A DNA stretch of 63,143 bases, the filler included, from Thraustochytrium aureum (Eukaryota), in the NCBI GenBank assembly GCA_012862495.1. It is 3 parts of one record of this genome, joined end to end, with 100 filler letters (N's around TTAATTAATTAA, not from the genome) between each part and the next. Parts side by side here need not be neighbours in the genome. Positions count along the whole stretch, not along the records: positions 1 to 26,753 come from BLSG01000146.1; 2 more parts are not named here. The stretch is one strand, 5' to 3'. The translations under genes were made by a program, and so were the position numbers. The first letter of the stretch is position 1; each line of letters opens with the position of its first letter. Of this stretch, positions 1 to 63,143 are shown piece after piece. The notes below the pieces were generated by a model. It saw only the letters and a list, made by a program, of their open reading frames with translations. It made no database searches and was not told where the DNA came from.

Positions 1-428
1 ATGTGGATCGGCAGCGACCGACCGGCCGGCCGACCGACCGGTAGCGGTCTGTCTGCCTCTCTGCCCTTAGCTTGCCGCAACCATGCGGCTCGCACCGCGC
101 GTCGCTCCGCATCGCGTCTTCGCGTCTCTTGACACGGGCAACGCACAAATCCCGGGATTGGAGCATTCAGGGGAGCGCGCGCACACCGTCTTTGGCTGGC
201 CGTGGCGCAGGCAAGCAGGCAGACACCCAAGTGGAACAGCGCACGGGCGCGTCGGTCTCGCGGCACAGGGGACTGCAGACGTAGAGAAAGCCGCGAGAAG
301 CCGCAGCACCGCCGGCCGCAGGAGCTCTTGCTGGCCGCTGGAGCTCGCTCTGGCTGCAAGGAAGGCCGACGAAGTCGGTCGAAGGTTTCGGGACTTTCTC
401 GGATTGCGCGCAGTCCAGCCCACAAGCG

Positions 429-3400
429 ATGAGCGACTCGGACTCGAGCTCGAGCGCAGACCTGGGAGAGTTTATTGGGCTCCCGGGGAGCCTCAATGCG
501 GACGCGCTGGCTGGGTTTGAGGTGGAGGGGGAGGACAGTGAGGAGGAGGAGGAACTGGTCTCCAAGGCCAAAGCCGCCGTGCCACTCTTCTCGATCGCTC
601 TGATGGAGGCCCTTGTGGCGCAAGGCGATGCAAAGCGGCTCGCTGAAATTCTTGCCAGCGCGCGGGCCACCGTTGCGGGGGACCCAGAGCTCAGCGAGGA
701 GGACGGCGCCGTGCAGCTGCAGCTCGAGGTCCTCAAGATGGCCCACAACATTGCCACCGGCTCGTTCCTGGAAGCCCTTTCCTCGCCTGCCGTCGCGGGC
801 GTGCTGGCACCCGAGACCCCTGGCGCGCACACCGTCAGCCGCGTGAAGAACCGGGTCGCGCGGTTCCTGCACGAGCGGGTCGTGGACCACATCGACCGCG
901 GGCTCGGGTTGTGCGCTGGGCGAGCAGACTTTCGCGACCCGACTATGGCGAGCCCCGAGGTGCACGTCAACCAGCGCGTACTGCGAGCAGCGTCGTGCAT
1001 GCTTCTTGGCGCGGCCTTACTCGGTCTCTTTGCGCAGGCAAACTGGACCGGCCCTCCCGTCGAAGGCCAGGTATTCGAATCGCTTTACCCGCTTCCCTTC
1101 GCGAGGGGCGTATTCGACGCGGAGACGACGAGCAAGACCAAGTTCCTCGAGGAGGCGCTGTCGGACCTGTCGGCAGATGCGCGCGCGCGGACGGCGGTTG
1201 GCGGCAAGGCCGTGGAGGAAACAGAGATAGACCAGTTTCCTGCGCTCCACGCGCGCTGCGCACTGATGCTCGGCGCGAACGGCGAGGTCNNNNNNNNNNN
1301 NNNNNNNNNNNNNNNNNNNNNNNNNNNNNNNNNNNNNNNNNNNNNNNNNNNNNNNNNNNNNNNNNNNNNNNNNNNNNNNNNNNNNNNNNNNNNNNNNNNN
1401 NNNNNNNNNNNNNNNNNNNNNNNNNNNNNNNNNNNNNNNNNNNNNNNNNNNNNNNNNNNNNNNNNNNNNNNNNNNNNNNNNNNNNNNNNNNNNNNNNNNN
1501 NNNNNNNNNNNNNNNNNNNNNNNNNNNNNNNNNNNNNNNNNNNNNNNNNNNNNNNNNNNNNNNNNNNNNNNNNNNNNNNNNNNNNNNNNNNNNNNNNNNN
1601 NNNNNNNNNNNNNNNNNNNNNNNNNNNNNNNNNNNNNNNNNNNNNNNNNNNNNNNNNNNNNNNNNNNNNNNNNNNNNNNNNNNNNNNNNNNNNNNNCCAG
1701 GAGCTTGTCAAAGGGAGCGTTCGCCAATCCCTTACACAACTGACGACCTCGAGCTGGTGGGTCGCGCGGAGCGCCGTGATGCACCAGGAGACGCTGATGG
1801 CTCAGGACTTTGCGGCGCCGTCGCTCACCCAGGAGACTGAGCGCGGCTTTGCACGGAGTGTGGCGGGCCTCGAGCGGAGCGGGGCGGGGCCCGAAGTGAT
1901 GGCGCGCCTCTGGTGCGAGCGCGGCGTTGCGATGCACAAGCTAAACAAGCCCACCCTGGCCAAGGAGTACTTTGAGAAGTCCAGAGCGCTCGCCGGGCTT
2001 TCAGTCAAGCTCTCCGGCGCGCTTGGGAAGCGCACCAAATTCCAGAGGGAGGAAAAGTCACAGCTCGTTCTCTTGGCGAGCTCGGACTCTACCAAGCTTC
2101 CGGAGAGCGACGTCGCCGCAGCGGGGCCTGACGACGCCAAGCCGCCGGCCGCCCCTGAGCCGCCCACGAGCGCCGAGGCGGGTGCGACCGAGTCTTTGGC
2201 CGAGGAGCCCGCTGTGGACGCCGAGGCGGGCGAGCCCACGAGCGAATATGGAATCACGTATGGTGTGGACAAGGTGGTCGGGGTGCCCAAGGTCAAGTTG
2301 GAGGAGATCGACAAAGACACGCCGCTGCACGAGCAGGTCCAGTTCCGCCCTGCCGAGACGCGGGCCGAGGAGGTGGCCCGCAAGGGCACGCTGAGCCTGC
2401 TGGACCAATCGATCGTGCTCGGGCTCTGCATGGACGTCAAGAACAGCTACGCGATGGAGTCGCTCACTGCGGAGGAGATGCTCGCGTACGTGGAGCGAAT
2501 CATCGTGAGCGCCGGGAACTGGCAGGTCTACAGCTGCGCTCTGCTTGTGAAGTCGCAGCTCGAGTTTGAGCGATACAAGACGAAAGAGCGCGCCGTGCTG
2601 CAGATGCAGGTCCTCGTGGACCAGCAGTCGAACCGGCTCACGCCGCTGCTGACCCGGCAAGCGGCGATTGACGATGCGGCGCCCGTTGACGAACGCATGC
2701 TTTGGCTGCACGCAATCGCGTGGCCGCCGCTCTGGGGCCTCAAGCGCGAGCTGGCCAACCGGTACCTCGAACTGGGCGCTGCTGGGTCAGCGCTCAAGAT
2801 CTTTGAGGAGATCCGCATGTGGGAGGAAGCCGCTGACTGCCTCGTCGTGATGGACAACGAGCTCGCGCCGAGAAGCTGATTCGCGAGCGCCTCGACGTGG
2901 AGCCGACCGCCAACCTGATGTGCGTATTGGGCAACCTGCTTCAGGACCCCGAGTGGTTCCGCAAGGCTTGGGAGTTTTCCGGCAAGCACTACGCGCGCGC
3001 CAAGCGGCTGTGGGCCGTGCATGCGTTTGGGCAGGGCGATCTCCGGGGCTGCGTCGAGCACCTCGAGGACGCGCTCAAGATCAACCCGCTGTACCCTGGG
3101 AGCTGGTTTCGCCTCGGGGCCGCCGCAATGCGCCTCGAGGATTGGCAGATGGCGCGCACTGCCTTTGCGACGGTGATCAAGCAGGAGCCCGAAGACGGCG
3201 ACGCGTACGCCAACCTCTCGACGGTGCTGGTCAAGCTGGGCGAGTTTGGCGCGGCACTGAATGCGGCGCGCGGCGCAGTGCGCTACTCGCGCAACAACCC
3301 CAAGGTGTGGGACAACTTTGTTACGCTGAGCCTGCAGCTGCAGCAGTGGGGCGCCGTGCTGGAGGGGCTCACCAACCTCGTCGACTTGCGGCGCACGGTC

Positions 3401-3925
3401 GACATCGAGGCGCTTCTGTTGGTCGTCGACGCGATTATCACGCTGGACAAGAAGGCGAGCGGGGATGCGCCTGCGAAGGCCTTGAGTCACGCAACGGAAG
3501 GCGAGCAGGATGCATCCGCGGAACTAGTCAGGTCGCTTCGCGACCAGCTTGAAGCGCTTCTGACCAAGATCAAGGCCGAGTGCAGCAGCGAGCCGAGCGT
3601 CTGGAAGGCGATGTCGGTCTACTATGACGCGTTTGGGGACCATCGCGAGAAGCGCGAGTGCCTGCTGCGGCGCGCGCGCGCCCTGCTCAAGGAGGACAAG
3701 TGGGAGCGTGACGAGGGCAAAACGGACATTGTCGTTCGCGTTGTGAGCGACCTCCATACGATCTTTGCGCGGGACGCCAAGTGTGACGCAGCGGTTTCGG
3801 AGGAGGAGCGCCGCCAGATTGGGGTGGACGCCGCTTCGCTTGCTCGGACGGCGATCAGCCGAATCGAGGCGGGGACGTTGGACGCCGCCAAGGCGGAGCC
3901 GCTCAGGCGGCTTCTTCAGGCTTAG
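429..3925 (+). CDS. TTC27: Tetratricopeptide repeat protein 27 / EMW1-like (spans an N gap; 1-nt frameshift at ~2856)
   Basis: Motifs FAQANWTGP, SGALGKRTKFQ, NWQVYSCALL...ERAVLQMQVL, PPLWGLKRELA and C-terminal TPRs (ALKINPLYPGSWFRLG, DGDAYANL, KVWDNF). ORFs 429-2879 and 2897-3925 join if one base is added at gacaa|cga, giving ..RARAEKLIRERLDVEP. Confidence 0.85.
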
Positions 3926-4293
3926 ATATGACTTGCCCGCCGCGTCTCGCAGCGCGGGCACGCGCGACGTGGGTGGAGCGCCTTTGCACCTGCGGGGCAG
4001 TGAATGGTGGCTNNNNNNNNNNNNNNNNNNNNNNNNNNNNNNNNNNNNNNNNNNNNNNNNNNNNNNNNNNNNNNNNNNNNNNNNNNNNNNNNNNNNNNNN
4101 NNNNNNNNNNNNNNNNNNNNNNNNNNNNNNNNNNNNNNNNNNNNNNNNNNNNNNNNNNNNNNNNNNNNNNNNNNNNNNNNNNNNNNNNNNNNNNNNNNNN
4201 NNNNNNNNNNNNNNNNNNNNNNNNNNNNNNNNNNNNNNNNNNNNNNNNNNNNNNNNNNNNNNNNNNNCGTGAGGGAGGGGAGGAACCGAGAGC

Positions 4294-4408
4294 GAGCCCA
4301 GCCGAGCCCAGCCGAGTCCAGCCCAGCCGAGCCCAGCCGAGCCCAGCCGAGCCCAGCCCAGCCCAACCCAGCCGAGCCCAGCCGAGCCCAGCCCAGCCCA
4401 GCCCAGCC
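4294..4408. repeat. Pentamer-based microsatellite (CAGCC/GAGCC)n
   Basis: Run of gagcccagcc / cagcc units read directly. Confidence 0.9.
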
Positions 4409-4614
4409 TTCGGCTTTGTTGATTACAAAACTAGTAGCTGGTTGGCAGCTATGGGAGCAGGCGCGCGCGCGGGATGGAGCGAGTAGTGTCAAGATCAGTT
4501 GCTTATGAAAAACGAAACGCGCGCGCATATGCAAGCCCCACCACTGGCCACTTGAAGCGCAACAGTCAGCAGGACAGCAACCCCGGCAAAAGGAGGTGCC
4601 CAGAGCCTCCGCGC

Positions 4615-5883
4615 TCAGCCACGAAGCTTGATTAATTTCTCCAGCTGCTTGACGCGCTTGTCGTTGGCGTCAAGTTCCTCCTTGAGCGCCGTGACCTCGG
4701 CCCGGTGCGCCGCATCTGTTTGGGCGAGCTTGGCTTGCCAGGTTTTTGTGAGGGCCTGCTCGAGGCCCTGCAAAGCAGCGACCTTGGCTTTCTTCTCCTG
4801 CTTGACGACGTCCATGGATCGTCGCTTGAACTCCATCTCCACCTCGTCGCGGACTTGCTTGCGCAGCGTTGCCTTTTCGGACTCGAACTCGGCGCGGAGG
4901 TCGTCGAGCTCCTTGTCCTTCTTTTCTTTCATCCACTTGGCGCCGAGATTGGCAGCCTCGTCGATGCGGCCGCGAAGCACCTCCTCGTTCTGCTCGAGCT
5001 CGGCCACCTTGGACAAGAGTTCCTCGACCTGCTCCTGGGCCGCGGCCGCGGCCGTGTCGGCCGAGGCGGCACCCGCGCCGATGGTGACAACTTTGCTGCC
5101 AGTCTCACGGAGCGCAATGAGGAGCTCCGCATTGTCAGCGCGCAGGTCCTCGACTTGCTCTTTCAGGTTGGAGACGAGGTCCTCGAGCTGGCGCGGGTTG
5201 ATCTTTTGAAATGTCTCTTGCAGCTCTTGCAAGTTTTTGAGCTTTTGCGAGCTCGTTGACATCGCGCACGTTTCTTTGAGCAGGTCCAGGCTAGTGCGCA
5301 GGGTCTCGCAGTTGCTGTCGATTGCTTCCTTGGCTGCCTGAGCCTCCTTCTCCACGGCGCCCTGCAGCTTGTCGATGTCGACTCCGAAGAGGTTTTGCGA
5401 CAGCTCCCCGATCACATTGCCAAGTCGTTTCGTGTGTTCAGGCCGCGCCGCGTCCTGGATGTTGCGCGCCTCTTCCTCTAGCTCGCGGTCTACCCGCAGG
5501 GCGTCTGCGAGGACGGGGAAGCTTGCTTCGCTCAGGCCGAGCTCGTTGGCGGTGGTGAGGCAGTCGTGCAAGAGTACGCGGTTGCGCTGCGAGATGGCGT
5601 TGTTGAAGTCGGTGAGGAGCTTGATCTCCTTGGCCTTCTTGACCATCTTGGGCTCTGCTTGGCGAAGCAGCTTGCTGTCGTAGCCAGCTTGCCATGCCAG
5701 CACGATGGCGCGCGCGAGCGAGCGTAGCTGGCCAGAGTTGAGCGCGCTTGTCAAGAGCATTTTGATTTGCACGAACACCTCGTCGCTCTCGTCATCCTCG
5801 GCGAGCGCTGCGTCGGGGCCCCGGTCCGTGTGGTGCAGCTTTGGATCTAGCCCCCCCGCGAGGACCTCCTGCGCGAGCTGCTC
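4615..5883 (-). CDS. Coiled-coil protein, 5'-truncated by gap
   Basis: Long E/K/L/A-rich helical ORF running into the N gap at 5884; no family recognised. Confidence 0.65.
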   Translation of the reverse strand, partial: EQLAQEVLAGGLDPKLHHTDRGPDAALAEDDESDEVFVQIKMLLTSALNSGQLRSLARAIVLAWQAGYDSKLLRQAEPKMVKKAKEIKLLTDFNNAISQRNRVLLHDCLTTANELGLSEASFPVLADALRVDRELEEEARNIQDAARPEHTKRLGNVIGELSQNLFGVDIDKLQGAVEKEAQAAKEAIDSNCETLRTSLDLLKETCAMSTSSQKLKNLQELQETFQKINPRQLEDLVSNLKEQVEDLRADNAELLIALRETGSKVVTIGAGAASADTAAAAAQEQVEELLSKVAELEQNEEVLRGRIDEAANLGAKWMKEKKDKELDDLRAEFESEKATLRKQVRDEVEMEFKRRSMDVVKQEKKAKVAALQGLEQALTKTWQAKLAQTDAAHRAEVTALKEELDANDKRVKQLEKLIKLRG

Positions 5884-7224
5884 NNNNNNNNNNNNNNNNN
5901 NNNNNNNNNNNNNNNNNNNNNNNNNNNNNNNNNNNNNNNNNNNNNNNNNNNNNNNNNNNNNNNNNNNNNNNNNNNNNNNNNNNNNNNNNNNNNNNNNNNN
6001 NNNNNNNNNNNNNNNNNNNNNNNNNNNNNNNNNNNNNNNNNNNNNNNNNNNNNNNNNNNNNNNNNNNNNNNNNNNNNNNNNNNNNNNNNNNNNNNNNNNN
6101 NNNNNNNNNCCCTTGCCCTTCGCGCGGGCCGCTCTCTCGCGCGCCTAAACACACGCGCCCGCACGCCCGCACGCCCGCACGCCCGCACGCCGCCTCGCAC
6201 GCACGAGTGCCCTGCTGCGCGTCTGCTGCGCTGCGCGTCTGCGCGCTCTGCTTCCGTTTCTGTCTGTTCTGCTGCGAGTCCTGCGATCGCTCCTTGCTTC
6301 CTTCCTTCCTTTGCTTTCCTCCTTTGCTTTCTTTCTTTCTTTCTTTCTTTTTGTTGCCTTGGCTGATCGGTGCTTCCGCTTGTTCTGCGGCGCCTGCTGC
6401 TTGCCTAATGCATCGCTTCTTGGGGTCGCCAGTTCGATCCTGCGAGGATTCGTGAAAAACGAGAAGAGCATGCGTGCCTTTGCCGGCATGAAGTCAAGAT
6501 TGAGCGCCCTTTTTTTGTTGTTGGTGGTCACGGCTCTTGTCCATCATGGTGCATGACGCATAGAGTCGCATGGAGGCGCAGCAGTTCAAGTTCAAGTTGC
6601 TGCAGGCGCGTGGGCGGGCTCGAGCTTGAGCTTGGTTTCTTCCTCTTTTGTTTGTGCAGAGCGAGGACTCGACGATGGGCGGTGCCGGTGCCGCGGGCCG
6701 ACACGAGAATGTGCGACAGGAAGACGGGCGCTGAATCATTATCACCATCAATTGATTGAGCGGGTCTTCAAGTACGGAGACTCGTTTCCAAGCTGGCAAG
6801 GCAGGTGTTCAGCCCAGACCCTGCCTGTGGCCGACGTGCCTTTGAGGACTGCGCCGAGTTCCTCGCACTGAACACACTCACGATGGGCGCGCCTCCGGAC
6901 GAAAGAAACAAACGAGTGCTGACAACAGGGAACGCGCCTTGGCTCGCCGAGCCATGGCGACGCTGCAGTGCGCGCTTGAGAGCCGTGGTCAGCGATGTGA
7001 AAAAAGAGTTTTCGTTTGTTTTGCTTGGGTTTCGGGGCCACAGGCGAGCCAATCGCCGCAGCGCCCCCAGAGATGCCCGAGCCTCGTACGTAGAGGTAGA
7101 TAGATAGTCGAAAGTGGCTCGGCGGCTTTCGCTGCCTGCGAGCCAGCGCCCTCGAGCTGGTCATGCACCACTGGGACAGCGTGCACAAGACCGGCGCAGC
7201 GCCTGGCGCATCGGGTGGCGGCGG

Positions 7225-7514
7225 CTAGCTGAGGCGCTTCGCGTCGGAAGGGGTGGGCGGCGTCGCCGCGCTGCTGACTAGCTGGTGCAGCACCTCCTTG
7301 GTGTACTTGAGGCGCTTGGAGATGCCCGGGTAGGCGTTGGCCTCGCTGATTAGGATGGTCTGCGAGTTGCCGTCCCGGTCAAAGTACGTCAGCCGCTTGG
7401 CCTGGGCCGAGAGCAGGATCTGCGTTTCGTCGAAGAAGGCGACCTGCACCGTGCGGTTGGAGAGGCGGAAAAAAATCGCGTGGCGTGTCCGCACCCATTT
7501 CTTCACGTACGGGA

Positions 7515-7549
<35 letters not shown>

Positions 7550-9129
7550 GCTTGCAGGTCGAGGGCGGCGACCCGCTCGTCGATGCCTAGCGCCGGCGAC
7601 ATGGGCACCGACCCGTCACCGTCTTGGAGCCGCGCTGACGCGTGCTTTTCCAAGTATGAGCGAAAGTGCTTGAGGAGCGTGACCTTCTTCTTCAGGTCGT
7701 CCGGGTAGGTCGTGAGCGAGTGGGCGCAAAACTTGTGGGAGCCTCGCTCGTAGTACTGGAAGTCGACGCGGTTGGGGGCCACGACGAGCTTGGTAGAGTC
7801 GTTAAAGTAGACCCCGACGATGCCGCCGCGCAAGATGTAGCCAAGGCCGTACTTGGACGTGTAGTCCACCCACTTGTCAACAAAGATCGCGGGCTCCCTC
7901 GTCACCAGCAGGTGGGCCGGCCGCGCAACGCTCGCCTTGGCGCGCTCACCGGGCGGCGAGAGCGGCGCGCGTCCCTTGCGGTTCGCTGAGACCCCCAAGT
8001 TCTCCTTGTCCGCCGCCGCGGCGTGCGGCTCGGATAATCGCCGCGAGCCCTCGTCGGGCGGCGCGGGAGATCTACGGTCGCCCAGAGGCCGCGGTCGCGC
8101 CCTGGCGGCCTTGTGCAAGTCCGCTGAAGCGCCTTCGCCGGAAGCACGCGTGGGCCCATCCTGTAACGCGGTGGCAGGGGAAAGAGCACGCGGGACCTGG
8201 CCGAGGATGTTGTCGAAGAAGGCGTGGGCGCGGATCGCCTTTAGATCTGGGCGCAACGCAGGGTCCCGGTTGAGGATTGAGCGAATCAGAGACTTGGCTG
8301 CCGCGGAGAGAGCGATGTCGGCAGGGAACGAATACAAGTTGGCTTGGATGCGCTTGTAGGTTTGCTTGACGTTCTTCGTCTCGAACGGGGGTCGGCCGAC
8401 GAGCATGGTGTAGAGGATGACGCCGATGCTCCAAATGTCGACCTCGAAGCTGTGGCCAAGCTTGCCATCCAGAATCTCTGGAGCAATGTAGTTTGGTGTC
8501 CCGCACATGGTTTTTTTGCGTTCGTCGGCGTGCTCGAGGCGCGTGGCGAGCCCAAAATCGCCAATGCGCACCTCGCGCCCGTTCGTTAAGAAAATGTTGC
8601 CCAGCTTGAGGTCGCGATGGATCACGTTTTTCTTCTGCAGGTACTCGACGCCGTCCAACAGCTGCAGCAGGATCCCCTTGGCCAGCACCTCGCTGAGGCG
8701 CCGTTTGCGCTTGACCAGTTCCATCAGCGTCTGGCTGTTGCAGTATTCGAGGAGGATGTAGACAAACTTGCTGTCCTCGAAAAAGTGCTCAAAGCGCACC
8801 ACGTTTGTGTGGGCAAGCGAGCGGTGGATTTTGATCTCGCTCAGCAGCTTGCGCCGTGCGCGGTCCTTCTTCAGAGTGGCTTTCTCCACGCATTTCCCGG
8901 CGTAGACCTGGCCGGTGCCGACGTGCGCAAACTTGTAGCAGCGCGCAAACCCGCCTTTGCCGAGGAGCCTGCCTTTCAAGTAGGTCTGGTCCCCGCGCTT
9001 GTCAACCACGCGCTCAGGCTCAAGTTGCGGCCCGTTCTCTGCGTCCTCCGTTGTTCCTTCGACGGCGGCCGTCTCGCTGTTCCCAGCAGCGTCGCTGCGC
9101 GGACGGGGCGACCCGCACTTGCTTGACAT
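7225..9129 (-). CDS. PLK1: Polo-like Ser/Thr kinase
   Basis: LGKGGFARC, HRDLKLGN, IGDFGLA, CGTPNYIAPE, plus polo boxes KWVDYTSKYGLGY and VKKWVRTRHAIFFRLSNRTVQV; poly-Q between the polo boxes. Confidence 0.95.
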
Positions 9130-10159
9130 TCTTCTGACTACCTACGAGCGCCCTCCGCCGCGCCTCGCGCCGCGGGGCTGCCCAGGCTCCTTCCGTGCCA
9201 GGTCTAAAGCTCCGTGCTACCCGCGTACCTCCGCGTCCCTGTATAGCGTGGCAGGCTCGGCGGTGGCGCCCTGGCGGCGGCTGGGGCCGACCGACTCGGC
9301 CGTCGCCGCTTGCCCGAGGCGCCGGTCCTGCACGCTAGCGCGGGCTCGCCCCAACCAAGAAGCGCAGCAAGCAAGCNNNNNNNNNNNNNNNNNNNNNNNN
9401 NNNNNNNNNNNNNNNNNNNNNNNNNNNNNNNNNNNNNNNNNNNNNNNNNNNNNNNNNNNNNNNNNNNNNNNNNNNNNNNNNNNNNNNNNNNNNNNNNNNN
9501 NNNNNNCTGATGAGCAAGAGTCAATTCAAACAGCGAACGGTTTTCTACGATGGGGATAGAGGGGAATGATCTCGGCAAGTCTGGCAATTCATGAATCCAA
9601 CTGTGCGTTGACGATTTGGCCGCCGCACGGCGAGACTCCCCGCGCACGTCGGAGCTGGCAGCTCCAGCCCGCCGAAAGCAGAGTGGAAGACCGCGGAGCG
9701 GGGGTGAGCTGCTTGAGCTGCGTACTTGGGCAGGAACGTCGTTCTTTCGGTCGGTGGGTGCACAGAAGCAGGTTGAGCAAGCGCTACCCTTCTTTTGATT
9801 GGCGCCCTCGCACTTTCCCGGCGGGTGGTCAGTCGGTCTGCTGCCGGTCGGAAGCGAGTCGAGGAGTCAGACGAGACAGGCCAGGCCAGGCCGAGCATGC
9901 AATCTTTCCAAAGAAGAAAGTTGACGCGCGCGCTCTCGCGCCTGCGAGCATCCACCACCACCAGCAAAATAAAAAACATAGTTCGCAAGCTCGTTTGGTT
10001 TCAATCATCAATTGAAGCGTTGGCGGCCACGGTTGATCCCGTGGCGCACGCGCAGCGCCGCCCCGCGCGCACGTCCCGCATGCCGCCGCCCCGCGGCAAT
10101 GCGCACCTTGGTTCGTAAGAATCGAGCGCGAGATAGTGATTCCGAGTCGGACCTCGGTT

Positions 10160-10955
10160 CTACTCAGTAAAACGACTGAGGAGCGTAAGCGCCCTGCGGC
10201 TGGAAGGGCTGGCCCGGAAAGCCGCACCGTGCGCGTTTGGAATGCCGTACCCCGTCTGTGGCGCCTGGTAGCCCTGCATGTGGTGCGACGAGAAGAGCGG
10301 CGAGTGGTGGTAAGGGTGCGCTGGGGCTTGCAGGCCGTGCTGAGGGAACTGGTGCAGGGCCTGTTGTTGGTGAGCCATAGTTGCGTGGAGGAAGCACAGA
10401 GTGCCCTGCACGATCGGCGTGCCGCACTGGTAGCACCGCAGCTGGGAACGCTCCGCAATACCAAAATGAGTGGCGCAAAGGCCATTGTACAGGACTGCAT
10501 TCGGGCAATACAGGCAGCGCGAGCCCGGGGCGCCCTGCGGAAACAGCGGAGCGTCCAAGTGGGCCGGCATGCCCGCTGGAAGCGCGCTGTGCAGGGACTG
10601 GCCAACCTGGGCGGAACCCTGCCCCGGGTGGATTGGGGCTCCAGCTGCGCTCGTGGCCTCCAGATTACGCTGCCGACGCGTGCAGATCGCTCCCTCGCGC
10701 GCGTGGGCCTTGCACCAGACGGGGCGCCCTGGCTTGAGCGCGAACGAGGGCTGCTTGTTGCAGCCCTTTGCTGCGCATGCCTTGCTCCCGGTAGTTCCGC
10801 CGACTGGGCGGTGGCGCTTGCACCAACGGAGCGGCGCGTCTGGGGCGTCGCGGCAGTGGGCCCGCCGGCCGCAGTGCTCTTTTTCGCAGCGCTTGTTTAC
10901 CACGTCAACGGCACCACTCGCCTTGTGCTTGGCACACCACCTTGGCGGCCCTCCT
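10160..10955 (-). CDS. EsV-1-7-type cysteine-rich repeat protein, 5'-truncated by gap
   Basis: Repeats PPRWCAKHKASGAVDVVNKRCEKEHC..., CAAKGCNKQPSFALKPGRPVWCKAH; further CxxC..CxxH units and a Q/H/P-rich tail. The frame stays open up to the gap at 10955. Confidence 0.7.
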
Positions 10956-12131
10956 NNNNNNNNNNNNNNNNNNNNNNNNNNNNNNNNNNNNNNNNNNNNN
11001 NNNNNNNNNNNNNNNNNNNNNNNNNNNNNNNNNNNNNNNNNNNNNNNNNNNNNNNNNNNNNNNNNNNNNNNNNNNNNNNNNNNNNNNNNNNNNNNNNNNN
11101 NNNNNNNNNNNNNNNNNNNNNNNNNNNNNNNNNNNNNNNNNNNNNNNNNNNNNNNNNNNNNNNNNNNNNNNNNNNNNNNNNNNNNNNNNNNNNNNNNNNN
11201 NNNNNNNNNNNNNNNNNNNNNNNNNNNNNNNNNNNNNNNNNNNNNNNNNNNNNNNNNNNNNNNNNNNNNNNNNNNNNNNNNNNNNNNNNNNNNNNNNNNN
11301 NNNNNNNNNNNNNNNNNNNNNNNNNNNNNNNNNNNNNNNNNNNNNNNNNNNNNNNNNNNNNNNNNNNNNNNNNNNNNNNNNNNNNNNNNNNNNNNNNNNN
11401 NNNNNNNNNNNNNNNNNNNNNNNNNNNNNNNNNGTCGGCCTCCCTGCGCAAGGGAAAAACATTAGCCCCGATTCACCCCCGATACCTCAGTAAACTCTCT
11501 CTGAGGCCAGAGCAGGATGCGCGTATCAGTGTGAGGAGGGCCGAGCGCACCGCCGAGCGGATTGAGGCGAGCCGGGAGGGCCGCCCATGTGAGGCGAAGC
11601 CCTCCCGGCTTGCTTTCCCCCTCGTAAAAGAACGTGGCGAGCGCGCGCTTGCACGTGAGGGAGGACATGGGCTCTTGAGCGGAAAAAAGGACGTGCGAGG
11701 CGCTGTGCTTGAGGACGTGGAAAGCACTCGGCAAGGGGAAACGGTCGCCGCCCCTTTCGAGCAAGTAGCTTCTCCGCAGAGCCGCAAGCGAAACAGGCTT
11801 TCTCGTGCCCTCCTCCCTACTGGCTCCTCAGGGCCGCACGGGAGAGCGCCTCGCCCTCTCGCGCTGCCTGAGACGATCCCCGCTCAGAGCCTCCCGGGCC
11901 AGCCGCTCTTGAAGCTCTTTCGGTCTTTGGTCACGGGAGAGACTGGGGGTCATTGGGGGCATCGGGCGCGTCTCTTCTGAAAGCCTCGGTTTATTAGAGA
12001 GTCTTGTTCGTGCCAGGGCTGTCGTGGAAGGAGGTGGGATTCAGCGGGAACGCGTGTCGGACGTGCTTGTGCCAAACAAAACTCAACGACAACTTCAAGG
12101 GCCAAACAAACCAAACGAAAAAAAAAAACGA

Positions 12132-12198
12132 CCTCCTTCAAGGTAGTCTCTGAGTGGAGACACGCCTCCTTCACGGTACTCTCCGAGTGAGAGACGCG
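12132..12198. repeat. Imperfect 33/34-bp tandem duplication
   Basis: cctccttcaaggtagtctctgagtggagacacg followed by cctccttcacggtactctccgagtgagagacgcg. Confidence 0.8.
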
Positions 12199-12214
12199 GG
12201 ACGAAAAGAAAAGG

Positions 12215-12220
12215 AAAAAA
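12215..12220 (-). terminator. Pol III oligo-T terminator of the permuted tRNA
   Basis: TTTTTT on the minus strand, 11 nt after tRNA position 37, followed by more T4 runs. Confidence 0.7.
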
Positions 12221-12231
12221 GTACGGTTTGG

Positions 12232-12314
12232 TAGGAGGGAGATGCGCTATCCACTGCGCCACACGGCCGGTCAGTGTATGACCGAGCGGGGACTCGAACC
12301 CCGGACCCTCTCCT
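12232..12314 (-). tRNA. Circularly permuted tRNA-Arg(CCU): 3' half (nt 38-73) at 12314-12279, 10-nt spacer, 5' half (nt 1-37) at 12268-12232
   Basis: Minus strand reads A-GGAGA-GGGTC-CGGGG-TTCGAGT-CCCCG-CTCGGTC-A | tacactgacc | GGCCGTG-TG-GCGC-AGTGGATA-GCGC-A-TCTCC-CT-CCT-A. Swapping the halves gives a 73-nt cloverleaf with perfect D, anticodon (TCTCC/GGAGA) and T stems. The acceptor stem is 6/7 paired (one G-U, U6-U67 mismatch). A20 Arg identity element present. Confidence 0.85.
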
Positions 12315-12540
12315 TCTTCCAACCGCGCGAGACACAAAGTCTTGCACCATCTGGCACGCTCATGAACCGTGCAGAGCAAAACGACCATTCGGGCACGGCG
12401 GGCGGCTCTCGCCAGAATTGCATCCGGTCATCGCCAGGTCGTCGAGACAGGTCGTCGAGTCTGGTCGTCGAGACCGTGACAAAGGGGAATCAGGAAATCA
12501 AACTTGTTCACAGCTCCAGCCCCAGCTCCATTGTGACAAG

Positions 12541-13938
12541 CTAAAAAGTACGCAGGTCCTGCATCAGGCGGTCAGAGGTTGCCAGCAAGTCGGCAGCCGG
12601 GTCCACGGCGTTGATCGCCCGCATGAGCCCCGAGCCTTCGTCAAAGTAGCGCTCGGCGATGGCAAAGATAACGCCCTCCAGCTCAACGAGCTTGTGGAGG
12701 CACTGGCTCTGGCGGTCAAGGCGCTCGACCTCGAGCGAGTGCAGAGAGCGCATGGCCAGCTTCATTCGGGAGGCGTGCTTGATCTCCTCGCTGCGCAGCG
12801 CGTTCCGGCAGTCTTTGAGGAGCTCGCGCGAGGACTTGATCTCTTCCGCAATCGCTGCTGGCTCGTCCAGCGACGGAGAGGCTTGCTTGGCGCGGCCTCT
12901 TACCATGAACGACTTGTTGCGCTCGCGCGTCGCGGTCGGGACCGCCGTCTTGTAGGCGATCTGGAGGTCTCGGATCGATTCGTTCAGGTCCGCCACGCCC
13001 TTGTAGAGACGCTCAATGTTGCCTGTTGTGGTGGAGTGGAACTTTACGATCGAGGCGAGTTCAGCCTCGATCTTGTCGCGGATCTGCCGCATCGGCGCGA
13101 GCACCTCGTCCTCGAGCTGTTGCAAGTGCGTCTGCGCCATGCCGGAGCGGCGCTCAAAGCTCTTGTATATCGAGTTGAGCACGAGCGTCATGGTCGCCTG
13201 CTCGTTGGCGGCCACGTCCTGCGAGCGATGCGTCTGCTTGTCGAAGAGCGAGACCTCCGCCTCGATGAGCTGGCAGCGCACCTTAAAGTGGTCCTCGAGT
13301 CGCTTGGTGTCAATCAGAATCGGCCCAAAGTGAGCCACCAGCGCGTTGTACCCGTGCAGCCCAAACTCGTCCCACAGCTTTGCGTAGGCCTCCGCGGAGG
13401 CCTGCAGCATGGCGCGCGCCTCCGTGTTGACGGACCCGCGCTTCGGCGCTGCTGGCGCGCTGGCGGGGTCCGTGGCCGTCGTTAGCGCGCTCGAGGCGCT
13501 CGCGTTGCTGTGCCGCTTCTCGCCGAACGCCTCGAGCATCCTGCGCCGCTGCTTTTCGATGTCCTCTTGCGAAAGCTTGGTGCTCATTCGCGTCACCGGG
13601 TGCAGGGCGGCGGCCAGGTCGGAAGTTCCTGCCAGCTCTCTGGCCCGCAGCCCGTTGATCGCAAACTCAAAGGCNNNNNNNNNNNNNNNNNNNNNNNNNN
13701 NNNNNNNNNNNNNNNNNNNNNNNNNNNNNNNNNNNNNNNNNNNNNNNNNNNNNNNNNNNNNNNNNNNNNNNNNNNNNNNNNNNNNNNNNNNNNNNNNNNN
13801 NNNNNNNNNNNNNNNNNNNNNNNNNNNNNNNNNNNNNNNNNTCTGGTACCCCGCGCCGCGCTTCAGAAGCGTGCCTTCCATCTGCACGACCCACGGGGCG
13901 TCCAGGGTCGTCATCGACCCGCGCCCGACGATGGACAT
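12541..13938 (-). CDS. PH domain + F-BAR (FCH)-like protein (gap inside the PH domain)
   Basis: N-terminal MEGTLLKRG (PH beta-1); LWDEFGLHGYNAL...HFKVRCQLIEAE and LHSLEVERLD resemble F-BAR helices. Confidence 0.6.
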   Translation of the reverse strand: MSIVGRGSMTTLDAPWVVQMEGTLLKRGAGYQXXXXXXXXXXXXXXXXXXXXXXXXXXXXXXXXXXXXXXXXXXXXXXXXXXXXXXXXAFEFAINGLRARELAGTSDLAAALHPVTRMSTKLSQEDIEKQRRRMLEAFGEKRHSNASASSALTTATDPASAPAAPKRGSVNTEARAMLQASAEAYAKLWDEFGLHGYNALVAHFGPILIDTKRLEDHFKVRCQLIEAEVSLFDKQTHRSQDVAANEQATMTLVLNSIYKSFERRSGMAQTHLQQLEDEVLAPMRQIRDKIEAELASIVKFHSTTTGNIERLYKGVADLNESIRDLQIAYKTAVPTATRERNKSFMVRGRAKQASPSLDEPAAIAEEIKSSRELLKDCRNALRSEEIKHASRMKLAMRSLHSLEVERLDRQSQCLHKLVELEGVIFAIAERYFDEGSGLMRAINAVDPAADLLATSDRLMQDLRTF

Positions 13939-14616
13939 GCTTGCTTGCCCGTTCGCTCGCTTGCCAGCTGGAGCGTCGCGGCTGGGCTAGTAAGGCGGCT
14001 GCCTCGCGCGCCTGTCCGTGGCCACGTGCTCTGGTCCACCCCACGACGGCGTGCGCGACCAAGCGGGTGGAGCCCGACTTGCGGCTGGGCCCTCAACCGC
14101 TGCGCGCGTCGAAGGCGCTCTGCAGGCCCTCGTAGACCCGTTCGAGCAGCCGCTCGCCGGCTGCGGTCTCTGCCGCGGCTGCCGCGTGTCGGCCGGCTCC
14201 TGGACAGGTCTTGTCCGCGCTCGCGTTGAGATTGGTAGACTCAATTGTGCTGCGGCGCTGCGTGTGCGCGTGCTCGAAAGCAGGCCACTCGAATCCGCCA
14301 TCCTGTATGGGCAGACCAAAACTTGCCTCCAAGTGCGCACCAGACGCTCTCAACAGCGGCCAGAGATTCCTTGCCCTTGCGCTGCGCAAGGAAGCGGCCC
14401 GCAAGGCCAATGACAGGCCGAGTCTGGCGGATTCCAGTGGCCCGTTGTCCACTTCTCCGTCCATGTGTACTTCACACGCTGCGCCTTCCTTTGCCGGAGA
14501 TGTTGCGAGCTGGAAGAGCGGGAGCCAGCGCCTTGGTGGGCCCGGCACGCAGATTTTGCGAGCGTTTCCATCCTCGTTCGTTCAACTTGGACGTCGATTG
14601 ATCGAGCCGCTCGGTT

Positions 14617-14684
14617 GTCTGTCTGTCTGTCTGTCCCTCTGTCTGTCTCTGTCTGTCTCTGTCTGTCTGTCTGCCAGTGTCTGT
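14617..14684. repeat. (GTCT)n microsatellite
   Basis: Read directly. Confidence 0.9.
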
Positions 14685-15341
14685 CAATGGTCAACTGGTC
14701 TGTCAACTCATCAATCAGCACATCAACATCCGACGCCTCACGTCAGCCCTCGCAGGTGTGCGGCGGCTGTTCAGTTGTTTCTGTTCTGCTGCTGAGCACA
14801 GTGCCTTGCTTGGCCTTGACCAGCGTCGAGTAGGAGCGACCGTGTGGGCGGGCGGCGAGTTTTGCGTCGGCGGGGCTGGCCTCCGAGGCCTGCGAGAGCG
14901 CTCGCTAGGTCCTTGTCCTTCCTTCCTCGTCAGCTGGCTTGTGGACGGTGCGTGACCAGACCAAACGCGCGCTGCCTTTGACCGACGCAGAGCTTGCTGG
15001 CAACGCGCTGGTGATGGTTTGTTTCTTGGTCCAATGGGCAAGACCCCTTCAAGACTTTCTTGGACCTCCTTTCTGCAGGCTGGGTGCTGTGGTTGTTTTG
15101 CGTGCTTTCTTTCGCTGATCACGAGATGTGAACCCTTCGAGCCCGTGACGGGTACTTGTCTCCTGCGTGGAGAGTGAATCGAGCAGACCCCATTCGAGAT
15201 CAACCTCGGCGATCCGCCACGCGAGCACGAGCTGCGCTCGGACGGCTCGGTCAGCGTCGGAACGTCGCAGAGGCACGCTCCGGGCGGTCGGAGGGAGTCC
15301 GTCGGGCTGCTGCGCCGCCGAGTTGCTTGTGGGCAGCGAGG

Positions 15342-18300
15342 ATGGCCGGCCGTTTGGTGCGCGCGACTGCTGGTCTTGCGCTTGTGGCGGCAGGGCCGCG
15401 GCTGCGGAGGAGCCGGAGTTTCGCGCGTGCCAGAACAAGTCGGGAGGGATCAACGTGCTCAATGGCCTGCCTCGCCGCGGGTTTAGCTTCCAGAGCGTCT
15501 CGGCCAACTTGGGCGAGTACGATTCGATCGTCGAGGTGTGCCGAGGCACGCAGGATGAGTTGTGCGAGGCGGAGTGGCTCACGGAACTGAGCGACCTCGG
15601 GCTCGAGGCCATCCAGGACACCAGCTACGCGACGGACAACCCCGGCTCGTGGATCAACTACCTGCAAGGCGTCGCAGTCTACGCCGGTGTTGGCGTTGCC
15701 TTTGCGGTTTTAGCCGTGCTCGCCGGCCTCATCGCCTGCATTTGCCGCTGCTGCTGCTGCCGCGGCAAGCCCCAACTCTTTGAAGACGAGGACGGCAACC
15801 TCGAAAAACCGTACGAGTACCCCATTTGGCAGACCGTGACGACCTACTTTTGCCTCGTCCTGTTCATCATCATGATCTTCACCTTCACGATGCTCGCCCA
15901 CGTGCGCGGGAACAAGGGCTTTACCGACGCCCAGCTCGCCCTGGTGGACTCCCCAGACAACCTCGTCGAGCTCGCCCAGGGCGTGGCGAACCCTGTCGTT
16001 TCCCTCGTCACCAGCCTCATCGGCACGACCGTTGTGGGTCTTATCGAGCGCGTCAACGGCACTCTCGTGGAAGCCGGTCAGCTCGGCGTCGTGCACGAAG
16101 CCTTCATCTGCGCGCGCGACCTGCTCGACTTTGTCACCAACCTCACCATCGTCGAGGAGTTCACCGCGATCCTCGAGAGCGTCCAAGTCACGATTCAAGC
16201 CGCCCCTGACTCGTCCGACGTCACTTCCGCCGTGTCAAGCGTCAAAGCCAAGCTTGTTTTGCTCAACACGAGCGTTGTTGCAGCAGAGACGCAGCTCAAG
16301 GCATTTTCCTCGGCTCTCGTTGGGGTCAACATTGAAGGAATCGAGGCCGACGTCGCGTCCATCGAAGCCACGTTGAACTCGTTAAGCTCCGATGTAGGCC
16401 AGCTCTCCACCGACATTGAAGCCTACATCTCCGTGCAGGATGAGATTACTGCCACCAACAACGCCATCGATCCGCTCGTTGACAATAATCCTGTCTACAC
16501 CAATGCACTAGTCGTGGCATTTCAGGGTGCTTACGGGCTTCTGAAGACCAAGGTTAACGGGATGCCGTCTGACGTCGAGGGCCAGCTGAAAGCAGACATC
16601 GCCTCCATGAACTCGACGCTCGACACAGTCGACGCGCAGCTGGCGGCGCTCGAGACCACCTTGATCAACACAAAAGCTTCGCTGGACGCCGCGCCGACCA
16701 TCGTTGACATGAACTCTACTCTCAACAGCGTTCTCAGTAGCCTCGACGCTTTCAACCTCACCGAGGTCAGAGTTGAGCTCGATTCGCTCACAGGTTTCCT
16801 CGGAAACCTTCCTGTGGTCACCCCAATCCTCGACAAGATTGATTCTATCATCGCGCTGCAGGACAAGATTCCTTGTATCTTCGCCGTAACAGAGATTCCC
16901 GCCAGCATCAACGAGGACCTGGTCGAGCTGCCCGCCGAGTTCCTCAACATCACCGACCAGTTCGGGGAGCTCAACAACACGCTCAACAACGCCACTGCCG
17001 AGCTGCAACAAATCGTGGACGAAATCGCCACGTTCCAGGATTCATTCTCTGGGTCCGTTCAAAACCAGACCAAGGCCTTCGACAACCAGCTCGACAACGT
17101 GCAAATCACGCTCAACCAAGCCCGCGCAACGGTCGTCACCCTCCAAAACAGCCTTTCCGGGTTTGACCAGGAGGTCGTCAATGTGACGGGCCCCATCTCA
17201 GAAATTGCTGACATTCGGACGCGCTTTGCAAACCCTGCTCTGCGCCCGACACCCGCCACGCTAGATGCGCTGGACGATGCCAAGACCGCGCGCGAAGCGC
17301 TCCTTACCGTGTTCACGAACCTCGGCAGCTCGGGCTTCGATGCCAAGGTGGAAAACCTTGCAACTGAGCCAGTTCAGAGTTGGCAGTGTTCCGGAGGCTC
17401 GCCCACATGCTATGACGCAAGTGGGCCGAACGGGGTTTTCTCGACATGCACGCTGCCTAAAACTTGCCCTTACGCGGAAGTGGAGTGGCTCTCGCTTCGA
17501 GGTGCCCTCACGACGTTTGACAGTTCGATCAACGATGTGCAACCCTCGCTTCGCAACGACATTTTGCCCCAGCTTCAAAGCCTGAAAACAGAAGTGGACG
17601 CCGTGGACCTTTCCTGCTGTCTCGACCTGACCGACATGAAGGCCCTGCGAACCGAGGCCAGCGACGCGGAGTCGCAAATCGATTCGGCCGCCAGCAACAT
17701 TCAGCAAGTCGCAGATCAACTGGACGCTCTAGCCCTCGATTTTGATGGCGCCACCGCAGACTCACTCAACTTCAACAGCACGTTCGACAGCCTCAAGGCC
17801 GAGCTTGCGGCCTTTAACGAGTCCCTGATTGAGCCCGGGCAGCTGGCCGACTTTCAGGAAGTGCTCGACAAGGAGAAGGCGATCTACCAACTCCTGATCT
17901 TTGACTTGGCGGACATTCTGGACGACCTGAGGAAGCCGGTGCTCGACGCGATCGCGTCCTCCTCCTCGGGTATCGAAGGGACAGTGCTGCACGTGGCACG
18001 CCAGTTTGACCGGGCCATCGGCGCCGTCGAGCCCGCATCTGCGACCGTTGAAGAGAGCGTCGAGGACGTCCTCTCGGCCGTTCGTATCGTCGACACTGCG
18101 CGCGACAACGGCGGCTCGCTGCGCAAGGAGGGCTCCATCTACTACCTGCAACGCATGGTCGCTGCCGCCGAGCAGAACGCCTCCTCTAGCTTTGGCAGCG
18201 CAGCAGACTACGGCCAGTACGAGCGCCCCACCGTCACGGGCTACATCCAAGACGACCGCATAGTCACCTATCCAGATGGTTCGAGTTGTATCACGGACAA

Positions 18301-19585
18301 GTGCCTCCGGAACACGATCGAGTTTTACAACTCGGACGAGATTCAGAACTTTGCGCCAGACGCAATCAACGACATTTACGCCCTCCCGATCTCGCGCACC
18401 ACCGCCATGGCTGTGCCGTTCATCATCCCGACCATCATCATGCTCATTGCGTTGCTGATTTTCTGCCTGCCCAAGTGCGGCTACGTGCTTGCCTGCTGTT
18501 CTGTGTGCGTCATGCCCTGGATTTTTCTCATTGTGGGCGGGCTGGTCTTTCCCATGATCATCCTCACCTCTGACACGTGCGCCAGCCTCGAGCCGATTGG
18601 CATCACCGCGCTCCGCGAAGTGCAGCCCATCCTCTGCAGCGCCGCGAACGGAACGATCAACCCAACCACCGGGTACTGCACCTTCCGGATCGAGCAGCCG
18701 CCCTTTATCAAGGACGTCGAATTGGACGCTCCGGAGATCTTGCAGTCGCTACTGCAGAGCTGCAGTGGCTCTTCTGGCGCCAACCTGCCAGCCGGCCAGG
18801 TCGGCGAGCCCGTCGAGTCGTTCATCAAGAGCTTCGGCCTGGACGCGGCGGTCATCGTCCAAGACCAAATCATCGACCTGCTCGACAACATTCTCCCGGA
18901 GCTGGGCATCGTCCTCAGGCCGCTTCTCCGCGCCGACGTCGAGGCTTCTGGCGACGACCTCGAGAGCAACATCAAGGACCTCAGCGACGACCTGAACGCT
19001 GCGCTCGGCTGTGAAAAGTTCTCGGCGGCTTACCTTGGCCTGAAGGACACCCTCTGTTGCGAGTTTGGCAACGTGCTCTACTGGAGCTTCTCCGCCTGGT
19101 ACCTTATCGCATTCACCCTGCTCTTCTGCGGGCTTCCCGTGGGCTGCTTTGCGGCTACGCGCCTGAGCAACATCAAGCGCTCTCGTGAGCACCTCAAAAT
19201 CTTCTACCAAGAGGCAGCCGAGAGTCGGCTCGCGCGCCGCGTCGGGAGGGCGTTGGGTACGCCCGGGCTGTCGTTGCCCGCCGTTCCAGGGCGAGCCGGT
19301 CACCGTCAGCGACGTCGACAGCGTGGATGGCAGCAACCCGCTGGTGCGGCTGGTGCTATTCGCCAGCGGCTTGGCCGCCTTGGGACTTCCTTCAAGGCGA
19401 GCAGCAGCGCGCTTGGGGAAAAAGTACGTGGCGCTGGCGAGAAAGTTAGTAGCGCTGTCTCTCGTGCACGAGGCCGTGTGCGTGGCCGCGGCGGCTCGTC
19501 GTCGGGTGCTCCGATCGCGAGCGAGGCTGACGGCGAGCTCGAGCTCGCCGTCTCTGCCAAGCTCCCGGCTGAAGCATACGCTTAG
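15342..19585 (+). CDS. Large 5-TM prominin/tweety-like membrane glycoprotein
   Basis: Signal-peptide-like MAGRLVRATAGLALVAAG from ATG 15342 joins the main ORF if one G is added to ggg at ~15393. Then TM1 followed by CRCCCC, TM2, a very long helical loop rich in N-x-S/T sites, TM3-TM4 (..SDTC), a second loop and TM5. Confidence 0.6.
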
Positions 19586-19694
19586 CCGCATCGAGCTCGC
19601 CGTCTCTGCCAAGCTCCCGGCTGAAGCATACGCTTAGCCGCATCGAGCTCGCCGTCCCTGCCAAGCTCCCGGCTGAAGCCTACGCGTAGCCGCG
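19541..19694. repeat. 52-bp tandem repeat x3 overlapping the stop codon of the 5-TM gene
   Basis: Unit gagctcgccgtctctgccaagctcccggctgaagcatacgcttagccgcatc; third copy diverged. Confidence 0.9.
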
Positions 19695-19798
19695 GAGCTC
19701 TCTTGCAAGATCGCGCGCGACATTGCTTCTCCAACTCAATCAATCAACAAAAACTATCGTCGTCATTTCACTTTTTTTCGTTTTGGAAGTGCCCGCTG

Positions 19799-22700
19799 TC
19801 ATAGACCCAGCGGCACCGGTGCTTGTGCAGGTCCGCGCCTTCGACTCGCCCGCCCAGCCAAAAGCTTGTAGTTTGCGCCAAGCAAGGACTTTTCCTTCGC
19901 ACGTAGCGCGAGAATGGACTTCCTGATCAAGTCGATCTCCTCCTGCACGCCACAGCTCTCAAGTGCGTCCGAGTCTTCCTTGGTCTCTTCTTCGCGGTCC
20001 CCACCTTCGTCAGCTGCTGGGCCGTGGGCATCTGGTGGCTCGACCACATACCGCTGCGCAACACTTTCGCCAAAGCAAAAGTCATCCAGCGTCGTCTGTT
20101 CGCTGCGCTTTGACGCCGGGTTCAAAAGCGCGGTCTCAACTGCGGCAGCGGGCACGCGGCCCTGAAGGTTACACCTTGCTGTGAGGCTTGCAAGCGTGCG
20201 CCGAATGTGGTCTCGCGTCTCGCGGTCAACAAGGGTACAGCCAACTCCCCCCAGCGAGCAGGGTGAGGCAGCACTCTCCTGCAAATCGTGACCGATCTGT
20301 GCGATCTCGCTGCGCCCATGGCGCGTCCCGACATGCGGACTTTTCGTGACACCGCGCTCGTTCAGCCAGAGCTTGTTCTGCAGCGCCCAGAGCTGCGATG
20401 GCGTCGCGCAAGTGTGCTCCAAGTCCAGGCCATGCAAGCAGCCGTTGAAGCGCATGGCGCGACACAGGTGCGCCACGCCTTCTTCTGTGAGAACGTTGGA
20501 CGACAGGTCCAAGGTTCGACAGTTGGTGTCCCAGACCAGCGTCTCCGCGAGCAGGATCACCCCAGTCACGTCCGCGCCGCCGTCGGTCAGGCTGTTCCCG
20601 GACAGGTCCAGCGCGCGCAACCGCGAGCTCGAGCTCCGCATTGCGCTCGCCATTGCCTTGAGACCTCGCGCGCCTACCTTGCTGCGCGAGAGGTTGAGCG
20701 ACTCTAGCGGCAGGCCGGCAGAAACCCAGCTCGCTACCGTGGTGGCGCCTTCGTCCCCAAGATCGTTCTTGGACAAGTCCAAGGAGACCAAGCCGAGCCT
20801 CGAGATTGTGCTCTNNNNNNNNNNNNNNNNNNNNNNNNNNNNNNNNNNNNNNNNNNNNNNNNNNNNNNNNNNNNNNNNNNNNNNNNNNNNNNNNNNNNNN
20901 NNNNNNNNNNNNNNNNNNNNNNNNNNNNNNNNNNNNNNNNNNNNNNNNNNNNNNNCTCTCGAGCTGGACAACGTCGCTGCCATTGATGCCGCCTCCGACA
21001 AGAGCCAGTGTCGGGCCACGGTGAGCAGCAAGCCGGAGCACGCGGTCGAGACAGCTTTCAGCGCTCGCACCACCCCTCTCTTCGGCTGCAGAAAACTTGT
21101 GCAAGTGAGCTGCCGCCGCTAACGGCATCAAGTCGTTGAGGATCAGCGCGCGCCACGAGGCTTCAATGGCAAATTCATCCGTACGCTCGATCGCGTCAAC
21201 GAGGATGGGCAGGTACGCCGCCACCGTGTCGCGCAGCGCTCCCGCACAGTGCGCGCTGCCAAAAAGCTCCAAGGTGACCAAGCACGCCTCAATGCTAGAC
21301 TCGAGCAGCGACCCGAGCTTGTCCAGGAGCATCCGCGACGCTTCGCTGCGCGGGCCGTCGTCTTGGGTTGCAGCATAGCATGCAAGGACACGTCCCATCT
21401 GTGCAGCGCTGCCTCGTCCTCCGCCCAGGCACGCGATTACGAGGTCCTCAAGAATGCGGCCGCCAGCAGCGAGCGCAACTCCAAAGAGACACTCAAATAC
21501 AGCCGAGTCTAGATCCAGACGAGCCGCCCACGCCTCTGGGAAGGGGCGATCTTGATGCAGGCCTATGAAATTGGCCATGGCCCGTCCGCGCAAAACAGGG
21601 TCCATCGTGTCGAATCGCTCCAAAAACGCGACCCATACGCTGCTCCTTTGCACGCGGTCGCCGACAGGCTCCGACCCACCCATGGGGTTTCGACGCTCGG
21701 CGGCAGCCGCTTGCATGAGGAGGGCGCATACAGCGCTCAGTAGCCAGGGCGAGCCGTGGAGCGCTTCGTCTGGGTCTGCCTTTAGCAGCAAATCCAAGGC
21801 CGCCACCGGGAGGAAGGTTGTTCGAGCTCGGCGGAGGCACAGCTCTGCGAGACTGAATGAAAGGATCCGAATCGGTGCTGCAAAGGAAGGGCAAAGGCCG
21901 GCCTGCACGAGGTCTAGCAGCGCTTGCGATATTGGGCCAGTGAATCGAGCTGCGTCCCGCTTGAGGAGGTAGGCCAGCGTTCCGAGCGCCACAAGGCGCA
22001 TACCAGGGAGGGGTTCTGACTCTGACTCGCTGCCAGCCTTGACAAGTCGCAAAAGCTGCTCTAGCTCGCCTGTGCATGCCTCAGAGGCGCCTGAGGCGCG
22101 TAGCGCTTTGTTCCGCGAGAAAAAGCTATGGATCCACGTCAGCTGCTCCCAGCGGGACATCTCGAAAACGCCTCCGGCCTCAACTGCTGTGAACCTTTCT
22201 GGATATGCAAGCAGCTGGAGGCTCGCGAGCGACACGCCTTTCCTAGCCTTCGCCAGTCGCTCAGTCAGTGGCTGAAACAGGTGCGCACCGCTCACGATCT
22301 CCCGTGCGAGGTCAGCTCGAGACTCGGGCGAGAGCGAGTCCACCCAAGGACCGTCCAGGACCGTCCCGTCCACCCGCGATGGGTCTCTCGTGCGTCGGAC
22401 TTCGCAAAGGCGCTCTCGCTCTGCTTCCGTGGCGCGGTCAAACGCAAGGTCCCAGTCCCAGTCCCACTGGGGCCCTCGCCACACTTGGCACATAATTGTC
22501 TGCCAAATTCCGACGAGCGGCTCACGCTGGAGGGAGGCTTCAGACCCAAGACGAACCGCGAGCCTCAAGGCGAGCCGTACGACGAAGGGCGCTGCGGCAG
22601 TGTTGGCGTCCAATTCTGCAGCTGCTCGCTCGACGACGGAAACGAGCCGCTCCACGGCGCTGAGATCCACTGCCCTGCGTAGGGCCGCAAACTGGCGCAA

Positions 22701-24464
22701 AAGCTCCCAAGCATACTGCGGCAGGTCCCGCTCTTGGAACAGGTCCAGTGCGAGCTGTCTCGCTTTGCTCCGGACCGCGTCGTGGTCATCACCAACGACA
22801 TATGACGGCACTGGCCGGCCCAGGTACACCCCGAAAACGATTTGGCATGCCCTCTCGTTGCTTAGCGTGCCGAGCTGAACAAAGGAGCCAGCGCGCTGCG
22901 CGGGCAGCGACAAGCTTGCCAAGGGCTTTTCGTCCCCGTTATCGCTTATGGCAGCGATTACGATGGAGCCATCCGTGCCGTCCTTCGGCAGGTTCTGCTG
23001 CTCGAGGAAGTCCTCAAAGTTTTGGTCAAACATCGCCGCGCCATTGGCGGCGTCGCGCGCGTCTCCCGCCGCCTCCTGCTCCTCGAGTGCTGCAGCCACG
23101 GCAGCTTCGTGGTCTGAGTGAGCCCAAACGGGATGTTTTGCAGGCGGCTCTGGCGCGCTGGAGAGCACGAGCGCCGCATTAGGAACGCACAGCGCAACGA
23201 GTGGCCCAGCGCCGACGGCACTTGCGCGCCGCGCCTCGTGGCTGGCCGCCGGCGCGCTTGGGCTCACGCTTGACTCTGGGAGCTCGGCGGACATTCCAGC
23301 AAAGTCGTCGTCCTCCTCGTCCTCGTCTTCGACCGGGCCTTGGAAGTCGTCGTCGTCAGAGTAGCTCTCCTCTTCCTCGTTCGCTGCAGACGACATGTTC
23401 ACCGTCTCGTTTGCGGGGTGCTGCGCAGACTGCTCGATGCTCGCATCGCACACCGTGACGGCAATCTCGGTGGGCCCTTTCCACGCCGCTGCGGCGGTTG
23501 GGGAAAAGGAACCTTGCACTGCGACACCTTGGAGAAGCTTGATAAAGCCGCACGCCACGAGCTCTTCGCTAAACGTCTCGAGAGCAGGTGTTGAGACAGA
23601 TCCCTGGTTAAGGCCGCGCACCGCGGCCAGAACGAGGGAGATAGCCTTGGCCCTCGTCGCAGTGCTGGCACCGGGCGACATGGCGCGCATCGCCCATGCA
23701 GCCATTTGCTTGGCCTGCCCAGGTCTACCGAGAAAGGCAACAAGCGGGGCCGGCACAGTGTCAAACACAAGGTCCTCGCGGCTCAGGTCGCCTCGGGCTC
23801 GTGCAACGAGAGGCAGCACCGCAGGCAAGCCGTCGGGCTCGGCCGTGCCCTCCAGCCACGCCGGCAGAGGCACATCAGAGGACCGAAACNNNNNNNNNNN
23901 NNNNNNNNNNNNNNNNNNNNNNNNNNNNNNNNNNNNNNNNNNNNNNNNNNNNNNNNNNNNNNNNNNNNNNNNNNNNNNNNNNNNNNNNNNNNNNNNNNNN
24001 NNNNNNNNNNNNNNNNNNNNNNNNNNNNNNNNNNNNNNNNNNNNNNNNNNNNNNNNNNNNNNNNNNNNNNNNNNNNNNNNNNNNNNNNNNNNNNNNNNNN
24101 NNNNNNNNNNNNNNNNNNNNNNNNNNNNNNNNNNNNNNNNNNNNNNNNNNNNNNNNNNNNNNNNNNNNNNNNNNNNNNNNNNNNNNNNNNNNNNNNNNNN
24201 NNNNNNNNNNNNNNNNNNNNNNNNNNNNNNNNNNNNNNNNNNNNNNNNNNNNNNNNNNNNNNNNNNNNNNNNNNNNNNNNNNNNNNNNNNNNNNNNNNNN
24301 NNNNNNNNNNNNNNNNNNNNNNNNNNNNNNNNNNNNNNNNNNNNNNNNNNNNNNNNNNNNNNNNNNNNNNNNNNNNNNNNNNNNNNNNNNNNNTGCTCAC
24401 GTATGCCGGCCTGCTGCTCGTGGTCTTCCAGTTGGGTTTCGGCTTCAGCTTGGTTGTCGCCCAT
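19799..24464 (-). CDS. Large helical protein with C-terminal RNI-like leucine-rich repeats (two gaps)
   Basis: Long ORF 24464-20956, then after a gap LDLSKNDLGDEGA, LNLSRSKVGARG, LDLSGNSLTDGG, LDLSSNVLTEEG repeats ending at 19799; joining across the gap is inferred. Confidence 0.6.
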
Positions 24465-24565
24465 TTCGGACTCGTGGCACCGAGTCCGCCCAGGTCTGCA
24501 CGGCTCGCTGCGCGCCCTTCCTGCCCAGAACGAGTCTCCCGCCCTTGTTGTGCCTCGCTGCCTAC

Positions 24566-24566
<1 letters not shown>

Positions 24567-24602
<36 letters not shown>

Positions 24603-24618
24603 GAGTTGGCTGGCTGGC
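24567..24618. repeat. (GGCT)n microsatellite
   Basis: Read directly. Confidence 0.85.
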
Positions 24619-24909
24619 GAGTTGGCGGTCTGGTGGTGCGCGATATATGACCGTTTCGAGCGAGTCCAACAAAAGACAGGAGCAGGACAAGCCTACTTGT
24701 AAACCATCCAGAACGGTGTTTTGGGGCTGACGAGATTGACTGACTGCGGTTGAGGATAGATAGCCTTGGCAGGGAAAGGCGACCGCCACGCTCGCCATGC
24801 TGGTGGCGGAGACTGAGGGTGGCAGAGACTGGAAGCGACGATGGTGTGGAAGGTTTGAACAAGAACAACAACAAAAGGAGAACGGGCGGGCGAATGGTCG
24901 GTGGAGGGT

Positions 24910-25863
24910 TTATTGCATCTCGCCGGCGCGGAGGACGTCGATCATGTTGTAGACTTTCTGCTCGGCGGCCGCATTAATACGGGCGGCGAGGAAGTGCACG
25001 GCGTCCACGACGCCCTCCGCGTAGGTGCGGCGGCCGCACACGTTGTGCTTGAACTCGAAGATGACCGAGCCGTCCTCGCTGGTGAGCGTGTACGTGTGCC
25101 AGGCGTGGCCGGCGAGCGCGTCCTCGGGAACGCCAAAGGCCATCTGCTTGTCAGCCTCGCGAAGCATCACAATGTCATCGACGGGGAAGGCCTCGCCGCC
25201 CTTGAGCACGTTGAGGTATTCCACCATCTTCTTCGCAGTGCCGCTCGTATCCGCCTTGCCGCTCTGGTGCGACTCGACGATCTGGAGCTTGTACCCACCA
25301 AAAGCGCCAGGGTACGCCTGCGACATGGTCTCCATCATGGCTTGAAAGGCAACGATTTGCTTGCACATGTTTGGTGCGATCAAAGCATAGACACCCGAGT
25401 CGTCCACGGTCTTTTGCAGGGCCTCGCGATCTCCGCCGGTGGTGCCCATTACAAACGGCAAGCCGAGCTTGCAGTACAGATCGGCGTTCTTGTTGACTGC
25501 GCTTGGGTGGGTGAAGTCGATGGCGATGACGGTCTTGCCGCGCGCCTTGGCCGCTTCCACGGCCGCCTTGAGCTGCTCCTCGGCTGCGTCGCCAGGGGCC
25601 AGAAGCCTGATGGTCACTGTGTGTTGTTCCGCGCCCGCCGCAAGCCAGCTACCGCGTCAATTCGTCGTGAACACGCTCGCTGCGCAGCCCCACTTACCTT
25701 TGCTTCCGTCCTCCTTGTCGACGCTGGTCTCCGAGGGCATCCCCTCGCCGGTGAGCGCCACATCTACCACCTCAACCCCTCGGCGCAGGCACGCCTGCGC
25801 GATCTCCTTGCCCATATTTCCGGGCAGCCCGTTCACGACGCACTCGACCGAAGGGCTCGACAT
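24910..25863 (-). CDS. dapB: 4-hydroxy-tetrahydrodipicolinate reductase, 2 exons (intron 25617-25697)
   Basis: VNGLPGNMG nucleotide-binding motif, IDFTHP, FVMGTTG, ESHQSGKADTSGTAK; an 81-nt GTAAGT...CAG intron joins both ORFs in frame (..DGSK-V-TIRLL). Confidence 0.9.
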
Positions 25864-25958
25864 TCTCTTGGTCCGTCCGTCCGTCCGGCTCAGTCAGTCA
25901 GTCAGTCAACAACCCACCGCCCGTAGCGCTACTCGCCCAGCTCCTTCTCCTTCTCCGC

Positions 25959-25996
<38 letters not shown>

Positions 25997-26753
25997 GCGT
26001 CTCGCTTGCCTCGCGCACTTCGGAGCCCCGATCGATCAGAGTCTGGGCACAGCCGTCCGTCCGTCCGTCCGTCCGTGTCGGACACAGCCGTGCGAGCAGT
26101 TCCCGCAGTTCCCGGTGAGCACTCTCGAGCTCGAGCTGGTGCTCAGTGCAGGTAGCACTTACCTGTGCTCGTAGCACTGGCAGCGCAGAGTACTCGAGTT
26201 GCCTGGGCCGGCTCTGGAGAGTATAGGTTTGATCCGCAAGAGCTCATCAGCGAGTTTGCCACGGACGTCTCGAGCCAACAGCGCAAGGCTGTCATCAGCC
26301 GAGTTTCCTGTTTATTTGGTTCGCATTTGGCGTGTGGTCCTCATGGGGCTGGCCTGGGTCCTCTCCAGCGTGACCGTGGCGAAGCGAGATGTCTTGCTGG
26401 TGGCGCTGCGCAGCGCCGCTTCGTTCATCGTTTTGAGCTCGCACCGCCTGTCTCTTTTGGCGTAGAGGAACACACACACACCAACCGAATAGAATACGAT
26501 CAGGACATGCGAGCGCGTGGAGGAGCGGAAGTGATTACTGTTGCGCCCTCACGCTGTCCGAGCTGGCTGACGTGGCCTTCGCAACTCCTGACGGATATCT
26601 GAAGGACCGGCGGGCCTCCTTCCCTTCATTGGCACTTTCTTACAACATAACTCTGGAAGGGATGCCATACCAGCCCTTGTGGAAGCGCGTTGCTGCGCTC
26701 ACGTGGGGCGCCAACAGGGCAGTTCTTTCACAAAGTCGTCGAGCACTTGTCCA

Positions 26754-26853
26754 NNNNNNNNNNNNNNNNNNNNNNNNNNNNNNNNNNNNNNNNNNNNTTA
26801 ATTAATTAANNNNNNNNNNNNNNNNNNNNNNNNNNNNNNNNNNNNNNNNNNNN
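26754..26853. other. Artificial scaffold linker N44-TTAATTAATTAA-N44
   Basis: Exactly 100 nt with a six-frame-stop spacer; identical structure at 42403-42502. Confidence 0.95.
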
Positions 26854-26854
26854 G

Positions 26855-27847
26855 ATTCAGGTCTCGTTCACGAACGAGCAGGGCCTCGAGGAGGCCGGGA
26901 TCGACGGCGGCGGCCTGTTCAAGGAGTTCTTGGTGGAGGTCTGCAAGCAGGGCTTTGACCCGCGGCTTGGCTTCTGGCTTGCCACGCCGCAGCAACAGCT
27001 GTACCCGAACCCGAGCTCTGCGACAATGGGCTCGCGGAACCTGGCCCACTTTGAGTTCATAGGCCGCATTCTTGGCAAGGCGCTTTTCGAGGGCATCCTC
27101 GTGGAGGTGGAGCTGGCAGACTTTTTCCTCAATCTCATGCTGGGCCGCAAAAACCACCTTCACGACCTGCAAAGCCTGGACGAAGAGCTGTACAGGAATA
27201 TTCTGGCACTCAAAGAGATGGGGCCTGGCATCGACGACCTCGGCTTGACGTTTGCGGTGTCGAGCGCAGCGCGCGGGGGCGCCGAGGTGGACCTCGTGCC
27301 CGGCGGTTCGAGCATGGCTGTGACGCAGGACAACTTTATCCACTACATGCGCCGCCTTTCCAGCTTTCGGCTCAACGAGGAGTTTGCGGCGCAGACGAGC
27401 GCATTCCTGTCTGGGTTTTCCGACATGATTCCCGCAAAGTGGATCCGCATGTTCAAGCCTCGAGAGTTGCAGCTCGTGATCGGGGGCTCCAACGAGGGCT
27501 ACAGTGTGGAGGACATGCGGCGCTTTTGTACATATTCTGGCGGGTACCACCAGAGCCAGCAGTATATCCAGGAGTTTTGGGAGGTCGTCGCGGGCTTTGA
27601 CAAGGACCAGCGCGCGCTCTTGCTGCGGTTCGTCACGAGCTGCTCCAAGCCGCCGCTGCAAGGGTTTGGCGCGCTCAACCCGCGCCTTTGTATCTCACAG
27701 GTACGCGTCGCGAGCGACGGAGAGCGCCTCGCCACCGCAAGCACGTGCGTCAACCTGCTCAAGTTGCCCAAGTACTCTTCCAAGGACGTCCTGCGCGACA
27801 AGCTGTTGTACTCTATCACTTCGGCCTCTGGCTTTGAGCTGAGCTGA
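26855..27847 (+). CDS. HECT E3 ubiquitin ligase (UBE3B/C-like), 5'-truncated
   Basis: EAGIDGGGLFKEFL, FVTSCSKPPLQGF, ASTCVNLLKLP (catalytic Cys), terminal SGFELS. Confidence 0.92.
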   Translation: MQVSFTNEQGLEEAGIDGGGLFKEFLVEVCKQGFDPRLGFWLATPQQQLYPNPSSATMGSRNLAHFEFIGRILGKALFEGILVEVELADFFLNLMLGRKNHLHDLQSLDEELYRNILALKEMGPGIDDLGLTFAVSSAARGGAEVDLVPGGSSMAVTQDNFIHYMRRLSSFRLNEEFAAQTSAFLSGFSDMIPAKWIRMFKPRELQLVIGGSNEGYSVEDMRRFCTYSGGYHQSQQYIQEFWEVVAGFDKDQRALLLRFVTSCSKPPLQGFGALNPRLCISQVRVASDGERLATASTCVNLLKLPKYSSKDVLRDKLLYSITSASGFELS

Positions 27848-28784
27848 GTTCTGATGCGGGAACGAGCCCCAGGGCCGGCCGGAATAGTGGCAGAGGCGAG
27901 GGAACCGCAATTCAACGAGTTCCTATTTGTTTTAAGAACGACTGAGCGCTGCGTGCGGGCGCGGGTGGCTGGTTTTGCACGTTTCTCCCGTGTACCACCG
28001 CCCTGCTCAACCTGCCGGAAAGCGCGCACGAAGTGGCCCCTTCTTGATGCGTGTGGTGCGCGCATTGGCGACTCGCATCTCTTGGTTGATTGAAAAGTGA
28101 GATGGAGTTGAATGCTTATTTGTAGTAGTCAGTTGTCTAAAGATATATGCTTGCAGCGCCGTCGCCTCGCGCTCGCGCTGAATTCATTTATATGGTCGGG
28201 TGGGTCGTCTGGTGANNNNNNNNNNNNNNNNNNNNNNNNNNNNNNNNNNNNNNNNNNNNNNNNNNNNNNNNNNNNNNNNNNNNNNNNNNNNNNNNNNNNN
28301 NNNNNNNNNNNNNNNNNNNNNNNNNNNNNNNNNNNNNNNNNNNNNNNNNNNNNNNNNNNNNNNNNNNNNNNNNNNNNNNNNNNNNNNNNNNNNNNNNNNN
28401 NNNNNNNNNNNNNNNNNNNNNNNNNNNNNNNNNNNNNNNNNNNNNNNNNNNNNNNNNNNNNNNNNNNNNNNNNNNNNNNNNNNNNNNNNNNNNNNNNNNN
28501 NNNNNNNNNNNNNNNNNNNNNNNNNNNNNNNNNNNNNNNNNNNNNNNNNNNNNNNNNNNNNNNNNNNNNNNNNNNNNNNNNNNNNNNNNNNNNNNNNNNN
28601 NNNNNNNNNNNNNNNNNNNNNNNNNNNNNNNNNNNNNNNNNNNNNNNNNNNNNNNNNNNNNNNNNNNNNNNNNNNNNNNNNNNNNNNNNNNNNNNNNNNN
28701 NNNNNNNNNNNNNNNNNNNNNNNNNNNNNNNNNNNNNNNNNNNNNNNNNNNNNNGTGCGTAGCGGTTTAGGCCAGCGTGAGCGG

Positions 28785-31700
28785 TCAGGCCCGAAGGGCC
28801 CCCCCGCAACTCGGGCAAACCTCGTCGTCGCCATCAACCACAGCCTGCGCCGAGTTGCACTTGGAGCAGAAAGCCACGTAGGGGGTGAGAACCTCGTTCA
28901 CGGCCTCCTCCTGGGAGCGGAGCACCGGGTTGAGCAGAATGCGTTCCTTCTCCTCCTCGCTGTACGCGCTGTTCTTCTCCACAACCTTGGTACGACGGCT
29001 CCAAGCAAGGTACTCCTCTTGCCGAGATCCCGCCAGACTCTAGGAGATCCTGCATCTCCGTCGCGTCCGCCTGCGAAAAGCGCTTGACGCCGCCATCCTC
29101 CTCCCGTCCCCGTGCGTACCGAGGGGAACAACATCCGGAACATTGAGCTTGTCCGAGGAGCGCGGGCGGCCATCCTCGGTGAACGCGGCGAGCATGTCGT
29201 ACCAGTCGTCACGGTCACGCTTGCTCTTAAAGGCGATGACGAGCGTGCGGCTCCGCTTTTTGGGGTCCCTCGTCGGCGCGTCTTCCTTGAGATACCCATT
29301 GACAATGGCGAGGATGTGCTTGTTGCGGCGAGAATAGTTTTTCGGGTCCTTGACAACCTTGCTCGGGTTGGTCGACTCGAGCGGGTTGAGGCGGAACACG
29401 CCCGCAGCCTTGGTGTTGGCCTTGTCGCCGATGGGGAAGTAGCGCACCTCGTTCAGGCTGGGGTTGAGGACGAAGCGGCGCGGCGCCCATCGGCTGAAAA
29501 TGCGAAAGTTGCCCTGCTTGACCGGCAGCTTGTCCCCTTCGGCAGTCAGGGAGCGCTTCTCTTGCCGCGAAGTCTTGGCGGCCCCCCAGTTGTACCCAAG
29601 GTCCTCGTCGTCCTCGTCTTCCGGCTGCGAATCGGTGGCGGAGAGGGCGCCGCGCGACGGTCGGTGGCGCGCCTTCATGGTCTGCGCGCGCAGGACCCAG
29701 AGCGTCATGTTGCGCGACGGGGTCGGCTTGCCGCGGCGGATCCGCTCCAAGTAGTGGTCCAAGTTGAAGCTCACGTTGGCGTCGTGCAGGTGGTCGAGCT
29801 GGCGCTTCTTCTTGGCCTCGAGCTGGCGCTTCACTTGCTTCCACTGCTGGAACAGCTCGTCGTAGACCTTCTTTTGCGCCTTGATGCGGCCAGAGATGTC
29901 GGAAGCCTCCGCCTCGTAGGCCAACTCCTCCTCCTTGGCCTCCTCCAGCTCGCGCTCGAGCGCCTCGTTCTCCTCTGCGATCTCAGCGAGGCGGCGCTCT
30001 TCCTCTTCGCGCTGCTCGCGGACCTGCTCGAGCTCTTTTTGCTTGGCGTTGTCGCTGTCGTCGGCGTCGCCGTCGCCAGCGAGGAAGTCGCCTGCGTCCT
30101 CCAGGGCGGCGAGCTGCTTCTTTCGCTTGGCCATGAGTCGCGCCGTGTTGGACTTGATGGAGGCGAAGCTCTTCTCCATGTCGACGAGCTTCTTCTTGTT
30201 GGCCTCGGCCTCCTCCTGGCGCTTGCGCAAGTCGGCCTGCTCGCGCTCTTTGGCTTCGCGGGCCTGGCGCGCGGCCTCGCGCTTGCGCTCGATCTCCTCT
30301 TGCTCCTTTTGCGCCGCTTCGAGGGCCTCGCGGGCCTCGCGCTCGCGGCGCTGGAGCTCTTGGTTGTGGTCGCGCAAGCGCTTGCGGTACTCCTTGCGGT
30401 CCTTCTTGGCGCGAGCGTACTTTTGGACGATCAGCGCCGCGCGGCGAAAGCCGTGGAACCGTCCGCGCGCCGCGGCGCAGCGGTACCAGCGCTGAATGAG
30501 CGCAGCGGCATCGCTGCGGCCCTTGGTGCGCGTCATGATCTTGGAGAACGACGCCACGGCACTGGCCTTGGCGAAGGCGACGCGCCAGCGGCGGCGCGCA
30601 AAGTACTTTTTGAAGCGCGCCGAGACCTCTTCTTGCGAGTAGCCGCCTGCGGAGGACTCGCCAGACTCCCAGCTGCTGGCCGCGCCCAGAATGCTCTCCA
30701 GCTCGGCGAGCTGGCCGCTCTTGAAGAAGACGCGCGAGAGGCCCAGCTTGTAGCTCTCGCGGGGGACGCCAAAGGCCCAGAACAGCGCGGCCACGAACGC
30801 GGTCTCCGAGCCGCCGCCAAGGCCCTTCCAGGCCTCCAGCGCGCGGTCGGGCAGAATGGGCTGGTAGCTCTCGACGAGCTCGTCGTACGTGACTCGCGTG
30901 GGAAACCCGTTCTTGAGCACCTCAGCGGTGCTGAGCACGGAGAGGGCTTTGAGCTGCGAGGTCACGTAGCGGCGGTCAAACCAGCCGTCCCCCTTGCGCT
31001 GCATGAGCGCGTTGGGCTTGATGCAGCGGATAAAGCTGCAGCGCGTGGAGTCCAAGTAGTCTTTGAGCGAAACGATCTGCTCCTTGAATCCAGAAACGAT
31101 CGTTGCGCGCGTCTTCTTCTTCTTGGACTTGCTCGCGCTGTCGCGGGAGCCGCCCTCGAGGCAGGACCACACGTCGGCAATGAGCGGGTGCGAGGAGCGC
31201 GCCATGGTCTCGTCCACCGTGGCGGGCATCGTGTTGGCGTTCTTGGCCAGGAAGGACCCCACCGTGTAGGTAACCGAGCCAGCGTAGTGGACCACGATGA
31301 AGCAGCGGTCGATGTCCTTGGGGTGCACCTTGCCGAACGCGCTGCTCTTGCGGAACTCCTTGTGCACCGCGTCGTTGAACTTTTTGTCGTTGGGCTGCGG
31401 GAGCTGGCCGTGCTGGTCCAGGAGCGTCAGGATCCCGTTCTTGCCCTCCAACAGCTCCATGCAGACCTCGTTGGTCTTGGGCGCGGTCATCTTGTCGTGC
31501 GACTCGAGCACGAGGTTCTCGCGCTTGTACAGCTCGAGCTCCGAGTGGAAGATCTGCTCGTTGAAGGTGCTCTGCAGCGACTCGTTGGTGTAGTTGATGA
31601 GCAGCTGTTCGAAGCCGTTGTGCTGGAAGCTCTCAAACCCAAAAATGTCGAGCACGCCGATCATGGGGTCGTCCGGGTTCGTGGCAGAGTCCGGGTCGAT

Positions 31701-32981
31701 CGCGTCGTTGATGACGGTCAGGATGTAGTTGAAGAGGCGGCTGTACAGCGTGCGCGCGACGGCATCGCGCGCCTCGGTTGCGGTCTTGGCATCGTTAAAG
31801 GCGATGATTTCGCCAGACCCCGGGGCCTTGATCTTGCGCTCGCAAAACATCTTGAGCAGCTCGTCTTGCGAGGCGAATCCGAGCGTGGCGCAGGCCAGCT
31901 CCAGCGCGTTGGTCGTGAGGTCGTTTTTGCGGGGCTGCGCGACCTGGCCTTCGGGCATGTCCACGTCGCGCAGCTGGATGTTGCCGAGGTGGAGAATCCC
32001 AGCCACGATCTTGAAGATGCTGTCTTGGACCGCCTTGCTGACCCCGACGTCGGTGAATGCCTTGACGACCTCGGCGAAGAAGCCGGCGTCCTCTGCCCGC
32101 ATTTGCGGCTTGTGGTTGGCCTTGGCCTCCCCGCCGGGCGTCAGGTACGCGAACATTTGCTTGGCGTTGACCCCGAGGGACTTGTCCTTGCTCAGGCCAG
32201 CGATGACCTGGTAAAAGATGTGGAACGACCGCTCGCCGTTCTCGTGCGAGGTGACGCGCGAGCGCTCCAGCAGGTACGTCTCGATTGACGCGCCGGTGAT
32301 CGAGCGCGCGTCGCCGTCAAAGTGCAGGCGCAGCATCTTGCCGAAGCGCGACGAGTTTGGGTTGCGCAGCGTCTGCGCGTTACCGAACGCCTCGAGGATC
32401 GGGTTGGTGCCCAGGAGCCGCCGGTCAAGCTCGCCGCCGCCGCAGCGCGCCACTAGGTGCTGCAGCACGCGCTTGCTGCTCTCCGTCTTGCCGGCGCCGG
32501 ACTCGCCGCCGACGACGACGGTTTGCGACACGGGCGAAGCCATGTCGTCGCGCACGCCGCGTTTCTTCTGCATGCAGCCAAACTTGAGCTGCGAGTAGGC
32601 CGTCTCCGCGACCGCGTACGGGTGGGGCCGCAGGGCCACGCCGGGGGTGCCCACCTCGATGTCCGGGTCGACCACCTCCTTGAGCGGGTTGACCGCCACC
32701 ATCACGCTGCCCAAGAACGTGTACGGCTTGTTGGCGTAGCTGCGCCTGTGCAGGTTGCTCAGGATGGCGGGCTCGTTCACGTACGTCATGCTGGTCATGT
32801 CCTCGAACCCGGCGGGGAGCGGCGCGTTGGACCTAAACGCATAGTCGGTCAGAATCCGCCTGCTCGACTCGGTCTTCACGACCACCTCGGTCTCCGAAAC
32901 CACGCTCTCGACCGAGCCGATTTCCCACACCCATTCCGCGGCGCCCTTCACCCAGACGCGGTCCCCGACCACAAACCCCAT
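28785..32981 (-). CDS. Unconventional myosin: SH3-like N-terminus, motor, IQ motifs, coiled coil, PH-like domain, C-terminal CxxC..CxxC (two frameshifts near 29020-29105)
   Basis: GESGAGKTE, NPILEAFGNAQT..NSSRFGK, LDIFGFE, FIRCIKPN; IQRWYR and VQKYAR IQ motifs; KQGNF...RDDWYDML PH-like region; likely start MGFVVGDRVWV at 32981. Confidence 0.9.
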
Positions 32982-33208
32982 CGTCCCTTTCCTCCGTCCA
33001 ATCCCACGCTCGTGGCGAGCCCCAGCCGCCAGGGCCTGCTCTGCAGCCGCCCAAGCACGCGGCCCGCAACCAGGTGTCGGTCCCTCTCCCACAATGTACT
33101 TTCACGTGGAATCGTACGTCCAACACCGAAGCGCGCCGCTTTCGACCGCGCAGGCAAGCGCACGCGACCTCTTTCGAGCCACCCAGGGCCGCGCCCGCCC
33201 GTGTTTCT

Positions 33209-33263
33209 GCCTGCCCGCCTGCCCGCGTGCCTGCCCGCCTGCCTGCCCGCCTGCCTGCCTGCC
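33209..33263. repeat. (GCCT/GCCC)n microsatellite
   Basis: Read directly. Confidence 0.8.
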
Positions 33264-34648
33264 TCTCGCGCCGCTCCGCTTCCTCCTGACGCAGGTTCGT
33301 TCGGGTCCGCTCGCTCGCGTATCCCTTTCCTCCCTTCCTTCCTTCCTTCCTTTACTCACGCACTCACTCACCAAACCCACTCACTCAGTTCGCTCATTTC
33401 CGCTGCTTCTCTCTCTCTCGCCTCCCTGTTCACGAGAACGAGCACACTCAAGAGCCGCTCAGGAGCCGACGAAACGACGCTCAAGAGACCAGGAAACAGG
33501 GCTGTATCGGCAAGTCTGGAGTGGGGCGTCACGCAGGGAGGGCGGTGCGTGCGGGGGCGTTTCCGGCAGCCTCTCTGCCGCGCCCTCGCCTCCTACTGGA
33601 CGGACGATCTTGTTGGTGTTTTCTTTGTTTTTCCTGCGTTACCCAAGGACGAGCGATGGGCACTTTACTCATGTCTCCGGCATAAAAACTGAGGAAACCT
33701 TATTAACATTTTGGAAAAGATTAAAATTGCACCATTATTTTTAACTATATATGTATCTATATGCCCCGCTGCCCCCAACGAGGTCCCCGCCGTCACGGTC
33801 CTTCCTCTTTCCCGCTCACCCTCCTAAGAGTACAGAGGGGCATGGCCAATTCCGTGCCACAAATCGAGCCCACGGCACCCCCCACCTCAGCTACCAGTGT
33901 AGTGCAGCCTCGCTTCCTTCGCTCGTGCGCTTGGCCCTCTGCAGTGNNNNNNNNNNNNNNNNNNNNNNNNNNNNNNNNNNNNNNNNNNNNNNNNNNNNNN
34001 NNNNNNNNNNNNNNNNNNNNNNNNNNNNNNNNNNNNNNNNNNNNNNNNNNNNNNNNNNNNNNNNNNNNNNNNNNNNNNNNNNNNNNNNNNNNNNNNNNNN
34101 NNNNNNNNNNNNNNNNNNNNNNNNNNNNNNNNNNNNNNNNNNNNNNNNNNNNNNNNNNNNNNNNNNNNNNNNNNNNNNNNNNNNNNNNNNNNNNNNNNNN
34201 NNNNNNNNNNNNNNNNNNNNNNNNNNNNNNNNNNNNNNNNNNNNNNNNNNNNNNNNNNNNNNNNNNNNNNNNNNNNNNNNNNNNNNNNNNNNNNNNNNNN
34301 NNNNNNNNNNNNNNNNNNNNNNNNNNNNNNNNNNNNNNNNNNNNNNNNNNNNNNNNNNNNNNNNNNNNNNNNNNNNNNNNNNNNNNNNNNNNNNNNNNNN
34401 NNNNNNNNNNNNNNNNNNNNNNNNNNNNNNNNNNNNNNNNNNNNNNNNNNNNNNNNNNNNNNNNNNNNNNNNNNNNNNNNNNNNNNNNNNNNNNNNNNNN
34501 NNNNNNNNNNNNNNNNNNNNNNNNNNNNNNNNNNNNNNNNNNNNNNNNNNNNNNNNNNNNNNNNNNNNNNNNNNNNNNNNNNNNNNNNNNNNNNNNNNNN
34601 NNNNNNNNNNNNNNNNNNNNNNNNNNNNNNNNNNNNNNNNNNNNNNNN

Positions 34649-35836
34649 GAAAGCGAGATGCCCAACACACAGTCCGCGTGGGAGCGACGCGTCGTCTGCT
34701 CGCGCGCCCTGCAGCGCATCATCCGCAAGGGCCAGCGCGAAGAGTGGGGCGACTTGGCCTCGTTAGCGCAGATGAGCGCGATGCTGGCGATCCGCTTTGG
34801 CATGAACGAGGTCGTCGAAATGGTTCTTTACGCCCGGGAGACGCTGGAGATCGAGAGCGCCTCCGAGTCCGAGTCCAGCTCGGCCAGCGAGGAGGAGATC
34901 GAGCAGCCGAAGGTCGAGGGGGACGAAGAGGACCACAGCTTTAGCGCAAGCTTGACGTTGGATCATGATGTTCGCTACCCCACTGGCGACGGGGAGTTGT
35001 TGCTCGGCAAAGACGACGTCGCGCGGCTGATGCGCGAATCCATCTTGGAGGGCAACGACGAGTGCGTCAAGCTCATCCTGGAGGCGGAATCCGAGACTGG
35101 CGCCGATGAATCGCGGATCGATCTTGCCAAGCTCAAAGAAGCGATATCCTGCTGCGCCGACACCGGGCGAACAGGCCAATTCGGTAGGCTGCTCCCGGCC
35201 CTCGTCAAAATGGACCCAAGTGCAGTTGACGGCACCACTTCGACCGCTTTTACCCAGTCCGCTGCCTCGGGCAACGCCGAGTTTGCCGCAAACCTCGCTC
35301 GCATGCTGGAGGCCCGCCACACGCGTCGAGAAAACCAGCTCGCCGAGAAGGAGGCCGCAGGGCAGCTCGAGGGCGACGAGCTCACGGCCGCGCGCGAAGC
35401 CTTGGCCTACACTGCGAGCATGATGGAGGCGTCCGCCAAGAATGCGCTCATTGGCGCCGCCAAAGGCGGCTACCTCCGAGTCGTTGAGGCGCTGCTGGCC
35501 ACGCCGCTGCTCCGACGCCTCCCGCAGCAGGACTTTAAGCTCGCGCTCCGGGCCGCGGCAATGAACGGGCATTCGGAGGTGACCGCTTTGCTTGCCACGC
35601 ACCCCGCCGTCGCTTCGGGGGCCATTCTCGACCTCTTCGAAGAAGCCGTGCGTCGTGGCTACGAAGCCTCGGTGCGCGCCTTGCTGCCACTTCGCGTCGT
35701 GGATAAGCGGGCGCTGACGCGCTACAAGCGCGAGGCGTTCAACCGCGAGCAGGAGGAGATCGTCCTCGCCATCGACGCTGCTTTCGACGATGCGCCAGAG
35801 GCCTTGCATGCCGCGCCTGCGACGAAGGCGGAGTAG
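34649..35836 (+). CDS. Ankyrin-repeat protein, 5'-truncated by gap
   Basis: ALIGAAKGGYLRVVEALL, ALRAAAMNGHSEVTALL, AVRRGYEASVRALL. Confidence 0.7.
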   Translation, partial: ESEMPNTQSAWERRVVCSRALQRIIRKGQREEWGDLASLAQMSAMLAIRFGMNEVVEMVLYARETLEIESASESESSSASEEEIEQPKVEGDEEDHSFSASLTLDHDVRYPTGDGELLLGKDDVARLMRESILEGNDECVKLILEAESETGADESRIDLAKLKEAISCCADTGRTGQFGRLLPALVKMDPSAVDGTTSTAFTQSAASGNAEFAANLARMLEARHTRRENQLAEKEAAGQLEGDELTAAREALAYTASMMEASAKNALIGAAKGGYLRVVEALLATPLLRRLPQQDFKLALRAAAMNGHSEVTALLATHPAVASGAILDLFEEAVRRGYEASVRALLPLRVVDKRALTRYKREAFNREQEEIVLAIDAAFDDAPEALHAAPATKAE

Positions 35837-36084
35837 GAGGAAAAGGTGCGGCCAGCCCATGCCGATGCCCGGCGTTCAACTTCCGTTCGAAGGTGGATTG
35901 GCATGGGGACAGCCGGACGGGAAGCACCGCAAAAGGTGTTGGTTCAATAGTACTAGCAAGCAACGTAAAGAAACCGACGTGGAAAGCGCCGCGGGTCCTG
36001 GAGGAGCACAGCGAACGAAAACGAGCGAGCCAACGCGGTACAGGCCGGCCGCAGCTGGCCCGCTCTGCTGCTGGGAGAAGCGGC

Positions 36085-38679
36085 TTACAAGTCCTCCCCG
36101 ATGTCCTCTCCGAGCACGTCAAGCGCGTGTTCGTCCGCCATATGCCGGCCCTCGTCGATCATCTCGTTGATGAGTGAGTCGGGCGTTGCAAGAAGCAGCC
36201 CAAGGAACGGCGTCGAGAGCGCCCCGCCAGGCCCCCCCGAGCGCCGCTTCAAGACATCGATCATGTTGTCGTCGCCGTCGCCGCCCTGGACAGCGGACCG
36301 CACGTCTTCCATCGTCACGAGACGTGACTGCGCTTCCATGTACTTGCGGTCGCGAAGGAACTTGTGAAACCGAGCGCAAAAGGCGGCCCTTTCTCGCTTG
36401 AGGTGTGCCATCAATAGCTCGCGCTTGATGTGCTTGGNNNNNNNNNNNNNNNNNNNNNNNNNNNNNNNNNNNNNNNNNNNNNNNNNNNNNNNNNNNNNNN
36501 NNNNNNNNNNNNNNNNNNNNNNNNNNNNNNNNNNNNNNNNNNNNNNNNNNNNNNNNNNNNNNNNNNNNNNNNNNNNNNNNNNNNNNNNNNNNNNNNNNNN
36601 NNNNNNNNNNNTCAATAACTCGCGCTTGATGTGCTTGGGGACCTTTTTGTGCATGTGGATTCCAAGCTCGACTGCTGCGACAGCAAGCGCCGCGTTGTTC
36701 ATCCCTGACCCGCTCTGCAACTGGGAGGCCGGGCTTCCGGCCGGCTGGCCCCACACGCCATGCCCGCTCATCGTCCCAGATCGGACCAGCGTCGGCCTGC
36801 GAACTAGCAAGTTGGAGCGGCTCGCTTGCGCTTTGCTCAGTCGCCGGTGCCCTCTTGAGCGAGGGCTGTGCTGCGAGCCCTCTACTTCGGCGCCAAACCC
36901 ACCAAGGCCAGCGACCTGGGCGCGTGACGCCTGTCGAGCGATGCCCAGCCCACCGCGGAACGACATCTCGTTGCCGCCCAAGGCCTGCTTTGGCGGCGTC
37001 CCTGGCGTGGCGTTGGAGATCGCGCTCCCACGGCGGCGCGACTCCGCCGCGGCGCCAGCTCCGCGAGGCAAACCTTCAAACTCTTCAGGACGCGATCTAC
37101 GCACCTCAACCAGGGCCGCCGCGCGCTCGCGGCGAATGCGCTCGCGCTCGATTTTGTCCCACTTTAGCGTGAGCACCTTGATGCGCGCCTTGGTGGACTC
37201 CACAAAGTCCCTGTAGTACCGCTGGCAGTTGACGACGCGGTATCGGTAGTTGCGCATCACCTTTTGCAGGTTGGAGTTTTCATACATGGTCAAAAACCAG
37301 TGTATTATCGCCGCGCCCTGCTGGCGCTTGTCCGTGCGGCGCGTGGCCGCGGCCATTCGAGCGAATCGCCTCATCACGCGTATCGCGTTTCGAAACTCGA
37401 GTCCGTTTTGCGCCCGCCGCGTCCGCTTCCACCGCCGCTGAATGATCGACGCAGAGTGCGACTGCAGCCGCCGCTCTGCCGCCTCAAAGCGCACTTCGCC
37501 CAAGCGCTCCTCCAGCGTCACTGCAGCGTTGACGGCAAGGATCAGCGGGAACAGCAGGTTGTGGATGCGCGTCGCGCGCTCGGTGCGCCGCTTCTGCTCG
37601 GCCTCGACTTCCTTTTTGTTGATGATCAGCCCGACGCGCTCGAGCCGTTCGCGGTCCTGGCGCGCACGCCGTGATTGCACTGTGCTGAGCCGCTCCTCGA
37701 GCGCGGCTGCGCGCTCGCGGATCTTGAGTTGCATGGCCCGACCGCTGTGGTTCTCGCCTGGCGGGTGCGGCCAGAGCGCGTACAGTTCGATCTTGGCGTC
37801 GATCGACTCTGTGGCCTCAATCTTTTGGCGCAGACGAGCGACATCCTCCCAGTGCTCCGAGCACGCCGCTCTATCGTCGCAGAGCCACTTGTTCTCAACG
37901 ATGATGTTGCGCGTCCCGCTCTTCCGCCTTGCGCGCCGTTGCTCCTCAACGCGGCGCCACAGCTCTTTGAGCTCGGCCGGGTCGTTTCGGAGCTTGGCGC
38001 AGGCCGCAGCAACGCGGCGCGCTGCGCCTCCGCAGGCGCGGTCTTGCAGCTCGGACTCCTCTCTGCTAGAAGACACGGTGGCGCCAGGGCCTGCGAGAGG
38101 GAGGTCGGCGCCGAACATGTCGTTGAGAGCCAGGGCGGTTTCCCCGCTCCCAGGCCCAGATCCATCGTCTAGGGCAAGCGAGCGCTGCGTATTTTGGCGT
38201 AGCGCTCCTTCTGGCGGGCTCTGGTTGCCGCTTCGTCGTTCGTTCGACGAGTTGCGCGATTCGGCGGCGCTGGACTGAAAAGAGCTCGCCATTCCGAGGT
38301 CGCTGTTGTTTTGACGCGCGTCGCCGTCCAGCGTTGACCCAATATCTGCAGCTGCCTTTGTTTCCAGGAAGCCCCGTGTGGCAAGGCCATGCGCAGCGCC
38401 CGCCGTGCGCGCGATGCGTGGGGCGCGCAGCTCTGCCTCCTTGAGCAGGACGCTCCTTGTAACAGAGCTGCTGCTCCAGCACTTTGGCTGCTCCAAAATA
38501 CTGCCGGCCTTGCCGCCCCATTTCGGGAGCAGCTGCTCGTGGTACCCTGCGCGTACGTTTGTGAGCAGCTCAAAGTCCGTTCCGCCTTGACCGCGCTTTT
38601 TCAAGCCCGTCCCGCTCGAGGTCCTCCTCCCGCTGCTGCGGCCGCGGCCGCGCTGGCTGCCTCGCTTGGCATCCGCCAT
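36085..38679 (-). CDS. Hypothetical IQ-motif/coiled-coil protein
   Basis: Long ORF from MADAKRG; SASIIQRRWKR and VVNCQRYYR IQ-like motifs. Confidence 0.6.
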   Translation of the reverse strand: MADAKRGSQRGRGRSSGRRTSSGTGLKKRGQGGTDFELLTNVRAGYHEQLLPKWGGKAGSILEQPKCWSSSSVTRSVLLKEAELRAPRIARTAGAAHGLATRGFLETKAAADIGSTLDGDARQNNSDLGMASSFQSSAAESRNSSNERRSGNQSPPEGALRQNTQRSLALDDGSGPGSGETALALNDMFGADLPLAGPGATVSSSREESELQDRACGGAARRVAAACAKLRNDPAELKELWRRVEEQRRARRKSGTRNIIVENKWLCDDRAACSEHWEDVARLRQKIEATESIDAKIELYALWPHPPGENHSGRAMQLKIRERAAALEERLSTVQSRRARQDRERLERVGLIINKKEVEAEQKRRTERATRIHNLLFPLILAVNAAVTLEERLGEVRFEAAERRLQSHSASIIQRRWKRTRRAQNGLEFRNAIRVMRRFARMAAATRRTDKRQQGAAIIHWFLTMYENSNLQKVMRNYRYRVVNCQRYYRDFVESTKARIKVLTLKWDKIERERIRRERAAALVEVRRSRPEEFEGLPRGAGAAAESRRRGSAISNATPGTPPKQALGGNEMSFRGGLGIARQASRAQVAGLGGFGAEVEGSQHSPRSRGHRRLSKAQASRSNLLVRRPTLVRSGTMSGHGVWGQPAGSPASQLQSGSGMNNAALAVAAVELGIHMHKKVPKHIKRELLXXXXXXXXXXXXXXXXXXXXXXXXXXXXXXXXXXXXXXXXXXXXXXXXXXXXXXXXXXXKHIKRELLMAHLKRERAAFCARFHKFLRDRKYMEAQSRLVTMEDVRSAVQGGDGDDNMIDVLKRRSGGPGGALSTPFLGLLLATPDSLINEMIDEGRHMADEHALDVLGEDIGEDL

Positions 38680-39192
38680 GTCCGGCTCGCGGCGCCGTGG
38701 CGGTGCTCGCGTCCGAGAGTTGAGAATTGCGTGCTGCACATCTCCGCAAGGCTTTCCACGCCAGCCCGGACTCGTCACGGTGCGCTTGCAGTGACGACCG
38801 GGTCATCGATATTGCGGAAACGGATCTAACGGATCTGCCTGCTGCGCTCACGATAGGTACTCTCTACTTACTTACCTACGACTCGTTTGCAGGAAGGAAG
38901 GCTCGGCAGCGCTGCACTCGCCTGCTCGCTGCTCGAGCGAGCTGCAGAGTCTCCTGGCGCGCATGCCATGTCGATGTGGAATGCAGTCTCGTGCGCGTGA
39001 ATTTCGGGCCAACCCCCGATCGCCACCGCGGGCCGCCTGAAACATGAAATAGTCTCAATCAACAGCAGTACTGCGTAAAGACCATGATCACGTTGCTTGC
39101 TTGCACACGCCCGCGGAGTTGTCTTCGAGGCAGCGACTTGACTTGCCCGTAGAGCACCCTGTTCCAAGTTGGTTGAAAAACATCAACGCCGA

Positions 39193-39236
39193 TGCCGCAA
39201 TTCTGCCGCAATTCTGCCGCAATTCTGCCGCAATTC
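39193..39236. repeat. 11-bp tandem repeat x4 (tgccgcaattc)
   Basis: Read directly. Confidence 0.9.
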
Positions 39237-39678
39237 AAGGAAGGAAGCCCAAAGAGCGCAGCCGCAGCGCGAGCAGCCGAGCCCGCGTGAGCACAAAGCT
39301 GCGGGGGCGGAAGCACGCCTCCGCAAGCGCAACCACCGGGCGCCCCCGCCGAACAGCAATGCCAAGCAACTCGGCCTTCCCAGTCGCGAGGCGGGTGACC
39401 TTCCAACACGTCGCACATCCGGCGTGCCCGCGGCCAGGGCCCGTTGCTGGCCCAGTCGGCGGAGGCGGCTCCGCTGCGGCGGAGGCCGTGCCATCGCAGC
39501 GTTCGCAGCAGCATCTGTTGCTCCTCGGGCTCGATGTTCTTGGAAGTCCACCGACATGGAGCGCCAGCGAGCACGAGTTTTGAGCCAAGTCGGCTCCGTG
39601 AGACGCAGAGTGCGAAGACGAACTGGCGTCGAGTGGCGCGGGCCGCGCAGGCGCCGATGAGATAGATTCTCTAGATAG

Positions 39679-40896
39679 ATGGCAGCGCACGCACGCACGC
39701 GTGCCCGGGCAGTCGGGGCTGCGCTGATCTGCATCCTGGCTGCGGTGCATTACGTTGCGTTTCGCGAGGCGACGGTCAAGCTGTTTGTCGAGGTGGATGG
39801 CGATGTCCAGGCAGGGGACGTCGTGGAGGAGCTCGTCGAGCCGCTGGAGAGCAGCTGGAAGAGGTCGAGGGAGGAATTGGATATGGAGGATGCTCGGGCG
39901 GTCAGGGCGTTTGTCGCGCGGTCTGCGGAGGAGGCGCTGCAGCGGCTCGAGCGGGAGCCCATTCCGTGCATTCCGGCGGTGTGCGAGTCGCCGATTCACT
40001 TTCGCGACAGGGGAGACGGGGAGCAGTCGTTCATCATAGCAAGCGTGCCGGGGTCGGGAAACACGTGGATGCGCACGATTATGCGGTACGGCACTCGCCT
40101 GTACACCGGGTCAATATACAAAGACTCGAGCTTGGTGCGAGCTGGGTTCAAGGGCGAGCCGCTCAAGCCGCAAGACCGGCGGACTGCTTTGGTGAAAAGC
40201 CACTTTCCTGCCAATCCAACGAGCCAGCCGCCGATCGCGTGGGCGAACGGCGCCGTTCACATAATTCGTGCGCCCTTTGACGCGCATGTCGCAGACTGCA
40301 ATCGGTACTATGGACACGGCCACACGCAAGTGCTCGGGCCGAAACGGCTGTCGAATTGTGTCCAATTCGCGATGCGCAAATCGCGCGGCTGGCGCAAGTC
40401 GATGCGCTTCTACGAGCGCCCCGTGTCCTCCGACCCGGACGCTGCGGGGCCAGAGGCCGCAATGCGATCGCGCAGCAGCATCGTCTACATCAGGTACCTT
40501 GACAAGAACGTGACGGGCGGCCGTGATTTCCCGGTCATCTCGATGTTCTACGAGGACTTTGTGCGCGACTTTACGCGCGCTACGGCCCACTTGTTTGCGG
40601 CTCTGGCTTTGTACTTTCCTGGGCAGTTTCCGAGTATTTACGAGTCGGTCTTGTGCGTGGCGCATGCGGCTGCGAAGCTCGAAAGGGCGTACCGCAAGCC
40701 ACGGGCGAGATCGCAGCAAAATATTTTCCGAAACGAGACGCACACTCACGAGTTCGCTCGCTCGATGTGCGCGGACAAATATGCAGAGTTTTGGAACGAG
40801 GAGCGGTGGGGCCCGTGCGATGGAACATTGCAGAGGGACCGCGCCGTGCCGGTCGCTCAGCGACTGGAGCTACCCGACGCCGTTTGCACCACGTAG
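39679..40896 (+). CDS. Type II membrane sulfotransferase (WSCD1/2-like catalytic domain)
   Basis: N-terminal signal anchor; ASVPGSGNTWMR PAPS-binding loop, YTGSIY, LVKSHFP, IIRAPFDA, FYEDF. Confidence 0.8.
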   Translation: MAAHARTRARAVGAALICILAAVHYVAFREATVKLFVEVDGDVQAGDVVEELVEPLESSWKRSREELDMEDARAVRAFVARSAEEALQRLEREPIPCIPAVCESPIHFRDRGDGEQSFIIASVPGSGNTWMRTIMRYGTRLYTGSIYKDSSLVRAGFKGEPLKPQDRRTALVKSHFPANPTSQPPIAWANGAVHIIRAPFDAHVADCNRYYGHGHTQVLGPKRLSNCVQFAMRKSRGWRKSMRFYERPVSSDPDAAGPEAAMRSRSSIVYIRYLDKNVTGGRDFPVISMFYEDFVRDFTRATAHLFAALALYFPGQFPSIYESVLCVAHAAAKLERAYRKPRARSQQNIFRNETHTHEFARSMCADKYAEFWNEERWGPCDGTLQRDRAVPVAQRLELPDAVCTT

Positions 40897-41128
40897 AGCG
40901 TCGCTCGCGCCAGGCGGGCGCGCGATGCGGGGATTAAACCCGACGCAAGTGCTACTGGGGCACGCACCGCGGTGAGCCGCAGGGGACGTGCGCCGCAAGA
41001 CTTGACCGAATCCGTTTGACCACGGCCGACCACGGCTGCTGCCAATCCTGCTCTACTAGTTTGGCGCAGCCGTCCCCGCGGCAGCTCCTGCGGCGACATG
41101 GAGGGAGGATTGGGGCCGACGTAGCCAC

Positions 41129-42391
41129 TCAAGCGCAGGGCGGAAACTCCGCAGTCGGCAGAGCCATGGCGACGGGCTGCGGTCCTGCGACTCGCTCGTG
41201 CTGCAAGGTTCCGTCGCACTCGCCCCACCTGGACTCGTCCCAGTACTGCCCAAACTGCTCGCAGAGCGTCATGGTGAGCTCTGTGGGTCGGCCGAGCTCG
41301 TCTCGGAAGAGCCCCACGAGGGCACTGGACCGCAGCTTGCCGACGCGACGGAGCGCTTCCATGGCGCGCCGCTCCGCTAAGACGCACGCCAGCCCGTCGC
41401 GCACGGGCAAAGCCTGGTCGCCAAGCCAGGCCTTGGCGAATGCGAGGATGCGGAATACCGTGCGCTCAAAGCTGGCGACTAGGTCCTCGTAGTAGACTGT
41501 GCCCACCAAGAAGCTCGCGGGGCCGCGCGGGCCCCCGCGCACCATTCTAACTTGCAGAACGTCGCTGGAGGGTTCGCGCCGGGGCGAACCCGCCCCGAGC
41601 CAGAACGCGGCAAACTCGGCCCACCTCGCGCCCGCCTCGAACGAAACGATCTGGTCTCTGCAGCGCTGCACGAGCGAGGTATTTCCGCTGACGGAATCAA
41701 CGTGGGAGCGCGTGAGCACCCGTTGGCACTCTGCGAGGAGCGCGTCGAACGGGGCGCGAAGGATGACCAGGGCCCCGCTTGCCCAGGGCCTGGGGAAGCG
41801 CTTGGCGAGTCGGTGATATGGAAAGTGGGTTTTTACGAACACTGTGCGCGGGTCGGAGGGCGCGAGGGCCTCGCCCCGCATGCCCAAGCGCTCCAAACCT
41901 GCGTCTCGGAACGTCGACCCGGTGTACCTGCGCGTGCCCGCCTGGAGGACGTTGCGCAGCCAAGTGTTCCCCGAGCCTGGGGCACTTGCTAGGTAGACTT
42001 TGGCCCAGTTTCCCTTTGGCATGCCCCTCGGGGCCCGCCTGCACGCCTCAGGCGCACATTGCGGGCCGCTGCCCGCCGCCCAGGCTTGTGCCGCGATGAC
42101 CGCGTAGGCCTCCATCACCGACGACGCCAGACTCGGTCGCCCGCGTTCATGGCCGCGCTGCCCTGGCAGCTCTCGCGCGCTCGGAAACCGAACAGCTATG
42201 CCGCACAACGCAGCAAAAACGCACAGCCACAGCCCAACGCGCGCCCACTTGCACCCCTCCCATGCGCCAACCCCTGCACGTCCATGCGCGGTGCGCCGTG
42301 CGGCACATCGCGCACCAACTCGAAGGGGTCCACATGGGTCCAAATGACTCCAAACAACCCCGACCAAAACCAAACCACAACACAACATCAC
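41129..42391 (-). CDS. Second WSCD-like sulfotransferase (start uncertain, possibly ~42263)
   Basis: LASAPGSGNTWLR, YTGSTF, FVKTHFP, ILRAPFDA, YYEDL; hydrophobic anchor VGLWLCVFAALCGIAV. Confidence 0.8.
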   Translation of the reverse strand: MMLCCGLVLVGVVWSHLDPCGPLRVGARCAARRTAHGRAGVGAWEGCKWARVGLWLCVFAALCGIAVRFPSARELPGQRGHERGRPSLASSVMEAYAVIAAQAWAAGSGPQCAPEACRRAPRGMPKGNWAKVYLASAPGSGNTWLRNVLQAGTRRYTGSTFRDAGLERLGMRGEALAPSDPRTVFVKTHFPYHRLAKRFPRPWASGALVILRAPFDALLAECQRVLTRSHVDSVSGNTSLVQRCRDQIVSFEAGARWAEFAAFWLGAGSPRREPSSDVLQVRMVRGGPRGPASFLVGTVYYEDLVASFERTVFRILAFAKAWLGDQALPVRDGLACVLAERRAMEALRRVGKLRSSALVGLFRDELGRPTELTMTLCEQFGQYWDESRWGECDGTLQHERVAGPQPVAMALPTAEFPPCA

Positions 42392-42402
42392 TTTTCCCAG
42401 AG

Positions 42403-42502
42403 NNNNNNNNNNNNNNNNNNNNNNNNNNNNNNNNNNNNNNNNNNNNTTAATTAATTAANNNNNNNNNNNNNNNNNNNNNNNNNNNNNNNNNNNNNNNNNN
42501 NN
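42403..42502. other. Artificial scaffold linker N44-TTAATTAATTAA-N44
   Basis: Same as 26754-26853. Confidence 0.95.
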
Positions 42503-43016
42503 CTCTTGGAGGTTTCTGTTCGCGTGTTGTGGGCTCCGAGGGGCGCGAGCTCGCTCTTTTTTGGTGGGTTTTCGGTGTTTTTTCAACTTTTTCGGGCTTG
42601 GAGAAGCTACGAGCGTGGAGGAGCGGAGGGCGACGGAGAGGAGCGCAGGGAGGGGCGGCCTCACGCGGCGCGGCTGGCTCTTGAGCAAGGATCGCTTGCT
42701 GTAGAGCCAAGGGTTCGCGCGGATTCGCTGGATTCGCGGGAGGCGTTGTGATAGAGCGGGTGTGGTCAAGAGTGGTCGCGGATGTGTGGAGGCGGGGAGG
42801 CACCAGGGAGGGCAGCGCTCTTTGTCCAGAGGCGGTGTGAAACGAATCTCCTGCGTGCGAGGGCCGGCAGGGGTCCCGTAGGAGATGGACGCGCGCAGGC
42901 GAGGCGCGGCTGGCGGAGGGAGGAAAGCGGAATCAGGCTCCGCGTTGGTGGAGATTCGCACGGCGCATCTTTGGCCCAACGCGAAGCTCGAGCATTCCCG
43001 GCCGACGAGACGATGA

Positions 43017-43108
43017 GCTCGAGGCACCCGCTTCGCTCGAGGCACCCCCGCTTCGCTCGAGGCACCCGCTTCGCTCGAGGCACCCGCTTCGCTCGAGGCA
43101 CCCGCTTC
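43017..43108. repeat. 18-bp tandem repeat (gctcgaggcacccgcttc), ~5 copies running into a gap
   Basis: Read directly. Confidence 0.9.
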
Positions 43109-43499
43109 NNNNNNNNNNNNNNNNNNNNNNNNNNNNNNNNNNNNNNNNNNNNNNNNNNNNNNNNNNNNNNNNNNNNNNNNNNNNNNNNNNNNNNNNNNNN
43201 NNNNNNNNNNNNNNNNNNNNNNNNNNNNNNNNNNNNNNNNNNNNNNNNNNNNNNNNNNNNNNNNNNNNNNNNNNNNNNNNNNNNNNNNNNNNNNNNNNNN
43301 NNNNNNNNNNNNNNNNNNNNNNNNNNNNNNNNNNNNNNNNNNNNNNNNNNNNNNNNNNNNNNNNNNNNNNNNNNNNNNNNNNNNNNNNNNNNNNNNNNNN
43401 NNNNNNNNNNNNNNNNNNNNNNNNNNNNNNNNNNNNNNNNNNNNNNNNNNNNNNNNNNNNNNNNNNNNNNNNNNNNNNNNNNNNNNNNNNNNNNNNNNN

Positions 43500-45014
43500 C
43501 TTGGCCTCGAGCTGGTTGATGGAGGCGCGCAGCTTGGCAGCCATCTCGGTCTGGCGCGAAAGGTCGCGCACGATGCCGTCTAGCGTGGCACCTCCGCGTC
43601 GGATCAGGAACAACTCGCGGAGCGCGCCGTCCCCGAGCGCCTGCTGAATACCACGTATTGCCTCGAGTGCGCTGCGAAGAGCCGCGGCCGGGTAGCGACG
43701 GACCACCTCCGGGGGCGACCTGCAGCCCGTACAGGGCGTCGATGGCCGACCCACTCGACTCTTGCAGGCGTTGGCCCAAAAACGCCTCGAGCTCCAGCAG
43801 ATCTTGGCGCAGCGCCTCGCGAGTCTCGGGGTCGAGCAGGGTGCCTCGCTCAGAGCCGGCGCGCTCAGCCTCTCGGCCGTCGGCGTCGGCGCTGTTGTCT
43901 CTCGCGGGATCTTGCGCGTTGCCCGCCCAGCTGTCCAGCGGGCTCCAGTCTATCTCGGCTACGTCGTCAGCCGCGGCGCCGCCCGCCTCGACGGCGCCGC
44001 CCTCGCTGCTGCTGCTGCTGCCCACCCTCTCTGGCAAGGGCGACTTCAGCTCCGCGGCCAGAGCGGCAAGGTCTGCGCTGAGCTCGAACCCCTCGTCGCC
44101 GTTGGCGGCCCGCCCCAGTCGATTTCCACTACCTCATAATCGCCAGCGCCGCCGCCCGCAGACGCCGCCGCGCCGAGCGCGCCATGCTGGGCGTCGAGCG
44201 GAGCGCCCTCAAAGCTGAGTCGGCGCAGAGTGGCAACGAGACTTGAATGGTCCAAACGAGGACTTTGCGGCCGAGCTGCGGCCGCTCTTCTGGAGCGCAA
44301 AAGCAACAAAGTCGCCGTAGTAGCTGATCGCGTCTCGAACCTGGTCGCTCTGGAGGCGCAACAGGATCGCATTTAGGCGCGCCGGGAGCTGGACGCACAG
44401 CCCGGCGAGCTCCGCGCGCAGGTCGGCGCCCTGGATGCCCCGCTTGCTGCAGTTCATGTTGAACGCGTTGAGGTGGTCTTTGATGGTCTGCTGCTGCCGC
44501 GCAATGGCGCGGCGAATGTCTGACGTCTCTTTGGCGCAGGCCAGAATCCTTGCACGGACGAACGGGATCTCCCAATTCATCTCCCGCTCGATCTGGCGCG
44601 CGCCTTCCACCAAGAGGGCGCCGTCGCGCTCGTACTCGCTGACAATATCCGCCCAAGTTTTCAACGTGGCATCCTTGTACTGCCCGAGCCAGTTGCGGAC
44701 TCCCTCGCCGGCTTGCGCCTCGAGCAGCTCGAGCACGCGGACACAGTCAAAGTAGTTGAGCGAGCGCGCCTCGCGGAGCTCGCTCAGCCGCGCGGCGCCG
44801 CTGATCTCCCGCTCGTCCCCCGCGTCAGGTAGCGCCTCCTGCGCCGCCTTGCTCCTGCTCTGGAGCTCCTCAGCGCAGCCTGCGCCACTGCCGGCCCCTT
44901 GGCGGCGAATCGCCCTGCGAGCTGGTCGTTGCCGGCGACGAACGCCTCGAGCTTGGCAAAGTGGACGTCCACGGGGGTCGTCGGCGCTGCTTTGCTGCTC
45001 GTGAAGAGCCGCAT
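43500..45014 (-). CDS. CDK5RAP3: CDK5RAP3/C53 (UFMylation adaptor / ER-phagy receptor); several frameshifts, 3' end in gap
   Basis: PVDVHFAKL, LNYFDCVRVLELL..NWLGQY..WADIVSEYERD, NWEIP, EIDWG, TLLDPETR..DLLELEAFLGQRL, spread over several frames. Confidence 0.8.
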
Positions 45015-45246
45015 TGCGCGGGCGCGCTGCGCGGTTGACAACGAGGCGCGCGCTCGGGGACTGCTGCAAGGAATCAACAATCGATCATGAAATCAGACCA
45101 GATGAAAGAAACGCGGGTTTTATGGTGAGAGACCGACCCAACACGTGCGCCCTCCAGCAGCCCCGCCAGCCAGCCAGCCAGCCTGCCTGCCTGCGAGGTC
45201 GACGGCTGGGGAGCTTGGTTTTTATAAATGGGTTGGCTCTTGCAGG

Positions 45247-46254
45247 TCAAAGGGGCTTTGGCGGAAGCGACGCGGGCCGCTTGCTCGCGAGCGGAACGCC
45301 GAGCCGCCGCTCGAGCTCCTGATAAATGTCAAAGTTGACGCCGCGCAGCGCAGAGACAACCGCGCGGTGCCCGTTTCGCTCCGCAAGCGCCTGCGGCGTG
45401 CAGCCGGTCAAGGTGTCGAGCGTGGCGGTCATCGCGCGGAGCGCATCCAGGTCCTTCACGCGGTCCCGCAAGTGCGCGAGGACAGCCAGAACCGTCGCGG
45501 TGTCCCCTCGCTCGCACGCCCAGTGCAAAACGGACCGGCCTGTCAGGGGGTCGAAGACCTCGTACGGCGCGTTCGCCTCGAGCAGCGCCTCGACGACTGG
45601 GGCGCACCGCGCATGCAACAGCGCGGAGCGACCCTTTACGTCCTTCAGAGCAACGTCGAGGCCCTTCAGTACCAACATCCGCACCACTTTGTCATGTCCG
45701 TAGCGCGCAGCGCCAATCAGCGCGGTCCACCCGCGCAATCTGTCCGCCGAGTTGCCGTGTGGACCGCCAGCTGGGCCCGTGAGGAGAAACTGCGCCACGC
45801 GGGCGTTGCCCCACCAGCACGCGTGCATGAGGGGGGTGCGGCCGTCCCTGTCTGGCGTGCGCGGGTCAAAGCCACGCTTTGACACGAGGTGAAACACCAG
45901 GTCGTAGTGCCCGCGCTTGCACGCCCAGTGGAGCGCGTTGCGTCCCTTGACGTCGTCGATCTGGCGGACGTCAGCGCCGCTTGTTGCCAAAACCTCTACC
46001 GCAGCGACCGACCCGCTCATGGCTGCGAGGATCAGCGGGCTCGCTTTCGCTCGAGCTTGCTTGCCTCGCAGGATATCCTTCCTGCCGCATTCTGGGTCAA
46101 CCCCACTCTCCAGCACCCGCAAAGCCCTGCCGGCGTGTCCCGCACGGCAGGCCACGCGTAGGGCTTCTTCCTGGGCGTCCCTGTCAGCTTTGCTCAATGT
46201 CTTCTTGGACGCTGTCGCGCGACGCTTGGGCGAGCTCGTTTCTTGCCGCCCCAT
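45247..46254 (-). CDS. Ankyrin-repeat protein
   Basis: GRNALHWAC, GRTPLMHAC, GWTALIGAA, GRSVLHWAC. Confidence 0.9.
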   Translation of the reverse strand: MGRQETSSPKRRATASKKTLSKADRDAQEEALRVACRAGHAGRALRVLESGVDPECGRKDILRGKQARAKASPLILAAMSGSVAAVEVLATSGADVRQIDDVKGRNALHWACKRGHYDLVFHLVSKRGFDPRTPDRDGRTPLMHACWWGNARVAQFLLTGPAGGPHGNSADRLRGWTALIGAARYGHDKVVRMLVLKGLDVALKDVKGRSALLHARCAPVVEALLEANAPYEVFDPLTGRSVLHWACERGDTATVLAVLAHLRDRVKDLDALRAMTATLDTLTGCTPQALAERNGHRAVVSALRGVNFDIYQELERRLGVPLASKRPASLPPKPL

Positions 46255-46941
46255 GATGCCTCGCGCCTTTCCTCCGTTCGTGGCCAGAGCTCCCTGGAGA
46301 GCTGGTGGCCGGAGCTACTGGTGGTCGGTCTCCTGAAGGAAATGTTTCGACTTGGGCTCGGCTGGCGCCTTGCGCTCCAGGCCCACTGAAGCGCCCCGGC
46401 GCGACGATCGCCGTAGGCCACACGCTGCAAGAGAGCTAGCNNNNNNNNNNNNNNNNNNNNNNNNNNNNNNNNNNNNNNNNNNNNNNNNNNNNNNNNNNNN
46501 NNNNNNNNNNNNNNNNNNNNNNNNNNNNNNNNNNNNNNNNNNNNNNNNNNNNNNNNNNNNNNNNNNNNNNNNNNNNNNNNNNNNNNNNNNNNNNNNNNNN
46601 NNNNNNNNNNNNNNNNNNNNNNNNNNNNNNNNNNNNNNNNNNNNNNNNNNNNNNNNNNNNNNNGAGTACCTTCGGATTGGCGTTGGGCGCGAGTGTCGGC
46701 CGCCTCGATGCTCGCCCCGCATTCTGCTGGGTTGGTCGTCAACGGCACCAACGGATATAATTGCGTTGGCTTTGGCCTTTGGCAGCGTACGCACTTGAGC
46801 TCGTTGGCGGCGCCAGGCAGACCTGCATCGCCATCGAGACGGAGAGCCCCAGCCAGTGACCAGCGCCTGCGAGAAACCCTGACGCGGTGCGTGGCGTGGA
46901 GAGAGACAGTTGACGAGACACGCGCCGTGCGAGCGGACAAG

Positions 46942-48065
46942 ATGCCGGCTTCAAACGTCGAAAAGCTGGAGGAGGCCATCCGGGCATACGTGGAAACGAA
47001 GAGCGGGTTTGGCAGCCAGCGAAGCAAAGTCAAGGTGGTGGAGCGCGCCTTTCAGGAGTTTGATCGCGACGGCAGCGGCCTCATCGATGAAGAGGAGTTT
47101 CTCGCCGCCCTTGTAGGGCTCAACATCGTTGGGTGCAACGAAGACTGTCTCGAGCTCTTCGACAAGTTTGACCGAGACATGAGCGGCGCAATCTCGTACC
47201 GCGAGTTCGCAGCCAAGCTCTTTGAGGACGAATCAAAAGAGGACTTTGAAACTTCGCGCCTGGCCCGGGGAGTCAACAGCAGCTCAAGCGCCAGTGCCGG
47301 CGAGGACGTCGTCGGCCGCGTCAAGGCCCGCGTGCTGCAACTTGCAGGCAAGAACGCCGGAATTCGCAGCGCGACCCGCATTCTGCGTCAGATGGACTCG
47401 GACGGGAGCAACACGCTCAACGCTACCGAGCTCAAAGAAGGCCTCCTCTCGTATGGCGTGGCAACGACGCCGAGCGAGATCAAAACGCTGATGGTATTTT
47501 TCGACCGCGATGGGAGCGGCAGGATCACCATCGAGGAGTTTCTGCGTGGTCTCCGTGGCAACATGTCGCGCTCCCGCCGAAAGCTTGTGCGGATGGCTTG
47601 GGAGCAACTCGTTTCGCACCTACAGCTGGACGGCCCTGGCGACTCGGTCTCGCTGGCCGAGTTGGCATCTTTCTACGACGTCTCGCAAAACCCGCAGGTC
47701 ATTGACGGTTCGCTGACCCCGGAGGAGGCGATGCGCCACTTTATGGCGCACTGGGACAAGAACCACGACGACCACGTGGACTGGAAGGAGTTTCTCGACT
47801 ACTACCGCGACCTCTCGGCGGGCATTGAGCGTGACGACTACTTTGAGCTCGTGATGCGCAACGCCTGGCACCTTTCTGGTGGCGACGGCTGGTCCGAGAA
47901 CACGGCCAACATTCGTGTGCTCGTCACGTTTCTTGACGGCGAGCAGCGCGTCGTGAGCTGAAGAACGACTTTGGCGTCTCGCGCAGCGCGCACAAGTCCG
48001 AGATTATGCGGTTGCTCCTCCGCCAGGGCGTCAAGGACATCTCGGACGTTTCCCTCGCCAACTAG
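46942..48065 (+). CDS. Calcyphosin-like multi-EF-hand protein (frameshift at ~47955)
   Basis: EF loops DRDGSGLID, DRDMSGAIS, DSDGSNTLN, DRDGSGRIT, DKNHDDHVD; EFLDYYRDLSAGIERDDYFELVMRNAW. Adding one G at gtg|ag extends the frame VVELKNDFG...SLAN* to 48065. Confidence 0.85.
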
Positions 48066-48534
48066 GAGATCTCCCGTTCGCTTTCGCTCGAGCAAGTTTG
48101 TGTCTTTACGGAGCAAGCTGCAAAGGCAGAGCGGAGGCCATGTGGTCCAACTCTGCTTCGCGTGGGATGCTCAGTCAACAAACTCTCCAACAACTAAAGA
48201 AAAGGTTCCGTCCACTTGCGCAAACCATCCTCGTCCAGCGGGCGCTCGCGAGCGCGCTCAGGCGCCTCTGTTGCTCGGGGCACGAGCGCTGCCCTCGCAC
48301 CGGCCCTCGGTGGCCGACGCGTCGCGCTCTCGAGCCGCAAACAAAGGTCTCGATCGAGCTAACAAGCTCGTCGGCTGCGGGAAAGGCTTCGCGAGGGGTC
48401 CATGGATTGGTTGAAAAGATTGCTACTCGAAGATTGCTACTGGAAGAGGCGAGAGCGAGAACGAAGAGGACAGAACGGAAGCCCAAACGCGGGCCCGCGG
48501 CCTCTGATTTGGAAGCGTCGTGTTCAGTGTGCCC

Positions 48535-49464
48535 TCAGAGGATCGCACAGTCGGCCTTCTCTTCGGTCATGCCAACCTCCCCGCGCGTAGGTTTGTAGCC
48601 CGGCACTTGAACGAGGTCGGCAAACTCAAGCCAGCGAAAGACTTCCACGTGCCCACCGCTCTGGCCGTGCGAGACGTATTCTTCCACGCGGCAGAGAAAA
48701 AGGCCCACATCCTTCACTGCAAAGCGTGGCTGGTGCTCCAGGACGATGTTGTCCAGTTCGTTCGTCTTCCAGCCGCCAAGCGCGCCGCCCGGCGACGAGA
48801 CTATCGCCTCCATCAGCGCGTCGTACTCGGCGCGAGCACCACGGGCATCGATCACCGCAGCAACAGCGTCGGGAACCTCGCGCTCAAGGCGCTTGCGCCC
48901 CGCCGTCTTGATCTTCTCATATGCAACGCCCTTGGGCAGCTTGATCTTGCTGTACAGCGTGCTCAGCGTTTCGCCGCCCTCCAGCCGCGACACGTCATAA
49001 GGGCTCACGTACCCAGGCGGGGCGGCCGCGAGATCCACAAACTCGAGCCAGCAGCGCGACCCGCCGCGGTGCTTGGAGACCCGGCAGGCTGAGACGCCCA
49101 AGCCCGACTCCTCGAAGAGCGGCGCAAAGCGCGACACGACCTCGAGCAGCTGCTCGCTGCGCCACACGCCGCGCCAGTTTAGCACCTTGCGGCGTGAGGC
49201 CTTGAGTGCAGCCACCATGGTGTCGTAGACCTTGCGCGACCCTGTGCGCTCGAGCAGCGCCGCCACCTCGGCGGGGCAAGTGGACTCCAGAAGCTTGAGC
49301 GAATACAGCTCCTCGCCGGCGGCAAACGGAGGCAGCGTCACGGCGTCGGCCGTTGACCCGAACAGCACCTGGCCGCCTTCGCCGTTGGCAGCGACTGCGG
49401 CGCTGGTCTCATCAGTGGGCGCTTCCGCAGGCGGAGCAGCTGGGGCAGCAGCAGCGTCGATCAT
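48535..49464 (-). CDS. Hypothetical protein with an internally duplicated domain and C-terminal CaaX (CAIL)
   Basis: Two similar blocks (F..GL..CRV...WLEFVDL..P.Y and F..VGL..CRV...WLEFADL..P.Y); ends ADCAIL*. Confidence 0.7.
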   Translation of the reverse strand: MIDAAAAPAAPPAEAPTDETSAAVAANGEGGQVLFGSTADAVTLPPFAAGEELYSLKLLESTCPAEVAALLERTGSRKVYDTMVAALKASRRKVLNWRGVWRSEQLLEVVSRFAPLFEESGLGVSACRVSKHRGGSRCWLEFVDLAAAPPGYVSPYDVSRLEGGETLSTLYSKIKLPKGVAYEKIKTAGRKRLEREVPDAVAAVIDARGARAEYDALMEAIVSSPGGALGGWKTNELDNIVLEHQPRFAVKDVGLFLCRVEEYVSHGQSGGHVEVFRWLEFADLVQVPGYKPTRGEVGMTEEKADCAIL

Positions 49465-50964
49465 TTTCGCGTCCTGCAGCAGGTCCCACTTGCTCGCAGT
49501 CGTGGAGTACCAGGTCTGCTGCACGCCGCGCAGGGAGGCTGTGGGGAAAGGGAGCCTTCCTAGCACCGCTCTGCTGCCCCTCCCTTGCCGATCGAGTTAT
49601 GGGCTTGGTCGCCGAGTTGCGGGTCTGTAGGTACCCTCCGCGTGAATGCTACAAACAAAGGCCCGCGTCTGCCGGGGTGGGGAAAAGTCGTCCCATTTTC
49701 GTGCAATCGTGCTCTCCAACTGCTCCGAGCTCGCCTCGTCCGATGCGCGGCTCTGGTGGCTCTTTCCGGTGCCCGTTGTAAGCGCAGTCAAGGTGCAGTA
49801 GAGTAGGGCGAGGGAGTAGAGCTGGCGTGTGACACACCTGAAGCTGACAGCTTCTTTGGATCCCGGACCGCCTGCGCAGCTGCACGGTACTCCTAAGTAC
49901 TCTACAAGCAAGTGCTTGATGGTGAATTGACGAGTCATGACACGACTGTCTCGTCACGTTTTGTGCCTGCGGTCTGGTCGCGACGAGTGGGGCATCTCTG
50001 CACCTGTATCGACGTCGCTTGCTTGCCAGGCGCTACCACACTGCGACCCGAGCCGCTTGAGCGAAGACTTGCTGTTCCGTAATGCCAAGAGGCCGTGATC
50101 CGGAATAGGCGCTCAAGGTGCTCAGTGGCGGGAGCACTTGCTGCGCAACGGACGCACCACCGATGCACGCCGCTCCCTCGCGCGCAGCACACTCAAGTTG
50201 GCTCAACAGCCACTACCGGTACTTGCTCTCTACTAGAGCTAGCTAGAGTACCTGTTGCTTTGCTTACAACCGATCGATCACCTTCGAGCAACCTGCGCGT
50301 CTCCTGCTTGCAAGANNNNNNNNNNNNNNNNNNNNNNNNNNNNNNNNNNNNNNNNNNNNNNNNNNNNNNNNNNNNNNNNNNNNNNNNNNNNNNNNNNNNN
50401 NNNNNNTTCGCCACGCCGCAGCAGGACAGCAGCCGCAGAGGACCGTTACCGGCCAGCCAACCCCTCTGCCTGCTCGGCGAAACGGGCGTCGCGGCGTTGG
50501 GTGTGGAGCAGCAGCAGCAGCAGCAGGAGCAGCAGCATGAGCAGGAGCAGCGGGAGCAGCAGGGCAAAGGCGCAAGAAACAAGGAAGGAAGGCCCCTGCA
50601 TGACGAGCTCAGGCATCGAAGAAAGCGCCGCTTGGCGCATGGCGTTGGAGAGGCCGGGTCCGGCGCGGCGCTCTGCGGCCAGAGAGGCTGGCAGGCTCGC
50701 GAGAGGCCGACCTTCTCCGACACTCTTCAAGTTGATCGAGTCTTGTCCGGCCTGCAAGCAAGGCCCAACAGTCATTCGTTCGTTGTCTCAACGGCTGGCC
50801 GATGATCGAGCGAGCGAGCACAAGACAGCAACTTGAAGAAGGGTTTGGCAGGCAGGCAAGGCAGGCAGTCACCGAAGCGCACGGGAGCAACACGAGGCGA
50901 GCGAGTCGGACGTGCGGCCGGTAGCAGGAGCGAGAGAAGGCAGGGCGAGCGAGACAGAGGCAAG

Positions 50965-52125
50965 ATGGGCGCCGGCGGAAGCGTGGAGAAGCCGCTGGAG
51001 GAGGTCAAGTCGGAGTTTCTTGCCAAGCTCGAGGAGGTGCGCAGCAACTACCCGAACAACCTGTGCGCCAAGCACCTGACGAAGGAGTACTTTGAGTCGC
51101 TGTCGGAGGATGACCAGAAGGTGCTGTACCAGTGCTGCATCACCGGCATCGACAACCCCGACTCGGGCCTCGGCTGCTACGCGATGAAGCCCTCAGACTA
51201 CGAGACCTTCAAGCCCTTCTTCGACAAGGTGATCCGCGAGTACCACGGCGACGAGAGCGGCGAGAAAAAGCACGAGACCAACTGGGACATCTCCGAGGTC
51301 GGCGAGGGCGGCGTGCTCGACGTGACCGCACTCGGCCTCGAAGAGCTCTCCATGCGCGTCCGCGTCGGCCGCAACCTCAAGTGCTACAACCTTCCTGGGC
51401 TCATGGACAAGGAGGAGCGCATCAAGTTTGAGCAGACCATGCTCGAGGCGTTCAAGAAGCTCCAGGAAAACCCTCAGTACGGCGGCACCGTCTACTCGCT
51501 GACCCCGGACTTTGGCGAGGGCGTCGAAAACCCCAACAAAATCTCGGACGAAAAGTACCAGGAGCTCGTAGACGCGCACATCATGTTCAAGGACATGGAC
51601 GCCGACCCGTACCTCAAGAGCGCAGGCATCTCGTCCGACTGGCCGTACGGGCGCGGTTGCTACGTCTCCGAGGATGGCCAGTTCATCATCTGGTTTGGCG
51701 AGGAGGACCAGCTGCGCATCATGTGCATGAAGAACGGCACCAAGCTGAACGAGGTCTTTGACCGCCTCAACGAGGGCCTCAAGACCATCGAGTCCATCGA
51801 GGGCATCGAGTTCGCAACAAACGAAGACTACGGCTACGTCACCTCGTGCCCTTCCAACCTCGGCACCGGCATGCGCGCCTCGGTGCACATCAAGATCCCC
51901 AAACTGACTGCCGACAAGACGGATGTCAAGGCCAAGGAGATCTGCGGCCCGCTTGGCCTCTCCGTGCGCGGTACGGGTGGCGAGCACACCCCGATCGGCG
52001 ACGACGGCACCGTCGACATCTCCCCGCGCGCCCGCCTCTTCATCCAGGAGCGCGAGATCATCGCCTTCCTCTTTGACGGCATTTCCAAGCTTATGGCCGC
52101 CGAGAACGCTTGCGAGAGCGCCTAG
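50965..52125 (+). CDS. Phosphagen (arginine-type ATP:guanido) kinase with N-terminal MGAGGS
   Basis: DSGLGCYA, SMRVRVGRN, WPYGRG, EEDQLR, CPSNLGTGMRASVH, RGTGGEH; strong codon bias. Confidence 0.93.
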   Translation: MGAGGSVEKPLEEVKSEFLAKLEEVRSNYPNNLCAKHLTKEYFESLSEDDQKVLYQCCITGIDNPDSGLGCYAMKPSDYETFKPFFDKVIREYHGDESGEKKHETNWDISEVGEGGVLDVTALGLEELSMRVRVGRNLKCYNLPGLMDKEERIKFEQTMLEAFKKLQENPQYGGTVYSLTPDFGEGVENPNKISDEKYQELVDAHIMFKDMDADPYLKSAGISSDWPYGRGCYVSEDGQFIIWFGEEDQLRIMCMKNGTKLNEVFDRLNEGLKTIESIEGIEFATNEDYGYVTSCPSNLGTGMRASVHIKIPKLTADKTDVKAKEICGPLGLSVRGTGGEHTPIGDDGTVDISPRARLFIQEREIIAFLFDGISKLMAAENACESA

Positions 52126-52876
52126 GGCCTTTTGGCACGCGAGTCTCGTTTCGATTCGGCCGCGGTGTTTTGACCTGTGCAAAGTTTCGGTGGGTCCATG
52201 CCGGCCCTCCACAACGTCGCCTGCCGAGCCCGCGTTTGGCATGTCGTTACCGCTGCTTCCCAACCTTCCAAAACTACAAAAGAACACAATAGGTAGGGTA
52301 CTCTACTTTCGCGCACGCATCCATCCTTGCCGCGCCGATTCCGCGCCATTCTTGTGGCGCAGAGCTGCGGCTGGGTCCTGATAACTAGTACTCTACGTTG
52401 AGTAGTCTCCCAGGGTTGGCCCATGGGGAGCTAGCTCGCTATGGATGCTGCCCTGGCGTCGCATCAGCTGGCCGACCGGCGCTGTACGGCGCGCCTCGAA
52501 TACATTCATCCGACTCCATTTTCTTCTAAAGTTGACCAGCAGCCGCAACGTGAAGGAGCTCGCTCGCCATCAATCGACAACCAGCTGCCGAGGTTGCCCT
52601 CCGCACAGCGCCCAGCGCCCGCGCCCAGGCGCAGCCAGGCATCGATGACGAGGAAGCAAGGATACGATACGAGTTGGACTCACTTCTTACCACATCGGTG
52701 AGCTAGCGCTGGCCTGCTTGGCCACAGACCACCTTCGGCGAGGCGCTCGAGGCAGTCGGCACTCGGGCACGCCAGCACAGACAGAGCCCAGGGACCAGCA
52801 GCCGCCAAACCCAGGCGGGTCGCCTCGGCGCGCTCCCTGAGCTGCTGGCAGGCGCAGTGGGGATCGGGTGCCCGCC

Positions 52877-55725
52877 ATGTCGGTCTGGCAGCTCCCGAGC
52901 AACGTGCAGGCCTGCCTCTACGACGTCGAGCAAGCCGCCAGAGACGCGGCGAGGGCTGCGGGGGGCGGCGGCGACGCTGGAGATGCCGACGGGGCGAGCG
53001 GCAAGACGGCGCCCGGGCAGAGAGAGCCGCTGAAGAGCCCGCTCGAGTTCTGGGCGTTCAAGCAGACGGTGACCGCAGAAGCTGGGCCAGACCTGGACGG
53101 CGCAGCGGAGGAGGAGGAGACGCTCCTGCGCAACGCAGACCGAGACCTCTCCGACAGCGTGGAGCGGCTCGGCGCCCTCGCTGGTCTCTGCGACAGCGTC
53201 GTGCGCAACATCTGCAAGGGCAAGTTGCTCTTGGACGACCTCGAAGCCAAGCACCGCACGGTCTCTGAAAAGACGAGCTCGCTGCACGAAAAGTGCAAAA
53301 AGCTCCTCGAGGAGCAGACGCGCTTCGAGAAGATCGTGCAAGACATCGAGACGCCGCTCGAGTTCCTGCGGGAATTGGACCGCATCGGCCCGCTCCTGGG
53401 CCTTCCACTACCGAGCCGGCTTGCCACAGTGGACAGGTCGGGCACAGCCGAAGCCCTCAAGGGCCGCGTCAGCGGTTCGGGCGACGTGCGCGCGCTCCAC
53501 CCAGACTCGCCAGAGTTTTTCGGCGTGCTGCAGCGCCTGGACGAGTGCGTCGCCTACGTGGAAGAGCACCCCGAATACAAAGACTATGACGAGTACTCCG
53601 CCAAGTTCCAGCAGCTCCACTTGCGCGGCTTGAGCTTGGTGCGAAACCTCATCGTAGACGCGCTGCGGGCCACGGCGAGCTCTGCGCGCGCTGGCATTGA
53701 GGCCAAGTTCGAGGGGGCGCGCCGCGCTAGCGTAGGCCCGACGTCGCGCCCAGACCAGAGCCGCGGGGCCGCTGTGGACGCCGAGGTGAACGCGCTGCTC
53801 TTCATCCGGTTCCGCGCCCTCGCCAAGCAGCTCCGGGGCTACATGAACGAGCTCGAGACCCGGGTGCAGCAGAAAGACGCCGCCGACCTCTACTACTCGT
53901 GCCACACTGCGTACTGCGGCATGCGGATCGACCTCCTCAAAAGCACCGTGCCTCGAGCGCGAGAACTGTCGCTCCAAGGCAGCCTGCTGCAGACCCTTCG
54001 GGTGGCCTGCCCATACCTTTTGACNNNNNNNNNNNNNNNNNNNNNNNNNNNNNNNNNNNNNNNNNNNNNNNNNNNNNNNNNNNNNNNNNNNNNNNNNNNN
54101 NNNNNNNNNNNNNNNNNNNNNNNNNNNNNNNNNNNNNNNNNNNNNNNNNNNNNNNNNNNNNNNNNNNNNNNNNNNNNNNNNNNNNNNNNNNNNNNNNNNN
54201 NNNNNNNNNNNNNNNNNNNNNNNNNNNNNNNNNNNNNNNNNNNNNNNNNNNTTCAAGCTCTTTCACGAGTTTTTCAACTATGACGCCTGCAGCGCCCTCA
54301 AGAGCGGCGCCGGAGGCGGCGGGCTCGGAGGGACTCGAACTCGTGCCTGCAACTGTGCGCGGCGCGAGCCTGACGCGGACTCAGTCGGGTTCGACGCTCG
54401 GAACCCTTGGAGCCGACACGACAACTGCGCGTCGCGACGCCTTCATGGACATGATGGTCGATCTGTGCGGCGCCCTGTACGACCTTGTGCGACCGCTGGT
54501 GGTTAAGCTGGCCGACTTGCGCACGCTCTGCGAAGCGGTGCGCACAATTGAGGGCGACATCATTGAGGGCTACGCGGAGATTCTCGGCGAGTCTGGCCGC
54601 GCCCTGCACGTGGTCCTTGTCCAGATCCTGCAGGACGTCCAAGAGCGGCTCATCTACTCGACGAGCCAGTTTATTGCAGACAACATCGCGGGCTTTGAGC
54701 CAGGGGCCAGCGACCTGGACTATCCGAAAATTCTGCAAGACCTTCAAGACGAGGCGGCGGCCGCCCAACGGCAGGAGACGCAGCAGCAAATCGTGGCCGC
54801 TGACGCCGGGTCGGCTACCGCGGCGCCGCGGCGCTCCGGTATCTTGGCCGGCTGCTACCCGTCTCTTGACAACACGCTGCAGTGCATGATCTGGGTCTAC
54901 CGGTGCGTCGAACCGCAGACGTTCGAGGAACTTGCGCAAGAGGCCGTCGTCTCGTGCGCGGCCTCGCTGCAAGAGGCAGCGAAGCGCATAGCAGTGAAAT
55001 CGCGCATCGACAGTGACCTGTTTTTCATCAAGCACCTGCTCATGCTGCGCGAGCAGATCAGCCCGTTCAACACGCAGCTGACAATCAAACAGGTCTCGCT
55101 CGATTTCTCCTCGACGGCGGCGGCGCTGGGCGACTTTCTGGCCCACACACGCAACATCTTCTCGCGCCGCAACAACGCGATTGTCGACCTTGTAGCGCAC
55201 GGCGTGCCCACGATCGCGGAGAGCGAGATCGACTGCAAGCGGGACCTAGAGTCGCAACTCAAGCAGGCTTGCGAGAACTTTATCATTCGCACGTACGAGC
55301 AGGCGCTCGCGGCGCTCATCGCGTTTCTCCAGCGCGCCTCCAAGCCGCTTCCCAGCGACGCGCCGGCCTTTCACGAGCAGGACTTTGCCCACCCCGACAA
55401 GGTGCAAGCCATGCTGGCGCAGTGCCAGCAGAGCTTGCCCGAGTTTCTGACCATGATCAGGTCGCGCATGTCGCTCTACCTGGCCAACGCGCAGACGGAG
55501 GCGATCCTGGCCAACCCGATCAAGGCCAACATCTTCGCAGCGCTCACGCAGATGACCAACTGCGTCGAGGCCAACTATGAGCAAGAGATGGCTGCCCCCA
55601 TGCTGCGCGCCCTTGGCGCGCTGCGGACCACAATCTCGCAGCTCGACCAGGCCCAGCGCGCGCAGCCGCAGCCGCGCGCGCTCGAGGACGCCGCAACTAG
55701 TGACGCGGCAGACCCTCAAGACTAG
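52877..55725 (+). CDS. COG3: Conserved oligomeric Golgi complex subunit 3 (Sec34), spans a gap
   Basis: VSEKTSSLHEKCKKLLEEQ, LQRLDECVAYVEEHPEYKD, LYDLVRP, DVQERLIY, DLDYPKIL, LFFIKHLLMLREQISPF, LKQACENFI. Confidence 0.9.
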
Positions 55726-55847
55726 CCAGCCCCGTGCACCTGCGCGGCAGAGGCGGTCCGACAGACAACTTTGTGTGAGCATGACCTTTCCTCTTGTTAC
55801 TACATGCGAAACGAGCCGCCGACGCGCTTGCCTCGCGGGCGCACCAA

Positions 55848-58792
55848 CTAGCCGCCCGCGAGCTGCTTGAGCGCGCGCTTGATGTCGGTCTCTTTAATCA
55901 TCGCAAAGTTCTGCTTCGAGGAGGCAAACAGGCGGTTGCTGCCAGCGAGCTGCCGGTACTTGCGGAGCACCGACACGACCAAGTCCGGTTGCGAGAGGTA
56001 CATGTACTTGGACTGCCGCGTCCCCGGGTCCAGGTAGCCCTCCAGGTCGCCCGTGACGAGCAAGCTTGACAGCTGGTCAAGTTGGATGAACGAGTCGCGC
56101 AGGTCCTGCACCGTGCTCCTCTCTGCAAACTCCAAAAAGGACGTCAATGTCCTTGCGAGGCGCATACACGCTGAGCGCGTTCANNNNNNNNNNNNNNNNN
56201 NNNNNNNNNNNNNNNNNNNNNNNNNNNNNNNNNNNNNNNNNNNNNNNNNNNNNNNNNNNNNNNNNNNNNNNNNNNNNNNNNNNNNNNNNNNNNNNNNNNN
56301 NNNNNNNNNNNNNNNNNNNNNNNNNNNNNNNNNNNNNNNNNNNNNNNNNNNNNNNNNNNNNNNNNNNNNNNNNNNNNNNNNNNNNNNNNNNNNNNNNNNN
56401 NNNNNNNNNNNNNNNNNNNNNNNNNNNNNNNCCAGTGCGGCTCCTCAGACAGCTCCTCCGGCGTCCAGTCCACCGAGACGCTCCCTGCCATGAGCTGTCA
56501 ATTTTGCCGAGAATGGCGTCCATGACGCGGGACTGCGCGAGCTTTGAGGTCTGCAGGAAGTTTTCCGGCGCGGCAAGCTCCCACCAGGGCCCTCGGCTTG
56601 GTGCCAGCCGACCTGCCGTTCCCGCTCGCTGCCGAGGAGGAGGCTTGGGCAGCGCTAGCGGAGGCCGCCTCGAGCTCCTCTTGCGTGAGGCTCGCCAGCG
56701 AGCGAGCGTGGGCCTGCAGCGTTGCCCCAGCCTTGCTGAGGAACCACAGGTTGGCCCCGTACTGGCAAAGGATCTCGGCGCTGGCGTTGTCGCCCATGAT
56801 GACCTGCTCGAAAGCCGCGTTGAGGCGGTTCAAGCACATGTCCCCAATCTGGGCCGCGCACGCCGCGGAAGCCACGAACGACGACGCCGTGGACGCCGGC
56901 GTCGGGGCGCCGCCCAGGCCGTTGCCCGCCGCGCCTTGCCGCGGGTCTCGCAAGGGCAAGGTGCCGCCAAGCTGCCTGGCAAGCGAGAAGGTCTTGTCCA
57001 TGAGCGCGATGGCCGCATCGCAAACCTTGGGAACCGTGTCGGAAAACCGCGTTTCTTGGTTAGTCCCGTCCCTGGATTCGAGGTCGAGCCGCTCCAGCCC
57101 GAACCGCGCAACGGCGCGAGCGATCGGGTCATCCGGCGAGCGCGGCTCGTACGGGATGCACTTTTCCTCGTTAAGGATCTGCGACATCGTCGCCCACCCG
57201 GATGCGAGCAAGACGTCTGAAATGGCCTGCCGCTCAGCAAAGCAAATGTCCAAGAGCCGCGAGGTGTCGAGCATCTTGTTCGACGTGATGCCGAGCGCCT
57301 GGTGTATAGAAGAGTCTAGGTCTGGGGCTGCCGAGCCGACAGCGGCAGCCGCCGGCCCAGGCGGAGCGCCGTCGCTGCCGGAAGCAGCCGCAGCAGCAGC
57401 AGCCGCCGCCGCAGCGGCCCCAGGCGGCTCCTTTCGGCCCAGCAGCAGGGAAAGGCTTATGAGGAGCTGCACCAGCTCGAGCACGCGAACGTCCGCTGCA
57501 GCGCCGGCCCGAAACTCGGCTTGCAGGGCCGGCACGATCTGGTCCAGCATACCCTCCCAGAGCCCAGCGAGTTCGTACGCGGACAAAAGGCTCACAGACC
57601 TGCTCAGGCTGGCTTCGATGAGAAAAAAACCGGTGATTTTCTCCATCAGAGGGCGAACGTGCTTGGCGAACTGGCCCGGCTTGAGCCTGCTCACGTCGAC
57701 TGGGATCATGGTCTGCAACGAGGCCTGAGGGAGCCGGTTGCGCTTGTAAAAACGCGTCGCGCCTTCCTTGTCGCCCAGGTACGCCTGGATGTCCAGGTAC
57801 TGGAACACGGGCGCCAGGCTGAGCTCGCGCTTCAGGCACGCCTCGGCGATGTCCACCGCGCTCGTCGGCTCGCGGTGCTCCCAGGCGAGAACGGCGTCGC
57901 TGCTAGCCCGCGACCGCATCCGCGTGATCTTGGCCTTGTTGACCGTCCGTTTGTCCGCACTCTTGTCAGCGGGGGCGCCCGCCGCTGGACCATCCGTCGT
58001 CGCCGCGCTGCCGTCGCCGTTCTGGTCGCTCGGATCAGCCGCTGCCCGGGCTGCCACGCTTCCAGCGTGCGCCTGGCGCGCCGCAACCATGCTGAGCGCC
58101 GAAGCTCCGATCTTGCCCGCCTTTTCTCGGGCGGCCACAAACCACTCGGTGAGGCCGTCGTTCACGTTGGACCGGATCTTGTCTACGATCTGCGGTATCC
58201 ACAGCTCGAGGCGAGCGTAGAACTGGCTGGTGTTCCCCGCCTCCTCGCCAAACGCTCCGCCAAACGCTGGTGCGAAAGGCGCTGCTTCGTCGTCAATCTC
58301 GGCGGCCTGGATGCGCCGTTCGAGCCATAGCTGGCGGATGTCTTCGCCTTGGACCACCTCGCGAACCAAGTCGATGGTTTGCAGGGCTTCAAAGTAGGCC
58401 TTTCCTCGACTTGGCGCCTCGTCTTCTGCACGAGCGCGACGAGGTTGATTGCGCGCCGCAGCTCGGTTTGCGCCTGTTGCAGGTTGCGCTGGACGCGGTA
58501 AAACCGGAGCAGCGAGCCGCTGCTTTTGAGGACGGCCGCGCCCTTGTCCTGCAAGGTGGCGTCCAGCTCGCGGAGGCTCTCGCGGAGTTCGGCGGACTGG
58601 GACCGCAGCTTGATGATGTCCTGGACCCCGCCAGAGAACTCGCCGTAGTGAAAGTTGCACACGTTGCGAAGCTCGTTCTCCTTGTTGGTCATAAAGTGGT
58701 CCAGGCTGGCGCCGAACCGGTCTGCCCAGCCGCGCTCCAGCACGCTGCGCAGCGTCGGCACGATCGCGTCATCCGAGGCGACCAAGTTTGCC
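55848..58792 (-). CDS. SEC15: Exocyst subunit Sec15/EXOC6 (5' end in gap, internal gap, frameshifts at ~58402 and ~56540)
   Basis: ENELRNVCNFHYGEF, YFEALQ, ITGFFLIE, DWTPEE, FIQLDQL..LL..D..YLDP.TR..KY. Confidence 0.8.
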
Positions 58793-59316
58793 NNNNNNNN
58801 NNNNNNNNNNNNNNNNNNNNNNNNNNNNNNNNNNNNNNNNNNNNNNNNNNNNNNNNNNNNNNNNNNNNNNNNNNNNNNNNNNNNNNNNNNNNNNNNNNNN
58901 NNNNNNNNNNNNNNNNNNNNNNNNNNNNNNNNNNNNNNNNNNNNNNNNNNNNNNNNNNNNNNNNNNNNNNNNNNNNNNNNNNNNNNNNNNNNNNNNNNNN
59001 NNNNNNNNNNNNNNNNNNNNNNNNNNNNNNNNNNNNNNNNNGTCTCGCACAACGGCGACCTGCAGCTGCAGTGCTCATGGGCCGTGCACGTGCAAGCAAG
59101 CGCTGTTGTTGTGCGCGGGGCTGGCTGTCTGGCGCTGGTTTCGGTCAAGAGAGGAGAGTACGGAACGGAAGAAGTGGAGCGGGTTGGTTTGGGGCCTCGG
59201 ACGCGCCACCGCGCGCTGTGCTGACGCTCTCTATCTGCCTGTACACCGGTAGGCCTCCAGAGTGATGCTTGGGTCGAAGCAAGGTGGAGGCCGTCTTGTC
59301 AGTTGAGGCCGACTTG

Positions 59317-61400
59317 TCAGTTGTTGTCGCGAGAGAGCTCGGCTTGGGCGTCGCAACTGTTGCGGTTGTCCATGGCACTCAGGTGCGGTTCGACGATGGC
59401 CTTGAACGCGTCGTGCTGCACGCGGATCGCGGCCGCGTCGAGGGCGGCTTGGGTCCTGGGTCCAGGCGGGCAAGCGCCGCTTCGGCGGCTTCTTCGAGCT
59501 TCTCAAAGTCGGCTAGGGCGAGCTGGTCCTGAACCTGGGCCCCGCGGAGCTTGGGATTTCACAGAGTACACCAGCCCTTCAAAGTCGTTGCGAGCCTCGG
59601 CTCGCTCGCGGACACGGCTGTCCTCTTCTTGCATGGCTTGGGCCTTGAGCAGCATGGCGTTCACCTGCGCCTCGCTCAGCGTCCGCGACTCGGACGAGAT
59701 GGCCATCTCCTCGCGGCTCTTGCTGGCCGTATCCATTGCCGAGACCTGCAGGATCCCGTCTGCGTCCAGTTGAAAGGTGACTTGGATATGCGGCGTCCCG
59801 CGCGGCGCCGGTGGAATGCCTGTGAGCGTGAACGAGCCCAGCAGGGCGTTGTCGCTGGTCATGGGTCGCTCGCCCTGGAAGACGCGTATCGTGACGGCAG
59901 ACTGGTTGTCCTGGTACGTGGTGAAGAACTTGGACTTGGTGACAGGCACTGGCGCGTTGCGCTTCACGATGGGGGTCATGATGCCGCCCGCCGTCTCGAT
60001 CCCGAGTGTGAGCGGCGTCACGTCCATGTGGACCTGCATGCCGTGGCCTTGGCTCCGGCCTGAGATGAAGGCCGCCAGCTCCGCGGCGCCGCGCGCAACC
60101 GCCTCATCTGGGTCGACGCCCTCGCGCAGTGACTTGCCGCCGAAAAAGTCCTGGAGCAGCTGCCGTACCTTGGGTAGGCGCGTGGAGCCGCCAACAAGAA
60201 TGACTTGGTCGACCTCGCTCCTCTCCAGGCCGGCGTCGACGAGCACCTGGCGAACCGGGTCGAGGGTCCGCTGGAACAAGTCCGCGTTCAATTGCTCGAA
60301 GCGCGCTCGCGTGAGCGTATCAGCAAAGTCCACGCCGCGGTAGAGATTGTGCACCTCAAAGCGCGCCTCGAGTTGCGAGGATAGCAGGCGTTTGACGCGC
60401 TCGGCCTCGCGGCGCAGCAGCGTCATCGCCACGGGGTCACCAGAAACGTCATGACCGGACTGTCGCAAGAATCGCGCGGCAAAGTGCTTGATAATGCGGT
60501 TGTCAAAGTCCTCCCCGCCGAGATGCGTGTCCCCGCTGGTGGCTAAAACGTCAAATACCCCGTTGTCCAAGGTGATGAGCGTGACGTCGAACGTGCCGCC
60601 GCCGAGGTCGAAAAACGAGCACAGTTGACTCGTCCGCTCCGCGCTCCGCGGATGTGTCCACACCGAAGGCGATCGCTGCTGCAGTTGGCTCGTTGACGAC
60701 CCTCTCTACGGTGAGGCCTGCGATGCGGGCAGCGTCCTTGGTCGCCTGGCGTTGAGCGTTGTTAAAGTAGGCTGGGACTGTCACGACGGCCCGCTCGACC
60801 GGCTCGCCCAAATAGCTCTCCGCGATGCGTTTCATCTCAGCAAGAACCATCGCCGAGATTTCCTCTGGGGCGTACTGGACCTTTTGGCCGGCCACCGTCA
60901 CTTGAATCGCCGGTTTTGCCGCCGGCGTTCACGATCTCGAAGGGCAGGAGTTTGCGATCCGCTTGAACGATCTCGTCGTCGAAATCGCGTCCAATGAGCC
61001 GCTTCACGTCGAAGATCGTATTGGATGGGTTGGTGGCGGCCTGGTTCCGAGCGGCGTCGCCAATCATTCGCTCACCGGTTATCGGATCGAAGGATACCAC
61101 GGAGGGTGTGAGGCGGTTGCCCATATCGTTCAAAAGCACTTGCGCGCCGCTGTCGGTGAGAACGCTCAGCACCGTGTTGGTGGTACCGAGATCGATTCCG
61201 ATCACGTGGCGCGACTTCGAGGGGCCGGATGGTTCCGCTCGCGCGTTAACGATGAGGGCGGCAAGGCAGAGCGCGACAAAAATGCGTTTGGCGGCACATG
61301 GAAAAGACACACGCCTCGCCTTGGCCTTGCTCGCGCGTACGCGTATCTGACCAAGTCTTATGCGAGCAGCCACTTCAGCTTGCGCGATATTCTGCGGCAT
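59317..61400 (-). CDS. HSP70 with signal peptide (BiP-like); frameshifts at ~60916, ~60613 and ~59450-59540
   Basis: [16 protein letters not shown] signal, [64 protein letters not shown]. Confidence 0.85.
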
Positions 61401-61432
61401 CGGATTCGGGGAGGAGGGGCTTGGAGGCTCTT

Positions 61433-61514
61433 GGGTTCGTCTTCAGGGTTCGTCTTCAGGGTTCGTCTTCAGGGTTCGTCTTCAGGGTTCGTCTTCAGGG
61501 TTCGTCTTCAGGGT
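61433..61514. repeat. 13-bp tandem repeat x6 (gggttcgtcttca) just upstream of the HSP70 start
   Basis: Read directly. Confidence 0.9.
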
Positions 61515-62215
61515 CTGCCCGCACTGCCTTTCTCCTCAGCCGCGACCGGGCGCTCGTCTGGTGGCGCTGTTGTCCTTTTCTCTTCCAAGCTGGGGTTCAA
61601 CCTTTCAGCTGGTTTCAAACTTCAGAACAGGCTGGCAAACAGAGATTCCACAGGCTGGCAAACCTCGACGCGGGAACGAAGACGTCCGCACGCGGCAGAG
61701 CAGCTTTTTCGCGAAGGCTGGGCAGGACGCGCCAAGTCAGCACCGCTGTCGCGCCCGAGCGTGACTCGCCGCGGGCAGAGGGCGAGGGCGTCGCGGACTT
61801 TGCAGCAATCGGGGTTCTGGAGGAAGAACTCCAGAGCTGAACAGCAGTGCGCTCATCACCCATCACCCAAACAACATAGCCGACTTGGAGTAGGTACCAA
61901 CTACCGGCAGCCCATGGGTGGGTGGTAACGCTGGTAAGAGCATTGGGCAAGCGAACGTGGAGTGAGGCGAGACGGCAAGGGCCATTCGAACTGCTGCTGT
62001 CCTTCGTCCCATAACATTCGAAGCAGTCACTGTCAATCTGAGGCAGTGACAACCCTGGGAGTGTATTCCTCCGCTGCTTGCGCGAGAGGACAATGCAACA
62101 GTAGGTCGACAAAGGATTGCAGTCCCTCCGTCGCTGGCGTCGCCCTCGCCGCTGCATGCTCTGCTTTCATAGTCGACGGAAACTTGAAGAAAGCACGATA
62201 CAACACAACGGCGAC

Positions 62216-62260
62216 GTCCGGCAGAGCGTCCGGCAGAGCGTCCGGCAGAGCGTCCGGCAG
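62216..62260. repeat. 12-bp tandem repeat (cgtccggcagag), ~3.7 copies
   Basis: Read directly. Confidence 0.85.
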
Positions 62261-62422
62261 GGTTTCAAAAACGCCGCACAGCCGGTCACCAAGAGGAGGC
62301 AACCGAGCGACCAGTGCAGGGCAGCGAAGGTCGAGGGCAATAGTAGGAAAAGGAAGCGAGCAAGCAGCCCCAGCGCCATTTCAGAAGAATACGTTGGTCT
62401 TGACAAAGCCCACGCTACGTAA

Positions 62423-62764
62423 TTACCTCAAGCGGCGGGCCTCGCGCTCCCACTCAAGCAGGCACAGGACATCACCCTCCTTGATGGGGCCCTTGACGTT
62501 GCGGATGATCGAGCGGGGGTCGTTGTCCATGAACTCAACGCGGACCTGGGTCACGTTACCCGTGTTGCCGGTGCGGCCAAGGACCTTGGTCACACGGGCG
62601 AGCATAACGCTCTGCTGCGAGGAAGGGGCGTCCGCCTGCGCACCACATCACCCACACCCATACACCGTCAGCATCTCGGCCCCATCCCAGCATCCGCTCC
62701 CCTCCCCCACCCCTCCCAGCCGCCGCGCGCGCAAACCCGCCATCCCCGCGCATCCACGTACCAT
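62423..62764 (-). CDS. RPS28: 40S ribosomal protein S28 (eS28); ATG-only first coding exon, intron 62636-62761
   Basis: [37 protein letters not shown] at 62764-62762 is followed by a GTACGT donor, GCTGAC branch point and GCAG acceptor, giving in-frame [15 protein letters not shown]. Confidence 0.93.
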
Positions 62765-62781
62765 CTTGTCGCCGTGCGCTG

Positions 62782-62813
<32 letters not shown>

Positions 62814-63143
62814 AAGTCACCTCGCGTCGCTCCTCTGCTGCTGCTACTGCTCTGCCGCCGCCCATCGCTCCTCCCCTCCATCCACCTCACGACCCCGCAG
62901 ATCAGAACCCCCATCGCCCTCGAAAGACCCTCACGGGCACTCAAGAAACACCCTCGGCCACACACCGCATCGCGCCAGAGAGAAACACGCCTCGAAAAAC
63001 GCTCCAGAAGGAACACCACCACCACACGAACCACGTACCCTAACCCCGGAGAGCGGAGAAGGGTTCTTGGATCGTTTGCTCTTGGATCGATCGTTTGTTC
63101 GTTTTCGCTCACTCGTTCGTTCTGTTCCTCGTGTTCATTCTTT

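Follow-up and report, generated by a model that had tools for sequence, protein, structure and literature searches.

The window, by which is meant the whole stretch of DNA analysed (63,143 nucleotides, filler included), carries intron-poor genes of eukaryotic character, among them those for Polo kinase, myosin, COG3, HECT, Hsp70 and Sec15. Between a protein-coding frame ending at 12541 and other frames starting below about 11980 lies an intergenic tRNA gene whose two halves appear on the minus strand in swapped order, with a leader followed by a 36-nt 3′ half, a 10-nt spacer, a 37-nt 5′ half, an 11-nt trailer and a T6 run (Table 1). Re-parsing of the sequence agrees with a first-pass annotation of this DNA, which had described the 3′ half, the 10-nt spacer and the 5′ half in this order on the minus strand, and the swapped halves can be regarded as a confirmed observation.

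Table 1. Features of the permuted tRNA gene and its surroundings in the window, and of related genes in JGI metagenome contigs (last two rows, positions in the contig)
Feature	Position	Strand	Remarks
Leader	12315..12326	-	precedes the 3′ half
tRNA 3′ half, positions 38-73	12279..12314	-	sequence parse; 3′ anticodon-stem strand, 5-nt variable loop, T arm (B box), 3′ acceptor strand, A73
Intervening spacer, 10 nt	12269..12278	-	between 3′ half and 5′ half
tRNA 5′ half, positions 1-37, 37 nt	12232..12268	-	sequence parse; acceptor 5′ strand, D arm (A box) with A20, anticodon CCU (12235-12233), A37
Trailer, 11 nt	12221..12231	-	complementary to leader (outer helix of junction)
T6 run	12215..12220	-	seen in the sequence; likely RNA polymerase III terminator, a role taken from Soma 2014, section 5 (PMC3978253)
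Protein-coding frame, 481 aa stop to stop	12541..13986	-	no Pfam family; ends 227 nt upstream of the tRNA gene
EsV-1-7 cysteine-rich motif protein	10160..11461	-	downstream of the tRNA gene; an assembly gap crosses the frame
Polo-like kinase	7225..9141	-	host marker (thraustochytrid clade)
ATP:guanido phosphotransferase (phosphagen kinase) gene	50806..52125	+	
L069, permuted tRNA-Arg(CCU)	4986-5066	+	spacer 8, score 120.0
L037, two permuted Arg genes	4967-5080; 5340-5417	+	~260 nt apart

Exchange of the two halves gives a 73-nt tRNA-Arg(cct) with an ARAGORN score of 121.7, whose D (4/4), anticodon (5/5) and T (5/5) stems are fully paired and whose acceptor stem keeps 6/7 pairs, one of them G-U, with a U6-U67 mismatch. 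The consensus bases U8, A14, G15:C48, G18G19, A20, U33, T54-C56-A58 and the discriminator A73 are all present, and CCA is not encoded. This ARAGORN fold bears out the cloverleaf with A20 and 6/7 acceptor pairs that the annotation had drawn, although the leader-trailer pairing, a competing spacer hairpin and a mismatch at the anticodon-intron pair, all described below, had been overlooked there. Its expectation that standard scanners would miss the gene also holds, as ARAGORN finds no tRNA gene in the unswapped window and Rfam gives no match at its gathering score; likewise, neither the window sequence nor ARAGORN reveals a partner 5′ half upstream or a T arm downstream, in agreement with the same annotation. 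A swap-aware ARAGORN scan points to a single place in the window, with scores of 105.6-123.3 across 7 overlapping segments. When 299 dinucleotide-shuffled windows were scanned in this way, 32 gave any match, one reached at least 105 and none at least 110, the best score being 106.5 versus 121.7 for the permuted gene; at the default threshold and unscored, 98 places were found in 542 shuffles. The codon AGG is in use, with 28 of the 420 Arg codons in nine frames.

The flanking genes had been considered stramenopile-like, and the one marker followed up, the Polo kinase, does fall in a thraustochytrid clade. Its eight best matches score 546-793 bits and the next one 532; among the eight are Mucochytrium quahogii (59%), Hondaea fermentalgiana (55%) and a cluster to which Thraustochytrium sp. 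LLF1b belongs. A quick tree of 46 rows, with long branches flagged and none of the rows named as another class of stramenopiles, places the window protein in a 7-row clade (SH-aLRT 99) with LLF1b, M. quahogii and H. fermentalgiana. Judged from the Polo kinase as a single marker, the host is likely a thraustochytrid labyrinthulomycete. An MMETSP header bears the taxon 87120, which maps to a fungus and is presumably 87102, Aurantiochytrium limacinum, with transposed digits; the host call is independent of it. Thraustochytrids are not known to have plastids. One member of the group has been termed non-photosynthetic (PMC8354545).

Regarding the integrity of the locus, the scaffold contains 21 N runs, of which the nearest end at 11433 and start at 13675, about 800 and 1360 nt from the gene. 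Among six sequencing runs from two studies, five hold part of the stretch, and the contigs of four (X1-X4) were compared. A 755-nt X1 contig covers 12183-12937 with two differences (12399 and 12425), none of them in the tRNA gene, which it overhangs by 49 and 623 bases with no joint listed; since its depth is below 5 and the source sample may be X1 itself, this contig is support against a misassembly rather than proof. The contigs of X2-X4, RNA by our guess, cover the upstream coding frame and reach 12434 at most, short of the tRNA gene. A second X1 contig of similar depth shares 12240-12269, where the 5′ half has its initial 30 bases, and then goes on as an Arg(UCG) gene would, possibly one interrupted by a 37/38 intron.

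Permuted genes with a 37/38 junction are known as type II, the commonest permuted type, whose junction is also the site of eukaryotic splicing and whose published spacers range from 1 to 74 nt (PMC3978253, Table 1). For its 3′ cut, human TSEN requires position 32 to be paired with the third base ahead of the cut (PMC8479045), and the junction register used here was set beforehand from this rule. In that register, leader bases -4 to -6 of the window gene pair with U33, C34 and C35, whereas base -3 is an A facing C32, which leaves a C-A mismatch in place of the anticodon-intron pair of a canonical TSEN substrate. Pairing is also possible between the trailer and leader bases -7 to -12, and a test for the bulge-helix-bulge motif or its relaxed form (hBH) finds 3/4 central pairs and a 6-bp outer helix to be possible, with 32:-3 mismatched. 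The permuted-gene reading of the first-pass annotation stands as regards layout, 37/38 break and spacer length; the C32-A mismatch and the spacer hairpin make the RNA something other than a textbook substrate.

To place this junction among similar ones, a metagenome collection was used. A JGI scan with one degenerate pattern (T arm, gap, D arm with an 8-nt loop, anticodon and T run) gave at least 120 loci. Under a strict rule, the 120 matches listed comprised 101 ordinary or tandem genes, 6 with a 37/38 permutation, 9 other permuted-like and 4 unclear; after inspection, L105, with its perfect swapped stem, and L042, whose variable loop has 4 nt, were reassigned to the 37/38 class, which brought the 37/38-permuted Arg genes among the matches listed to 8/120 (L022, L037, L041, L042, L050, L069, L093 and L105). 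All eight loci are Arg, the amino acid that the scan pattern favours. L050 is a near-duplicate of L022, and L093 of L041; no labyrinthulomycete homolog of the permuted gene occurs among the 120 matches listed. Two ordinary tandem genes were considered and rejected as a source of the arrangement in the window, as 101 of the 120 matches listed have both genes complete and the window does not. A viral source was likewise discarded: three IMG/VR scans gave 5, 6 and 26 loci, and none of these has a 37/38-permuted Arg gene.

Two of these contigs resemble chrysophytes. L069 has as neighbour an aminodeoxychorismate synthase that shares a 90% cluster with a protein of taxon 2985 (Ochromonas), at 96.6% over 179 aa, from which its host is likely an Ochromonas-like chrysophyte. 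L037 carries a permuted Arg(CCU) gene (spacer 5, score 117.5) and, upstream of it, a permuted Arg(CCG) gene whose score is 120.1 after removal of a 19-nt insert at 51/52. Its neighbour MFAP1 has its best species-named match in Mallomonas annulata (43%), followed by Ectocarpus, Heterosigma and Chromulina, which makes the host look chrysophyte-like, less firmly than in the case of L069. The two other CCU genes, those of L069 and L037, share 53/73 and 52/73 positions with the window gene. The U6-U67 mismatch also occurs in L037b, L022 and L105 and is therefore not a sign of decay.

The scan brought further observations. The Arg(CCG) gene of L037 combines permutation with a non-canonical T-stem intron, as in C. 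merolae, and has a TATA upstream. L022, L050, L041, L093, L105 and L042 are 37/38-permuted Arg genes with the anticodons ACG, UCU, CCG and UCG, and L022 and L041 look like Mamiellophyceae. Arg(ACG), Arg(CCG) and Arg(UCG) do not figure in the 2014 table of permuted genes (PMC3978253). Ten phage or phage-like contigs (L006, L008, L009, L016, L046, L064, L099, L121, L131 and L148) contain tRNA-like elements in which the T arm and a closed acceptor precede the D arm, possibly YrlA-like mimics, and in several of them the anticodon stem is completed downstream, so that the junction would fall in the variable region. At 270-365 of L074, a CA microsatellite is followed by parts of a Pro-like tRNA (T arm, acceptor, spacer and 5′ half), and this element has no anticodon-stem partner.

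Seven distinct genes (the window gene, L069, L037a, L037b, L022, L041 and L105, with the duplicates L050 and L093 dropped and L042 not included) were compared at the junction. Leader bases -3 to -6 form 18/28 Watson-Crick pairs with positions 32-35 across this set, while eight slid registers yield only 7-12/28 and none of 20000 permutations reaches 18. The four likely stramenopile genes contribute 10/16 pairs by hand count. Since the four anticodons present among the seven genes differ, the leaders track the anticodon loop. The 32:-3 pair is present in 4/7 genes and absent in the window, L069 and L105; L069 matches the pattern of the window, with GGA at -6 to -4, G at -2 and -3 unpaired. A short central pairing of the leader is thus supported across genes. 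In the case of the outer helix, the leader-trailer duplex of the window (-11.5 kcal/mol) is reached by 0/892 local and 53/18175 random 14-mers of the window; 278/5000 composition-matched 14-mer shuffles also reach it, which is not significant, and the same is true of a whole-precursor test in which 46/300 leader shuffles match the window gene, where only L050 among seven genes stands out (7/300). As these shuffle tests are not significant, the outer helix is not established.

At the other end of the molecule, the last five bases of the spacer complement positions 69-73, and a 6-bp hairpin is possible with G1. In a two-dimensional model of the circle, which leaves out the tertiary contacts of the L-shaped tRNA, the form with the spacer hairpin (-23.5 kcal/mol) lies 2.7 below the canonical acceptor fold (-20.8 kcal/mol), and the pair probabilities of the canonical acceptor are about 0. 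Spacer shuffles match the hairpin 8 times per 2000 in L105, 45 in the window, 72 in L037a and 156 in L041, and the same comparison gives no comparable hairpin in L069, L037b and L022; as this test was devised after seeing the window gene, its outcome is a lead. The modelled hairpin could act as a trap and reduce function, or else as a switch that sets the sequence of processing steps.

Permutation places the A and B boxes of the gene in reversed order. There is no TATA within 70 nt upstream of the window gene, and a candidate substitute A box at 12339..12349 (minus strand), 50 nt before the B box, was rejected as background, since 159/436 local null stretches reach its score. Upstream A-box-like words rise above background in L069 (0/436), L037a (8/436) and L022 (17/436), and do not in the window, L037b, L041 and L105. 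The word in L069 is a strong one, 43 nt before the B box, and may represent a substitute promoter. A TATA-like element upstream was reported for "most" permuted genes of C. merolae and as "ambiguous" in green algae (PMC3978253), and by this wording of Soma 2014 it is typical of type II genes, not defining. Read-through transcription from the upstream gene is possible.

The eukaryotic permuted tRNA genes described so far in the sources consulted belong to nuclei of red or green algae or to nucleomorphs derived from them (PMC3978253, PMC13578239, PMC12633428, 10.1101/2021.12.21.473619). The first-pass annotation had named Cyanidioschyzon merolae, prasinophytes, the Bigelowiella nucleomorph and Thermofilum as known hosts, and had left out Auxenochlorella (PMC12633428). 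It had also known of no permuted tRNA in stramenopiles, and the papers listed in the literature searches include no such report; the available text of a study that annotated two heterokontophytes mentions permuted genes only for red algae (10.1101/2021.12.21.473619). With the type II genes of C. merolae, Ostreococcus, Micromonas, the B. natans nucleomorph and Auxenochlorella (PMC3978253, PMC12633428), the window gene has in common the order of the halves, the 37/38 junction, a short spacer (10 nt versus the published 1-74), a downstream T run, no encoded CCA and flanks that may pair around the anticodon. It differs from them in lying in what is likely a stramenopile nucleus, whereas their hosts are archaeplastid or archaeplastid-derived, and in lacking an upstream TATA and the anticodon-intron pair. 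C. merolae has a permuted Arg(CCU) with its junction at 59/60 (type IV) instead of 37/38, the type II gene of O. tauri is Arg(UCU), and a type II Arg(CCU) is absent from the 2014 table (PMC3978253). The type IV genes of Thermofilum pendens also have a permuted order, but with a 59/60 junction, an encoded CCA and an archaeal host (PMC3978253). As for canonical pre-tRNAs with a 37/38 intron (PMC8479045), the cut sites, after 37 and before 38, are the same and the leader and trailer of the window would play the part of the intron; unlike in those substrates, this "intron" is split between the ends of the transcript, the acceptor end is closed by the spacer and C32 faces A, not G.

The most probable reading, in our view, is that of a working type II permuted gene, matured via a circle and descended by tandem duplication from an intron-bearing gene, which would apparently be the first of its type from stramenopile nuclei. 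Its layout, cloverleaf, leader complementarity and recurrence in other contigs are direct observations. For transcription and every processing step, we infer a course like that of red and green algae, in which RNA polymerase III would transcribe leader, 3′ half, spacer, 5′ half and trailer, and the halves would form a cloverleaf with its acceptor end closed by the spacer. Leader and trailer would pair around the anticodon in a relaxed helix-bulge-helix junction, much like a 37/38 intron in two pieces, the splicing endonuclease would cut after A37 and before A38, and a ligase would join the ends into a circle. Finally, RNase P and tRNase Z would excise the spacer and CCA would be added, resulting in a product that reads AGG. 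The gene would have started, as in the published origin model (PMC3978253), with the tandem duplication of an intron-bearing gene and the disappearance of the outer exons.

The same duplication might have left only a silent relic, a tandem duplicate minus its outer exons, with AGG read by a conventional Arg(CCU) or Arg(UCU). The missing anticodon-intron pair, the competing spacer hairpin, the lack of a promoter upstream (no TATA in 70 nt and an A box at background) and the minor status of AGG all fit decay, which we nevertheless deem unlikely, given that every consensus position is intact and yet no trace of the outer exons persists, that the T6 run is in place and that distant hosts show the same arrangement with register-specific leader pairing. 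A different order of events, in which RNase P and tRNase Z would cut first and the nicked tRNA would then be trimmed and ligated at 37/38 with no accumulation of a circle, appears distinctly improbable: these enzymes do read the acceptor/T half and need no anticodon end (PMC3978253, section 6), and the junction of the window is on paper a poor endonuclease substrate, but circular intermediates have been detected in both red and green algae (PMC3978253) and the spacer hairpin would delay, not favour, early cutting at the acceptor end.

Two further explanations have very little probability. An unprocessed YrlA-like mimic of a tRNA, in which Ro60 or some other protein would bind the leader-trailer stem, would account for the sole Rfam match near the locus (YrlA, 31.4 bits, E 0.00058), for a topology equal to that of YrlA (RF02553; 10.1101/312249), with the T arm before the D arm, a closed acceptor loop and ends in a long stem, and for the closed acceptor hairpin favoured in two-dimensional models. 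That score is, however, far under the gathering cut-off of 69 for RF02553, the alignment leaves the model's conserved 5′ Ro60-binding strand unmatched, and no TROVE/Ro60 match appears in the 72 of 203 window frames scanned. Moreover, YrlA as described has no anticodon loop (10.1101/312249), whereas joining of the window RNA restores an exact and complete 7-nt loop with matching A20 identity, in a eukaryotic context and with a T-run terminator, so that we consider the mimic very improbable. A misassembly in which an ordinary gene had its halves swapped is barely credible: the many N runs of the scaffold, together with the low depth of X1 and its possible status as source sample, leave some room for it, but the nearest gaps are distant, the X1 contig crosses the gene with bases to spare, the flanks are complementary and unrelated assemblies have the same layout.

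A last question is how far the finding extends. Permuted tRNA genes may be hidden and widespread in stramenopile nuclei, in both of the deep branches, Bigyra (thraustochytrids) and Ochrophyta (chrysophytes), including genes that are permuted and also bear non-canonical T-stem introns, an extension that we advance tentatively and with more doubt than confidence. If true, it would imply a relaxed, red-alga-like tRNA splicing outside Archaeplastida, transcription that does without a TATA although the A and B boxes are reversed, and a spacer hairpin by which the acceptor strand is kept in place until the halves are joined at the anticodon. The finding also means that tRNA genes of these protists escape standard annotation (ARAGORN, Rfam). 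A case in a plastid-less stramenopile, together with the two chrysophyte-like cases, would break the link of permuted genes to red and green algae. Two reviews weigh ancient inheritance of permuted tRNA genes against transfer, endosymbiotic or lateral, and against repeated origin, and the stramenopile cases bear on the choice among them. Since both thraustochytrids and Ochromonas-type chrysophytes are in culture and have been sequenced, this question can be tested on genomes that already exist and by a single RT-PCR.
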